A stretch of DNA of 55,029 bases, filler included, from Stramenopiles sp. TOSAG23-2 (Eukaryota): the NCBI GenBank assembly GCA_900128395.1. It is 5 parts of 5 records of this genome, joined end to end, with 100 filler letters (N's around TTAATTAATTAA, not from the genome) between each part and the next. Parts side by side here need not be neighbours in the genome. Positions count along the whole stretch, not along the records: positions 22,064 to 32,989 come from LT649977.1; 4 more parts are not named here. One strand, 5' to 3'. Of this stretch, positions 1-55,029 are shown piece by piece. Numbering within the stretch: the first letter of the stretch is position 1; the number at the start of each line of letters is the position of its first letter. Under the pieces are notes generated by a model. It did not search any database. It worked only from the letters and a program-made list of their open reading frames with translations, and had not been told where the DNA came from. The position numbers and the translations under genes are program-made.

Positions 1-140
1 GAAAAATAATGGTGTGCCATTTGGAAGGAAACCAAGTAAATTATAAAAAAATTTATGCATACGAATCCTCGTATAATATAAAACATGGTATTTATATATT
101 GTATTTTAAACTCTCGAATTTTTAAATATTTTACATGTGC

Positions 141-1468
141 TCAACTTTCTAAACCCTTTTTAAAAGCATCAAGTCTACTAGTTTCCTCGCCTTTTGTCGG
201 TAACAACCAACCACCTTCAGTATTTTCATTCCATGCGTAGACGATTGCTGCCTCACTTGGTACGATAGATGGATTATTTTCAATGAACGATGATGCGGAT
301 TTAATTAAATTTGTTAATTCTTCTGGCTCCGGCCTTTTGTCGGTAACAACCAACCACCTTCAGTATTTTCATTCCATGCGTAGACGATTGCTGCCTCACT
401 TGGTACGATAGATGGATTATTTTCAATGAACGATGATGCGGATTTAATTAAATTTGTTAATTCTTCTGGCTCCGGGGCATTATAATGTTGTGCACTTTCA
501 TTTACCCATATAGGTGGATGATCTGCACGTGGTCTAGGATCCCATCCCATTGGAACATTTGGCACTAGTACATCATTATTATCTTTTGCCATATTCCAAA
601 AGTTCAACGCTGATGAATGCAGCTCGCTAAATGGTAAGCCTGCGATTGTTCCACCTGGTAAGGCATAGGAAGATATAGCATCAAAACCTAAATTATTCTT
701 TAATGTAACGGCCTGTTGATAATTTCCAACGCCAACACACATTGCAACAAAATACGGATTGCCTGAACCTTGTGCAATACTTTCTTGGCGAAATGCCTCC
801 CACTGTTTTCGCCATGCATCCCAACCACCATTCATTTTTGCCTCTTGCTCACTCGCTTGAAATAAAAATATGATTGGCCTAGATTCTCCATCAATGAAAA
901 CACGATGAAAAGCTGGATCTTTAATTGTTGGTAAATATCTTTTACGCATTACAGGCAAAGCAGGGCTTGCGCCAAGTAATACCATTGAAATATTTACCAA
1001 ATTTTTTAATGACGATTTCAAATGAAGTTTAAGTCCATATGCTGGATCTTCTGCTTTATAACCAAGACTGGATGGACCTAATCCACTTTTCGTTTTACCC
1101 CAATATCCATTACATTGGTCAATATCTTTATCTTTAGGCCAAATGCAATATGTATCATAAGCAAAAAAAGATATTCCAGCGTTGAAAGCATAATTTAATT
1201 CTAAATCCATTATAGATTGTTTATTTGCATTAAAAGTTAAATTACCGGACGATTCATTAATTTCAACATACCATGGTAATCGCCAATGGTATTTTTTCGG
1301 TCTCATAGTTAATGCAACAGTTTCAGAAATAACATCTTTTTGCAAGCCATTCCAACAATCCCACCTAATTATTCCAAAACTTTGCTTTGCATTAACTCCA
1401 GAAAGAAAGGAGAATTGATGTATTAAAAATATGCTAATAATAGTGAATATAAATATAATTGACTTCAT
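141..1468 (-). CDS. Secreted GH99-like/WbsX-family glycoside hydrolase-like protein; 3' end frameshifted by a 143-bp tandem duplication
   Basis: N-terminal hydrophobic signal peptide. Motifs VPNVPMGWDPRPR and YAWNENTEGGWLLP resemble the GWD..PR and AWNEW.EG..LEP motifs of GH99-like/WbsX proteins. Removing one repeat copy joins ORF 314..1468 to the end of ORF 141..353 (...LLPTKGEETSRLDAFKKGLES*). Confidence 0.65.
190..475. repeat. Perfect 143-bp tandem duplication (190-332, 333-475)
   Basis: Two adjacent identical copies, CCTTTTGTCGGTAAC...TTCTGGCTCCGG, read directly. Confidence 0.95.
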
Positions 1469-1880
1469 AACAACATTCCAAAAATAATATATATATATGT
1501 GTTTTTCTCTTACTCATATTATATATTTATATATAAAATTTTCTCTTACTCATATATTAATATATATATGTGTGTGTATACAATGAATATATAGTATATA
1601 GTCTGTTTGTAGAAATTAAACAACAACTGAAGAGTAGAATAAATCTAATTTTTTTAATAAGAGTGTCTTTTTATTGTGAATTATTATTTATAAATAGTAC
1701 CTGGTACCTGGTAAATATAATAATAAACATTACTATATTGTAAAATACCGAATTTCTACGTAAAATAAATAGCCCCTATCAAACGCTTTGCCCTAGTTTG
1801 TATTACGATTGCTGCAGATTTGCTCTCCGTACACACAAATTCTCTTTTTGCCCCCCTCATATTACCTATTCTATAATTAA

Positions 1881-2685
1881 CTACTTCTTTCTACTACCTC
1901 CTTTTCTTTTCGATCGAGAGGTACTTCCATTTCGCTTACTACCACTAGTAACTCTACGTCTTGATGTTGAATTGTTTCCGAAACGGTCATTATCACTCAT
2001 CCTACGTCGTATTGAACGTCCTTGGTTTTTGCTTCTACCCCTTCCATCTTGCTCAACTGGTGTGATACCACGAATTGATCCGACGGAAAGTGGCTTCAAA
2101 GGTGTCATTGGAAATTGTAAATCACTACCATCACCACCCCCATTAATTGTTGATGAACGTGATGCTGTTCTAATCAATCTTTCTAAACCATCTGCCATAA
2201 ATTTCGGTACCGATGTAAAATCACCATTAGATACGTCTTCTTGGCCTAGCGACATAGCCATACTGCCTCTTGTTGAATTTCCGCGTTTTTCTCCTACAAG
2301 TATACCATTCCAAACCCCGCGTTCAGTCATATTTATACGATCACGTTCAGCCATTGCCCACCGATATGTATGCTCTAACAAAGTTCGTCGCAATTGTGCA
2401 TCTTGCTTCGCCCTTTTCGTCTCTGCACGATTCCGCATATCATTAACAAATTGTTGTGCAGATTTTTTTCTCCTATTTCGTTCCATTTCTGCAACTCGAA
2501 TTGCTGATTTAGCAGCAGTTGCAACACGTACAGTTGGAGTAACAGCAACGCGTGGGGGTAGTGTTGAAGGCATAGGATTATCATTATACATATTAGTTTG
2601 TGCTAGTTCGATTTGTTCAGCTACATATTCTTTACTTTGGTACTGTTCTTCAATATTATTATTTTCTGCAGTGTCGTTGTGGTTC
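1881..2685 (-). CDS. C-terminal fragment of an unknown basic, low-complexity protein
   Basis: ORF 1881..2591 stays open upstream to about 2685 (TAENNNIEEQYQSKEYVAEQIELAQTNMYND...) and overlaps the ARM ORF in another frame. Arg/Ser/Lys-rich tail. Confidence 0.5.
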
Positions 2686-3377
2686 TAGCCCGTCGCCCTA
2701 ATTGTATTAAAGCTTCAGCAACTCCTTCATTTACCAACATCGTATGGTTACTTTCATTTGTTGCCAAATTGTGAAATGCAATGGCCACTAATTCTTGTGT
2801 CAAATGATCGTTTGATAATGAAGATTGAATCAAACATGCTATTCCACCTTCCCGAACAATCCTACGGATATCCCCACTATATGTCATTCCACAAAACGCT
2901 AGTGCAATATCTTTCCTGATAATTTCTACTTGTTGAAACATTCTTTTGTTGTCTTTAACATGATCGTAATATACCTTCGTCATCGCTTGTAAAACGGCAA
3001 CTCCACCAAAATTTACTAGATCAGCACATGGTGCGCCAACTCCACAAGATAGTCGGCATATAGTTCGTATGATAATTAATGCAATAGTACATAACTTCTC
3101 ATCCGGATCTTTAAACAGAAACGTTGCTTCACCCGGCTTTTTTGGATTTTGACTGTAACCTTGTTCCTGCATAATTTTATCATAATCCAATCCAACAGCT
3201 GTTGCTAATGCTTCAATAGCACCTTGTTTTGCCATTGATCGAAGATTTAATATGTCACGTGCAAATAATTCCATAGATCTGCAACATAATTCACGAATAT
3301 CTTGCTCTACCACGGGTTCTGACAGAACACTATGTAAAAGCTCCATGGCGCCATCTCGTATAATAGAAGGGAATATC
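2621..3377 (-). CDS. Armadillo-repeat protein, internal fragment (Vac8-like repeats)
   Basis: ARM-type units: IIRDGAMELL, MAKQGAIEAL, LVNFGGVAVL, IVREGGIACLI, LVNEGVAEALIQL, ELVAIAFHNLA. Both ends appear truncated. Confidence 0.7.
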
Positions 3378-3522
3378 TAGATCGTTTCCAAAAATCGGAG
3401 GATGTTATTATACCATCATGCAATCAAGGATATCGTTTAAGAATGCTTATGGGTGCAACAGTGAATAAAGCTAGAAAAATTCCTGCATTTCAACCTAATG
3501 ATTGGAATTATTGAAAAACATA

Positions 3523-5628
3523 ATGTCAACAAAAGCACCATCGAAACCATCTACTCCAAATAAAAGTCTCCCGTCAAAACCATCTACACCAAGTAAAAGT
3601 CTTCCATCAAAACCATCTACTCCTAGTACAAGTAATACAAGTAAAAAAAAGGATAAAGGTGGGATAGGAGTTGCTAGAAAAATTCGTGGTAGTGGATACC
3701 CAACGGATGAACAACTCGACCGCTTTAGACGTAGGATACGTGTAGAGCTAGTAAAGGATCGAAAAGATGAGTTTGGTAGAAATTATTGGAGCAAAATGGA
3801 TGAGACAAAAAGAATTTTTGGTGTTTCTGGTAATCACAATTTACACGTACGTGCATTTTTAAGAATTAGACCTTTATTACTTCATGAAGAAGAGGAAGAA
3901 GGTGGAGAAGGTCCAATCCCGCATTTTGAGGAAGATGGACTAAAAGTTTTTTATCCAAATGTTACCGCTTCAACAGAAGGTAAATATACCATTTTTAACG
4001 CATTTTCAGTATTTGGTGACTACGTCGATCAACCAACTTTATTTGACAATTTCATGCCTCCATCCTTACGATATTATTTATCTGGCGGAAATGCTGCATT
4101 TGTATCATATGGTGCAAGTGACTCTGGTTTAAATCATACATTATTTGGGCCTGATTTTTGGGATTATTTAGAAGCAATATACGTACCTCCAGGCAGTAAA
4201 AATAATTCAAAATTTTTGGACAACATGAACAGAGATGAAATGATGTTGGATGATGGATCATCTAATTTGGATGTTTTATTTGAAAATAATCAATTAAACT
4301 TAGATAATGTAAATATAAATAATATAAGTAGACCTCAATCACGTGGTAATAACATTTCCAGCAGACCACAGTCACGTGGCAATAACATTTCTAGTAGACC
4401 ACAGTCACGAGGTACGATGTCAACCAGACCGCAATCTCGTGCATCTGAAGTCAGTAGTGTTCCATCGTCGTTGTTCACAACATATCCTGGTGATAAAAGG
4501 GCTGTGCAAAATAAGAAATTAAATGAAGAAATACCTGATTGTTCCGAGTTTGATGGGATATTTCCACGCGCTATTAGCTATATCTTTAAAGAAGTTAGTC
4601 ACCGAGAAACAAAAAATTATAAATCTTTCTTAAATGAATGTTATCGTGGATATTTAGCACGCGATACATTGGAAATGGAAGGATTAACAACAATATATTT
4701 AATTCAATGTAAAATTACTGGAGTTAGCGATAGATGGGATGTACGTGGTGATCGATTGTCTGAAGGTGAAGAGAAGACTGGTAAATATTATTTCGTGGAA
4801 TGCTGTCACACGGATCAAACTGCATCGAGCGGAGGACATAGTAATCAATCTGCGTTGTTAGAGTGTTTAGCAAAAGCCAGATTAAATGCTTTTCCAACTG
4901 GGAAAGCTAAGCGATCATTACCAATTCGCAATTCCCCTTTGACACAGGTTTTATCTTCAGCATTAAAGCCTGGACAAATGATGACATTTGTAGCAAATAT
5001 GTCAATTGCTCAAAAGCATTATGATGAATCATATCAAACATGCCATGATGTTGATTATATTCATATGGCTAATCGCAATACCAATCTGTTAGAAGGTAAA
5101 TCCAGCGTGATGTCTACAAAAAGTACGAAGATGAAGAAAAAAAAACGTAAGAAGAAAGTTAAGAAAAAGATGGTACGTAAAAAAAAGGATATTGATGAAG
5201 GCAAAAAAGTAGAAGAAATTGACGAGGACCCCTCATATATTAACCCGAATGATTATGGTAGGAAACATGTTAAGATAACAAATAATGTAGAATATGAAAA
5301 ACTTAATTGGGAACCAACTTCCGAAGTTTCAAAACATGATGTAATGCCACCAGTGCTTGCAAAGCCTTCAAGATTATCAGAAATGTTAGCATCTTCATCG
5401 TTATTATCACCATCGAAAAGAAGATCATCCATTCGGAAAAAAAATATATCCTCTCCATCATCAAATCAAATGTTTATATCTTCAAATATAATAAATTCAA
5501 AACATATCGTATATCCTGAGGATTATAATTATGAAAAAACAAATACATCGAAAAATACAACTGGTGAAGATGTTGAAGAAGGTGACAAAAAGGATGACGC
5601 TACTAATAAATATGTCGTTGCGATGTAA
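3523..5628 (+). CDS. Divergent kinesin-like protein with degenerate nucleotide-binding motifs
   Basis: Kinesin motor motifs in the expected order: VRAFLRIRPL, FSVFG..DQPTLFD, GGNAAFVSYGASDSGLNHTLFG (P-loop position), GIFPRAISYIF, PIRNSPLTQVLSSAL, MTFVANMS, ESYQT. First ATG is at 3523. Confidence 0.75.
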   Translation: MSTKAPSKPSTPNKSLPSKPSTPSKSLPSKPSTPSTSNTSKKKDKGGIGVARKIRGSGYPTDEQLDRFRRRIRVELVKDRKDEFGRNYWSKMDETKRIFGVSGNHNLHVRAFLRIRPLLLHEEEEEGGEGPIPHFEEDGLKVFYPNVTASTEGKYTIFNAFSVFGDYVDQPTLFDNFMPPSLRYYLSGGNAAFVSYGASDSGLNHTLFGPDFWDYLEAIYVPPGSKNNSKFLDNMNRDEMMLDDGSSNLDVLFENNQLNLDNVNINNISRPQSRGNNISSRPQSRGNNISSRPQSRGTMSTRPQSRASEVSSVPSSLFTTYPGDKRAVQNKKLNEEIPDCSEFDGIFPRAISYIFKEVSHRETKNYKSFLNECYRGYLARDTLEMEGLTTIYLIQCKITGVSDRWDVRGDRLSEGEEKTGKYYFVECCHTDQTASSGGHSNQSALLECLAKARLNAFPTGKAKRSLPIRNSPLTQVLSSALKPGQMMTFVANMSIAQKHYDESYQTCHDVDYIHMANRNTNLLEGKSSVMSTKSTKMKKKKRKKKVKKKMVRKKKDIDEGKKVEEIDEDPSYINPNDYGRKHVKITNNVEYEKLNWEPTSEVSKHDVMPPVLAKPSRLSEMLASSSLLSPSKRRSSIRKKNISSPSSNQMFISSNIINSKHIVYPEDYNYEKTNTSKNTTGEDVEEGDKKDDATNKYVVAM

Positions 5629-5696
5629 ATTTTATTAATATATAATATAAAAAAATTATATTCGTATCATATATACGTAAACAAAATTTACCCTTT

Positions 5697-8600
5697 TTAA
5701 TGCTCACGATTACCATAATGGAAATCATCTAATCCAATTCCCATTGCTAGTAATTCATCTGGAACCCCACCATCACCTACATCATGAACTGCAGCATTAG
5801 CATGTTTGTCTAATAATTTTTCTTCATGATGTTTTTCCTTATGTTTCCTACGCTTTCCACTCTTTTTATGATGTGAATCTTTATGGCCTTTCTTCTTCGA
5901 CCGCATTTTACCATATCTCTTATGTTGCATTCGCACTGCATGTTTTCCAACATTATTTCCCATGAATTTAGCCTTTGCAAATCCTTTTTTCATTCTACCT
6001 AGTAAACCCTTTCTTTCTCCGGCCAGTGCACCTAAACGATCTAGTTCTTTTTGTATCAATCCTCGTACAGTCTCGTTAGTTGCCAATTGGACAGGAGTAT
6101 GCCCTTTATTATTCACTGCTGTCAATAAATGTCGTGATGTACCTTTTGCCACTTCATCGCTTGTCCGTATTAGCGATTTTAATAATGTTCCCCATCCTCT
6201 CCTAGCCGCCCAATGAATTGCTGTATCTCCTTGCGCATCTTTGAAGCGTACATTTGCACCATGTTTAATTAAAACTTCACATGCCTCCCGTTTTCCAGCC
6301 CTTGCAGCTTCAATAAGAGGAGTTGTATTGGATACGGATGTATCAATAGCATTTACATCCGCACCAAGAACGGTTAAAAATTCAATTACACGTATATTTC
6401 CCCACCAACTAGCCATGTGTAACAATGTACGACCCCATTCATCCTTATGATGACATCGTGACATTTTGCCTTCTAAAAGCTTTTTACTTCCATGTACTAA
6501 GAAAAATGCACGTACCATCTCTACATTACCAGCTTTACAAGCATCCCACACATCTCCATTATATTGTTTTAATCGCTCAGTAGCTTCTTTTCGTGCTTGA
6601 ATTTCCTCTTCCGTATCATCATCATCAGCATCTACTGCTGCTCTTGCTTTTTCACGTAGTCGCTTTCTTCTTTTTTCCTCTTTTTCTTTTAATCTTTTCC
6701 TTTCCGCATCACGTTTTTTTGCATCCTCAAATCGTTGCAACTCGATTTCTTGCTGACGTTTGACTTCCTCCTCCTGCTCTCTAATTTTTCTTTCCTCTTC
6801 TAATTTTTTTTGTAATGCCTCTTCTTTTGCTTTCATTTCAGCTTCCATCTGCGCTTGTTTTTTCTCCATTTCCTCGCGTTCTGCAGCTTCTTTTTCCCTA
6901 CGTTCTTCCAATTCAATTTCACGTCTTATCTCTGCTTCTTCCAATTCTTCAGGTGTTGCAAATTCATCAGCATTGAATCCTCCAGCCCATGCCTCTAAGT
7001 CTTTATGTGCTTCCTCTTGTGCCTTACGCATTGCCTCCATCTCTGCTTTCATTTTTTCCCTTTCTTCTTGTAAAAGTGCCTGTTTTCTCTCCGCTTCTTT
7101 CCCTGCAGCTATTTCAGCAGCAATACGTTCTTTGTCAAGTTGCTGCAACGCCTTCCTTTTTTCCTCCTCTTGTTTCTTCTTACGTTCATTTTCTCTACGC
7201 TCCTCCTCAATTTTTTTCCTCTGATTCACCTCTAATTCTAATTTTGCATTAGATTCAGCACGTGTGCGCTTACTTATTTCGTCACTAGCAATTTTCTCAG
7301 CGTTAACAACAGTTTCTTCTAAATCTGAAACTTTTTGAATGAATTTTTTTACCATATTCGGTTTTAAATCTTGTTCCCGTGTTGGTAATCTATCATATTT
7401 TTCTTGTGCGTTTATTAAAATATCAGCTGCTGTGCCTAGACACTTTTCGAGTTCCGCTACTTCCGGAAAAAGAAAACCATTTAAATTAGTATCAACGACT
7501 CCACCGGTAAACTCCATGACTTTAATTGCTTTAATACGCAACGTTAATGCAGTTAATTTTTTCATATATTCATCACGTTGTTTGGCTAATTGACCTGCTT
7601 CTGCATTTTTTTTTGCCAACATCTCACGAGCTTGACGTAATGCCTCCGCTTCTTCATATGTTTCTGTCATTTTCTGGGCTTTTTGTGCGCTAATATAAGC
7701 TTTGACTTTATACGGATCGTTGACATTAAAAATATCAGTCTCTCTTCCACGTGAAAGTAAATCCATCACTTGGTTATAATCAATAATTGTCCATGCATCC
7801 GCTGGATTTCCAGATGCTTGCTCAACTTTTGCAAGAAACGTATCTAATCCTTTCTTTACTTCACGTAATTCTCCCTCGATTTTCCATGCCTCCTCTTCTG
7901 ATATTTGGGCTTCTAATTCTGCTTCTAAATCATGGACATGGCCATGGACATTATATGTCTCTTTTCCTATTAAACCTTTTCCTGATTTTTTAGCGCTTTT
8001 CCACAATTCATCTACAAATTTAGTATATGTAAATTCTTGTTTTGTTCCATTTGGATTTGCTAAATTTACAAATTTTTCCAATTCTGATTTATTCATACCA
8101 CCTAGATTTTTCAAGACAGGTTGGATTTCTTTAATTGATAAGGAGCTACTATGATCACTATCTAATGAATAAAATGCATTCATAATGTCCTTTTTGGTTA
8201 TTCCATTTGTTTCTCTACGTATGATACGGGTAATTACTTTCGCTGCATCTTGGGATACGTGGGGTGGTGATGGGAAAGATTTTCCAGAGCGCATATTGTA
8301 ATAAGAGCAACGGGTGCCACCAAATATAATCCACTCATCGGCTGCAGATGTACGCAACGCATCCGCTGATCTATTATTCCTTGCTCGTTTGATATGATCC
8401 ATGATCTCTTTAGCAAGTGGATGGTCATATGTATTTTCATGCGTTGATTCGTGAAAATAATATGGATATCCTTGTTCATCGTGGTATATAACCCATCCAC
8501 TTGGTAACTCATCGCCATGTACTCTGTCAAGAAACTCCAAAACATGACGTATTAAATGACACTCACTTTTAGTTGGATCATTACCACCAATACGAACTCC

Positions 8601-9218
8601 AAGATACTTTGCAAGTTCAATAAACGATTCAGGTGTGTAAACAGCATCTTCTGCGTCTTTATTAGCTTTTTTACTTCCAGCATTTGCGACTACGACACTT
8701 TTCTCAGCTATCCGTCTAAAATCAGATAAGTGACCTTTCGATTTTTTAAAATCTTCTGCGTGACTTATTGACCCTCTACGCACTACTCCTCGATCTGCTA
8801 ATGCTGGTTTTGATTTTAATTTCTTTTGCTCCTTTGCGGCGCGTACTTTGGACCGAGACGCCATTCCTACGACACTACGGCCTTCTGCTTCATCTTGTTT
8901 GCGTTGTTTTTCATATTGCGATTTGAAATATTTAAGAGTTGGTGATTCCCACGTTGCCTCGTTTGTTTTATTATTTACATAATACCAAGCACTATGACTA
9001 TTATCCCAACATTGCTCCCAGTTTGGTGGCAAAGCAGCGGTTAAATATTCCTCTGCGAGCCACATATATTGAGGTTCAAAAAATACATCTATTCCTAACT
9101 CGTTTCCAGCAGCTTGTACTTCATACAAACTTGCCGGTCTTCTACCAAATGCAATTGGTGCATGTCGTTCTTCCACATCAACAAAACCTAATTGCGATAC
9201 AGATCTTTTATATGCCAT
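5697..9218 (-). CDS. WW-domain / EF-hand / coiled-coil / ankyrin-repeat protein with CEP164-like N-terminal modules
   Basis: WW: LPPNWEQCWD..AWYYVNNKTNEATWESP and LPSGWVIYHDEQGYPYYFHESTHENTYDHP. EF-hand-like: AFYSLDSDHSSSLSIKEI. Long E/K/R-rich coiled coil. Ankyrins: GRTLLHMASWWG, TTPLIEAARAG, GDTAIHWAARRG, GHTPVQLA. Confidence 0.85.
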   Translation of the reverse strand: MAYKRSVSQLGFVDVEERHAPIAFGRRPASLYEVQAAGNELGIDVFFEPQYMWLAEEYLTAALPPNWEQCWDNSHSAWYYVNNKTNEATWESPTLKYFKSQYEKQRKQDEAEGRSVVGMASRSKVRAAKEQKKLKSKPALADRGVVRRGSISHAEDFKKSKGHLSDFRRIAEKSVVVANAGSKKANKDAEDAVYTPESFIELAKYLGVRIGGNDPTKSECHLIRHVLEFLDRVHGDELPSGWVIYHDEQGYPYYFHESTHENTYDHPLAKEIMDHIKRARNNRSADALRTSAADEWIIFGGTRCSYYNMRSGKSFPSPPHVSQDAAKVITRIIRRETNGITKKDIMNAFYSLDSDHSSSLSIKEIQPVLKNLGGMNKSELEKFVNLANPNGTKQEFTYTKFVDELWKSAKKSGKGLIGKETYNVHGHVHDLEAELEAQISEEEAWKIEGELREVKKGLDTFLAKVEQASGNPADAWTIIDYNQVMDLLSRGRETDIFNVNDPYKVKAYISAQKAQKMTETYEEAEALRQAREMLAKKNAEAGQLAKQRDEYMKKLTALTLRIKAIKVMEFTGGVVDTNLNGFLFPEVAELEKCLGTAADILINAQEKYDRLPTREQDLKPNMVKKFIQKVSDLEETVVNAEKIASDEISKRTRAESNAKLELEVNQRKKIEEERRENERKKKQEEEKRKALQQLDKERIAAEIAAGKEAERKQALLQEEREKMKAEMEAMRKAQEEAHKDLEAWAGGFNADEFATPEELEEAEIRREIELEERREKEAAEREEMEKKQAQMEAEMKAKEEALQKKLEEERKIREQEEEVKRQQEIELQRFEDAKKRDAERKRLKEKEEKRRKRLREKARAAVDADDDDTEEEIQARKEATERLKQYNGDVWDACKAGNVEMVRAFFLVHGSKKLLEGKMSRCHHKDEWGRTLLHMASWWGNIRVIEFLTVLGADVNAIDTSVSNTTPLIEAARAGKREACEVLIKHGANVRFKDAQGDTAIHWAARRGWGTLLKSLIRTSDEVAKGTSRHLLTAVNNKGHTPVQLATNETVRGLIQKELDRLGALAGERKGLLGRMKKGFAKAKFMGNNVGKHAVRMQHKRYGKMRSKKKGHKDSHHKKSGKRRKHKEKHHEEKLLDKHANAAVHDVGDGGVPDELLAMGIGLDDFHYGNREH

Positions 9219-9933
9219 AATTTTTTTTGCTATTAATATATACTGTACTATTAATATTAATATTCTTTAATTCGCTATAATTAATTTATATATATATATA
9301 TATATATAGACAGACTCTTCTCTAGGTGTGTATATATATAATTTAAATCTTTATATATGTGTGTACGTATGTACACAAAAGATGGAACAATACTATATAT
9401 TTCGTCGTAGAAAATAAACTAATAAATACTTCGTTTCCTTTTGTATCCATTGTCCAATAGCAATATAATATATATTTTTTATTATTGTTTTTTTTTTATA
9501 CATTTATAAATAGATTTTTTTGTCAACGGCTTTTAAGAAGTGTTGTGGCTCATCGGCTCATCTCCCAGATCTCTTTTTTTTATGATGACTCGATCGAGTA
9601 TAGCTAGGAGCTACCACTGACTGGTGGTAGAGCTATTAATACTGATGTAGCTCTAGCTAGCTCTAATAGACTACCAAGTAATAGAAAATAGAAGATATTA
9701 TATTTTTTATAAACCAAACAAGACGAGAAAGGAATAAAGAATATGGTATAATATCTTGTTCTGTATATATTTTTCTCGAAAGCATATATCGATATATGTA
9801 TATATATATATCAATATATTGTTACCGCTCTCTCACTCTGTTTCTCTCTTCCTTCGTACTTTTCTTCTCTTATTTATATCTATCCATCTGTCTCTCGTTG
9901 GTTTTGTTTTGTATTTCACGTACATATAAACAG

Positions 9934-10719
9934 ATGTCGTCACTTGTATCCGGGAAAACGACGGTTGTAAAATATCAAAAACTAGAGATCATTTGTAATC
10001 AAGGCACTATCACATCATATAGAGATGGAAAATCTAGTTTAGACGACACAGTAGTAACTCAGGAAATTTTTAAAGATGCAAAAAAAGCTGATCGTGCAAG
10101 TGATGCTGATATAATGAAAGTGTTTCAACATAAAGATATGTCAAAAGCTTTAGATGAAATTATTAAAAAAGGTGATTTCCAATTATCAACAGCAGAGAGG
10201 AAAAAAAAGGTCGAAGAAATGAGGAAACAAATAGTGTATTACTTCCATAAAAACTATATGGATCCAAAGTCGAAATTGCCGCATCCTGTTACACGAATTG
10301 AAGCTGCTTTGAGTGATATTAAAGGATTACGGATCCATCCTGATGAACCAGTAGAACAACAAGCAAAAAACATTATGAAACAGTTAAGAGATATCATACC
10401 AATGAAATCTAATGCATTGGAAGGGACAATAGTAGTACCACATGCATTTTTAGGTCAATCACAAGGTATTATTCATAGCACGTGCAAAGTAACAAAGGAG
10501 GAATATACTGCTGTTGGTTGTAAAATGCGAGTTGCATTTGTTGCATCAGACCTTGAAAAATTATTAACTGATTTAAATCGCGTAGGGAAAGGTGAGATTA
10601 GTTTTGAGATTGATGGTGCTGGTATTGGCCAACAAGATGCAACAAATGAAGCAACTACTGCGAGAAAAGGTAAAAAGAAAGGAAAAGGTGGTAAAAAGAA
10701 AGGCAAAAAGAAGGGTTAA
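9934..10719 (+). CDS. SBDS: SBDS/Sdo1-family ribosome maturation factor
   Basis: EIFKDAKKADRAS, EIIKKGDFQLSTAERK, DPKSKLPHPVTRIEAAL, EQQAKNIMKQLRDIIPM and a C-terminal ferredoxin-like domain. The ORF-track extension 9796-9933 is AT/CT-repeat non-coding-like sequence. Confidence 0.9.
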   Translation: MSSLVSGKTTVVKYQKLEIICNQGTITSYRDGKSSLDDTVVTQEIFKDAKKADRASDADIMKVFQHKDMSKALDEIIKKGDFQLSTAERKKKVEEMRKQIVYYFHKNYMDPKSKLPHPVTRIEAALSDIKGLRIHPDEPVEQQAKNIMKQLRDIIPMKSNALEGTIVVPHAFLGQSQGIIHSTCKVTKEEYTAVGCKMRVAFVASDLEKLLTDLNRVGKGEISFEIDGAGIGQQDATNEATTARKGKKKGKGGKKKGKKKG

Positions 10720-10936
10720 CATGAAGAGCAATTTTATTTGGAATGCTATATTACGTGTAATGTGAATTTTATTTGGAATGGTATATTATAAGTGTTATGT
10801 GTGTTTATTTTATGTGTGTGCATGTTGTAAACTGGTAAGATGTAAATAGGTCCAATTTTTTTATCATTTAACATTAAATATCATTACATCGCGCATATTT
10901 TTAATCAAATTTCATTAAAACTAACATTTTCAACCT

Positions 10937-11036
10937 NNNNNNNNNNNNNNNNNNNNNNNNNNNNNNNNNNNNNNNNNNNNTTAATTAATTAANNNNNNNN
11001 NNNNNNNNNNNNNNNNNNNNNNNNNNNNNNNNNNNN
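10937..11036. other. Artificial contig linker
   Basis: N44-TTAATTAATTAA-N44, giving stop codons in all six frames. Confidence 0.99.
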
Positions 11037-11272
11037 CGCTGCTAAAACATTATTGATAATACTATCGTTATTTTGTTGTCGTTTCGGATCGTTTGGATCT
11101 ATTTCTTTGAAAATTTTATGTACTGTGCCATATCTACCTTGTCCAATTGGCGGAGATGATGATTTTTTCCATTTAAAACGTATAATCGTCGGGGTATGTT
11201 GTTTTTTTAAGACAGCTTCGGGGGTATTTTCAAAATTGAATTGTTTTGCCGTTGTATTATTTGAATTTCTTC

Positions 11273-11321
<49 letters not shown>

Positions 11322-11375
11322 GGATGAATTTGGTGTACGTTTTTCCTTGTTTATTTTGTTTGCTATGGATGCCAT
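11037..11375 (-). CDS. Protein kinase, N-terminal fragment truncated by the contig end
   Basis: Poly-Asn N-terminus followed by WKK...IGQGRYGTVHK (Gly-rich loop GxGxxG.V), running off the contig at ...NVLAA, just before the expected catalytic Lys. Confidence 0.65.
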
Positions 11376-11733
11376 TGTTATGGAACTGCGTTTATATCAA
11401 ATTACACTATATTGTTGTTTTATATTGAATATTCTATTATTATTTTGTAAAGAACATGTTATTATTATATTTATATGTAGGTATATCTATTGTTTTGTTT
11501 TTTTGAATTATATTGCCACTACAGGTAAGAAATATAACGTTTTTGTATACAATTATTTTTATTATTTTTTTTGTCTTATTTCCTCTTTTATCGCACTGAT
11601 ATATGGAATAGTTTATATATCGTGTCTATAGAAGATATTTACATATATAATTGAAATAATAGTAGTAGTATTTTATATTTCTGGATGTATTTGTTGTTTC
11701 AGCTATTCATAATAACCATAAGCTGCTTGCTGA

Positions 11734-11767
<34 letters not shown>

Positions 11768-12286
11768 GTTTTTATTATACATACATACACAGGTTGTTTT
11801 TAGGGTTATAATAATAGTAGTATTTTGTATTTAAGGCAAAGTGCTTTTTTGAATTTCGTTACTGTGTCTGTATAAGAATTAAATAACGCCATAATCTATT
11901 ATCCGGATCCCTTATTATTTTTATTCGTAGGTTCTAACAACAAAACATCAAAAGTATGGTTGTTTTTGTTGTTGTTGTTTTTGTTGCAATGCATATATAT
12001 AATATATATTTTAAAATTTACTAAAATATATTTTTGAACATATATATATATTATAGCGACTTGTAACTCACTTCTATTGAACTGTCACATACAGAGTAGA
12101 TACGCATCATCATCACATTAATAACATAGACCACAACTGCACATCTGTGATGGAAAATTCCAGAGTTCAACGAAATGTTGCTTTCTGGGATCACTAAATT
12201 ATAGCAGGTTTATACTGTTTTGTACATAAACTTGAGACAACACAACCGGTGATGCTCGGATTTTTCGGTCCTAAATGATCATCCTT

Positions 12287-15200
12287 TTACAACCATAAAT
12301 CACTTGGTGTAGCAGTAGTACTACCGAATGTATAACTTTTCACACTATGTTGTCGCATATGCCTTATCCGTTCATCACATGTTTCATAGATACCATCACA
12401 AACATTTGTATAAATATCTTGTATTTTTTCTACTTGTTTATATCTACTAAGCCATACAAATCGTTTTAACCAATTACGTCGAACATCTGATGATTGTACA
12501 GCAATAATAAATTCAAAATCTTTTTTTTTTCCCTGAATTGTTGTTTTTGATGATTTTTCTGGTTCATTTGTAGTAATATTAACATCGTCATTGTCGTCCT
12601 CGTCATCATCATCATCATCATCATTGATTGAACTACTATTGCGAAAAAATAAATCAAATGGTGATGATTTCCTTTTCAATGGACTTTTACGCGTACCTGA
12701 AATTTGAAATGTAAATTCGTTTTCTTTTACAATTTTCGGTATTGCTAATTCAACATGATATTGTTTTAAATTGATTTTATGTTCAATTGAATTTAATAAT
12801 AAATCATAACGCATCTGTTTTAATTTGTCTAAATCATGTTTATCTGTTAAATTTGTTATTTCATCTTCATGCTTTTTTAAATTAGTTTTATCATCAAATG
12901 ATGATGATAAATCTACCAAGATGATATTTGTAAATATACCTTTTTGTTTAATACTAATATTATTGCCATTTGGTATCAAACCATAATTATTATTATCATT
13001 ATTATTATCAGTATTGCTATGAGTATTACGGGTACTATAATTTATAAAAGTTTGTTGTTGTTGTTGGCGTTCTACAATTTTTATAGCACATGTTAATAAA
13101 TCAACTTTTGTTATATAATTTGATAGATACAATGTTGGACTACCTTGTTTATATATAATCCACATATGATATGGTTTCCATGTTTTTGATGATGCTAATA
13201 GAAAATTATTTGTATTGTTATTATTATATAATGATACGACACTTCCGTATCCTTGTTTTGATAATGTTCTAAATGCTAATGCACGTTTATGCATTTTATG
13301 ATATGCTGCATTGGCAAATATACTATGTTGTAATCTACATTCAATAGTTGAAATAAAGACTTCAAACATTTGTCCACTAACAAATTTTTTAAAAAATGGT
13401 GTAGATTGATCATTTCGACTTTCCCCATGTAAGAAACCATTTGCATCAAATTTTGTTTGGTATTGCTTTTCGACAATTTGGATTTGCTTATTTAATGTAT
13501 CATCACTGTTATCATTTACTACCCTACTATTAGTAGTTCTAGAATTATTATTATTATTATCATTCTGGATATACATCGCATATGATTTGAAACAAGATAA
13601 CATAAATTTCATAAAGATTTTCTGTATATTTACTTGATCAAATTGTTTCATACTATTATTGTTGTTATTATTATTATTGCTTTCATCATCATTAATACCC
13701 ATTCTATCATTGTCCTTCACTTCAAACGCAAGTTGATATATATTTGATTCCTCATCGCTTGAATCAAAACCACCATTGCTACATATGATACCTTGTGCAC
13801 GACCTACTGATTCATTTCGTCTTCGACCGTCATAAACTTTTTTATTAGCATTAATATTACCACGCTTAAATCCAGACAATGATGATGTTAATAAACGAAT
13901 GGTTGTATTTTTTTCACTCAATTCAGATGCGATCATTTTAACTGGTTTTAATACTGCATTTACTTTGTCTATCAATAAACAATCAGGCTCATCCTTATTC
14001 TTATTATCTTTGTTTTCTTCTTCTCCATTATTGCTGTTATTACCGTTCTTATCAACATTTAAACAAAGCATTGTAAATACCTTCTTTGCTAAATCTTTTG
14101 TAACTTGCGTGATATTTTCTGGTATCGGTATTGGTTGCATTTCCTCACATTTAAAATATGGATAAGAACCATAACGTAATAGTCCAACAAATAATGTAAG
14201 ACATAGACGAAACGGTAACTGAGGTGAATCTTCGCATTCATTTCTACCACCCCATACTGTATTTGTATCTAAATCAACTTGTACAATACTATCTGATAAT
14301 CGACTACATCTAGTCAATACTGTCTTTTCCACACCAAATAAAAAAGAATTGAAATTATTATTAAAAAAATCACCTTCCTCCACTTGAGCAATATCGATTG
14401 GCAATATTGGTATATACGAAGTGACATATTTAAATGGATAAATTAATGCAAGAAATGTTTCACAAATTGGAAATAATAAATGCAATTCTGTTGAAAAAAT
14501 AAGAATTTGTTCATTATTCAATATTGCACGAAATACACGTATAATATTTCCTGGTTCTAATTTTTGAAAAACATATGACATGTCAATATCCACTGGATTT
14601 GGTATTTTTTGTCTTTGATTATTATAATTCTTCTTAATGGAATTATTATATAAATATTTGGTATATTTATTTTTTATTTTTGTATTCTTCTTCTTGTTGT
14701 TTGTTGTATCGTGTTTATCGTTTGTATCATTATTATGGCCATTATTATGGCCATTATTATTATTATTATTATCACCATCATCATTATCACTTCCATTACT
14801 ATTGTTGTTATTGCCATCATCATCATTATTGTCATTGTTGTTTGTTGATGTAGATGATTTACTTTTTGTCGTCTTCAATGGAAATGATTTTTCATGTAAG
14901 AATGGTAAATCATGTTCACATTTGTTTTGAAATCTTGCTAAATTATTTGTACTTAATGCTTCTGTTGTTACTTTAACTACCCAATCATATATAATTTTCT
15001 CACATATTTGCATAGTGAACATTGTTTGATCACTTGAATTATTTTTATAATAACATGCAATATTTGTATCTAATTCATGTTCATAACCATAAATTTTTGA
15101 ATATAAATAATTTAAATTATGTGAATGGTATTTATTAGCAGTAGTTAAACAAAAAGCAAGTGGTTGCCATAATGTTCCTCCTTGTTTTGCCATCCTATCA

Positions 15201-15727
15201 CCGTTTTTTTCCGCTTCATTTAATGCCGATAATAATGTACTAGGTAATGCAAAAAGGCACCATTTAATAACGACATGGCCATAATATTGTTCAGCGTTTG
15301 GTCCAGTTAAACTAAATGTATGCATTTTGATCGATGGTGCTGTATGTTCATTTTGATGCATATTTAATTTAATACCACTTGGAAAACAAAATGCACCTAA
15401 TACTTTTTTATTGATGTATTGATTAAATTTTCCATCAGAATACAGTTCTTTGAAATGACCACCATTCTCAATGTCTTGCCCGCGCAATCTAGTTTTTAAA
15501 TATGATGCTCTACCTATTATTTTACGATTCATTTGTGTTTGCTGATTGGATATATTGAAATTAATACTATCTTTCGCTAAATTATTAATAGCATTTTCAT
15601 CTAATGTAAATATCGATATACCATAATCATCTGTTATATTGTTATTATTATTGTTGTTGTTCTTATTGTTTGTACTTGTCGTTGTAGTTGTTTCTACTTG
15701 ATTCTTTTCTTGTATTAACGATGCCAT
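12287..15727 (-). CDS. DENN-domain Rab GEF with a probable split C-terminal PH-like domain
   Basis: uDENN: FCFPSG, FSLTG...YYG. cDENN: AILNNEQILIFS..LHLLFPICETFLALIYPFKYVTSYIPILP, VQVDLDTN. dDENN: FMKFMLSCF, FDANGFL, FFKKFVSGQMFEVFI. C-terminal FIIAVQSSDVRRNWLKRF resembles a PH terminal helix. Confidence 0.9.
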   Translation of the reverse strand: MASLIQEKNQVETTTTTSTNNKNNNNNNNNITDDYGISIFTLDENAINNLAKDSINFNISNQQTQMNRKIIGRASYLKTRLRGQDIENGGHFKELYSDGKFNQYINKKVLGAFCFPSGIKLNMHQNEHTAPSIKMHTFSLTGPNAEQYYGHVVIKWCLFALPSTLLSALNEAEKNGDRMAKQGGTLWQPLAFCLTTANKYHSHNLNYLYSKIYGYEHELDTNIACYYKNNSSDQTMFTMQICEKIIYDWVVKVTTEALSTNNLARFQNKCEHDLPFLHEKSFPLKTTKSKSSTSTNNNDNNDDDGNNNNSNGSDNDDGDNNNNNNGHNNGHNNDTNDKHDTTNNKKKNTKIKNKYTKYLYNNSIKKNYNNQRQKIPNPVDIDMSYVFQKLEPGNIIRVFRAILNNEQILIFSTELHLLFPICETFLALIYPFKYVTSYIPILPIDIAQVEEGDFFNNNFNSFLFGVEKTVLTRCSRLSDSIVQVDLDTNTVWGGRNECEDSPQLPFRLCLTLFVGLLRYGSYPYFKCEEMQPIPIPENITQVTKDLAKKVFTMLCLNVDKNGNNSNNGEEENKDNKNKDEPDCLLIDKVNAVLKPVKMIASELSEKNTTIRLLTSSLSGFKRGNINANKKVYDGRRRNESVGRAQGIICSNGGFDSSDEESNIYQLAFEVKDNDRMGINDDESNNNNNNNNSMKQFDQVNIQKIFMKFMLSCFKSYAMYIQNDNNNNNSRTTNSRVVNDNSDDTLNKQIQIVEKQYQTKFDANGFLHGESRNDQSTPFFKKFVSGQMFEVFISTIECRLQHSIFANAAYHKMHKRALAFRTLSKQGYGSVVSLYNNNNTNNFLLASSKTWKPYHMWIIYKQGSPTLYLSNYITKVDLLTCAIKIVERQQQQQTFINYSTRNTHSNTDNNNDNNNYGLIPNGNNISIKQKGIFTNIILVDLSSSFDDKTNLKKHEDEITNLTDKHDLDKLKQMRYDLLLNSIEHKINLKQYHVELAIPKIVKENEFTFQISGTRKSPLKRKSSPFDLFFRNSSSINDDDDDDDEDDNDDVNITTNEPEKSSKTTIQGKKKDFEFIIAVQSSDVRRNWLKRFVWLSRYKQVEKIQDIYTNVCDGIYETCDERIRHMRQHSVKSYTFGSTTATPSDLWL

Positions 15728-15766
15728 GATTATTATAAAATATGTTGTTCTTATTTATTTTCTATG

Positions 15767-15800
<34 letters not shown>

Positions 15801-16039
15801 CTGCTTTGTTAATTGCTTCATCATACATCAATCTATCAATCATATTATTTATCACACATATAATACGTATTAATTAATAATATTGAAGAAGGTCTTCAAT
15901 GTAATTTAAACTACTACTATAGAATACATACTAATATAGAGAGAGGTAGATTGTTCAATATCCAATCATCGTTGTTCATCAAGGATCATCAATCACTTAA
16001 TTATACATGTATATATATATATGTTAAACAAAGAAAACG

Positions 16040-17482
16040 ATGTTGTTACAAAATGGATCAATATTTTTTACAATATTAATAATCACCATTACATATAATA
16101 TTATTATTATTAATAATAATCATATAATATATGCAAAAAATGAAGATTCATCATCATCATCAAATCATCAATATAAAACAACACAGAAACATGATAAATT
16201 ATATCGTGGCTTGTACCTTGGTTGGCTTGGAAAATATAATGAAGGTGATGAAGCAATGTACCACGTTGCGAGTGAATTGTTTGCAAATGTTGGTATCAAT
16301 ATGGGAATTTCTGTGACTCTTTTTCCTTTTAAACCACCGTTAACTTGTCATTTATTTCATTTAACATTAACATCATATGATTTTATTATACATGGTGGTG
16401 GTTCTATATTAGGATCACCTGAATATCAATGTATTTTAAAACAAAGTACTGAATTAGGAATTCCAACAATAGTGTTTGGCACGGGATGGGAAGCTAGTGA
16501 TTCCACTGGTGGTAAACGTCTCCTTCAATATTTTCAACAACAAAATGTTGGTTTTAATATAGAAATGAATGAAGATGTTGCAAATCGTCATATTATTGCT
16601 ATAAAATCATATCAATATGGTGGATTTCGTGGTATATATACAAAAACAATTGCTGATTTATTATATCCAAATCATGGTTTTGATATTATAGGTGATTCTG
16701 GTATTTTATCAAAACGTTTAATTAATTCATATAGTAGTACTTTAAACAATGAAATTAATATACAAGAAGAACACGAAGAAGAACAACAAAGAAGAAGAAG
16801 AAGAAATACGAAATGGAATATTACTCCATTAACAAATGATTTACCAATAATTGCAATTAATTATGGTCAAAACCATCCAGATGATCCTGCTATCTTTCAT
16901 AGTTCGACAGAGACATTGTTTACATCATTTGTTGATCTTGGTGCATCCTTAGTCAAATATGGATACAATGTTATATATTATTCGATGTCAGCAGATGATT
17001 TACAATTTGTTGGTAATTTATATACAAAAACGTTTGATGTATTAAATGCAATTAATATGCAAGACGATGTTGATTTAGATTTTAATATTAAAGATCGTGT
17101 TCATGTATTAAACTATGTACCAGATACAATAAATATATTGGAATTATTATCTGATTCATATTTTAGTATTAATTATAAATTACATGGTAATGTCTTAAGT
17201 GCTTCCGTTGGTACACCATTTATATGTGTAGCATATCATTTAAAAAGTATGGAATTTGCACGTTTTATTGATATAAGCATTGAAACGAAATATAGTATAC
17301 GTAGTGATTTCATTGACTCTGCTAATAGTTTTGAAGCTGCATTGGAAGCATTACATACTGATGGAGAAATGCAACGATATACACAATTATTAAATGAAAA
17401 AATAAGTGTGACTAATTTAAAATATAATGAAATGATAATGAATGCATTGAAAGATGTAGTGTTGAGGAGGTTGGATAAATAA
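16040..17482 (+). CDS. Polysaccharide pyruvyl transferase family protein (CsaB/WcaK-like) with N-terminal signal/anchor
   Basis: GWLGKYNEGDEAM, IIHGGGSILG, GFRG..T, GDSGIL, KLHGNVLSASVGTPFICVAYHLK follow the PS_pyruv_trans motif order (GN.GD, GGG, R, DP, RLH....GVP...Y..K). Confidence 0.8.
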   Translation: MLLQNGSIFFTILIITITYNIIIINNNHIIYAKNEDSSSSSNHQYKTTQKHDKLYRGLYLGWLGKYNEGDEAMYHVASELFANVGINMGISVTLFPFKPPLTCHLFHLTLTSYDFIIHGGGSILGSPEYQCILKQSTELGIPTIVFGTGWEASDSTGGKRLLQYFQQQNVGFNIEMNEDVANRHIIAIKSYQYGGFRGIYTKTIADLLYPNHGFDIIGDSGILSKRLINSYSSTLNNEINIQEEHEEEQQRRRRRNTKWNITPLTNDLPIIAINYGQNHPDDPAIFHSSTETLFTSFVDLGASLVKYGYNVIYYSMSADDLQFVGNLYTKTFDVLNAINMQDDVDLDFNIKDRVHVLNYVPDTINILELLSDSYFSINYKLHGNVLSASVGTPFICVAYHLKSMEFARFIDISIETKYSIRSDFIDSANSFEAALEALHTDGEMQRYTQLLNEKISVTNLKYNEMIMNALKDVVLRRLDK

Positions 17483-17934
17483 ATATGATATGTGTGTGTG
17501 TGTGGTTGAAAAGTGGAATAAAGGTGATGAAACCACAGGATGTTATACTATATATGGTATTGTGACGAGAGAGCAAGAAGAACAAAGAGAACGAGGAACG
17601 GAGGGAGATGTATTTTTTATGAGTGTGTGTTGTGCTGTACGAATATTTGTTTTTGTTTGCACCAGAGTAAATATATATTTTTATATCATATGTACGTATT
17701 AATTAATTACGAACTGGTATAAATTCTTACAATAATTTATTTTAAACGAGACGCAAATACGTCGTATGATATATATATATTCTTTTTTTTACGTCGTAAT
17801 TTTTTTATTTTTTTAAAATTCGTAATGTTGAGATGATATATAAAATACTCGTAATTTTTTATACGAATCGGTGGTAAAAAAATAAATTCAAAACTTTATT
17901 TTGGTTCACACACGCACACGTTCTCTCTCATCTA

Positions 17935-20900
17935 TCATACCAATTCCAACCCATCAAATCCATCCATGTCTGGACCACTACTACCATCATCTTCGCCATA
18001 TAAATGCGCTTTCATAAATGCATCATCCTCTTCCCCATCCTCTTCCTCCTCCACCATACGTACTAAATCATCATCATCATCATCATAAATACCTTCATCA
18101 TCAAACGTAGCAAGTGTTTGATATCCACGTTTTGTTAAACGATCAAATAATCGTTTAAAACAACCATCATCATTGATATTTCGACTATTATTACCATTAC
18201 TATTCACTAACAATTGGTCAATATCTGGTTTTACATAATATTTCAAATGTAAACTGGAACATACAACTGATACGGAGGAAAATGCCATTGCTAAACCAGC
18301 AAATTGTGGTGGCAATCCAATATGAAAAAATGGATAAAATACACCTGCTGCTAATGGTATACCAAGCATATTGTATCCTAATGCCCAAATAAAATTCAAT
18401 AAAATACGTTTGAAAACATGGCGTGATAAATGTATTGCGACAACAACGCCTTCTAAACTGCCTTTTACCAACACGACATCAGCAGCTTCAATAGCTATTT
18501 CTGAACCTTGTCCAACAGCAATCCCAATATCTGATTGTGCCAATGCAGGTGAATCATTTATACCATCACCAACCATTGCAACTATTTTACCTTCCCCTTC
18601 TTGCAATCTTTTCACTGCATTGCTTTTATTTTCTGGTAATACTTCAGCTTGGACATTTTCTAATGGAATACCAATTTTTTCCGCAACGATACTGGCAGTA
18701 CGTTTATTATCTCCAGTAATCATATGTACATCGATTCCCATTCGCCATAAAGCATTAATTGATTTCTCTGCATCTTCTTTTAACGTATCTAACAATCCAA
18801 TTACGCCTACTAAATTACCATTAACTGCAATAATTATAGCAGTACATCCTAAATTCTCACATCGTTTCATTTCATGTTCAAACTCTTCATTAATATCAAT
18901 ACCTAATGTATTCATCCATGCTCTGTTGCCTATGCATACTGTGCAACTATGTTTACCATCTGGCACGGTAACAGTTGCTTTTAAACCTAAACCTGGTTCT
19001 ATATCAATTGAAGATGGCTCGTTAATATTTATTTGTCTATCATCACGTTTTTGTTTCTCATTAGACAATTTAGTTTTCACATATTTTACTATTGCAGTTG
19101 CAAGTGGATGTTCGCTGCCTAATTCAGCAGATGCAATTAATGCTAAAAATACATTCGTTTCCTCCGTTTTATCTCTATCATGGCTACATTTAGGCAAATT
19201 AAATGGGAATAAACATGAAACTTCCACAACATTTAATTTACCTTTGGTAATTGTTCCAGTCTTATCAAAAACAACAGTAGTTATTTTATGTGCCATTTCC
19301 AATGCATGTCCTCCTTTAATTAATATACCATTCGCAGCACCGACACCGGAACCAACCATCACGGCGGTTGGTGTAGCAAGTCCTAATGCACATGGACATG
19401 CTATGACTAAAACAGCAATTGCAAATAAAAATGAAAATACAAAATTATTTGAATTTGACATTCCCGTTTGTTGCAATACCCATGATTGTGGTGCGATACC
19501 CGTGCTTAAAGCAATAAACCATCCAAAAAAAGTTAAAATAGATAATGATAAAACGACTGGTGCAAAAATTCCTGATATTTTATCAGCAATTTTTTCAATT
19601 GGTGCCTTACTAGTTTGGGCTTCTTCCACTACACGTACAATTTGTGCTAATGCAGTATCTTTCCCAACTCTAGTTATACGTACGTATATTGTACCTGCAT
19701 GATTAATAGTACTACCATATACATTCATTCCAATATCTTTTCTTACTGACATTGCTTCGCCACTCATCATCGATTCATCTACGGTTGATTTACCTTTCAC
19801 TACAATACCATCTGCTGGTATTGTTGAACCAGGTAAAACTTTTGCAATATCTTTACATTGTAACAATGTTATGTCAATCATTTTTTCTTGGCCACCTTTG
19901 ATGGTAACATTATTATTGGAAGAAGCAGCAATAATACCAATATTGCTACCATCACTAATCAATTTATTATTGGTATTACTCGATATCGTAATGGCATCAT
20001 CATCATCATCATCACCACCACCACCATTGTTATTACCATCAACAATGGTACAACCTTCAATAATTAATGCCGTTTTTGGTTGTAATTTTAATAATTTTGC
20101 CAATGCATCCGATGTTTTTCCTTTTGCATATGATTCCATCAATTTTCCCATGACAACAAATGTCAATAATAACGCAGATGATTCAAAGAAATGCTGTCCA
20201 TGAAATTCTTTATACATACATGCTAATAACACAGACATGACGGAGTAAAAATAAGAAGCAGTTGTACCTAATGATACTAAAAAATCCATTCCAAGATTAC
20301 AATGTTTTAATCCTTTCAGTGCAGCACGATGAAAGCGATAACCAATCCAAAATTGTACTGGTGTTGATAAAATGAATAATAATAGCGTTTTATATGTTAC
20401 ACGTGGAATAATATGCTCTTCCATTGCATTTTTCAATCCAACGGAAATCATTGGTATAATCATATTAATGATCATAATTGGCACGGCAAATATTAAACTA
20501 GATAAAAATAAACATTTCCAATCATTTAAATCTTGATCATTGTTTTCCTTTAATTTATTATAATCTAATGAATTACTAGTAGATAATGTAATACCAAATC
20601 CAATATTTGTTACTGTTTTCATAATATCACGTACACCTGGACCATATCCTTTTTTTACTTTAATTTTCATACGCTTTGTCATTAAATTAACAGATGCTTT
20701 GACCACACCATTCATTTTATTTAATTCTTTTTCAATTTTATTGGAACATGATGCACATGACATTCCTGTAATTTCAAAATCAAATGAGGTGCTACTACTC
20801 TTGTTATTATTACTATTACCATCGTTGTCGCCATCGTCATCATCACTCGATTCTATATATAAAAATGTACATTCAAATCCAAGATTGTTTACAATATTTA

Positions 20901-21663
20901 CAATATCATCCGTGGTAATAATTGTTGGATGATAAATGATTTCCATTTTTCCAGCTAACAAGGCAACATTTACTTGTTGGATACCATTTGTTTTTTGCAA
21001 TTCGCGAGTTATATTTGATGAACATGAAGAACATGACATGCCACGTACATCAAAATAACTATGTGGTAATTTTTTTGTATTATTAGTATTTTTGTTGTTG
21101 TTATTATTGTTTGTATTATTAGTAGGTTCTCGTACATCTTCTGGTGCAGTAATTTCAATTGTTTTATTTCTTTTATTGTTGTTGTTGTTGTCATAGTTTT
21201 GTTTTGTGTTTGTATTACTTATATATGCATCAAATCCTACACAATCAATTGCATCAATTAATTCTTTTACACTTGCTGTGCCTTTTATTATGGCATTTGA
21301 ATTTTTAAATGATACTTTTGCTGATACAACACCAGGTACTTTTGATAATGCATTTTCAACTGTTGTACCACATGATTTTTGACACATCATACCTTCAACT
21401 GTTAGTATTATTTCTTTTATTTCGTTGTTGTCGTCATCATTTTGTGAATCTGTTTTACTTATATATGCATCAAATCCTACACAATCAATTGCATCAATTA
21501 ATTCTTTTACACTTGCTGTGCCTTTTATTATGGCATTTGAATTTTTAAATGATACTTTTGCTGATACAACACCAGGTACTTTTGATAATGCATTTTCAAC
21601 TGTTGTACCACATGATTTTTGACACATCATACCTTCAACTGTTAATGTTATAATGGATGTCAT
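17935..21663 (-). CDS. Copper-transporting P1B-type ATPase (ATP7/HMA5/CCC2-like) with four HMA domains
   Basis: HMA motifs GMMCQKSC x2, GMSCSSC, GMSCASC. CPCALGLATP, DKTGT, SEHP, GDGIND, YN and MAFSS (Cu+ type). Likely start is MTSII at 21663. Confidence 0.97.
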   Translation of the reverse strand: MTSIITLTVEGMMCQKSCGTTVENALSKVPGVVSAKVSFKNSNAIIKGTASVKELIDAIDCVGFDAYISKTDSQNDDDNNEIKEIILTVEGMMCQKSCGTTVENALSKVPGVVSAKVSFKNSNAIIKGTASVKELIDAIDCVGFDAYISNTNTKQNYDNNNNNKRNKTIEITAPEDVREPTNNTNNNNNNKNTNNTKKLPHSYFDVRGMSCSSCSSNITRELQKTNGIQQVNVALLAGKMEIIYHPTIITTDDIVNIVNNLGFECTFLYIESSDDDDGDNDGNSNNNKSSSTSFDFEITGMSCASCSNKIEKELNKMNGVVKASVNLMTKRMKIKVKKGYGPGVRDIMKTVTNIGFGITLSTSNSLDYNKLKENNDQDLNDWKCLFLSSLIFAVPIMIINMIIPMISVGLKNAMEEHIIPRVTYKTLLLFILSTPVQFWIGYRFHRAALKGLKHCNLGMDFLVSLGTTASYFYSVMSVLLACMYKEFHGQHFFESSALLLTFVVMGKLMESYAKGKTSDALAKLLKLQPKTALIIEGCTIVDGNNNGGGGDDDDDDAITISSNTNNKLISDGSNIGIIAASSNNNVTIKGGQEKMIDITLLQCKDIAKVLPGSTIPADGIVVKGKSTVDESMMSGEAMSVRKDIGMNVYGSTINHAGTIYVRITRVGKDTALAQIVRVVEEAQTSKAPIEKIADKISGIFAPVVLSLSILTFFGWFIALSTGIAPQSWVLQQTGMSNSNNFVFSFLFAIAVLVIACPCALGLATPTAVMVGSGVGAANGILIKGGHALEMAHKITTVVFDKTGTITKGKLNVVEVSCLFPFNLPKCSHDRDKTEETNVFLALIASAELGSEHPLATAIVKYVKTKLSNEKQKRDDRQININEPSSIDIEPGLGLKATVTVPDGKHSCTVCIGNRAWMNTLGIDINEEFEHEMKRCENLGCTAIIIAVNGNLVGVIGLLDTLKEDAEKSINALWRMGIDVHMITGDNKRTASIVAEKIGIPLENVQAEVLPENKSNAVKRLQEGEGKIVAMVGDGINDSPALAQSDIGIAVGQGSEIAIEAADVVLVKGSLEGVVVAIHLSRHVFKRILLNFIWALGYNMLGIPLAAGVFYPFFHIGLPPQFAGLAMAFSSVSVVCSSLHLKYYVKPDIDQLLVNSNGNNSRNINDDGCFKRLFDRLTKRGYQTLATFDDEGIYDDDDDDLVRMVEEEEDGEEDDAFMKAHLYGEDDGSSGPDMDGFDGLELV
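21215..21644. repeat. 190-bp identical direct repeat (21215-21404, 21455-21644) encoding the duplicated HMA domain
   Basis: Identical nucleotide copies 240 bp apart, in frame. Confidence 0.95.
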
Positions 21664-21963
21664 GGTGATTGTTATTTGGAGTAAAATAAGCAGATTGTGT
21701 GTGGGTTTATAATACCAATATTTTTTCTTTTGCAAAATCCCCAAACTATAAATTACGAATGTATTAACTTGCTGAATTTTGCGCTAAAAAAAATTATAAC
21801 ATTCAAGTTAAAAAAGGAAAAGGGGAATGTTATCAATTGCACAGCCACGGGACAATCAGCTCTTTTTTTGAAACCAAATCAAGACAAAGCCTTCTTATTT
21901 ATACCAATCGATCCGAAACGACAACAAAATAACGATAGTATTATCAATAATGTTTTAGCAGCG

Positions 21964-22063
21964 NNNNNNNNNNNNNNNNNNNNNNNNNNNNNNNNNNNNN
22001 NNNNNNNTTAATTAATTAANNNNNNNNNNNNNNNNNNNNNNNNNNNNNNNNNNNNNNNNNNNN
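21964..22063. other. Artificial contig linker
   Basis: N44-TTAATTAATTAA-N44. Confidence 0.99.
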
Positions 22064-22943
22064 TTTGTTTCGAGAGGGTACCAAAATCGTACTTGATAGA
22101 ATATATGATATTTGATAGGTACCAAGTTTACACCGAGTCTTCGCTTGCGCTCAGAATTCCTGATTATGGGCTGTATAGCAGGCGAAGATAAGGGGATCGA
22201 GTATGTACTAAAGACTAAAGTATACCGCCATCAAAATATTCATAAAAAACCATGCTATTCAGTGCTATGTTAACATATTATACTTGATAGATTACAACCT
22301 TATTGTAATTTCCAATTCAAGTATAAATTTTGAATCATTTGATAGGAAAAAATCGAAGAAATGAATATTTTTTTCTAATGTCAAGTACAAATTATTATAG
22401 TCACTTGATAGAAACATGTAGCATGGAATTAGCACCAAAAATCGCAAGAATTTCGTCAAAGCGTCAAAGTAAGACACATAGTATAGAGATATAAAGCATT
22501 CATATATATATATATATTGATGCAATATATATATATATATTTTATAATTCTTTTATATCTAATATATTTGTGTAAACATATACTTTTGTTGTTGTATATA
22601 ATTGTGTATACGATTTTTTTTTAATTTTTTTTTTATAAATACAATAATTGAAAGCATTTTTTACATCATTTTTTATTTGATTTTTCCACTCAAAATTAAA
22701 ATAGATATTTTGGACATTATATATATAGATAGAAGACTAAAGATATTCATAATAAAACAATAATATAAACGATACTAGAAAAAAAGCAAACGATAGATAT
22801 TACGTACATATTTCGAAATTTATTCAGAAATAGATACATACTTTATCATCATATTTGTACACGATATATATATATATATATAAAGTCATCATTTTTTTTA
22901 ATCAAATCATCATCTCAATATAATATAAGAACAAACTAAAACC

Positions 22944-23394
22944 ATGGCATCATTAACAATAAATACAGATGATTTAAATAAAAGTAGTGAAAGTAGTAGT
23001 AATTCACTAGGATATAGCCCAACATTAAGAGAAGCTCGAGGCACTGCAACGTCTGTCGAATCATTTTTTGATGATGAATTAACATCTGGTGAAGATGAAG
23101 ATTCAGAAGACGAATTTGTAGATGCTAGAGCTTTATCAGAAGAAATTAATAAAACATCCCCTAATAGTAATAATAGCATAAAAATGAATAATAATATAAA
23201 AATAAAAAGACCACGTTTATCATCATTCGAAGATGAACCAACATTATACACAAATGGCGAGGACGGAGGAGATGATGATGATGAAGATATTGGTAAACGT
23301 CGTCCAACTACACCAGCAGAATTACTTCAAGCAATATCAGAACTTGATGATGATGAGAATGATGAAGCAGAAGATGAGGAAGATGATAGTGATA

Positions 23395-23425
<31 letters not shown>

Positions 23426-25379
23426 TGATTATGATGGTGAAGAAGATGAAGATACATTAACCGATGATTTACCTGAAGGACATTTTTATTTAACAAAAAT
23501 TGGTGATGATGGTAAAAAATATACAGTTGTTGCACGTTCAAATGCATTTGGTGAAATTATACCAATACATACATCACCACATAGTCCTAAAAATAAAGGT
23601 ACCAGTAAAATTACATCAAATGATATGAAAACAAAAAACGAGAAGAACAATAATAATAATAATAAGACTACGAATAATAATACATCACCACCATCTATTA
23701 CCAATACACCATCACCAAAGAAGAAAACAAAATCATCTAATTTTACTAGAAAACATAATCGTGCATCAACTGCAACAGCAGTATTAGGTGATGTTGATGA
23801 ATTAAGACGAAATTTAAATATTAATAAAGATAATAATGAATCAAATACATCTGATTTGGCAACAGGAAAAAATATTAGAAACAAAGATAAAAATAATAAT
23901 AACAACAATAATACAAATAATGATTCATTAACAGCTGAAAAAACATTATTACATAATGCAACTTCGAGTATGGGTAATTTATGGAGACGATTTAGACGGA
24001 AAAGTGTCTATTCAAACGATATAGATATAGAAGCAGTTCCAGTGAAAACATTTAAAAAGAAATCAAGTCGTTACAATGCATTGCATTTAAGACAAACATT
24101 GAAACACCATACTGGTCGTATATGTGTCATGGCATTTAATAATCCAAGTTCGGGGGAACCATTATTATTAGCTACTGCAGGTGAAGATTCTATAATAAAT
24201 GTATGGGAATTGAATACAAATAGAGAATTACGTTCATTTCAAACCAGTACACCAAGAGATAATAATGGGAAAAAGAAGAAGAACACTAAGAATAATAATA
24301 ATAATAATAATAACAATACCAGCAATAAAGAAGATGAAGACGATTCCAATAAATCTTCTTCTAATGTGAAAAAAAATAGTACATTAAAATTTAATATTGA
24401 ACCACATGAAAAAGAAATACCTGCATTTAATGATAAACCATTACGTCAATTTAAAGGACATAGTAAATACGTCATATCATTGTCATGGAACAAAGGGTTT
24501 TTATTATCTGGTTCATTAGATAAAACAGCACGTTTATGGCATATTAAGAAACAAAAATGTTTAGTCTCATTTAAACATCATGGTGCAGTAACAGCAGTTG
24601 CATATCATCCATTTAATATTGATGTCTTTGTGACTGGTAGTTTTGATAGTAAATTACGTATGTGGAGTATCTCGAAGAAAAAAATCATTTTATTTAAGCA
24701 AACTTTAGGTCCAATATCAGCTGTATCATTTAATCCTAGTGGTAAAATGATAGCAGTTGGTTTATTAGATGGTATTTGTTTGTTTTATCACCATGCAGTG
24801 TCGCATAAAACAAGTAGTTTGCAATATCATACACAAATTGAATGTAGAAATCGACGTGGAAAATTTCGTACGGGTAGAAAAGTCAGTGGGTTTGTATGGA
24901 GAAAAAATGGTGAAGAGTTATTAATATCAACAAATGATAGTCGAATTCGTTTAATACGAATGCGAGATTACAATCCATTTATGAAATTTAAAGGTGCTAT
25001 ATTAACAGAAGCACCTATTACAGCAAGTTTCAATGAAAGTGGTACCTATGTTATATGTGGTAGTGAAGATGGTAGAATTGTCATATGGACCACTGAAATT
25101 GATCAAAGTCAAACCGCTATTTCATTAAAAGCATATAAAAATAAAAATTATAGTTATGAAAGTTTCCAAGGTAGTAATACAGTCACAACATGTGCAATGT
25201 TTGGTCCAAGTCGTATGGCACGTGATGTTGGTTGTGTTGGTTGGGAACGTGAAATGATCAGTACACGTTATGTGAAAGATATTGAAGATGATTGTAGGTT
25301 TATTTTAGTCGGTGATTTAGAAGGACATTTACGTATATTTGAACAACGAACAAAATATAAAATGAAAAAGAAGAGGTAG
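22944..25379 (+). CDS. WDR44: WDR44 (Rab11-binding protein)-like WD40 protein with N-terminal FFAT-like motif
   Basis: LLSGSLDKTARLWH, CLVSFKH..AVTAVAYHP, GSFDSKLRMWSI, CRNRRGK..GRKVSG, LLISTNDSRIRL, KFKG...ITASF....YVICGSEDG. Acidic EDSEDEFVDA is FFAT-like. Confidence 0.8.
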
Positions 25380-25816
25380 AAGAGGGGGGAGAGAGTGGAG
25401 GGGAGAGAAGGCGTGTGTGTTTTGAACGTGTTGAATGATGTTTTTCCTTTACACAATTGTATTATATATGGTTTGTATGTAATTGAATCACGTGTGTTGT
25501 ATTTTAAACGGAGTGGAGGAAAAAAGTGATTATGTCTCATGGTATGATATCATATATATATGTATGTGAGCGCTGAATAAGAGAATTTTTTATTTATGAG
25601 CGCTAAAGTAAATTGTAAAAGAAACCGAGTGAACAAAAAAGTAAAATTTTGTAAATGTGTGTACACATCATGTCCTCTTCTGATCCTCTCTCTTGGCATT
25701 GAATTATTTGTTTTACACTCTCGATCACCCTCTCTCCGATCTTCTCTCTTTGCACTCAAGTCCTTCTGTTGCTTTTTTCAAATTTTCATTTTTTTATAAA
25801 ATGTAAAAATGGTCAA

Positions 25817-26659
25817 TCAATCAAACAGACCACCTCCACCATCACCATCACTATCATCTGCTTCATCAAACAAGGAAGTTGCTTCATTCTTATTTGATTT
25901 GTTCATTCCAGTAGCATTAGTAGATGACCCTTTGCTTTTTGCTTCATTCTTATTTGATTTGTTCGTTCCAGTAGCATTAGTAGATGACCCTTTGTTTTGT
26001 ACAATTTTATCTGCTTTTGCAAACACATCTACATCGTCATCATCATCATCATCATCAAACAATCCACCACCACCACCACCACTACTACTTCTATTCTTAC
26101 TCTTGTTACTACTTGTTCCAAACAATCCACCATCTTCTTCCTCGTCATCTTCATACATTTTGTTTAAGATTTCTTTTCGTTTTTTTGCCATAGCAGCTAA
26201 TTTTGCTAATCGTTGTCGTTCTTTCTCTTCGGCAATACGTTTTAATTCAGCTAATCTTTCTCGTTCTTTTTCTTGTTCAATACGTATGCGTTCTTTTTCT
26301 TTTTCTTGTTCAATACGTATACGTTCTTTTTCTTTTTCTTCTTCTTCCAGACGTTTAATTTCTGCTAATCTTTCTTCCTCTTGAATACGCTTTAATTCAG
26401 CTAATCTTTCTTCTTCTGCACGTTTTCTATTTGCAATGAGTTCGTTATTGTTGTTGTTGTTGGTGTTTGTAGTGTTGTTACGAATAGTAGTATTATCGTT
26501 GCTTCTTCTTCTTCGAGTGTTGTTACTACCATTTTGTTGTTGTCGCATCATTTGTTTTAATTGTTGAATTTGTTTTTCAATTCTTATAAAATGTGAATTT
26601 GTTTGTATTTTTAATTGTTTAACTTCATTTTCCAGTTGATCCAATGCGTTCATCATCAT
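25817..26659 (-). CDS. Coiled-coil protein with an acidic tail carrying Leu-Phe-acidic motifs
   Basis: E/K/R heptad-like repeats (EEERLAELKRI). GGLFDDDDDDDDVDVF and SLFDEADDSDGDGGGGLFD. Internal 60-bp tandem repeat at about 25880-25994. Confidence 0.7.
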   Translation of the reverse strand: MMMNALDQLENEVKQLKIQTNSHFIRIEKQIQQLKQMMRQQQNGSNNTRRRRSNDNTTIRNNTTNTNNNNNNELIANRKRAEEERLAELKRIQEEERLAEIKRLEEEEKEKERIRIEQEKEKERIRIEQEKERERLAELKRIAEEKERQRLAKLAAMAKKRKEILNKMYEDDEEEDGGLFGTSSNKSKNRSSSGGGGGGLFDDDDDDDDVDVFAKADKIVQNKGSSTNATGTNKSNKNEAKSKGSSTNATGMNKSNKNEATSLFDEADDSDGDGGGGLFD

Positions 26660-26981
26660 GTTATGTTTTTTTTTTTTGTCTCTGATGTTTATCTTTGTAT
26701 TGTATCTCTTGTCTGAATGAATTGTATATATGAATAATCAATGTGAAATATCCTCGATGTGCAATATATATGTATATATATTACATTTTTTGATTTTTTT
26801 TTTTCTACTACTACTATATTGACTCTCCTTTCCCTTTTGTTATTGTTTTATAAATGAATTTTTGTCGTCTCACACAGTTTAAAGTGTGTTGTGTGTAAAG
26901 GGTAAAGGCAAAAGGATATAAATATATATATATGATGACGATGTGATTGGAGAAAAAATTAAAAATACAAACAAAATAAAA

Positions 26982-27540
26982 ATGGAATTGACACCAACAT
27001 CGATTGGTATAATATTAGGAATAACATTAACAATCACCACGTCGCAATATTTTTATTTCAAAGATATTGTATTTGATAATAAAGAACATGATGTTTATAT
27101 AAATGATGTAATATATAATGTTTCCAATTATTGGGGGGTAAGTTATAAATTCTGTAATTAAAATTAATAAAAGCTACAAACTATATTAAAACTACAAATC
27201 TAACCATTTATATCTACCCAAACACAGAAACCGACGGCAGAATTTGATTGGTGTGAAAAGAATTATTATCGATCGGTATATATTTCAGAATTTATCAATA
27301 CTATTACTGGATTTTTATATATAGTTGTATCATATCAATCATATCTGTTAATGAGTAAAGAAATTGTGACTATTCATGTGAAATTGAATTTATTATTTAT
27401 AACAATGATTGGTATTGGTACTGTTTTATTTCATTGTACATTACAATATACGCATCAATTGATCGATGAATTGCCAATCTTTTATCTTGCATCCAATGGT
27501 GCATTGGTATTGTTTCATAGGAATACTGTTATTGACAACG

Positions 27541-27573
<33 letters not shown>

Positions 27574-28136
27574 TTCATCAATCTTCAAAATCATTAGCCA
27601 TTTGTCTAATAACAATTCTTTGTAGTTCATTAACATATATATTATTATTTACTACACGTGAATATAATATACATAATATTGCTAGAGGAACGATGTCTAC
27701 GGTCTTTTCCGTTTTATTTTTATATGTTTTTGTAACAATTAGTAAAACATTAAATGAAATTGAACAACAGGAGAAATCATCATCGAAAGAACATGGAATA
27801 AGATTAAATCAACAAATGAAATCATTATTTAAACAAGCATTTCATGAATTTATCTTTGCAATTTTATGTTGGGTATTAGATAATAGTTGTTGTAACTTTT
27901 TACAATCATCAATGTTACCATTTTATCCACAATTACATGCAGTTTGGCATTTATTCACATGTACTGGTTTATATAAATTGATATTAATCTTAGCATATAT
28001 TGAACAACCATTTGGTAAACGTATTAAATATGAATTGAAATATCATTTACATGTCTTGCCAGTGTTGTTGTTGTTGGAAGATGGTGGAGATGGTCAAGGA
28101 CAAGATAAACTACATAATAAAAAGAAGAAGATTTGA
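26982..28136 (+). CDS. Alkaline ceramidase (ACER3/YPC1-like), two exons: 26982-27137 and 27228-28136
   Basis: Splicing out 27138-27227 gives YWG|KPTAEFDWCEKNY..ISEFINTIT. Also IGIGTVLFHCTL, QLIDELP, WVLDN..C and QLHAVWHLFT (CREST-family Zn-binding His residues). Confidence 0.92.
27138..27227 (+). other. 90-nt spliceosomal intron
   Basis: GTAAGT donor, CTAAC branch point at about 27200, CAG acceptor. Phase 0, and removal restores the conserved ceramidase motif. Confidence 0.92.
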
Positions 28137-28486
28137 GACGCGTGAGACGAGAGAAAGAGAGGGCCAGAGGGGGTGTGAGATATGAGAGGCGAGAGGTCTA
28201 GAAAGGTGGAAGGCATAGCAGGACTAGCAACTAGCAAGAGTAGGCAAGAAAATGTTTTACGTAGTAAGCTAATATATTAAACGCCATTTTATTTTTATTA
28301 AAATAGAAAAATATATTTAAAAGTTATTAAGTTAATTTGGCACATTTTGTGTGATAGATATGCTTTAAATTTCTATAAAAATAATGTACTCTCCGGTATT
28401 TCATTATTTTATTACGACGGACACAGATAATTTTTTGATTAATTCAAATTTAATATTGAAATTAAATACGGCGAGCTCCTTATTTT

Positions 28487-29374
28487 TCACACCCCCTTCT
28501 CTGCCTCTCTTTCTGCCTTTCTCTTCTCTAGACGAATTTGTGAGGCACGACGCTGCGAAGATATTTTATTATTCAAAGCATTTTTTGTATGTTGTCCATC
28601 CTCTACTAGTTTTGTTGCCAATGACTTGTTGCGCGTGATCTTTCTTTTTGGATTGGAAAGTGCTTTTAGAGTTTGTTTGTATTCTTTTGAACCCGCTCCA
28701 TGTTTTCGACGAACCTCTTGTAAATCTTCTGGTGTTACCTTGGTCATACTCTTGTAAAACCGTTTTTTACCCTTCGGCGTCGCCAAATACAACGAGCAGG
28801 CACTAGCAATGAAGATGACAGAATTCAACACAATGAGCAGGATGCCAAGATTTTCTTTTTCCGCAGGATCAATACCTTCATTGGTATTGTGTTCCAATAC
28901 TCGCAACATTAACCCAGCCACCAACGTTAAAAATAATTGTATGGATCCAATTAGTTGAACTACATCATCATGAAAGTGTTTATATGGCATCACACGCTCA
29001 ATCAACAAAATGTAGAAAAATTGAACTAACAATGCCACAACAATTTGAAACGATGTGCCAGCAGCTATGGTTATCAAACCACCACATAAAAATACTTTAC
29101 GCAACATCTCGATGATCTCCCAATACCAATATTCTTCTTGATATTGGCTGTATAGAGCACCATACATGATCAATGTCTCTTTGTTTTTGAGTTTTGTTTT
29201 ATTTTTCTTAAGTATGACGTAAATAAAACTCGGGATACCTAAGACATATAGAAATACAAAAACGACAGCGGAGGTCACCAATCTTGCATGGTGGTTTGTA
29301 TGACACTTCATCTCCATACTATTCAAAAAATATTGGATATCACAGCAACGGATGATATAGACATCGTCGCCCAT
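28487..29374 (-). CDS. C-terminal multi-TM (TRP-like) module of a large protist membrane protein, 5'-truncated
   Basis: FLYVLGIP, YGALYSQY....WYWEIIEMLRKVFL, QIVVALLV, MPYK..HDD pattern with about 5 TM helices and a basic tail. The upstream part is missing. Confidence 0.7.
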   Translation of the reverse strand: MGDDVYIIRCCDIQYFLNSMEMKCHTNHHARLVTSAVVFVFLYVLGIPSFIYVILKKNKTKLKNKETLIMYGALYSQYQEEYWYWEIIEMLRKVFLCGGLITIAAGTSFQIVVALLVQFFYILLIERVMPYKHFHDDVVQLIGSIQLFLTLVAGLMLRVLEHNTNEGIDPAEKENLGILLIVLNSVIFIASACSLYLATPKGKKRFYKSMTKVTPEDLQEVRRKHGAGSKEYKQTLKALSNPKRKITRNKSLATKLVEDGQHTKNALNNKISSQRRASQIRLEKRKAEREAEKGV

Positions 29375-29557
29375 ATTTCAATTTGATTTGATAATGTCAC
29401 ATCTAATCCAAGTGCCACATCGACACTCTCTGTATTCGTAATAATTTGTGAAAATATTTCACCCATTGTACTTATTAATATTATTTGATTTTTCTATTTT
29501 TATTATTTTTCAATAATAATAAAAATAATAGCTGTTATATTAATCGCGATATATGGC

Positions 29558-30166
29558 CTTTTATTATTTGTCTTCTTAAAATAATACAAGTACAAAGACG
29601 TAATTGTTTATCTTGACGAAAATATGAAAATGTATACCGAACGAAAATATGAAAATGTATATCGATAAAATAAATTTTATTGTTCTTTAGCTTTTATTAT
29701 TTGTCTTCTTAAATAATACAAGTACAAAGACGTAATTGTTTATCTTGACAAAAATATGAAAATGTATACCGAACGAAAATATGAAAACGTATTATCGATA
29801 AAGTAAATTTCTATTGTTCTTTAGCTTTTATTATTTGTCTTCTTAAAATAATACAAGTACAAAGACGTAATTGTTTATCTTGACGAAAATACAAAAATGT
29901 ATACCGAACGAAAATATGAAAATGTATATCGATAAAATAAATTTTATTGTTCTTTAGCTTTTATTATTTGTCTTCTTAAATAATACAAGTACAAAGACGT
30001 AATTGTTTATCTTGACAAAAATATGAAAATGTATATCGAACGAAAATATGAAAATATATTATCGATAAAGTAAATTTTATTGTTCTTTAGCTTTTATTAA
30101 GACGTAATTGTTTATCTTGACAAAAATATGAAAATGTATTATCGATAAAGTAAATTTTTATTGTTC
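29558..30166. repeat. Tandem repeat, about 133-bp unit, about 4.5 copies
   Basis: Unit CTTTTATTATTTGTCTTCTTAAA...CAAAGACGTAATTGTTTATCTTGAC...ATTGTTCTTTAG recurs at about 29559, 29691, 29825 and 29958, with a deleted copy at about 30091. Confidence 0.95.
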
Positions 30167-30252
30167 TTCTTTACCTTTTTCTTATAATATTTGTCTTCGT
30201 TGCTTGTTTCCATTTTCCCATGGCCGTATCGATTAGGCCAATATATATATAT

Positions 30253-30484
30253 CCCGATGTAATTTTTACTGTGCCGGCCAGTCGTAAATTTTCGGTACAA
30301 ATTTGTTGTTATACTTAAACACTATATTTACCTATCAAACACACAAATTAATCCAAAACTCAACCACTCGAAAACCTGAAAACCGATTAATTTGTGTATT
30401 TGATAGCTAATATAGTGTTTAAGTATAATAAAAAATTTGTACCGAAAAGTTACGACTGGCCGGCACAGTAAAAATTATATCGGG
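30253..30484. mobile_element. Foldback/MITE-like element, about 100-bp imperfect inverted arms
   Basis: Arms 30253-30353 and 30385-30484 (e.g. ACTGTGCCGGCCAGTCGTAA / TTACGACTGGCCGGCACAGT) with about 7 differences and a 31-nt spacer. Confidence 0.6.
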
Positions 30485-31734
30485 TAATTTCTATATATTT
30501 CATGTAAAAATGTGTACCCAAAATGATTTTTTCGTTGGGAGGGGTTCTAAATGTTGACACCTACTCGTTTGTAAAAATCACGTTTTAATACTGTATTTAT
30601 ATGCTAATGTAATATAATCACTACTATCCCACTATATTTTGTCAATATATTATACTTTTTACCAGTATTTGCTAGTATTTTTAAGGACTTTGTATACCAG
30701 AAAAGTCCCGGTTAAAATAATGATTGATTTTCAATAGTGTGCCTTGTTATATTTTATTATATATAGAATATTGTAGTTGGTAGTATATAAATATATAATT
30801 AATAATTACACATTATAGTTGTACTATACTTATTACACTATTACCTGGTAAATCTGGTAAATGCTTGAATTTTTCTTGTCACAAGATGCGTATTTTGTGC
30901 TTTTCGGATAGTATTAGGTAAAATAATTTAATTGTTCAAGTTATTTGTCGTTTTCGTCATTTAAATAATATAATATTGGTGATTTTTCATATAGATAATT
31001 TTCCATTAAAATTTTACTAAAATCAGTGATGTCATTTTTGGAATTTGGATGTCGATATTTTTCAATAAAAATAACATGTACATATCATTATGGTATTTTA
31101 CCTTAATAACGCATCATCAAATTTCCCTTGATTACGCAATAAACGAACGCACGCGAACTACATGGACATAGCAGGGACTATCAACTGAAACCATTTCCGG
31201 ATTCGCGCATCATCGTTACGGTATGCACGGTCATAAATGGTGTTATTTATAAGGGTTCTATGGTGAAATAGAGTCTAGATAACCTAATTTACAACACTAT
31301 TTTGGGAAAACACGTCACGAACCAGAAATTCCTGAGAAAATCTCAACGAAAATCAACAAAAAGACTCTCCATTGGATCGATCATTTACATAAAAAATTTT
31401 AACAACAAAAACAAGATATAAAAGTTATTTTATACGTATATCATCGTTGTCGTTGTTTGCTTGTAATAGTGCATCAAAGAGCTTGTATAATTCTGTATTT
31501 TGTTTTTTTAAATTATTATTTTTATTAAATTAGTCATTGATAAAAAAATAATTAATTTTTAATTTTATACGATTTTTGTTTATATTTGAAGGATTTGCCG
31601 TTATATATATCATATATATCATATCATATCAACAATAATATTATCAATCAATCAAAATCATTTATCATATCGATATATATATATATATATATCATATCAA
31701 TAATAATATATAATCAAGCAATCAAAAATTCATC

Positions 31735-32640
31735 ATGTTTTTATCAGTTATGAATCGTTGTAAAAAAATAATAAATACAAAATCAACATTATTATCACAA
31801 CAAATGATACGCCGTAAAAATAATAATAAGAAAAAATGGTTTTCCTCATCATCTTCAAAGACAGTTGCAGAGGAGCCAGTTAAAAAGAAAGGCTATTGGA
31901 ATTCAGCAGAATTTTGGGGTGGTGCAGGTGCAATCGCTGGTTGGGGTATGACAGGCGCTGCGATATACGATGCGACGAAGTTAGGACCAGAAGTGATTTC
32001 GATGAATATGACATCGGTTATGTTAGTCTATTCTTCATTATTTGCACGTTGGGCATGGGTAGTTCAACCACGTAATATTGCATTAGCAGCATGTCACGTA
32101 TCAAATGTACTTGCACAAACGAATCAAATGCGACGTGCATTGGAACATAAAATAGCAAACGGTTTCGAAGACGAAGTGAAAGCATTTTTAATGAAAGCTG
32201 GTGGGTTTGCAGCTGGTATTGGTGCATTGATTATTGCGGGACCTACATTACAAGCTGGTTTTGTGAGTGCAAATTTAGGACCAATTTCTGCTGCAAGTGC
32301 AGCACCAGCAGGTCCATTTACTGTCCATTTCTGGGCACCAATGTCTAAATGGTTAATAAGCGGTGCATCGTTTTTAGATTTAGATCGTCCAACGGATAAG
32401 GTTAGTCTATCGCAATATACTGCATTGACATTGACAGGTTTTTTCTTTAGTCGATATGCAATGCTTGTTACACCAATTAATTATTTATTATGTAGTGTGA
32501 ATATTGCATTGTTTGGTAGTAGTGCATGGCATTTAGGTAGAAAAATTAAAGCAGATTATATTGATGAGAAACAGAAACCAACAACAGGAACAGGAACAGC
32601 GACAAAGGAAGAGGAGGAGGAGGAGAAGGAAACACATTAA
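31735..32640 (+). CDS. Mitochondrial pyruvate carrier, fused MPC1+MPC2 in one chain
   Basis: First half FWG...GWG..AAIYD..GPEVIS.NMT..YS.LF.RWAW.VQPRN.AL.ACH..N...Q is MPC1-like. Second half PAGPFTVHFWAPMSKW...D..RP..K.S..Q..AL..TG....RY....P.NY.L..VN is MPC2-like. Confidence 0.92.
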   Translation: MFLSVMNRCKKIINTKSTLLSQQMIRRKNNNKKKWFSSSSSKTVAEEPVKKKGYWNSAEFWGGAGAIAGWGMTGAAIYDATKLGPEVISMNMTSVMLVYSSLFARWAWVVQPRNIALAACHVSNVLAQTNQMRRALEHKIANGFEDEVKAFLMKAGGFAAGIGALIIAGPTLQAGFVSANLGPISAASAAPAGPFTVHFWAPMSKWLISGASFLDLDRPTDKVSLSQYTALTLTGFFFSRYAMLVTPINYLLCSVNIALFGSSAWHLGRKIKADYIDEKQKPTTGTGTATKEEEEEEKETH

Positions 32641-32953
32641 ACACACAAATAAAAGAAAGCAGCAGGAAGGAAATGTTTAAACTTATAATTATATATTATA
32701 TACCCCGCGCGTAATTAATACGAAATACACCGGTACCAAACATAATTTTTTTAATTTTACAATCTCCTCTTTATTTTTCCGTATGCCTACTACTCTTTTC
32801 GGCCTTCTTACCACAGACTAATAAAACTATATTAAAACAGAAAATCAATTTAAACAAAACAAGTAAACCAAACATTTGAAATAAAACAAAAGGCTCTTAT
32901 CTATATTTATATAATATAAGATATTAAATAGTAATTTTAAACACCAATATATG

Positions 32954-32989
<36 letters not shown>

Positions 32990-33089
32990 NNNNNNNNNNN
33001 NNNNNNNNNNNNNNNNNNNNNNNNNNNNNNNNNTTAATTAATTAANNNNNNNNNNNNNNNNNNNNNNNNNNNNNNNNNNNNNNNNNNNN
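32990..33089. other. Artificial contig linker
   Basis: N44-TTAATTAATTAA-N44. Confidence 0.99.
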
Positions 33090-33453
33090 CTCTTTTATAT
33101 CTTTCAATTAATAAATAAAGTCTTCTCGCTGGATGTGAAAGTCTCATCTCATTTATACTTCTTCTACCTACATAACCAATACTCAATGCTACATCACGTA
33201 CACGCTCAAAATCATCACATCCAAATGCTTTTCTACATTGTTGTATTAAAGAAGATCGTTTCACATTACATAATGATCTAATATCTAAATTTAGAAGTAT
33301 ATTTGTCATTATCCCGCAGGCAGACTCAAATCCAGCTGGTAAAACTAATATACCAATTTCAATAGGTTCCGCACGTTCTTCCTCTAACGCTTCAATGGTA
33401 GACTTCTTCAGTCTCTTTTTTGGTGGTGGTTGATAAGTAGTTATTGATGCCAT
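33090..33453 (-). CDS. Unknown protein, N-terminal fragment (possible NLS and F-box-like segment)
   Basis: PPPKKRLKK basic motif. LP......IMTNILLNLDIRSLCNV weakly resembles an F-box. Runs off the contig end. Confidence 0.5.
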
Positions 33454-33803
33454 GTTGTATGTTTTTCTTCTTTATCTTCTCTATCTTCTATATCTCTTTA
33501 TATCTATCTATCTCTATCTATATATTTATTTATTTAATTCATTCTTAGTTGTCATGAAATAAATGCAATTGAACGAAATATGATGGAAAAAATTAAAAAA
33601 AAAAACAACAAAATGTTCATATGTGGAGAAATGATTGTGAAAACAAGAAGAAAAAATCGAACAGAGAACGTATAAGCATCGAATGGTAAAATTCTGTTAT
33701 ATATTTTAATGATACGAACACACACACACACACACACGCTGACCATTAAACATTTTGAAACGCCCGGTGGGGAATTTTGCAGGATTCATCACTATGCATA
33801 CCT

Positions 33804-35846
33804 CTACCTGTTGTTTAATAAATATGCAAAACCTACTGTCGCTGTAGCAGTTGCTGCAAATAGTAAATTATTTGAATCTGCAAATCTTCTATTAATGTTC
33901 GACCATATACCATTATCACCCCAATCCCCATCGGCATCATCTATATCATTATTACTACTACTACTACTGCTACTATTATTACCAAAAGGAGTTCTACAAT
34001 TTGGACAAGTAGTTTTACCTTGTCCTTCTTTCCAAAGATTTAAACATTTACTATGAAAAACATGTTGGCATTGTTTAATTTGAGTTACTTCAATTAAACC
34101 ATAATTATTTGTAGTATATAAATTTTCTAAACAAATGCTACATTGTCTTGTAATATCAATAACGCGAGTTCCATAAAATTTATAATACAAAGCATCATGC
34201 TTATTCTTTAAATGAACATATTGCATATGATTACTAAATTTAGGTTTATAAATTTTTGCTTGTTCATCAATTTTTTCTGGTATTTCAAAGATATTACTTC
34301 CATCGTAACTACATTTTATCAATTGGTATACACCTCGAGATGTAGCTTCTTTAATATTTTCAGATACTAAATCTGCTCCAAGTATATCAGCTAACATTGC
34401 TTTCCATAAATTATTATTTTGTAATGCAGTGCCACTACAAAATATTTTCACGCCATTGCCTTCATTACCTTCCCCAAGATATGCTTTTAATCGATCGTAA
34501 ATCTCTTTCAATCTAAATCCAATAGCTTGAAGATGAGCAATTAAGATATCTTCCGGTGTTGTTGTAGTTTTAATACCTGTTATTGTGCCAGTAGCACTAT
34601 CAACCCATCCTGGTGCTCGTTCCCCATTTGGAAATGGTAAAATTGTTAAATTATGATGAAACAAACGTTTTTCATTTCCATTTTGATTTACATATTCTTC
34701 AAGATTCTTAGAATTATTACTATCCAATTTTACTGTCTTTTGAAGCCATTCATAGATAGATCCACCATCTGTTAAAGCACCACCTAATAATGAATATGTA
34801 CGATTGATTTTATAACACCATAATCCAGAAGGTATTTCTATACCTTCGAATTGAATATCATTTACAACAATTCGCATTGCTGCACTAGTACCTATTGTCA
34901 TAGCAACTCTCGTATCATTTGTTGCTTTTGAGCCAATATTTGCTGCTGCACCATCTCCAATGCCAAGAAAAAATCTAGTAGCACCTGTATTATATATTTC
35001 AGGCCACTTGCTACAATAGTTTACATTATTTGATATCTTTAAAACATTGTTATTATTATTTGTTCCATTATTATTATTATGATGATGATGGTTACTAGAT
35101 ATTTCCCAATATGAATCACCAATTTGACTAAAATCATTTGTGCTCATACCAATCAAATTTAATAATCCTTCATGCCATTCCAATGTTGACGACGGTGAAG
35201 AATGTGATGATGCTGTCATTCGATTGAAAAGTCCAGTCCAAGATGCCTCTGAAATACCAACTTTTACGTCACAATTTCCTGTCCATTTAGATAAAATATA
35301 AGATGTTAAAGTTGTCCATCGTTCTACCTTTTGAAATAATTCAGGTTCTTCATTTTGTACACATAATAACTGGGATGCTGCATATGATGCATGTATAGTC
35401 GTTCCAGTTTGTTGATGCAAAATCCATGAATTAATTTCATTTTGTCTGTAATGCGTTTTGATTAATTCTTTTAACCTATTTGTATAGGTTGCTTTCTTTG
35501 GATGATCATTTGCATATGTATATACAGGTGTAATGGCTTGAAGACCTTTTGAATGTGTTAATTCACACCCAACTAAAGACATTGCAAAACAATCAAAACC
35601 CACTGCTTTAATATTAAATTGATTTGCACCATCTTTTTCGCGTAGATATTCAATAGATTGATGTATACACAAATCAACACATTTAACAATTTCATCTGCA
35701 TTAAATGTACCAATTTCCGATTTCGATACAGGCTTTTGCACTATATGTATCGCTTCGTTATTATTATCATCATTATTTTTCTCAATATACATGGCACAAC
35801 GACAACTAGAACTACCAATATCAATGGTAAAAATATATTCCTCCAT
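33804..35846 (-). CDS. FGGY-family carbohydrate kinase (gluconokinase-like) fused to a RING-H2 finger and C-terminal hydrophobic tail
   Basis: TIDIGSSSCR, SEASWTGLFN, GIGDGAAANIGS, TIGTSAAMR, GGALTDGG, LPFPNGERAPGW, EATSRG, then CSIC...CQHVFHSKC...W...CPNCR, then LLFAATATATVGFAYLL. Likely start is MEEYIF at 35846. Confidence 0.9.
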   Translation of the reverse strand: MEEYIFTIDIGSSSCRCAMYIEKNNDDNNNEAIHIVQKPVSKSEIGTFNADEIVKCVDLCIHQSIEYLREKDGANQFNIKAVGFDCFAMSLVGCELTHSKGLQAITPVYTYANDHPKKATYTNRLKELIKTHYRQNEINSWILHQQTGTTIHASYAASQLLCVQNEEPELFQKVERWTTLTSYILSKWTGNCDVKVGISEASWTGLFNRMTASSHSSPSSTLEWHEGLLNLIGMSTNDFSQIGDSYWEISSNHHHHNNNNGTNNNNNVLKISNNVNYCSKWPEIYNTGATRFFLGIGDGAAANIGSKATNDTRVAMTIGTSAAMRIVVNDIQFEGIEIPSGLWCYKINRTYSLLGGALTDGGSIYEWLQKTVKLDSNNSKNLEEYVNQNGNEKRLFHHNLTILPFPNGERAPGWVDSATGTITGIKTTTTPEDILIAHLQAIGFRLKEIYDRLKAYLGEGNEGNGVKIFCSGTALQNNNLWKAMLADILGADLVSENIKEATSRGVYQLIKCSYDGSNIFEIPEKIDEQAKIYKPKFSNHMQYVHLKNKHDALYYKFYGTRVIDITRQCSICLENLYTTNNYGLIEVTQIKQCQHVFHSKCLNLWKEGQGKTTCPNCRTPFGNNSSSSSSSNNDIDDADGDWGDNGIWSNINRRFADSNNLLFAATATATVGFAYLLNNR

Positions 35847-37899
35847 AATATATATATCTATATATAATCCCTCTCTGTACACACGCCTATATATATATCA
35901 ATATATCAATATTATCGTTTTTTTCTCTCCGTTTCTCTGATATATTACAATGATGAATATACGAACACTTCTCTCTCTCTCTCTCTCTCTGTTGTTGTTC
36001 TTACCAACATCCTCCGATCAATATAGAATACACATTTGTTTCTTGTTTTTTCAAGTTGAAAGACGCCGCGCGGCCGGGAGGAAGAAGGAAGAACACTATT
36101 TAAGGTACGATACGGAAAGTTATAGACTACCACCGGTGGTACTAACAAAATAACTTACCTATATCTAGACTTTTTTCTTTTTTTATATTAAGGTAAAAAT
36201 CAACAATAAACTCAGGTATAATAAAACACTGTGCATGGTGTGATGAACTTTATTTTAGTGCGTACCAACGAAGTACGAAAAATGACAGAAAAGGAAAAAT
36301 ATCATGGTACGCGTCCAGAAATATCACAGGGAGCTGACTATTATTATATTTTATACCAACACGAAGAAGATATAATGCTATTACTACGGATGACAGCAAA
36401 AAAACGATTGGATGTGACTAGATTTATAGATATATGGAGTTAATTTTTTGGTTTTATTAAATTACGACTGTTCGTATTTTTTTGAAAATTTAAATTTATC
36501 GGAGAGACCTTTTTTTTTTCGATCCTCGTACGAACATTTCGTAACATATCGCGTTTGTTTGTTGTTGTTGTTGTTGTTGTTGTTAATATATATATATATT
36601 CCCCTCTTGTTTCTTATTAATTATATTATCTATAATATGGCCAATTGTACAATATATTTTAACCTCTTCGTCTTCCTCTCCCTTACTTGTTTCTTATACA
36701 GTACGCAGTGTATTTCACTCTCTAAACACATGTATCCGTATCCTCGTGTATATATAATTCAATTAATTTTGAAATAAAAATAATATAAAAAGAAGTGCAA
36801 AAACGACGTGATGCAAACGTTCAAATTCTAGACCAAATTCTCTCATCAAAAAATAATCATCCGTGCATCCGAAAAATGTGAACAGGTAGAAAGGATATTT
36901 GGCATGAAAATAGCTACCACACATCATTGAGGAAAAAGACGGGCATCTCAGCTCATGCAATTTCTTCCTGAAAATTGATAAAATATTTCCGCAAAACTGA
37001 TTTGATTTTTAACCTCATTTCACACTTTCCAATCAAAATTTATAGTCTATCAAGTATGCTATTTTAAAATAGCAGTGAATAGCACTGTTTTTAAACGTCT
37101 TTTGACACATCACACGCATTTAACAACTTTTCCTTGGTCTTTTCGTCTTTTCCCCAGTTGATAGAGGACTATTAGTGTACAAATATATATACTTATATAC
37201 TGTAATACATTGTTGACAAGTAATGACCAATGGATGAGGACCAGTTGTATTAAAAGAAAAATATAAGATTTTTACTAGAGTACGAGAGAATATATATATA
37301 TATATATATATATTTCAAAAATTTATAAACTCCCTCTGTTAAAATTTAAAAAAAAAAACTAAATTTTTTGCTCAATTTTTTGAAGAAAGTATTTTCTTGT
37401 GAAAGTATTTTCTTGTGGTGTTTTGTCCCCTGTGAATTTTTCCTTGTTGCTAGGTTTTTGAACAGTGAAAAAATCATATCTTCACATACTGTATAGTGTT
37501 ATTTATTTAGCATTGACACAGCAACCACTAAAAGTATGACCGGATTTCATGAATTTTTCCTTGCCAAAGGCATGTGCACATGTAATAAATTTTTAATGTG
37601 CACAATTTTATCTAATTTATTATTTTATTTAAATAACACATGCTGTGCCCTACTATGGCTATTTGTGTGGATACCTTATAAATTGTTCTAGAATTGTGGT
37701 AAGAGTAAAGCACTAAATATAATATGGATACAATTTTTTTTACTTTTAAAACTTCAATTTCATCATTTTTTACAGATGTTTATGTTTGCAACCAACACCG
37801 GACAGTGAGAGAGAGACACACACAAGAAAAAAAAAATATACTAAATCGGGTTTGCAGCATATTAGGATAGAAATAGCATCAAAATATATAATTTTGACT

Positions 37900-37977
37900 A
37901 AATATTAAATCGGGTTTTAATAATTTCAATAATCTACCTGGTATGTATAAAAATGATTAAAACCCGATTTAATATTT
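37900..37977. repeat. Short inverted repeat, 22-bp arms
   Basis: AAATATTAAATCGGGTTTTAAT ... ATTAAAACCCGATTTAATATTT, with a third TAAATCGGGTTT at about 37842. Confidence 0.8.
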
Positions 37978-38229
37978 GTTGGTAATGTTGTTATTGTTGG
38001 TAGCAGTAACTATTATCATAATATATGTGTGAAAATTTTAAAATACGGAAGCTGCAGTATATATTTTTTAATTGCTAAAAAAGATAATATTGTATACTTC
38101 GGTATAAAATATAAGTGTACGCGGTAGAATTTTAAAATTTTTTATTTCTAATACCCATAACAATTCCTACAGTACTCTTCCTTGGGAATACAGAGTGCTT
38201 GAGCCACAATATTATTCATATCTTTTATT

Positions 38230-39462
38230 TCCGAATTATTTCATAAAAAATGTTAATATCTATTAATCACGTCGTGGCTTATTCAGTCTAGAGCACCAAT
38301 CTACTTTGGGTACTTGCTAGACACTTTTTATTGCCTATGTATTGTTTGTCTTACACGTCGTGGCTTATTCAGTCTAGAGCACCAATCTACTTTGGGTACT
38401 TGCTAGACAAAATACAATACAAAATAAGTACAAAATACAGGGTGGTGTTTACCTATATAACGTAGTCTAAGAGTACTGTGATTAGTCAGGTGGATATTAT
38501 CCTTAAATATAAAGTAGTAGTGTATAAGTACGATAATAACTGTATTTTCCCCTATCACGTAAATAACACTACACACTATTAATTTACCCTTCCAAAAAGA
38601 GGGAAGAAAGGAAGGATAAACGCGTCTTTTTAGCGCCTTTAATGCGGTATAACTTATTATATACTTACATTTAAGGTGCCTCATTCATGTTTTCTCATAT
38701 TTATATTTAACGCTATCACGGCCTAAACGTGTAATGCTATTCACCTGTAAGACCGTTCCAACGGTCGATTTCTGCAAAAACAGCATTATCAAATAGATAT
38801 TTTAATGTCCTATCATTACACTACGAATAAGTATAATAAATAGTATGTGCGTTGGAAAGATCGTAAAAATAAACATATCAAATACATTGCGACATACGAC
38901 ATTTGAAGCAGGTGATGTTTTTTGTATATAAATAAATGAATATTGATATTCAAATTTGAAAAATATTTTCTCACTATTTTTTTTTTGATGTGAGTAAGTC
39001 ATATACGTCTATTTTTTGTACTTATTTTTATGACACTACGGGCAAACACACCTATATGATTCAAGTATACACAAATCAGAGCTCCCCTAGAATACTGTTT
39101 TATGTACTTAATGATAGGTACTGAGAATGTGACTTCTCTTATACTAAGACAAACAATACATAGGCAATAAAAAGTGTCTAGCAACCATGCAAAATAGATT
39201 GGTGCTCTGGTTTTCACAAAACCACTAAATTATATAGGTAAATATTGTCATTAGTATATGTAACTCATACTCCATTGCAGTAAGCCACGACGTGAATTAT
39301 TATTTGGATAAATTTCGGAACATAATGGAAATAGTACTTCTCTTTCAATTCAATATTGTCATTAGTATATGTAACTCATACTCCATTGCAGTAAGCCACG
39401 ACGTGAATTATTATTTGGATAAATTTCGGAACATAATGGAAATAGTACTTCTCTTTCAATTC
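38230..39462. mobile_element. Putative non-autonomous DNA transposon remnant with inverted ends and internal duplications
   Basis: 38314-38353 is the exact reverse complement of 39145-39184. TCACGTCGTGGCTTA (38267) is inverted at 39281 and 39392. Direct repeats of 56 bp (38268/38354) and 111 bp (39241/39352). No transposase ORF. Confidence 0.5.
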
Positions 39463-39585
39463 ATCAAATGAATGTATTAATACATTTTAATTTGTAGATA
39501 CAACAACAAGGTATAGATATATCCACATATTCACTCCCCTTACCATAAATCTATCCCAACATCCATCCACACCATCGAACAAACC

Positions 39586-41310
39586 ATGTCGGAACAACAA
39601 CAACAGAAAAAAGAAAGAATTGTATATGGTTCGTTAGAAAGTGTATTAGGAAAACGTCGTACAGATAATATTGATGCCAATGCAAATGATAATAATAATA
39701 AAACTCAAAAATTAAGCAATATATTACAAGATGGGATCTCAAAAGCAAAAGCTAGTGGGCATGTGAATATAGGACAACGTGTAGAAAGGGAAACATTAGA
39801 ATTAGATGACAAAACAATACAGCAGCAACTTGACCATGCAAATGCGTTGAGAAAAATAGAATTGAAGAATGTTGCAAATAATATTGCTGTACCTACAGAT
39901 GATTTAGCGGTCAAGGAAAAATTAAAAGAATTTGGGGAGCCAATTTGTTATTATGGGGAAGATAAAGGTGATCGTAGAGATCGATTAAAAAATTTAATGG
40001 CTGCTCAAATTATGGAAAATGGATCGAATGCAAGAGAAATTCGAAATCGTCTTGCAGATGTTTCTGCAGGCAATGTAAAACATTTAACAAGTTCCCAACA
40101 ACAAAGGAAGAAAGATGAACGCAAGGTAGATAAGACTTTTTATTATCCTGCATCAAAAGAATTGCAATCTGCACGAATTGATATTGGTATATATTCCTTT
40201 CAACGTGCAGATAAACGATTGTTAGAATATAAAAGTAAAATGGCAAATGTTGAACAAGTCGAAAAATATGCAGAGGAAACATATGATTCAATTAAACGTT
40301 TACATCCTGCTGCTAGTCAAATTGGTGGTACTCGACCAGTATCCTCATGTAGTTTAACATCTGATAATTTATCAATGGTAACAGGTTCATGGGATGGATT
40401 ATGTAAGATATGGAATCTTGAAACATTGGAGTTAGAATGTACAATGAGGGGACATAAAGAACGAGTTATTGATGTTGCTTCATATCCAACTGGAACAAGT
40501 AGTCTTAAAAATAATGGTAGTAAAATATCATTCGCTTCTTCATCAGTTGATGGCACAGCAATTTTATGGCCAAAATATGATAATACTATTGAAAACATAA
40601 AAGCTGATGGTAATGATACAGGTATGGATATAGATACCACAGATAATACCCTGCCAGCATTAACTTTTGTAAAGCCATTAGCAGTTTTAAAAGGCCATGC
40701 TGATAGATTAGGTCGTATAGCATTTCATCCAAGTGGAAAATATTTAGGGACTACATCATTCGATCGTACATGGCGTTTATGGGATGTAGAAACATGTAAA
40801 GAGTTATTATTACAAGAGGGACATGCACGTGAAACATACGGTATTGCTTTTCATCCAGATGGTTCTTTAGTATGTACAACAAGTCTTGCTAGTCATGGTC
40901 GTTTATGGGATATTAGATCTGGTAAATGTATTATGCCATTGCATGGCCATGCAAAACCAGTCTTATCAGTTGATTTTTCCCCAAATGGTTTTTACGTTGC
41001 AACTGGTAGTATGGATAATACAATACGCATGTGGGATTTAAGAAAAATGAGGTCTATTTATATGATACCCGCACATAATCATTTAATATCATCCGTGCGA
41101 TTTTCACCTGTTTGTGGTGAATTTTTAGTTAGTTCAGGATATGATAATTTAATTAAAGTATGGTCTACTCGTAATTTTCAATTAATTAAATCATTAATTG
41201 GTCATGAAAAGCATGTCATGAAAATTGATATTTCAAATGATGAAAAAAGTATTTATAGTGCTGGTTTTGATAGAACATGGAAGAAGTGGGTACCGGAGGA
41301 AGTTTTTTAG
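39586..41310 (+). CDS. PRPF4: U4/U6 snRNP protein Prp4
   Basis: SFM/PRP4 motif AVPTDD..VKEKL..FGEPI..YGED..DRRDRLK, then SQIGGTRPVS and WD40 repeats (FHPSGKYLGTTSFDRTWRLWD, ELLLQEGH). Confidence 0.96.
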   Translation: MSEQQQQKKERIVYGSLESVLGKRRTDNIDANANDNNNKTQKLSNILQDGISKAKASGHVNIGQRVERETLELDDKTIQQQLDHANALRKIELKNVANNIAVPTDDLAVKEKLKEFGEPICYYGEDKGDRRDRLKNLMAAQIMENGSNAREIRNRLADVSAGNVKHLTSSQQQRKKDERKVDKTFYYPASKELQSARIDIGIYSFQRADKRLLEYKSKMANVEQVEKYAEETYDSIKRLHPAASQIGGTRPVSSCSLTSDNLSMVTGSWDGLCKIWNLETLELECTMRGHKERVIDVASYPTGTSSLKNNGSKISFASSSVDGTAILWPKYDNTIENIKADGNDTGMDIDTTDNTLPALTFVKPLAVLKGHADRLGRIAFHPSGKYLGTTSFDRTWRLWDVETCKELLLQEGHARETYGIAFHPDGSLVCTTSLASHGRLWDIRSGKCIMPLHGHAKPVLSVDFSPNGFYVATGSMDNTIRMWDLRKMRSIYMIPAHNHLISSVRFSPVCGEFLVSSGYDNLIKVWSTRNFQLIKSLIGHEKHVMKIDISNDEKSIYSAGFDRTWKKWVPEEVF

Positions 41311-41454
41311 AAAAAAAATTTGGGACACGACGTACGTCGGCGTAAAAATTTAAAAAAAATAAATAAAATTGTCCCAAAATCTCCTATACACACACTCTTG
41401 TCAATATTATTTTTTACAATCTCTCTCTGGTACACAGAACCACAATTTACACCA

Positions 41455-42621
41455 TCACTTCTTCTTCTTCTTTTTACCACCACCCTTTTTTTTACCACCT
41501 TTCTTTTTCTTTTTCTTCTTCTTGGTAGGATCTATCTCTTTGTTTCTTAAATATAATTCCTTTATACGAGCTTGTAATACTGCTTTTGATTCTTTCTTTT
41601 CAACAATTTTCTTTTTCGATTTAAAATGAATGATATTTACATGTCGTCTTCTTCTTGCAAGTTCACTTTGTATACTTAATACATATTTATCTTTAATAAA
41701 TTTACAATAACTAACATTGATTTCAGCAATGAATTTACAATATTGGAAAATATCATCTATCGTATCACGTTTAACAAATGAGTTTGCCATATTAATTTTT
41801 CTCAACTTTTCCATCTTTCGTATGTCCATAAAATTAACATTTTTATTCATACCATTTGCAACAAGTTCTTCTAACGATTTATAACTATTATCAATCAAAT
41901 GTAATATTGCTGCATTCGTAAATCCAGTGCAGCCACCGATATCTAATACTTTGATTTGTCTCATACCAAGACTTATAGCATGTATTGCACCAAAACCTGC
42001 TAAATCTACCGATGCTTTTAAACCTCTTAGACTCAACGATTTTAGTTTAGGAGCAAAGCCAGGCAATCTACAAATTGTTGCCTTTTCGATAAATTGTAAA
42101 TCAGCTAAATTTAAAATGGCACAATTTGGTTCTCGTCTTAAAAAAAATTGCAATGCCTCATCGGTTTTAAAGGAAGCTGGTAAACCACTTCCATGTGCAG
42201 ATTGTAAACGTACTAAATTCTTTTCTGATTGTTCTGGCCGCAAAAATAATGCTGATCTCCCATTGCTATTTCCACTTGGATCAAATCCAAATGGTCTTGG
42301 AAACATTCTTGATGGATGATTTCCAAAACGATGTTCCAAGACGGAAGTGGATGTTGAACGTTGTACAGCTCTTTTTCTTTCCTCTGAATATTTATGTATC
42401 AATCTACCAGGTAATATTCTATTTGTTTGGTGTTGAAATGATGTAAAATTATCTTTACCAAAACGATCTTCACTTTTCGATCGTATTAATGAAAAACCTT
42501 TGATTGGTTTTGGAATTTCACTGATGGAAGAATGTCGTACTAAATACGATGCACGTGGTGATATCAATGCTTCATCTCGATCCCCTTGTCGATATTTATC
42601 AATGGTACTATATGATATCAT
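41455..42621 (-). CDS. Cysteine-containing leucine-rich repeat protein with Lys-rich tail
   Basis: LKSLSLRG, IKVLDIGGCTGFTNAAI, LRKINMANSFV, IAEINVSYCKFIKD (RNI-like/FBXL-type LRRs). No F-box recognised. Confidence 0.7.
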   Translation of the reverse strand: MISYSTIDKYRQGDRDEALISPRASYLVRHSSISEIPKPIKGFSLIRSKSEDRFGKDNFTSFQHQTNRILPGRLIHKYSEERKRAVQRSTSTSVLEHRFGNHPSRMFPRPFGFDPSGNSNGRSALFLRPEQSEKNLVRLQSAHGSGLPASFKTDEALQFFLRREPNCAILNLADLQFIEKATICRLPGFAPKLKSLSLRGLKASVDLAGFGAIHAISLGMRQIKVLDIGGCTGFTNAAILHLIDNSYKSLEELVANGMNKNVNFMDIRKMEKLRKINMANSFVKRDTIDDIFQYCKFIAEINVSYCKFIKDKYVLSIQSELARRRRHVNIIHFKSKKKIVEKKESKAVLQARIKELYLRNKEIDPTKKKKKKKKGGKKKGGGKKKKKK

Positions 42622-43297
42622 ATTGTTTGGCCAATAATACTAATATTAAAATATATATTATATATGATACCTCAAAAAATGTAAGTTCGTTATTAATATT
42701 TTATTATATTATATTCTATCACGTTCCTACTACAATATATATTTACATACACACGTATCCAATTTCTTATAACATCAGAAATAATCTACTATACTTCTTC
42801 TTCTTCTCATTTTCCCTTTGCAAAGCTCTCTCAATCTATATATCTATAGGATATATATCTCCTAAAATGATTGTGATGTGTCCAAAAAATGGAAAAGGCT
42901 TAACCGTCTTTTCCACTGCTGTTTCCATTTGTACTTATTAGTATACATATTGTATTACTATATATACAAAAAGAAACGCGCGGATTTACGGATTATTTCT
43001 ATGACTGCTGCTGTGTGCTGTGTGTCTTTTTTGGGCAACAAACTAAAAGACTGGAAAGATGATATAAGCTTAATACAGTAATAGTACGCTATAGCTCTAG
43101 TATTATTATGATGTGTATAATAGCTCTAGCCATGGCTTGCTGGCTTGCCAGCTTGCCAGGCTTGCTGGCTTGGCTATTTATTAGAGCTATTCCCTGCCCT
43201 GAAGTGTGTGGGTGTCAATAATGTGTCTCGTGTTGGTATATGTTGTTTTTAATATTATAAGGATTATTTATGTGTAATATTGTAGTATAATATCTTA

Positions 43298-44013
43298 TAG
43301 TGTTTATAGTGAAATAGTTTCTATTAATGTACTTAAATTATCCTTCGCAGCGAAGGTTTACACTTCAAAGGGTGTCAAATGATTATAGCGAAGTGGTCCC
43401 TATTGCTTAGAGTATGGTTTAGTACAACGTCAAATGTCACAATGTTAGACCGTACACACCAGGGGTTATTCTTCGTTTTTTAGGCCGTACACACCAGGGG
43501 CTAAATGTCCGTTTTTAGGCCGTACACACCAGGGGTTATTTGTCGTTTTTTAGGCCGTACACACCAGGGGTTATTCTTCGTTTTTTAGGCCGTACACACC
43601 AGGGGTTATTTGTCCGCTTTTGTCCATAGACACAGCAATAGTGTTTATAGTGAAATAGTTTCTATTAATGTACTTAAATTATCCTTCGCAGCGAAGGTTT
43701 ACACTTCAAAGGGTGTCAAATGATTATAGCGAAGTGGTCCCTATTGCTTAGAGTATGGTTTAGTACAACGTCAAATGTCACAATGTTAGAACGTACACAC
43801 CAGGGGTTATTTGTCCGCTTTTGTCCATAGACACAGCAGGGGCTTTTTGTCGTTTTTTAGGCCGTACACACCAGGGGTTATTTGTCGTTTTTTAGGCCGT
43901 ACACACCAGGGGTTATTTGTCGTTTTTTAGGCCGTACACACCAGGGGTTTTTTGTCCGTTTTTAGGCCGTACACACCAGGGGTTATTCTTCGTTTTTTTA
44001 GGCCGTACACACC
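43298..44013. repeat. Composite tandem repeat: 341-bp period containing a ~150-bp unique block plus an array of 35-bp units
   Basis: The block TAGTGTTTATAGTG...CACAATGTTAGA occurs at 43298 and 43639. Unit GGCCGTACACACCAGGGGTTATT(C/T)(T/G)TCGTTTTTTA repeats to the contig end. Confidence 0.95.
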
Positions 44014-44113
44014 NNNNNNNNNNNNNNNNNNNNNNNNNNNNNNNNNNNNNNNNNNNNTTAATTAATTAANNNNNNNNNNNNNNNNNNNNNNNNNNNNNNN
44101 NNNNNNNNNNNNN
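44014..44113. other. Artificial contig linker
   Basis: N44-TTAATTAATTAA-N44. Confidence 0.99.
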
Positions 44114-44532
44114 CAAATAGCTTGCTACGCAGTGTTCCCGAGAAAAGTAGCCTGAACTTAACGTTATACATGGGAATAGCATTAGCCCATAGTGTGTGCC
44201 TGCTAATACCCCCAATTTCTTAACTCCTAAAACATGAAAGCCGTACACTTTGTTGATAGCTCTCCACCGTACTTAAACATCCCAACACGGTGGAGAACTC
44301 CCAGGCGAATAGCACTAATTCCAACAACTTTCAACAGACGTTCAAAAAGTCCGCAGCAGGTGTAAAATACGGATATTTGTAGATATAAGATGCCTTTCTG
44401 GGTTATGGCACTAATATAAAACGTTAATTATTATGGAATAAAAATAGTAATATATTATATGGATAAAAATAATTTATGGTGTTTTTACATCTTCTAATTT
44501 GCATAATGCTATTGCCATGTAAAAAAACTTGA

Positions 44533-45101
44533 AAACAAGCAAAAAGGATATCCCGTCGTCGAGGTGATGTCTACCTGCTAATAGTGCAAAAATGAAAAGC
44601 ATGTGTTTAGCATTAGGCGAGCAAATTGCCATAGAACAAAACAAGCAAAAAGGATACCCGTCGTCGAGGTGATGTCTACCTGCTAATCAAAAATGCAAAA
44701 ATGAAAAGCATGTGTTTAGCATTAGACGCGCGATTTGCACACATTACTCCGGGTACCTGAGCATATAAACTTAAGCATTGCAAGCGAAGCGTATATATAA
44801 ACACACATATGAAATCGTCAAAAAAATTAAGCTCCTATATTCATTTCCTCCCAAAACTTTTAGATAATTTATGGTTCACTTGTTTCTTATAGAGAATTGT
44901 CAAATTAAGTGAACCACAATTTTGGAGCAAAATATTTTAGCGCCTATATTCGTTTACTCCCAACTTTTTTTTATTATATAGAGGTCATGAACTGCAGCAA
45001 CCGTTGGAGCAAAATTCGACGGCGCCTATAATCATTTCCTCCCAAACTTTTAGACAAAGTTCACTTATTTCTTAAAGAGAATTGTCAAATTAAGTGAACC
45101 A
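44533..45101. repeat. Cluster of diverged direct repeats
   Basis: ~85-bp repeat containing CCCGTCGTCGAGGTGATGTCTACCTGCTAAT at 44533 and about 44639. CCTATA.TC.TTT.CTCCCAA x3 (about 44834, 44944, 45025). AGAGAATTGTCAAATTAAGTGAACCA x2 (about 44890, 45076). Confidence 0.85.
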
Positions 45102-46052
45102 GAAATATTGGTCTAGAGAGTTTAAATATTTTATTTGTTAACAAGTAACAAGCTAAAATGAAAATATGAAATATTTTACAACAGTCGGCAAAAAAACAAT
45201 AGCGATTTAAATGATTCAACAGATTATTCAACAGATGTTGCAAGATAAATATGCAGGTATCTAATAAACGTGTTTTGTTTTGTGTTTTGTAAAGCGTGGC
45301 GGGCGATGTAGATGGTGCGTGTGCGTCCTTCATTGATTGTACATATAATACATGTAATTATTTATTATTATGGCTTATTATCATTATTATTATTCATTTT
45401 TTTTAATGTGCAGCTGAGTGTGCAACTTTATTTTGAATTTATTATTTGTCCTCTTTTTTTTTTTGTGATTCAGTTACTACATTCCTTCCTCATTGTATAC
45501 TCTAAGTACGATTACATATACGATCCCCTATCCTATTTTTTTTACATCGCTCTATCAGGGAGAAAATAGGCATTTTTCCAGGTTTATATTGACTATTCCA
45601 GCTCGAATCCACTATTTTGAGGCCAATTTTAAGGATTTTAGCGATGAGTTTGATTTTGGCGTTGGGACTTTTCGGCAAAGTTGAGCCTATGCTGTGTGGT
45701 AGTAATTCCAACTTTACGGCGAACTTTGCGGCTATTTTTTTTAGGAATGGTCAAAGCTGAGAAACTCGGGAACACAGCATAATTGGTTGAATCAGCTGAT
45801 GGAACTTGATACATTTTATTATTATCATCACACTGGCACACCACAACACATGTGCACATTTTAACATATTTTATTTCAATTTTTATAAGAGTGCAAGACA
45901 AAATAAATAATATTAATTATACTGTACATATATATATGCCACAGACATACAATAATATTATCTGTATGTCATACAAAGAAATAATTGAAACATTTCCGAA
46001 ACTAGCATTGCACTACGTACTCGTGTGCAATGTATAAAGAAGAATTACAGTT

Positions 46053-47360
46053 ATGGAATTAGAAACGAAAATGAATTTAGACCGCCCGTTTTCACCAACG
46101 CCACCTACACCATGGTCAAATGGGGAGAAAGAAATTATTATTCATGCAGATGATAACATAAATATAAATATTGGTGAGACAAAAAAATCCAATACAAATG
46201 ATAATAATACAGATAACAACGATGAAAACGGAGATGAAGATCAGTTTAGACCAATTACAGCAGATACAATCTTTTTACCAAAAGAAGGTTTTTCACCTAA
46301 ATCATCACATCCTAAATTATTCAATGATGATGGTAAAAGTATCATGAGCAGCGAAGCGATTAAACATAATAAATTTCGAGAGGAACAAGAAACAGTCTGG
46401 AAAAATGCTTATTTGCAAAGGCAAAAATATTTACAGCATGAACGAGAATTAATGAAATTAAGAGCCCAACGGGCACCAAAAAAATATTCATGGCAAACTA
46501 TAGAAGAAGAACCAATTAGAAAACGGGAAAATGGTAGATTAACAACATCCGTGCCCCGTAGGAGAAAAACAAAAAATTATAAATTAAAATCAAGAACGAT
46601 AGGGCCACATTCACAATATAGTTTTGGTCTGAAACCACATACTGCTGGTGGTGGTGATACAGGTCGACGTTATGACAACCGGGTTTCAAATGAAATAAAT
46701 AGACGAATAACAAATACGAATAAATATGATAATAATTATAATAACCATGCAGCAACAATACCTGATCTGCCAACTATGCCTCTTCATTATAATCCAAATG
46801 TTAATGAAAAATTATTTACGGGGAAAATGTTAATCCCAACCTTGAAAAAAAAAACAAAAAGCATGGATAGCTATTATCCTACATTGAAAGATGAACGTCC
46901 GTCAAACAGTATGGCCAACAGAAATAAAAATGAACATTTATATCAATTGGAAAGATTAATGACACCGAATAAATCTAGAAGATCTAGTAGTAGATCGATG
47001 CAACATTCCGCATCATTACCTACATCGTCATTTATGCAGTATAATAATGATAATAAGAACAATAGAAATGGAATGGTAATGACTTCCTCTAAAAGTGTGA
47101 CTTCATTTAATAATGGCAGCAAACATTTATTATTTAATATTTCCGCCCAAAAGGATCATTATAAATATAATAAATACCATCCTAATAGTAGTAGTAGTGA
47201 ATTATTAAAGCGGAAAGAGTTTCAAAATGGGGGAAAGTTAAGTGGAAATTTAAAACATGGTGCAGTCACAATACAAAATCGAATGGTACCTAGAAGACCA
47301 ATTATACGAATGTCACCCATACAAAGAAAAATAAAAAATGTTTTACATAATACGTTTTAA
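46053..47360 (+). CDS. Hypothetical low-complexity/disordered protein
   Basis: 435-aa ORF with composition like neighbouring genes. No domain recognised. Confidence 0.7.
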   Translation: MELETKMNLDRPFSPTPPTPWSNGEKEIIIHADDNININIGETKKSNTNDNNTDNNDENGDEDQFRPITADTIFLPKEGFSPKSSHPKLFNDDGKSIMSSEAIKHNKFREEQETVWKNAYLQRQKYLQHERELMKLRAQRAPKKYSWQTIEEEPIRKRENGRLTTSVPRRRKTKNYKLKSRTIGPHSQYSFGLKPHTAGGGDTGRRYDNRVSNEINRRITNTNKYDNNYNNHAATIPDLPTMPLHYNPNVNEKLFTGKMLIPTLKKKTKSMDSYYPTLKDERPSNSMANRNKNEHLYQLERLMTPNKSRRSSSRSMQHSASLPTSSFMQYNNDNKNNRNGMVMTSSKSVTSFNNGSKHLLFNISAQKDHYKYNKYHPNSSSSELLKRKEFQNGGKLSGNLKHGAVTIQNRMVPRRPIIRMSPIQRKIKNVLHNTF

Positions 47361-47463
47361 AAGCGAGATTAGATTTGAATTAAAATGATGTATGTTGAAA
47401 AAATATTTTGAAGCAAGCTTCAAAATATTTTTTGTTTCTTTCGCGGATTATGATATACAAATA

Positions 47464-48256
47464 CTAACGATACCGTCTATACGAGGTATAACTACTATTA
47501 CTACTTCGTGATGATGATGATATTTTAGAATCGTATTTTGATTTTTGAGATGGGCTAGATAAAATAGTATGTGCCTCATTTATACGTTTGAATACTTCAG
47601 CAGCTCCAGCCTTTTTGTTTTTATCAGGATGGTATTTTAATGCTAATTTACGATATGCTTTTTTGATTGATTTAGCACTAGCCCGTTTTGTTAAACCAAG
47701 AACCTCGTAATGACTTTTTTTGGCAGCCTCTTTAGCTTTTTTTTGATTTTCATTTGCCCATCCACCATCACTATAACGTGGAGGTGGCACGCCACCACTT
47801 TTGCGGCGACTTTTACGGCGTCTTCTGTCATCCCTGTTTTTACTTTTATGGCTATTTTCTGCGGTGGAGTTTTCCTCCGGTACAGTTCGCCTACGTTTCC
47901 TACTATCATTGCCATCATTTGCGTTACTATGAGATGACGACGTCGACGTGCTTCTATGATAATTAGAGGATGATCTACTACTGCTGCTATTGGAAGTCCT
48001 TGCGCTGGTGGTACTTGTGCGCGATCTTTTTCTATCCTTATTACGTTGGTTGTTATACTTTTGCTGGTGTTGTTGTTTCTTCTGCTTTTCCTCTCTAATA
48101 GCATTTTCCCATGACGTTCGTGCTCGTGTTAACTCCCGTTTAACTGTATCAGATGATGCAGTTTTGGTAGTATTTAACAAATCGTTCACGGCTTGTGAAT
48201 GCATACCCAGTGTCAAATATGCCCGCGCACATAATCTTTTAAGATTTTTTATACAC
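47464..48256 (-). CDS. J-domain (DnaJ) protein, 3' part; preceded by a TPR-like helix
   Basis: SHYEVLGL...[17 protein letters not shown]...[12 protein letters not shown]....KYD. The frame is open upstream to about 48256 ([21 protein letters not shown]-like). The true 5' end is not identifiable. Confidence 0.85.
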
Positions 48257-48323
48257 TAGCTTCTGACTTAATTACGTCGCTACGCTCCTTGCTCCATTTT
48301 AAAAGGAGTGTAGCAGACCAGTA

Positions 48324-48665
48324 TATTGCCGATCAGAGGAAGATCTGCCATCAAACCCCCCTCCGATTAAACGCCTCCTTTCCTCCAACATTTTTACATT
48401 TAAGTACAATATTACTATACTATAATTTAACTACTTGATAGGAAATCGACGAAAAATCGCAAAAAATGCAACAAATTGTGTACTTTTTTGGTTCGAAATT
48501 TTATACTATCAAATTTGTTACATTTTTTGCGATTTTTCGTCGATTTCCTATCAAGTAGTTAAATTATAGTATACTAATATTGTACTTAAATGTAAAAATG
48601 TTGGAGGAAAGGAGGCGTTTAATCGGAGGGGGGTTTGATGGCAGATCTTCCTCTGATCGGCAATA
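48324..48665. mobile_element. Foldback/MITE-like element, 154-bp near-perfect inverted arms
   Basis: Arms 48324-48477 and 48512-48665, with 2 mismatches seen and a 34-nt spacer. Confidence 0.6.
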
Positions 48666-48960
48666 AAGGGGGGGGGATATAGAGGAGACACCATTAGTGT
48701 GAAGGGACCGAGTAATTATTAATAATACGAACTATTAAATCATTACTAGAGACTATTATTCAAATAAATGGTGTTACAATAAATGAAGAAAGACAAATGA
48801 TGAAAATGAAAATAGTTCCCAAGACGAATTACGTATTGCTGAAGAATATACCATATCCATAAAATTAAAAGTTGACACAACTATTTACGCAGGGCAGGGA
48901 TATAACTCAATTATCACAGTTTTAAAACAAAAATATCAAGAAACTTATTTGAAATTCAAG

Positions 48961-51900
48961 ATGGCAAATCTTGTTGTTAATAATTCATCAGGTGCTAATG
49001 GTTACATGGCACCAATTCCCAGTTTTACTACACACCGTACCGTACAAGCATATCTTACTCAAATTCCACCACCTTTTTGGATACTAATATGCATTATGTT
49101 TCCATATACATGGCGCGGTATGTATAGACGAGCAACATTTATGTGCCCTAGTGCGTATATGATTATTCCTGCATATTTGGGTTTTACATTTATAACTTTT
49201 GGGTATAACTCACTGGCAGAAGGTATACCAAAAAATGATGTTGTTGCCCATGAAATTGCAAGTTCTGTTAATATTGGACCAATGTTTATGGTCTTGCATG
49301 CTATCATGATTCTTATGCGAGTGAGATATACATTAACAAAATGGCAAGGCATAATAATGTGTGAAGTGGCAAAAACATCTTTTGTGTTCTTGTTGCTTCG
49401 CGCATGTTATCTTCTAAACAAAAATGGGTACATTGATTATCTTTCAGGTACATATACTTTGTTTGTATCTTTCATTGCCATGTTTATACTAATTACGGTA
49501 GTTCGTATATACTGGGCTGTTAAATGTAACTTTAATGCAGAACTTTTTAATAACACGTATTTTGGAACAGACCCGGTAAATTGCCCAATGAAACGGATCT
49601 TTACATGCATTGCATGTGAATTACCACGTAAAGACCAAAGTCGTAGCGTTGTGGTAGCAGTTGATAAAAAGGAAGAGCAAAAAAATACTATGCGATGTAC
49701 CATTCATTACCATACATTTGCAAAATTATACGTGTATGGTTTTTTTGGGACCTTTCTTCTTGGCGGGATAATTACATTTACCGCAACTGATTATTCTAGT
49801 GATAAAGATCTAGTTTATCGCTTTTATGGAACGTTTAATCCATGTATATTGTTTGACCACTACCCATCTAATCTGATATCGATGATTGGAATGATATGCA
49901 TGGTTGGTGGGAACGTAAGCAGCATGACGTTTCTACTTCTGCATTCTATATTGACAAACCCGTCTTTGTCAACTATGATTAAATGGTTCGTATTATTTGG
50001 GCCATTATTTCTATTGTATTGGGGATTCATGAACGTGTTTTCAACTAATTTATATGAACATGGGTATAAAATTACGCCAACTTATGATCATTTAAATGCA
50101 ACTGAATATTCCAAAGCGACGGCCAATATGACGTTGGATGAAATCGATGGAATATCAAAGGAAGACTTTCAATTAATGGCTACTCATTCGTCATGGTTTG
50201 TAGGGTGGCTAGTGGCTGATATTACTTATAATGTTCTATATTGGCAGTACATATCACGATTATCTGGAAGCATTTTTTTTCCAAAGCCAAGTGGAAAGAT
50301 TCGTACTTCTCGAATATATCAGAAATGTTGCAAAAAAGTTATTGCCTTTCTGTATTTTTTTTCATTTGTTGTATTTTCTGCAAACGTTGCAGTAATTCTA
50401 TTCACGCATGATGGAAAAGATCGATGGGGTTTTAAAAAAGAATCAGTTTCTTTTGGGCAATCTATATGGTATTACTTAAGCTATTCTTACGCAAGTCAAT
50501 GGTTTTTTTTGACAGCTATACCTGCCCAGTTATTTGTGATGCCAAAAGAAGTTGGCCTCCAAGTTCAGTTAAAACTGGAAAAGAATGACAAAGAAAGGGG
50601 GGGCGTATCAAAATTCGAACCCTTTCACGAGTCAAAATGGGTAATACGCCATATATATCCTGCTAGCTTGATCAGTGGCAGTTTTAAAATACTATGCGTC
50701 TTTGTGGTAGCAACGTACTCACTGAAAGAGGTGCAGCATGGCAGCGAAACAGTGCTACCCTTAGCTAGTGGTTTCCGGCAAATACCATATCGCTACATGT
50801 TTACACCTGCTTGGATAATTCTAGTATCAATTATTGGGATAGGCGCTTACTTAGTATCATTAAGAGAGACACTATCCCATCGCAATAGCCCCCTTCGAGT
50901 AAAATGGATGCAAAATTGTGCTATTATGTTTGTCACGATGATGTTGCTTGGGATCTGGATTATAATTCCGAATACAAAAATTGGAGGTTATTGTGTCGTA
51001 ATCGGCATGATTGTGTTTCCAATCTTTGTTGGTCTTGCTTATGGTGAGCTGCATCAAAGTGAGAATGAGCGTATACGCCTCGGTGTGTTCTTTGTGCTTT
51101 ATTTTGTATTTGCTTGTACATCACCTTTGAATCCAGTGATGAATATTTGTTTCTTGGTTTTTTTAGCAATATTCGATAAGATCATTCCAGAATATATAGG
51201 AAGTGATGGGCTGACGATGATATTATCACCAGTAACATTTGTTAATGAAGAGGAAATTGAGGTAGAAAGTAACGGTGATGATACAAAACCCAATGTTGAC
51301 AAGGCGCAAAAGTTACTTGTAGACAAATTGCGGGCACAAACAGAAGAAGAATATTTTTGTTCAAAAACATTAAAAAGTCATGAACCTGAAAAAGTATATA
51401 ATGGTCCGCCAGATCATCATATGGAAAAAAATGCCAATCATTTTAATTGTTTATCATCACTATTTAAATTTTACGCACGCTATTTTTTTCGTTTGCGAAT
51501 GTTTCTTCTATTTTCGCAATCGTTTTTTGTTGGCTGGGGCTTTTTGTTAACTATGATCTCTTTACAAGCATATAATATAGCCCAGCCGTCTTCAAACTAC
51601 AAATTTTCTTGGATCTTGTTAGGATCATTCTTATTAATGACCGTTGTTATAGCTATAGATGATGCAGCAGATTTAGTGATGGACTACAATTTGTATGACC
51701 ACTATGACAAACACAAGGTATTTCCCTGGAAGTTCAGGCCTGCATTGTTGACGATGCGGGCAAAATTTGCGGCTGTTTTGTGGGCTCTTTTGTCACCTGA
51801 AACAACAAAGTCAAAAATTCCGCCGCCAAAAGTCTTTTTATATGTTGAAATATTGTGTCCAATAGCAACAGAAATTGCACCAATTGTGTTTGCATTCACG

Positions 51901-54144
51901 ACATATCGTTATACCGGATCAGGGGCATATGCTGTGCTATCTTTGTCTATGACTCTAATCGGTTGCTTGTTGTTTACCTTTTGTAACATTATTTGTAACT
52001 TTTGGCCAAGAGCTGCACAGATAGATGCATACATTAGCGGGCGGAAGTCAGCATCGTGGGTCACGATGCAAGGACTTAAAACGTGTAAAATATCCTCTCC
52101 TAGTGACGATACTGGAGAGGGGCGTAAAGGAACTATATTGCCTATATTCTCAGTCGCGTATATGTACATTCATAGGATTATTGATGCTTTTTTTGGCAGT
52201 GTTGATAAAAATATACTCCAAAATCATAAAGAAGCGTATGGAATTGAATTGCTTGAAAATACAGGAAAAGCGACAGGAATGCAAACAAATAATAGTGATG
52301 CTGGTACTTCTGTCATACCATCAAGTCACAATGATGATGAGAAAAAAATAGACGATTGTAAAGAGAAAGTGTATGATGATGAAGAAAAAACAAGTGATGG
52401 TGGGGAGGAACTTGGTGATGATGAAGGGAAAGTAGGGACAACATCAAGTGATTATGTGCTAAGCGATAAAGTCAAAAGTGTAAATAAACAAGTTGAAGTG
52501 AAGCCAAAGGCCAAAAAAAACGAAAGCGACGTAAAGCAATCTCAATTTCCGTACACAATCAAGAATATCAACGTTAAGCAACACGAACAGGAAGGAGAAA
52601 TTATTAGTATTCAAGTTATTAAGAATGACCAATTTACAACGATGAGTTCAATTAGACAAAGGAAGACAATAAAACCAGATTCATTGAAGACAAAGACATC
52701 GCAAAGCTCTGGTAAACAGCCTTTCAAAGACGAAAATAACTTCACACTTGATTATAATTTATTGTTACATAGACATACTGAAACGGAAGGTCAAATGTGT
52801 TGTAAGTCTTTCCATTATATCAACAAATTATACCAGTTTCTATATGTAGATAGTTTAACAGAGAAATACCGATGGCCAACAGTTTTAACTTTTACTGTCA
52901 TATATTTTGTCACTTTTATTGCCATGATTAGTTTTGGTAGTCATACAAAATTGACTTTCGTAGTTTCAGTTTTAACTGCTATAAATGCTTTAGTGTTGGC
53001 GTATATATTATGGAGATCTATGCCAAATGTCATTGGTCGCAAGTTTGGGTGTATTCTGATTTTTACGTTGTTTTTTCACTTTTTCACAGTGGAAACCGGT
53101 ACAAATCAAAATATAAATATGACTCGTAAAACCGTGGTAAATTTTACAAAGCTAGCAACTAATCAAGCAGGCGGTGGGTGGCCCGCTACTAATATTGATC
53201 GTTTTCCGTTATGCAAATATAATTGGGGGACCAAAGACCATGCATTTTCAACCATTGACGCAGTTTTAACCACAATTTTAGCATATTTTGAGAACAAAGA
53301 GAAAATGAAAGCAATGGCAAATAACTTTTTTCAAAGTAGTCATTCGTTGCATGATGTAAAGGTTGAAAAGTTTAGTCCTCAAGGAATGGATGGGAATTTA
53401 TTGCATTGGGCGCATTTAAAATTTCCAAGTGCCAATATGTCAGTTGTTACTATACGTGGCACAGCAACCGCATTAGATTTAACAGTGGACATGACATTTT
53501 GGACAGCAATTACTACTTTTCACCAACTACGGTTGTTTATGCCAGTACTGTCACAATTGCCGCCAAAGTATATTGGAAGATTGATCCGCGCCTTTTTTGT
53601 TTACGGTCTTGGTGGCGCGCCTGATACGATATACAAGCCAATTATCGAGTACACTAGAAAATTACGAACATTGTCAAGTGAAAAGATTTTGGTAGTAGGG
53701 CATAGTTTAGGTGGTGGAATCGCTTCTGTGGTTGCTTCTCGTGTTGATGGCGTGCAAGGTTTTGGACTATCGCCAGTTGGAGTTTTCTACAACAGCCTTG
53801 CATTTGGGTTTGATCCTGTGTATACTTATGAATCTTTTACTGCTATTATACCTGACAACGACCTAGTTCCAATAGAAGGCGATAAAGTTATAGGTATGAT
53901 TCAACAAATTCCATGTACAGCTAATGCTGCTGTCTGTCATAATTTGAATCAAAGTTTGGTTACTGTGGTGAAAGGATGTAAGGATTATTCCAACCCAAAC
54001 CGTATATGGGATATTCCTGGGTACTTTTCGAAAGAAATAGATTTACAAGTCGATCCGTGGCAATGGAAAATAAAAGCTGAGGACTACACTGCAGAAATTG
54101 GCGAAAAGTACGAGCGCAGTAGATGGAAAGCTGGGCGAGACTAA
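48961..54144 (+). CDS. Very large polytopic membrane protein with C-terminal class-3 lipase domain
   Basis: Many hydrophobic segments over the first ~1050 aa and again near 1310-1380. Lipase_3 motifs VVTIRGT, ILVVGHSLGGG (53698-53718), DLVP, CHNL. First ATG is at 48961. Confidence 0.85.
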   Translation: MANLVVNNSSGANGYMAPIPSFTTHRTVQAYLTQIPPPFWILICIMFPYTWRGMYRRATFMCPSAYMIIPAYLGFTFITFGYNSLAEGIPKNDVVAHEIASSVNIGPMFMVLHAIMILMRVRYTLTKWQGIIMCEVAKTSFVFLLLRACYLLNKNGYIDYLSGTYTLFVSFIAMFILITVVRIYWAVKCNFNAELFNNTYFGTDPVNCPMKRIFTCIACELPRKDQSRSVVVAVDKKEEQKNTMRCTIHYHTFAKLYVYGFFGTFLLGGIITFTATDYSSDKDLVYRFYGTFNPCILFDHYPSNLISMIGMICMVGGNVSSMTFLLLHSILTNPSLSTMIKWFVLFGPLFLLYWGFMNVFSTNLYEHGYKITPTYDHLNATEYSKATANMTLDEIDGISKEDFQLMATHSSWFVGWLVADITYNVLYWQYISRLSGSIFFPKPSGKIRTSRIYQKCCKKVIAFLYFFSFVVFSANVAVILFTHDGKDRWGFKKESVSFGQSIWYYLSYSYASQWFFLTAIPAQLFVMPKEVGLQVQLKLEKNDKERGGVSKFEPFHESKWVIRHIYPASLISGSFKILCVFVVATYSLKEVQHGSETVLPLASGFRQIPYRYMFTPAWIILVSIIGIGAYLVSLRETLSHRNSPLRVKWMQNCAIMFVTMMLLGIWIIIPNTKIGGYCVVIGMIVFPIFVGLAYGELHQSENERIRLGVFFVLYFVFACTSPLNPVMNICFLVFLAIFDKIIPEYIGSDGLTMILSPVTFVNEEEIEVESNGDDTKPNVDKAQKLLVDKLRAQTEEEYFCSKTLKSHEPEKVYNGPPDHHMEKNANHFNCLSSLFKFYARYFFRLRMFLLFSQSFFVGWGFLLTMISLQAYNIAQPSSNYKFSWILLGSFLLMTVVIAIDDAADLVMDYNLYDHYDKHKVFPWKFRPALLTMRAKFAAVLWALLSPETTKSKIPPPKVFLYVEILCPIATEIAPIVFAFTTYRYTGSGAYAVLSLSMTLIGCLLFTFCNIICNFWPRAAQIDAYISGRKSASWVTMQGLKTCKISSPSDDTGEGRKGTILPIFSVAYMYIHRIIDAFFGSVDKNILQNHKEAYGIELLENTGKATGMQTNNSDAGTSVIPSSHNDDEKKIDDCKEKVYDDEEKTSDGGEELGDDEGKVGTTSSDYVLSDKVKSVNKQVEVKPKAKKNESDVKQSQFPYTIKNINVKQHEQEGEIISIQVIKNDQFTTMSSIRQRKTIKPDSLKTKTSQSSGKQPFKDENNFTLDYNLLLHRHTETEGQMCCKSFHYINKLYQFLYVDSLTEKYRWPTVLTFTVIYFVTFIAMISFGSHTKLTFVVSVLTAINALVLAYILWRSMPNVIGRKFGCILIFTLFFHFFTVETGTNQNINMTRKTVVNFTKLATNQAGGGWPATNIDRFPLCKYNWGTKDHAFSTIDAVLTTILAYFENKEKMKAMANNFFQSSHSLHDVKVEKFSPQGMDGNLLHWAHLKFPSANMSVVTIRGTATALDLTVDMTFWTAITTFHQLRLFMPVLSQLPPKYIGRLIRAFFVYGLGGAPDTIYKPIIEYTRKLRTLSSEKILVVGHSLGGGIASVVASRVDGVQGFGLSPVGVFYNSLAFGFDPVYTYESFTAIIPDNDLVPIEGDKVIGMIQQIPCTANAAVCHNLNQSLVTVVKGCKDYSNPNRIWDIPGYFSKEIDLQVDPWQWKIKAEDYTAEIGEKYERSRWKAGRD

Positions 54145-54487
54145 AAAGAGAGCACAGAGCAATAAAATGTGTTTTGACATCTTACATTGTTTGGAAAAAG
54201 TTGGGCGAATATTGAGCCTATGTTGTTCTACTAAAGTCATTTTGTGTTATACCTTAAATTTTCTTGAAATTTTTTATTATAGTGTCTAAGTATCTATTCA
54301 TGTCAATATTTTTTACAATAAAATATCATATGAAGAGTATGTTTTATTACTGCAAGTCCTGAAAGGGGTGGTAAAATGTTAGTACTTTTGTGTCCTACCA
54401 CACCGTGAGATTTAACTAGTTCAGAGCTGTTCATACGAGCTTTCAAACGATTTACAATATTTGTTTTCAACGTTGTTGCCATAACAT

Positions 54488-54787
54488 TTAATCCGGAGAC
54501 GATCCAACGGTTTGCCCTAAATCGAACGTTACATATATTCCAGCGTCTGGACGAGAGAAGCTATCTTCTACAATTGCTTCTAAATGTCTTTCGGTCAAAT
54601 CGCTCAATCTTAACTCTTTGGAGATCATTCCGTGCCCAACATGAAAATTTATGTCTGTAATATTATTATTACTAGAACGAAACAAGCTACCACCGGTGGT
54701 ACCCCCCTTATTTGGCAAAACTTTAGACGACCTCATTTTACAATCTAATGCAATCTGTTTCCATCGATTTGTTTCGGCAACCATCAA
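54488..54787 (-). CDS. Possible short gene fragment of unknown function
   Basis: 99-aa ORF in a locally GC-richer patch. No motif recognised. Confidence 0.25.
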   Translation of the reverse strand: MMVAETNRWKQIALDCKMRSSKVLPNKGGTTGGSLFRSSNNNITDINFHVGHGMISKELRLSDLTERHLEAIVEDSFSRPDAGIYVTFDLGQTVGSSPD

Positions 54788-55029
54788 GAACCACCATGAT
54801 GAGGCCTACTATTTCTCATTTAAAAAGAATTTAAAAATATTTTAACGACATTAGTATACTGATATCGAACGCAATGTATATTTAAAAAAAAAAAAATACT
54901 CTTTTACCTATTGGAAAATACAAGTACAAAAATGCAAAATTATCGCGTGTGTGGTATGTAGTTGTTTTTACTCCCCAGTTATTTACTTTTTAAAAAAACA
55001 ATTGAAGCAAGCGCAGCAATGCCTACTGC

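Follow-up and report, generated by a model that had tools for sequence, protein, structure and literature searches.

The window analysed here, a stretch of 55,029 nucleotides (filler included) joined from five parts of the assembly GCA_900128395.1 of Stramenopiles sp. TOSAG23-2, contains on its plus strand, in the part that comes from LT649977.1, a single uninterrupted open reading frame of 301 amino acids with an ATG start and no internal stop codon (Table 1). Pfam identifies the encoded protein as a member of the mitochondrial pyruvate carrier (MPC) family: PF03650 matches with 160 bits (cut-off 27, E 2.4e-47) and, as had been expected from the sequence, in two stretches. Two other Pfam matches, STIV_turret_2nd (E 0.044) and MtN3_slv (E 0.42), were below threshold and were discarded. 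Proteins that are 99% identical to the product, with lengths of 301-304 aa, are present in public metagenome gene sets. The match to the MPC family is far above chance, because 713 proteins of 165-527 aa are found at E ≤ 0.001 and because 160 of the 409 proteins that were fetched carry both halves in the same order, MPC1 and then MPC2. The source of the gene is an AT-rich, apparently uncultured marine protist, the gene is nuclear, and among named organisms a MAST-4 stramenopile has the protein most closely related to this one. The gene is flanked by simple AT repeats and an assembly gap (a run of N) lies some 350 bases beyond the stop codon.

Table 1. Features of the fused MPC gene; positions are counted along the window and residues along the encoded protein
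Feature	Position	Strand	Residues	Details and basis
Complete coding sequence of the probable single-chain MPC	31735..32640	+	301 aa plus stop	Intronless; reading of the ORF, Pfam, near-identical public proteins
Presequence-like N-terminal extension	31735..31860	+	1-42	Composition, family consensus, family statistics, model helix 2-26
MPC1-type three-helix bundle	31888..32157	+	52-141	Model helices 58-83, 90-109, 115-141; scores with human proteins, model, tree
His121 codon (cac)	32095..32097	+	121	Equivalent of human MPC1L His86; alignment; invariant in 109 aligned sequences
Linker helix (predicted)	32167..32268	+	145-178	Hydropathy maximum, one 34-residue model helix (block pLDDT 86-97), SWEET alignment
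Short helix preceding the second bundle (predicted)	32281..32301	+	183-189	Model; at the position of the MPC2 linker helix
MPC2-type three-helix bundle	32302..32562	+	190-276	Model helices 197-214, 225-244, 250-276; scores with human proteins, model, tree
Lys205 codon (aaa)	32347..32349	+	205	Equivalent of human MPC2 Lys49; ungapped alignment; invariant in 109 sequences
Variable C-terminal tail	32563..32637	+	277-301	Thr/Gly-rich, then Glu-rich; block pLDDT 43-60

The two halves of the protein resemble different human subunits. The N-terminal half scores 58.3-67.7 bits with human MPC1/MPC1L and 13.5-16.5 bits with MPC2, whereas the C-terminal half scores 60.8-63.1 bits with MPC2 and 22-28.1 bits with MPC1/MPC1L. 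The boundaries given in the original prediction agree well with these matches: an MPC1-like unit at 31890-32135 corresponds to aa 52-134, inside the stretch that matches human MPC1/MPC1L (aa 52-144), and an MPC2-like unit at 32300-32550 corresponds to aa 189-272, with the human MPC2 match spanning aa 190-269 and homology starting at MPC2 residue 34 (aa 190). When a maximum likelihood tree was constructed (a quick search with 81 rows, in which many inner forks are poorly settled), all 33 N halves and three single-domain proteins were placed on one side and all 33 C halves and 12 single-domain proteins on the other, with an SH-aLRT value of 100 for each. These 15 single-domain proteins all score below 115 bits; 24 higher-scoring ones were dropped as probable fragments. 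PDB searches label P0409 and P0394 as MPC1-type and P0397 as MPC2-type. P0394 and P0396 branch inside a clade of N halves from fused proteins and are possibly fragments as well. Both the scores and the tree thus keep the halves apart: judged by sequence comparison, each half derives from a different MPC paralog and the chain holds one MPC1-type and one MPC2-type protomer.

A fused gene can also arise as an artefact, if adjacent MPC1 and MPC2 genes are merged by the assembly or by intergenic read-through. The nearby run of N and the AT repeats would be in line with such an error, and within the 90% cluster of this protein some public gene models are obviously too long (P0244, for instance, has 493 aa). 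However, the reading frame is open throughout the junction, and the spacer between the halves is a conserved hydrophobic helix: a profile made from it matches 148 of the 160 fused relatives, and the distance between the halves is 38-48 residues in 154 of these 160 proteins, which come from many independent assemblies and transcriptomes. Moreover, contigs from RNA libraries (polyA or oligo-dT) of three studies span the junction without joint or gap (X6, 31839-32457; X5, 32022-32552; X13, 32087-32566). Separate transcripts for the two halves would have spoken for two products; what was found instead are contigs that bridge the halves, indicating that these are carried on one transcript, with contaminating DNA in the RNA libraries as a possible caveat. 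The RNA contigs leave the 5' 87 bases (31735-31821, codons 1-29) uncovered, and the contigs from run X4 were all short, matched in part and fell on repeats, with no information on the gene. The same architecture is also described in sections of two independent papers (PMC5124317; bioRxiv 10.1101/2025.01.06.631440). An artefact is therefore extremely improbable and can be regarded as effectively refuted.

Fused carriers of this kind do exist, are conserved and have a wide distribution among marine protists, with named examples in diatoms, pelagophytes, MAST-4, a dinoflagellate and a prasinophyte green alga. Named relatives with identities of 59-79% are from Thalassiosira, Cyclotella, Cylindrotheca, Pelagophyceae CCMP2097, MAST-4 and Pycnococcus provasolii, and a more distant fused relative is from a dinoflagellate; relatives are also found as transcriptome ORFs marked complete in MMETSP. 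Haptophytes appear among the fused relatives as a lead only. Differently spaced forms occur as well (P0333, P0337, P0338, P0344). At E ≤ 0.001 there are 210 matches shorter than 165 aa, and most of the 120 listed among them have scores expected for parts of fused genes that lie on short contigs; the interpretation of the short matches as separate MPC1 and MPC2 genes was rejected for this reason.

The linker had been described as hydrophobic and taken to be transmembrane, and both properties are borne out by the predictions. The linker as originally quoted, AGGFAAGIGALIIAGPTL (aa 155-172), lies at the Kyte-Doolittle maximum of the whole protein (1.67 in a 19-residue window centred near residue 160). 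A hydrophobic window (19 residues, KD ≥ 1.0) is present between the halves in 155 of the 160 fused relatives, and in only 66 of the 160 is the linker window free of charged residues. An AlphaFold2 model (pLDDT 81.1, pTM 0.70) has seven long helices and one short helix, with three helices in each half; the halves superpose on human MPC chains with an rmsd of 1.6-3.8 Å over 81-115 residues. Hydropathy and model together predict that the linker crosses the membrane once, which would set the second bundle parallel to the first and suggests a SWEET-like seven-helix topology of 3+1+3. Charge distribution was not used to predict a positive-inside orientation, as two counts contradict each other: by net charge, 90 of 109 rows are more positive on the N-terminal side, whereas K+R are more numerous on the opposite side in 109 of 109.

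MPC and SemiSWEET are dimers of single bundles, whereas SWEET and PQ-loop proteins have two bundles and a connecting transmembrane helix (PMC12280002). When the model is aligned with VIA-align, it matches OsSWEET2b (5cth_A) with Z 17.9 and an rmsd of 3.1 Å over 200 of 212 residues and AtSWEET13 (5xpd) with Z 17.9 and 3.2 Å over 201 residues; the SWEET alignments (5cth_A, 5xpd, 5ctg_B) have Z values of 17.8-17.9 and rmsd values of 3.1-3.4 Å over 200-207 residues and span residues 51-280 of the model. Z values are 12.1-13.8 for cystinosin, 9.4-9.8 for the KDEL receptor and 6.2-8.2 for human MPC chains, each of which covers one half; MPC2 chains align from residue 163-164 of the model. Like the eukaryotic SWEETs (seven TM, 3+1+3), the fused MPC is thus predicted to consist of two three-helix bundles and one inversion helix, and it shares with the transition from SemiSWEET to SWEET the logic of turning a dimer of three-helix units into one chain; the parallel drawn in the original prediction holds for the whole predicted model. 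The similarity does not extend to sequence: identity is 11-13% in the structural alignments and the protein fails the Pfam MtN3_slv model (11.1 bits, cut-off 23.7). Substrate, membrane and coupling all differ, and the halves are two already diverged paralogs, unlike the product of a duplication of an identical unit. As far as the model goes, the fused MPC resembles a SWEET in its architecture but is not a SWEET.

A closer comparison is that with the human/yeast MPC1-MPC2 heterodimer (PDB 9giv, 8yw6, 9mnw, 9o9s and others). Each half of the fused protein is homologous to one three-helix bundle, with identities in the structural alignment of 38-43% to MPC1-type chains and 31-34% to MPC2 chains; one difference is that the human and yeast carriers consist of two chains and the fused MPC of one. 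The residues that line the human site are named in sections of PMC12007569, among them two described there as essential: the proton-coupling His86 of MPC1L and the pyruvate-binding Lys49 of MPC2. On the MPC1 side, Y64, F68, F71, L82 and H86 of MPC1L correspond to Y99, F103, W106, L117 and H121 of the fused protein. On the MPC2 side, where the alignment is ungapped and the MPC2 number equals the query position minus 156, K49, T78, W82, Y85, L96 and N100 correspond to K205, T234, F238, Y241, L252 and N256. Both essential residues and most of the pocket are thus kept, and the mapped positions are invariant in the 109-row alignment, except for N256, which is at least 90% conserved. Differences are the replacement of the inhibitor-stacking MPC2 W82 by Phe and, in the helix-turn-helix network of MPC2, of N33 and R39 by A189 and F195.

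We therefore consider it highly probable that the gene encodes a single-chain mitochondrial pyruvate carrier that works like the human MPC1/MPC2 heterodimer. Its parts would be, in order, a basic presequence-like extension, the MPC1-type bundle, a membrane helix of about 34 residues, the MPC2-type bundle and an acidic tail. The protein would presumably reside in the mitochondrial inner membrane and transport pyruvate, as is characteristic of the family, whose pyruvate/H+ transport is UK5099-sensitive, and the same proton-coupled rocker switch is expected as in the human and yeast carriers: pyruvate and a proton would bind to a central site between the bundles, built from Lys205 of the MPC2-type half and His121 of the MPC1-type half, and a rocker-switch motion of the bundles would open this site to either side of the membrane. 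Through the covalent link, an MPC1-type and an MPC2-type bundle would always be paired with each other in a 1:1 ratio.

In stramenopiles, pyruvate can be formed within mitochondria through a mitochondrial lower half of glycolysis, and the main role of a fused MPC could then be the export of pyruvate or the transport of another small monocarboxylate. This very possibility is raised in a section of a diatom genome paper from 2016 (PMC5124317); proton-coupled rocker-switch carriers are in principle reversible (sections of PMC12007569), and at position 238 (Phe) an inhibitor-stacking residue differs from human. On the other hand, the substrate is most likely still pyruvate, because the essential Lys and His are retained and, of the 10 other mapped residues that line the site or contact inhibitors, 9 are identical or show a conservative exchange. 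The direction of transport is set by gradients and not by the protein, and export would refine rather than replace the reading as a pyruvate carrier. We regard a main role in export or in the transport of another substrate as unlikely.

The N-terminus is, as originally described, basic, Ser-rich and free of acidic residues over about 42 aa: the first 42 residues contain 11 K/R, 8 Ser and no D/E, end with KKKWFSSSSSK, and are followed by E46 as the first acidic residue. Similar extensions are found throughout the family, where they are conserved in composition but poorly in sequence. Among 153 full-length relatives, 131 have no D/E within the first 20 residues and 127 have at least three K/R there; the Arg content is 14.3% over residues 1-25 and 3.0% over the remainder. 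The proteins in this set and in the set of 160 fused relatives are not independent of one another, and the latter includes 25 near-identical members of clusters. The presequence-like region is Lys/Asn-rich in the window protein and Arg-rich in the fused relatives, and the consensus of the family alignment contains RRxxS within the extension. Processing-peptidase sites have an Arg at position -2 or -3, with R-x-[FYLWIM]-[SAT] as the motif. This motif is present in 95 of the 153 relatives, at a median position of 23, whereas 200 shuffles gave 43.4 on average and 59 at most. The window protein is negative for the strict Arg motif but has a Lys version, K-W-F|S, aligned with the motif of the family. 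Cleavable matrix-targeting presequences take up the N-terminal 15-50 residues and combine many basic, hydroxylated and hydrophobic residues with a lack of acidic ones, a composition that the extension shares. From these features of composition and motif, it is plausible that the extension serves as a presequence for mitochondrial import.

Such a presequence would set the fused MPC apart from the yeast subunits. In yeast, Mpc2/Mpc3 lack a cleavable presequence and are imported by way of Tom70, the small TIMs and TIM22 (sections of PMC6945462); the statement in the original prediction that MPC subunits of yeast and animals lack cleavable presequences stands for these two proteins, and needs a qualifier in its wider form. 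The fused protein may follow this carrier (TIM22) route too, with an extension that is not cleaved and either replaces the amphipathic helix of MPC1 as a basic surface helix or is dispensable. The human MPC subunits have long basic amphipathic N-terminal helices that belong to the mature protein (sections of PMC12007569), AlphaFold2 places a helix over residues 2-26, though at a low pLDDT of 52-61, and the absence of the strict Arg motif from the window protein points in the same direction. However, the extension exceeds its human counterpart by about 29 residues (with a median of 49 residues before the point aligned with MPC1L residue 21), and the poor conservation of its sequence, the enrichment of Arg at its start and the frequency of the R-3-type motif all argue against a mature helix; the spacer between the motif and the first bundle is variable and often acidic, which is typical of a cleaved presequence and not of a functional amphipathic helix. 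An uncleaved extension is accordingly rather doubtful. That it is a true, cleaved matrix-targeting signal is a tentative proposal, which we would rate as possible but short of probable. In this case, MPC would have moved from the TIM22 to the TIM23 route, with its N-terminus on the matrix side, and the linker helix may have arisen from the surface amphipathic helix of MPC2.

The fusion itself is not new: the gene has been annotated correctly, but as one of an already known kind, and is not a discovery. The original prediction cautioned that fused MPCs might already be catalogued, and they are in print: sections of the 2016 genome paper report a single fused MPC in diatoms (Cyclotella cryptica g13004.t1; PMC5124317), and sections of a preprint from 2025 report fused MPCs in Perkinsus, Aureococcus and Symbiodinium (bioRxiv 10.1101/2025.01.06.631440). 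These proteins of diatoms and other protists have the same organisation as the window protein, with an MPC1-type followed by an MPC2-type unit on a single polypeptide. In the sections available, the preprint puts whole fused proteins into the MPC1 cluster, whereas the split halves in our tree follow their own paralogs. In the same sections of both papers, no membrane helix in the linker, no SWEET-like fold of seven helices and no presequence is mentioned. In a literature search that covered sources other than subscription journals, nothing was found in print on a SWEET-like reading with seven helices or on a presequence-like extension common to the family, and no experiment on a fused MPC was found either: the exact phrase 'MPC1-MPC2 fusion' together with 'pyruvate carrier' returned no paper, and a search over algal names returned no paper on fused MPC beyond PMC5124317. 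A review on MPC from 2023 (PMC10909473) uses 'fused' solely for a BRET assay and lacks the words 'fusion', 'algae' and 'diatom'; 'fused', 'fusion', 'tandem' and 'duplicat' are absent from PMC7761412; MPC occurs only in the reference lists of PMC6198282, PMC5715807 and PMC7350735 and only in the abbreviation list of PMC12924338. What would go beyond print is that the predicted linker helix gives a SWEET-like fold and that the whole fused family appears to carry a presequence-like extension that is absent from the yeast subunits.

The natural covalent chain of MPC1, linker and MPC2 that was originally proposed is upheld by the paralog identity of the halves, the predicted linker helix and the bridging RNA contigs. 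Evolution has hard-wired the MPC1:MPC2 heterodimer in these organisms, in agreement with the heterodimer as the functional unit, and a natural single chain removes the problems of co-expression and stoichiometry in MPC biochemistry. The membrane orientation of MPC is disputed, with the N-termini in the matrix according to sections of PMC6945462 and in the intermembrane space according to sections of PMC12007569; if the extension is indeed a cleaved matrix-targeting signal, the fused carrier would be an independent natural test of this question. Under the same condition, and with a linker helix derived from the surface helix of MPC2, it would represent a second, independent transition of the SemiSWEET-to-SWEET type, starting from two diverged paralogs, and nature would have supplied a single-chain construct for work on structure and transport.

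The ORF of the single-chain mitochondrial pyruvate carrier (MPC) starts with ATG and runs uninterrupted in the standard code for 301 amino acids. It matches PF03650 (MPC) in two stretches (Pfam; E 2.4e-47, 160 bits, curated cut-off 27), which agrees with the original prediction of one ORF with two MPC units and of two hits in a Pfam scan. The proposed hydrophobic linker, AGGFAAGIGALIIAGPTL (residues 155-172), coincides with the hydropathy maximum of the whole protein (near residue 160, Kyte-Doolittle mean 1.67 over 19 residues), and the basic, Ser-rich and acid-free character of the first ~42 residues was also found as described: residues 1-42 include 11 Lys/Arg and 8 Ser, lack Asp/Glu altogether and close with KKKWFSSSSSK. 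The ORF is a real and correctly read gene for a natural MPC1-linker-MPC2 carrier.

Features of the window and RNA-library contigs aligned to the carrier gene
Feature	Position	Strand	Remark
Single-chain MPC ORF	31735..32640	+	
Contig of run X6	31839-32457		polyA library; 619 bases, one contig
Contig of run X5	32022-32552		polyA library
Contig of run X13	32087-32566		oligo-dT library
Simple AT-rich and (AT)n repeats	31590-31730 and 32955-32990		either side of MPC gene
Run of N	from 32991		~350 bases past MPC stop codon
ORF beside MPC gene	33034-33453	-	translation contains a run of X
Polysaccharide pyruvyl transferase-like ORF	16040-17482	+	ordinary annotation
Heavy-metal P-type ATPase	17935-21663	-	four HMA-domain stretches; ordinary annotation
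FGGY carbohydrate-kinase N and C domains plus C-terminal RING finger	33804-35846	-	680-aa ORF
PRP4-type WD40 splicing factor			ORF domain match
DENN-domain protein			ORF domain match
Ceramidase			ORF domain match

The window is AT-rich (GC 0.26-0.39 in 2-kb steps) and its ORFs are long, mostly uninterrupted and have ordinary eukaryotic domains; it is therefore from the compact nuclear genome of a protist. FGGY kinase and RING finger domains are an uncommon pair in one ORF. The run of N downstream of the carrier gene, read as an assembly gap, lies at the filler between LT649977.1 and LT649978.1.

RNA-type public runs from 10 studies contain the gene stretch, and contigs of four runs were aligned to the window. 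The contigs of three of these (X6, X5 and X13) read continuously from the MPC1 half through the linker into the MPC2 half, with neither joint nor gap and with 0-3 differing letters. RNA-library contigs may include DNA, and contig coverage starts only after the ORF's first 87 bases; the fourth run, X4, has short repeat matches only. Relatives in MMETSP include transcriptome ORFs marked complete. The bridging contigs suggest that both halves are on one transcript, and not on the two separate products named at the outset as refuting. Contigs of different studies differ from the window at single letters (T>C 31923, G>A 32238, T>A 32260, A>C 32430), with marine strain variation as the likeliest cause.

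When the halves were compared separately with PDB sequences, residues 51-145 scored 58.3-67.7 bits with MPC1/MPC1L and 13.5-16.5 with MPC2, while residues 185-278 scored 60.8-63.1 bits with MPC2 and 22-28.1 with MPC1/MPC1L. Profiles of the N half, the C half and the linker, built from a 109-sequence alignment, were used to sort 409 fetched proteins: 160 have an N-type followed by a C-type half, and 25 of these 160 rows are members of near-identical clusters, so that family counts overstate independence. A quick maximum-likelihood tree of 81 domain segments, 33 of each half plus 15 single-domain proteins, has two sides, each with SH-aLRT 100: one holds all 33 N halves and three single-domain proteins, the other all 33 C halves and 12 single-domain proteins; many inner forks are without resolution. 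Among the single-domain proteins, PDB searches assign P0409 (73-80 bits, compared with 30-33 for MPC2) and P0394 to the MPC1 type and P0397 to the MPC2 type (98-105 bits versus 19-28). A grouping of both halves with the same paralog, named at the outset as refuting, was thus not seen: opposite paralog scores and the two tree sides argue against a one-paralog origin, and, judged by sequence, the MPC1-like and MPC2-like halves are different paralogs. Four further two-domain MPCs (P0333, P0337, P0338 and P0344) have spacers of 24, 127, 71 and 51 residues, respectively, and do not match the linker profile; their C halves cluster with single-domain MPC2-type proteins, outside the main fused clade. 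These may be independent fusions or merged models of neighbouring genes.

The linker is a feature of the family: 38-48 residues separate the two halves in 154 of the 160 fused relatives, 148 match the linker profile and 155 have a 19-residue spacer window with a hydropathy of at least 1.0, although the best window is free of charged residues in only 66. An AlphaFold2 model, computed on the 109-row alignment (mean pLDDT 81.1, pTM 0.70), has helices at residues 58-83, 90-109, 115-141, 145-178, 183-189, 197-214, 225-244 and 250-276, with pLDDT 86-97 in the linker helix block. With Foldseek, the halves of the model taken singly match human MPC chains, and the complete model matches SWEETs and KDEL receptors. 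VIA-align superposes the predicted model on OsSWEET2b (5cth_A; Z 17.9, rmsd 3.1 A, 200 of 212 residues aligned), AtSWEET13 (5xpd; Z 17.9, 3.2 A, 201 residues) and 5ctg_B (Z 17.8, 3.4 A, 207 residues); cystinosin (Z 12.1-13.8), KDEL receptor (Z 9.4-9.8) and human MPC chains (half only, Z 6.2-8.2) follow, and the caution level stated for helical bundles (Z ~13) is exceeded for SWEETs only. According to the accessible part of PMC12280002, SWEET and PQ-loop proteins are 3+1+3, while MPC and SemiSWEET are single-bundle dimers. The SWEET superpositions point to a predicted 3+1+3, SWEET/PQ-loop-like architecture of the fused MPC. The likeness is one of predicted fold and not of sequence: SWEET membership by sequence is ruled out by a score of 11.1 bits on MtN3_slv (Pfam cut-off 23.7). 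MPC2 chains begin to align at model residue 163-164, so that in sequence the linker's C-terminal part falls where MPC2 has its amphipathic helix.

The accessible text of PMC12007569 lists the residues that line the central pocket of human MPC1L/MPC2 and describes MPC2 K49 and MPC1L H86 as essential for pyruvate binding and proton coupling. By alignment, these correspond to K205 and H121; the other MPC1L positions Y64, F68, F71 and L82 map to Y99, F103, W106 and L117, and MPC2 T78, W82, Y85, L96 and N100 to T234, F238, Y241, L252 and N256. Across the 109 aligned family members none of these positions varies save N256 (at least 90% conserved), and the sole clear pocket change replaces Trp by Phe where inhibitors stack (F238). 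At the level of sequence, the active site is intact, and the fused carrier very probably functions as the human heterodimer does.

N-terminal extensions were compared in the 153 of 160 fused proteins with a Met start, a complete first bundle and at least 15 residues ahead of it. Their median length is 49 residues; 131 have no acidic and 127 at least three basic residues in the first 20, 150 have positive net charge, and Arg makes up 14.3% of the first 25 residues compared with 3.0% of the remaining protein. The motif R-x-[FYLWIM]-[SAT], which we take to be the R-3 processing-site pattern, is present in 95 (median position 23; mean 43.4 and maximum 59 in 200 shuffles). The window protein has a version with Lys instead of Arg (K-W-F|S), as expected from an AT-rich genome. 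Homology to human MPC1L begins at its residue 21, hence the extension exceeds the human N-terminus by ~29 residues; no clear counterpart was seen for the MPC1 amphipathic helix. Yeast Mpc2 and Mpc3 lack a cleavable presequence and follow the TIM22 carrier pathway (PMC6945462, accessible part); set against this, the presequence-like extension of the fused family makes a switch of import route plausible.

The same source takes MPC N-termini as matrix-facing. If a cleaved matrix-targeting signal lay just ahead of the first helix, the simplest outcome, and the boldest reading, would be a fused carrier whose N-terminus also faces the matrix; its re-export after import is conceivable, and a charge count across the seven-helix model does not clearly favour either orientation.

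The 90% cluster of the protein is made up of gene calls (299-304 aa) from marine metagenomes and Tara. The protein's nearest named relative (79% identity) is a cluster including a MAST-4 stramenopile protein, a match that places the organism only roughly and by this single carrier protein. Public protein collections hold 713 matches of 165-527 aa (E <= 0.001) and 91 clusters at 50% identity (E <= 1e-30). Named fused members are from diatoms, a pelagophyte, MAST-4, a dinoflagellate and the green alga Pycnococcus provasolii, whose protein (P0102, 71% identity) is on a contig of 946,859 bases; the fusion thus extends beyond stramenopiles and alveolates. A ~289-aa cluster with Haptophyta as commonest phylum is a lead only. 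P0017 and its cluster (71% identity), a fused MPC that EukProt lists for the choanoflagellate Bicosta minor, likely reflect contamination of that data set, since the other named relatives at this level are all algae or stramenopiles. P0244, a EukProt gene model of 493 aa that shares the 90% cluster of the 301-304 aa proteins, is probably over-extended or merged.

The suspicion that fused MPCs were already catalogued in other protists proved right: they are in a diatom genome paper (PMC5124317), whose section 14 considers, as speculation, that pyruvate may be exported in view of mitochondrial glycolysis, and, for Perkinsus, Aureococcus and Symbiodinium, in a preprint (bioRxiv 10.1101/2025.01.06.631440), where whole fused sequences fall in the MPC1 cluster. 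No other reports were found in literature searches that covered neither subscription journals nor bioRxiv supplements. The accessible parts of the two texts mention no linker membrane helix, SWEET-like fold or presequence. The gene joins a kind of carrier already in print, so its novelty is low; the SWEET-like seven-helix fold that is predicted and the presequence-like extension seen throughout the family are modest additions to what is known of these carriers.

Follow-up and report, generated by a model that had tools for sequence, protein, structure and literature searches.

We found that the minus strand of the window (the whole stretch of DNA analyzed here, 55,029 nucleotides) carries a gene whose predicted product joins a complete FGGY kinase, a RING-H2 finger, and a C-terminal hydrophobic putative anchor in one polypeptide, and comparison with orthologous sequences indicates that this architecture is real. 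It is a real and undivided gene, and it belongs to an uncultured protist, a marine eukaryote with AT-rich DNA and few introns. Our best explanation as a whole, to which we assign a probability of roughly 0.55, is that the gene encodes a cytosol-facing, tail-anchored kinase with a ligase-type RING, the two domains being two working modules. Coordinates of the individual features are given in Table 1.

Table 1 Features of the kinase–RING–tail gene, with positions counted along the whole window
Feature	Residues	Position	Strand	Evidence
Whole coding sequence, 680 amino acids plus stop (stop codon 33804–33806), intron-free		33804..35846	(-)	End-to-end alignment of orthologues; L001 ORF 99% identical
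FGGY_N, with DIGSSSCR at residues 9–16	4–264	35055..35837	(-)	Pfam PF00370, 3.8e-10, 40.2 bits versus cut-off 28.8
His/Asn-rich low-complexity insert between kinase lobes	~250–271	35034..35099	(-)	Alignments
FGGY_C	315–506	34329..34904	(-)	Pfam PF02782, 1.1e-18, 68.2 bits versus cut-off 27
Kinase C-terminal helices, ending in the family motif ...D.LY..FYG	507–558	34173..34328	(-)	Alignments
Kinase–RING junction (GTRVIDITRQ)	559–568	34143..34172	(-)	Continuous ORF in window, L001, L002, L003, P0004, P0257
RING-H2 finger, C3H2C3, ending in CPNCR	569–618	33993..34142	(-)	Pfam zf-RING_2, 2.1e-9, 38.0 bits versus cut-off 27.3
Variable Ser/Asn/Asp-rich linker	619–660	33867..33992	(-)	Alignment
C-terminal hydrophobic segment LLFAATATATVGFAYLL, putative tail anchor	661–677	33816..33866	(-)	Kyte-Doolittle 1.78 over 17 amino acids
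Three-residue end, NNR	678–680	33807..33815	(-)	Translated ORF

The reading frame, described as uninterrupted in an earlier note on this DNA, is open over all 680 codons, and its translation contains three Pfam domains that score above their cut-offs. The G+C content of the window is about 31%, at which about 8% of random codons are stops by arithmetic estimate, so that 680 open codons lie far beyond chance. Just 12 codons separate the ATG from the first in-frame stop before it, and the NH2-termini of the orthologues share this start site (MEEYIFTIDIG, MKEYIFTIDIG, and MIDNYIFAIDIG). The ORF itself contains no Ns, with runs of N 700 bases downstream of it.

Three further DNA contigs carry the same fusion as an uninterrupted ORF, with identities of 99, 60, and 56%: L001, in which the 99% identical ORF lies on a contig of 8821 nucleotides, L002 (672 amino acids), and L003 (685 amino acids). 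The fusion was also found at full length in the protein P0004 (680 amino acids), and a fragment of 172 amino acids (P0257) extends from the end of the kinase across junction and RING into the tail. In the 90% cluster of P0002, which comprises 35 members, 10 of the 15 that are listed are full length (679–680 amino acids), on contigs of 2.3–8.8 kb. At least four additional lineages conserve the fusion architecture, at 50–64% identity, with 318–370 of the 558 kinase residues identical to the window protein in the two full-length orthologues compared. Between the window and L001, nine codons differ (four synonymous and five nonsynonymous), all of them in the kinase, a number too small for a test of selection; in the flanks, indels make ungapped identities uninformative. 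Among relatives, the fusion is either intact within a single ORF or the RING is missing, and the arrangement that would have pointed away from a fusion, a stop at the junction with the RING as a separate gene, did not appear among them. On this evidence the fusion gene is almost certainly real.

A profile search of 1.84 billion representative proteins revealed no RING in other FGGY proteins among the best 150. Word-based searches with residues 556–680, which need shared words of five residues and would miss distant relatives, yielded no stand-alone RING-tail protein of 30–373 amino acids (30 candidates) and, for proteins of 374–1190 amino acids, the sequence's own cluster only (293 candidates). 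The author of the earlier note knew of no described protein with this architecture, and we too found no description of an FGGY kinase–RING fusion in the literature searched; both membrane-anchored RING ligases and FGGY kinases are well known.

We also looked for transcripts across the junction. Of 23 sequencing runs listed, 20 contained part of the stretch and 13 were recorded as RNA. The RNA contigs came from four polyA or oligo-dT runs of four studies, were 151–366 nucleotides in length and of low depth, and were mostly at least 99% identical to the window; polyA RNA libraries may contain DNA. They covered the tail and RING (33769–34154) and parts of the kinase (34161–34636 and 35214–35870). 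No RNA contig in the four runs bridged positions 34155–34160: the last position of X3 is 34154, and the first positions of X2 and X6 are 34161 and 34168. The missing bridge is a gap in cover and speaks neither for nor against a single transcript. With regard to the possibility of a chimera that had been raised at the outset, the continuous ORF in independent contigs argues for one gene.

The kinase is complete, as had been proposed, with both FGGY_N and FGGY_C exceeding their Pfam gathering scores. All of the motifs that had been quoted for it were found, namely DIGSSS (residues 9–14), GDGAAAN (297–303), and GTS (319–321). The longer string GDGAAANIGS (297–306) directly precedes FGGY_C, which itself contains GTSAAMR (319–325) and SGTAL (471–475). 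In an alignment of 62 family sequences, the window protein (P0001) has the consensus residue at every one of the 51 columns with conservation of 90% or more, including D9, G11, S13, S14, and R16 in the NH2-terminal lobe as well as D298, G299, N303, T317, G319, T320, G355, G356, and G472. We take D9 and D298 to be phosphate-binding or catalytic-type residues. With all 51 conserved columns kept, the kinase is not degenerate. The His/Asn-rich insert is lineage-specific and varies among orthologues. Homology to kinases stops at about Y558/G559, which is also the end point of the relatives that lack a RING; these relatives end at the equivalent of residues 507–558 or continue into their anchor.

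The gluconokinases, whose typical motifs the earlier note had recognized, are the nearest family. TIGR01314 (FGGY gluconokinase) was the best of 10 NCBIfam families, and the best match in the PDB was the gluconate kinase 3gbt (E = 1.5e-21), but the TIGR01314 score of 117.5 bits is far under the equivalog cut-off of 648.55. The substrate signature of FGGY-type GntK has successive Met and His residues at its first two positions (PMC3245297). In the alignment to 3gbt, I151-H152 of the window protein stand opposite this Met-His pair, Ile-His being what its family has at this place, with the comparison covering the first two signature positions. The protein is probably an FGGY sugar or sugar-acid kinase for which gluconokinase is no more than the nearest label, and its kinase activity is predicted. 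It shares with the FGGY GntK proteins (3gbt/3ll3; TIGR01314) the two-lobed FGGY_N plus FGGY_C structure and the phosphate-binding and catalytic-type motifs, and it differs from them in being eukaryotic and putatively membrane-tethered, in carrying a RING, and in showing Ile-His opposite the Met-His pair.

The RING begins at residue 569, about 10 residues past the end of kinase homology, in agreement with the spacing that had been read from the sequence. Within the junction, 3 to 5 of the 10 residues are identical between lineages. The C3H2C3 RING lies exactly at 34142–33993, where the earlier note had placed it, with the pattern C569-x2-C572-x20-C593-x-H595-x2-H598-x2-C601-x12-C614-x2-C617, and the zf-RING_2 match spans residues 568–618. 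All eight zinc ligands, W605, P615, and R618 are invariant in the six fusion sequences, and the residue before the second Cys is hydrophobic (I or F) in all six. We presume that the I/F position, W605, and P615 are sites of E2 contact. In four lineages, 27 to 32 of the 50 RING residues are identical to those of the window protein, and the best solved-structure match, the sole RING match in the PDB search, was RNF24 (2ep4). In RING domains, the Arg linchpin occupies the position directly after the last Cys (CPxCR). The linchpin is important for the activity of RING E3s, in which it stabilizes E2~Ub in the closed state (PMC12326332). Overall, we put the odds of the RING having ligase activity at somewhat better than even.

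The linker that follows is poorly conserved, with 4 to 14 of 42 residues identical between lineages and only F621 and W648 invariant. The segment LLFAATATATVGFAYLL is the highest-scoring 17-residue Kyte-Doolittle window in the protein (1.78), and the hydrophobic stretch that had been reported is present as described, with the three residues NNR being all that follows it. The corresponding values are 2.02 in P0003 and 1.77 in P0004; A664, A665, A667, and L677 are invariant among the fusion sequences, and 9 to 11 of the 20 tail residues are identical to the window protein in four lineages. The orthologues end in NNH, RNSSTGTG, RNSHTGTG, or GSNNGSR. The kinase begins as early as residue 4 and leaves no room for an NH2-terminal signal sequence, in line with a tail-anchored protein whose two domains both lie in the cytosol. 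The layout, judged on borderline Kyte-Doolittle values, is that of a tail-anchored protein, with a single C-terminal hydrophobic segment and the bulk of the protein NH2-terminal to it. Ala, Thr, and Gly make up much of this short segment, and in the same scan a buried kinase strand scores 1.34–1.75. A GRAVY of about 1.75–2.0 with a tail charge of 0 to +1 is ambiguous between the ER and the mitochondrial outer membrane under rules derived from yeast and mammals that may not fit protists (PMC5450235). A GPI signal was also considered and was rejected, given that the protein lacks an NH2-terminal signal peptide.

Relatives of the kinase without a RING also possess terminal hydrophobic segments. 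The relatives in question (P0006, P0012, and others; P0139, P0013, P0007, P0142, L004–L007) belong to the same subfamily, at 30–38% identity, and each has one hydrophobic segment, located terminally as in the fusion; in the marine group it is C-terminal with a short tail. P0139, P0013, P0007, P0142, and L004–L007 have no NH2-terminal extension and end in about 20 hydrophobic residues (Kyte-Doolittle 2.1–2.4) plus a basic tail such as RPRV, RRKY, VRKR, or FRRR. In contrast to the fusion, the tail-anchored forms contain no RING, and the linker between their kinase and anchor is just 10–25 amino acids or so; the RING pattern was absent from every open frame of at least 100 amino acids in L004–L007, including frames after the kinase. 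Of 255 family members with 400 or more amino acids, 40 have an NH2-terminal hydrophobic window (Kyte-Doolittle of at least 1.5) before the kinase, the named oomycete proteins included, and in the oomycete relatives the segment is followed by a basic cluster. These NH2-terminal stretches could be signal peptides or presequences and not anchors. We found no papers on the oomycete or marine tethered FGGY kinases without a RING in the literature searched.

Anchoring would thus be a trait of the family and not special to the fusion. Given that the relatives without a RING also appear anchored, anchoring probably came before the RING, and the RING seems to have been inserted into a kinase that already had its anchor. 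In a quick tree of 41 rows, in which the RING clade has a long branch and odd composition, this clade was sister to the tail-anchored clade with an SH-aLRT of 88; in a 25-row tree, subject to the same branch length and composition, the relation was a polytomy. We do not claim that the RING clade descends from the tail-anchored clade, for which the shared topology would be the sole basis.

Parts of the architecture resemble known systems. The RING of RNF5 is of the HC type and NH2-terminal. RMA1/RNF5 and Rines/RNF180 are established C-terminally anchored RING E3s of the ER, and the fusion would be similar to them in holding a cytosolic RING on an organelle membrane through a C-terminal segment (PMC4021871). 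Unlike the fusion, these proteins carry no enzyme domain. We detected no homology to the RMA1/RNF5 type outside the RING; searches with the RING-tail region (PDB and word-based) returned RNF24, for the RING only, and the sequence itself. The small RING-H2 proteins of the RNF24/ATL type, which have an NH2-terminal transmembrane segment, show the same C3H2C3 spacing (...C.H..H..C...W...CP.CR), whereas the RING of the window protein has a 20-residue loop between its first and second zinc-ligand pairs and is located C-terminal to an enzyme. Mitochondria-bound hexokinase, a member of the actin-fold ATPase superfamily as FGGY kinases are, has an NH2-terminal hydrophobic anchor. It offers an analogy only, being an organelle-tethered sugar kinase, as the fusion would be, but of a different family and with no ubiquitin-ligase module.

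In the explanation that we prefer, the intact FGGY domain would phosphorylate a sugar or sugar acid at the surface of the ER or the mitochondrial outer membrane, and the RING-H2 finger between kinase and anchor would recruit and activate E2~ubiquitin. Both domains would face the cytosol, with the C-terminal segment in the membrane, and the adjacent RING might ubiquitinate the protein itself, setting its turnover, or neighbors on the same membrane. The RING would have been inserted between kinase and tail anchor in one narrow clade. We infer the kinase and E3 activities, membrane insertion, topology, organelle, and targets; the metabolite coupling and location at an organelle surface that the earlier note had suggested are likewise inferences.

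Such coupling could also be the main purpose of the FGGY domain, which would then serve chiefly as a sensor, with substrate-driven closure of its lobes altering the access or activity of the RING. Sugar binding closes the two domains in FGGY kinases (PMC3245297). The RING follows the last kinase helix by about 10 residues, every lineage retains so short a junction, and the RING is as well conserved as the kinase. On the other hand, the retention of all catalytic-type residues is more like an enzyme than a dedicated sensor, plain co-anchoring of two domains accounts for the same data, and the C-terminus of an FGGY kinase is not known to shift on closure. We therefore regard this reading as unlikely. 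The related idea of a metabolic switch, in which the kinase lobes close as a sugar acid is bound or turned over and thereby toggle the tail-anchored RING through the 10-residue junction, likewise seems doubtful. If it were true, the supply of carbon metabolites would directly govern how far the protein itself, or nearby transporters and enzymes, are ubiquitinated at the organelle surface, and a small molecule would be coupled directly to an E3 in one polypeptide by way of a RING inserted in an anchored kinase.

The RING might instead not be a ligase at all but a zinc-stabilized module for interaction or dimerization, or a spacer keeping kinase and membrane apart, in which case the protein would function simply as an anchored kinase. 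Many RING domains are inactive alone or dependent on a partner, class VI TRIM RINGs being an example (PMC6487577), and the tail-anchored relatives suggest that the kinase works in the same setting without a RING. A purely structural zinc module, however, needs no residues that activate E2~Ub, and the retention in six of six sequences of W605, P615, the I/F preceding the second Cys, and the Arg that follows the last one thus counts against this alternative, which we consider improbable.

A comparably small chance attaches to the C-terminus not being an anchor, so that the protein would be soluble and its A/T/G-rich end an amphipathic or oligomerization helix or a degron. The shortness of the segment, its many small residues, and its borderline hydrophobicity are compatible with this, and the invariant AA.A could be a helix-helix packing motif. 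Yet the segment is terminal in every lineage, with just 3–8 residues beyond it; relatives without a RING have clearly hydrophobic ends with basic tails at the same place, and others have an NH2-terminal hydrophobic segment instead. Terminal hydrophobic segments at either end across relatives suggest that anchoring is a common theme. Finally, an artifact, whether an assembly chimera or two neighboring genes read through, might be suspected from the downstream runs of N and the lack of a bridging RNA contig, but it is close to refuted by an N-free ORF, a RING and tail conserved at the protein level, and a variable linker that stays in frame, and a chimera in particular is ruled out by the same fusion ORF in independent contigs and further proteins, P0004 and the junction-spanning P0257 among them.

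The preferred reading, an anchored kinase with a ligase-type RING, would have consequences that depend on the activity of its parts. If both halves are active, the protein would present, in compact and testable form, a metabolic enzyme linked to ubiquitination at a membrane, and it would also provide an entry point to a group of membrane-tethered sugar kinases of oomycetes and marine protists that has apparently gone undescribed. If the RING controls only the turnover of its own protein, it would still be a built-in regulator, of narrower interest.

We consider the kinase–RING fusion genuine with high confidence, given that several independent lines of evidence agree. When 5.8 billion proteins were searched by shared words, at least 120 relatives emerged; of those listed, three carry a RING: P0002 (99%), P0003 (63%), and P0004 (57%). 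At the 90% level, P0002 clusters with others into a set of 35 members, with 10 of the 15 listed being full-length at 679–680 amino acids. A scan of metagenome contigs yielded seven loci. The earlier note had named a stop codon at the junction in relatives as evidence against a single protein; the fusion ORF was found to be uninterrupted on the DNA contigs L001 (99%), L002 (672-amino acid ORF), and L003 (685-amino acid ORF). Each half of the gene is matched at high identity by contigs assembled from four libraries of polyA or oligo-dT type, but none of these contigs spans nucleotides 34155–34160.

A profile search gave 5280 matches among 1.84 billion representatives, with P0003 alone matching end to end. 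Within the best 150 of these, Pfam content was determined by scanning 26 matches of at least 587 amino acids and four others (three fragments and P0139), and was taken from the word-based search for the remaining three matches of at least 587 amino acids (P0003, P0026, and P0051). Among the proteins examined in this manner, a RING was found in none except P0003 and P0257. The latter, a 172-amino acid fragment from a further lineage, spans profile positions 509–668, corresponding to the end of the kinase, the RING, and the tail.

Features of the fusion gene and protein and of RING-less kinase loci on metagenome contigs
Feature	Position	Strand	Remarks
Fusion ORF	33804-35846	-	single ORF, 680 codons plus stop
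FGGY_N	residues 4-264	-	Pfam, above curated cut-off
FGGY_C	residues 315-506	-	Pfam, above curated cut-off
zf-RING_2	residues 568-618	-	Pfam, above curated cut-off
RING pattern	nt 34142-33993	-	C569-x2-C572-x20-C593-x-H595-x2-H598-x2-C601-x12-C614-x2-C617-R618
Linker	residues 619-660	-	Ser/Asn/Asp-rich, directly after RING
Hydrophobic end LLFAATATATVGFAYLL	residues 661-677	-	then NNR and stop
RING-less FGGY kinase, L004	4001-5614
RING-less FGGY kinase, L005	620-2257
RING-less FGGY kinase, L006	40-1821
RING-less FGGY kinase, L007	27-1781

The nearest in-frame stop upstream of the ATG is only 12 codons away, and the first kinase strand (MEEYIFTIDIGSSS) opens the protein at once, with the same start in orthologues. 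The zinc-ligand pattern locates the RING exactly where the earlier note had placed it. No other stretch of 17 residues in the protein is as hydrophobic as this end, whose mean Kyte-Doolittle value is 1.78. The window is gene-dense, with a G+C content of ~27–39%, and several of its long ORFs are typical of eukaryotes, among them those for ceramidase, a PRP4-like WD40 protein, a copper ATPase, a DENN protein, and DnaJ. The 3' flank of the fusion gene contains a (GT)n microsatellite (~33715–33745), and runs of N at ~33000–33090, read as assembly gaps, cut a downstream 139-amino acid ORF (33034–33453, –) that matched no Pfam family. On both orthologue contigs, L002 (2723–3991, +) and L003 (3337–4458, +), the next gene encodes ketopantoate hydroxymethyltransferase, PanB (PF02548, E ~1e-104), with a long NH2-terminal extension. 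The neighbour in the window differs from PanB, and gene order around the fusion gene is therefore not conserved with these contigs. A single 301-amino acid ORF at 31735–32640 (+) contains two mitochondrial pyruvate carrier stretches (PF03650, E 2.4e-47); the two carrier subunits appear to be naturally fused in tandem here, within one polypeptide.

The kinase passed the FGGY family tests, and its closest solved structure is gluconate kinase 3gbt (E 1.5e-21). The earlier note had called two of its motifs typical of FGGY gluconokinases; FGGY-type gluconokinase is the nearest curated family, but the score of 117.5 bits falls short of the equivalog cut-off, 648.55, and glycerol kinase and xylulokinase score close behind. 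A review of FGGY kinases (PMC3245297) gives a GntK signature that starts with a Met-His pair, in the place of which the family of the fusion protein has Ile-His, and describes closure of the two kinase lobes on sugar binding. An alignment of 62 family members has 51 columns with conservation of 90% or more, and at every one the window protein carries the consensus residue; the domain thus looks like a working enzyme.

In six aligned junction-to-end sequences, the eight zinc ligands, W605, P615, R618, F621, and W648 are invariant, as are tail residues A664, A665, A667, and L677. Identities to the window protein are 318–370 of 558 positions for the kinase, 27–32 of 50 for the RING, 9–11 of 20 for the tail, and 4–14 of 42 for the linker, which argues that the RING and tail are under constraint like the enzyme and that the linker is free. 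The RING passed RING-H2 tests and retains, besides the fold residues, the positions through which such domains act on E2~ubiquitin, among them the linchpin position, which holds an Arg. PMC12326332 ascribes to the linchpin Arg a role in RING action on E2~ubiquitin. Given that residues acting on E2~ubiquitin are kept, and not fold residues alone, the RING is probably an active ligase (probability of roughly 0.6).

Because the protein has no NH2-terminal signal and ends in a hydrophobic segment, the kinase and RING would both face the cytosol, with the protein held by its COOH-terminal segment. The RING is cytosolic in the COOH-terminally anchored ligases RMA1/RNF5 and Rines/RNF180, as described in PMC4021871, and the same would be expected here. 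The tail falls within the tail-anchor definition by hydropathy only. Compared with values given in PMC5450235, the tail is close in hydrophobicity to the threshold for the yeast ER (GRAVY above 1.75), and its charge (0 to +1) falls between the means of mammalian ER and mitochondrial tails, so that neither membrane is favoured; a highly charged tail of peroxisomal type is absent. In the plain options, self-ubiquitination would set the turnover of the enzyme, or the RING would ubiquitinate neighbours on the same membrane. A bolder option, that lobe closure in the kinase gates the RING, appears improbable.

The nearest RING-less relatives (30–38% identity) include named proteins of oomycetes (Pythium, Phytophthora, Saprolegnia, and others), many unnamed proteins, and some from bacteria such as Caldilineae. 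The kinship of the kinase with oomycete proteins is a hint, short of proof, that the fusion gene is from a stramenopile. Oomycete and several unnamed proteins have an NH2-terminal extension of 42–81 amino acids with a hydrophobic stretch and then a basic cluster. Such a hydrophobic stretch occurs in 40 of the 255 family proteins that are 400 amino acids or longer, and in none of the bacterial ones. In oomycete kinases P0006, P0010–P0012, P0015, P0045, and others, the stretch and basic cluster precede the kinase, possibly as a signal anchor; no publication on these extended kinases was found in open-access text. Proteins P0139, P0013, P0007, and P0142 and those of L004–L007 lack the extension; in these, a short linker leads from the kinase to a hydrophobic segment of ~20 residues (Kyte-Doolittle 2.1–2.4) and a terminal basic tail (for example, ...SYFRPRV or ...SYLRRKY). 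The RING pattern was absent from every open frame of at least 100 amino acids in L004–L007, including frames after the kinase. These proteins look like a group of tail-anchored sugar kinases, apparently undescribed, on marine eukaryote-like contigs with a G+C content of 38–48%.

The simplest reading would be that eukaryotic kinases of this subfamily are tethered to membranes with the enzyme in the cytosol, and that one clade gained the RING between the enzyme and a COOH-terminal anchor. Grouping of the RING and tail-anchored clades had an SH-aLRT value of 88 in one quick tree and was a polytomy in another; the RING branch is long and compositionally odd, and these trees leave the order of events unsettled. 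The long-branch relative P0140 (563 amino acids), with FGGY domains only in Pfam, ends in ...MWCEICGKHESSHSGFES, which could be the start of a zinc finger cut off at the contig end.

The kinase–RING combination was found nowhere in open-access text, in agreement with the earlier note, which knew of no such architecture. Open-access papers naming both FGGY and RING finger concern, by their titles and abstract openings, unrelated topics, and none was found joining gluconokinase and oomycete. The term "sugar kinase" was absent from the papers listed for such a kinase with a RING domain and ubiquitin ligase, as was FGGY from those listed for FGGY with a membrane anchor. Each part is of a known kind, and the combination appears to be new. 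With its functions inferred throughout from sequence, we rate the fusion protein as a putative RING ligase of the membrane-anchored kind, whose enzyme or sensor domain is without precedent, or, equivalently, as an anchored sugar kinase that would have a built-in ligase.
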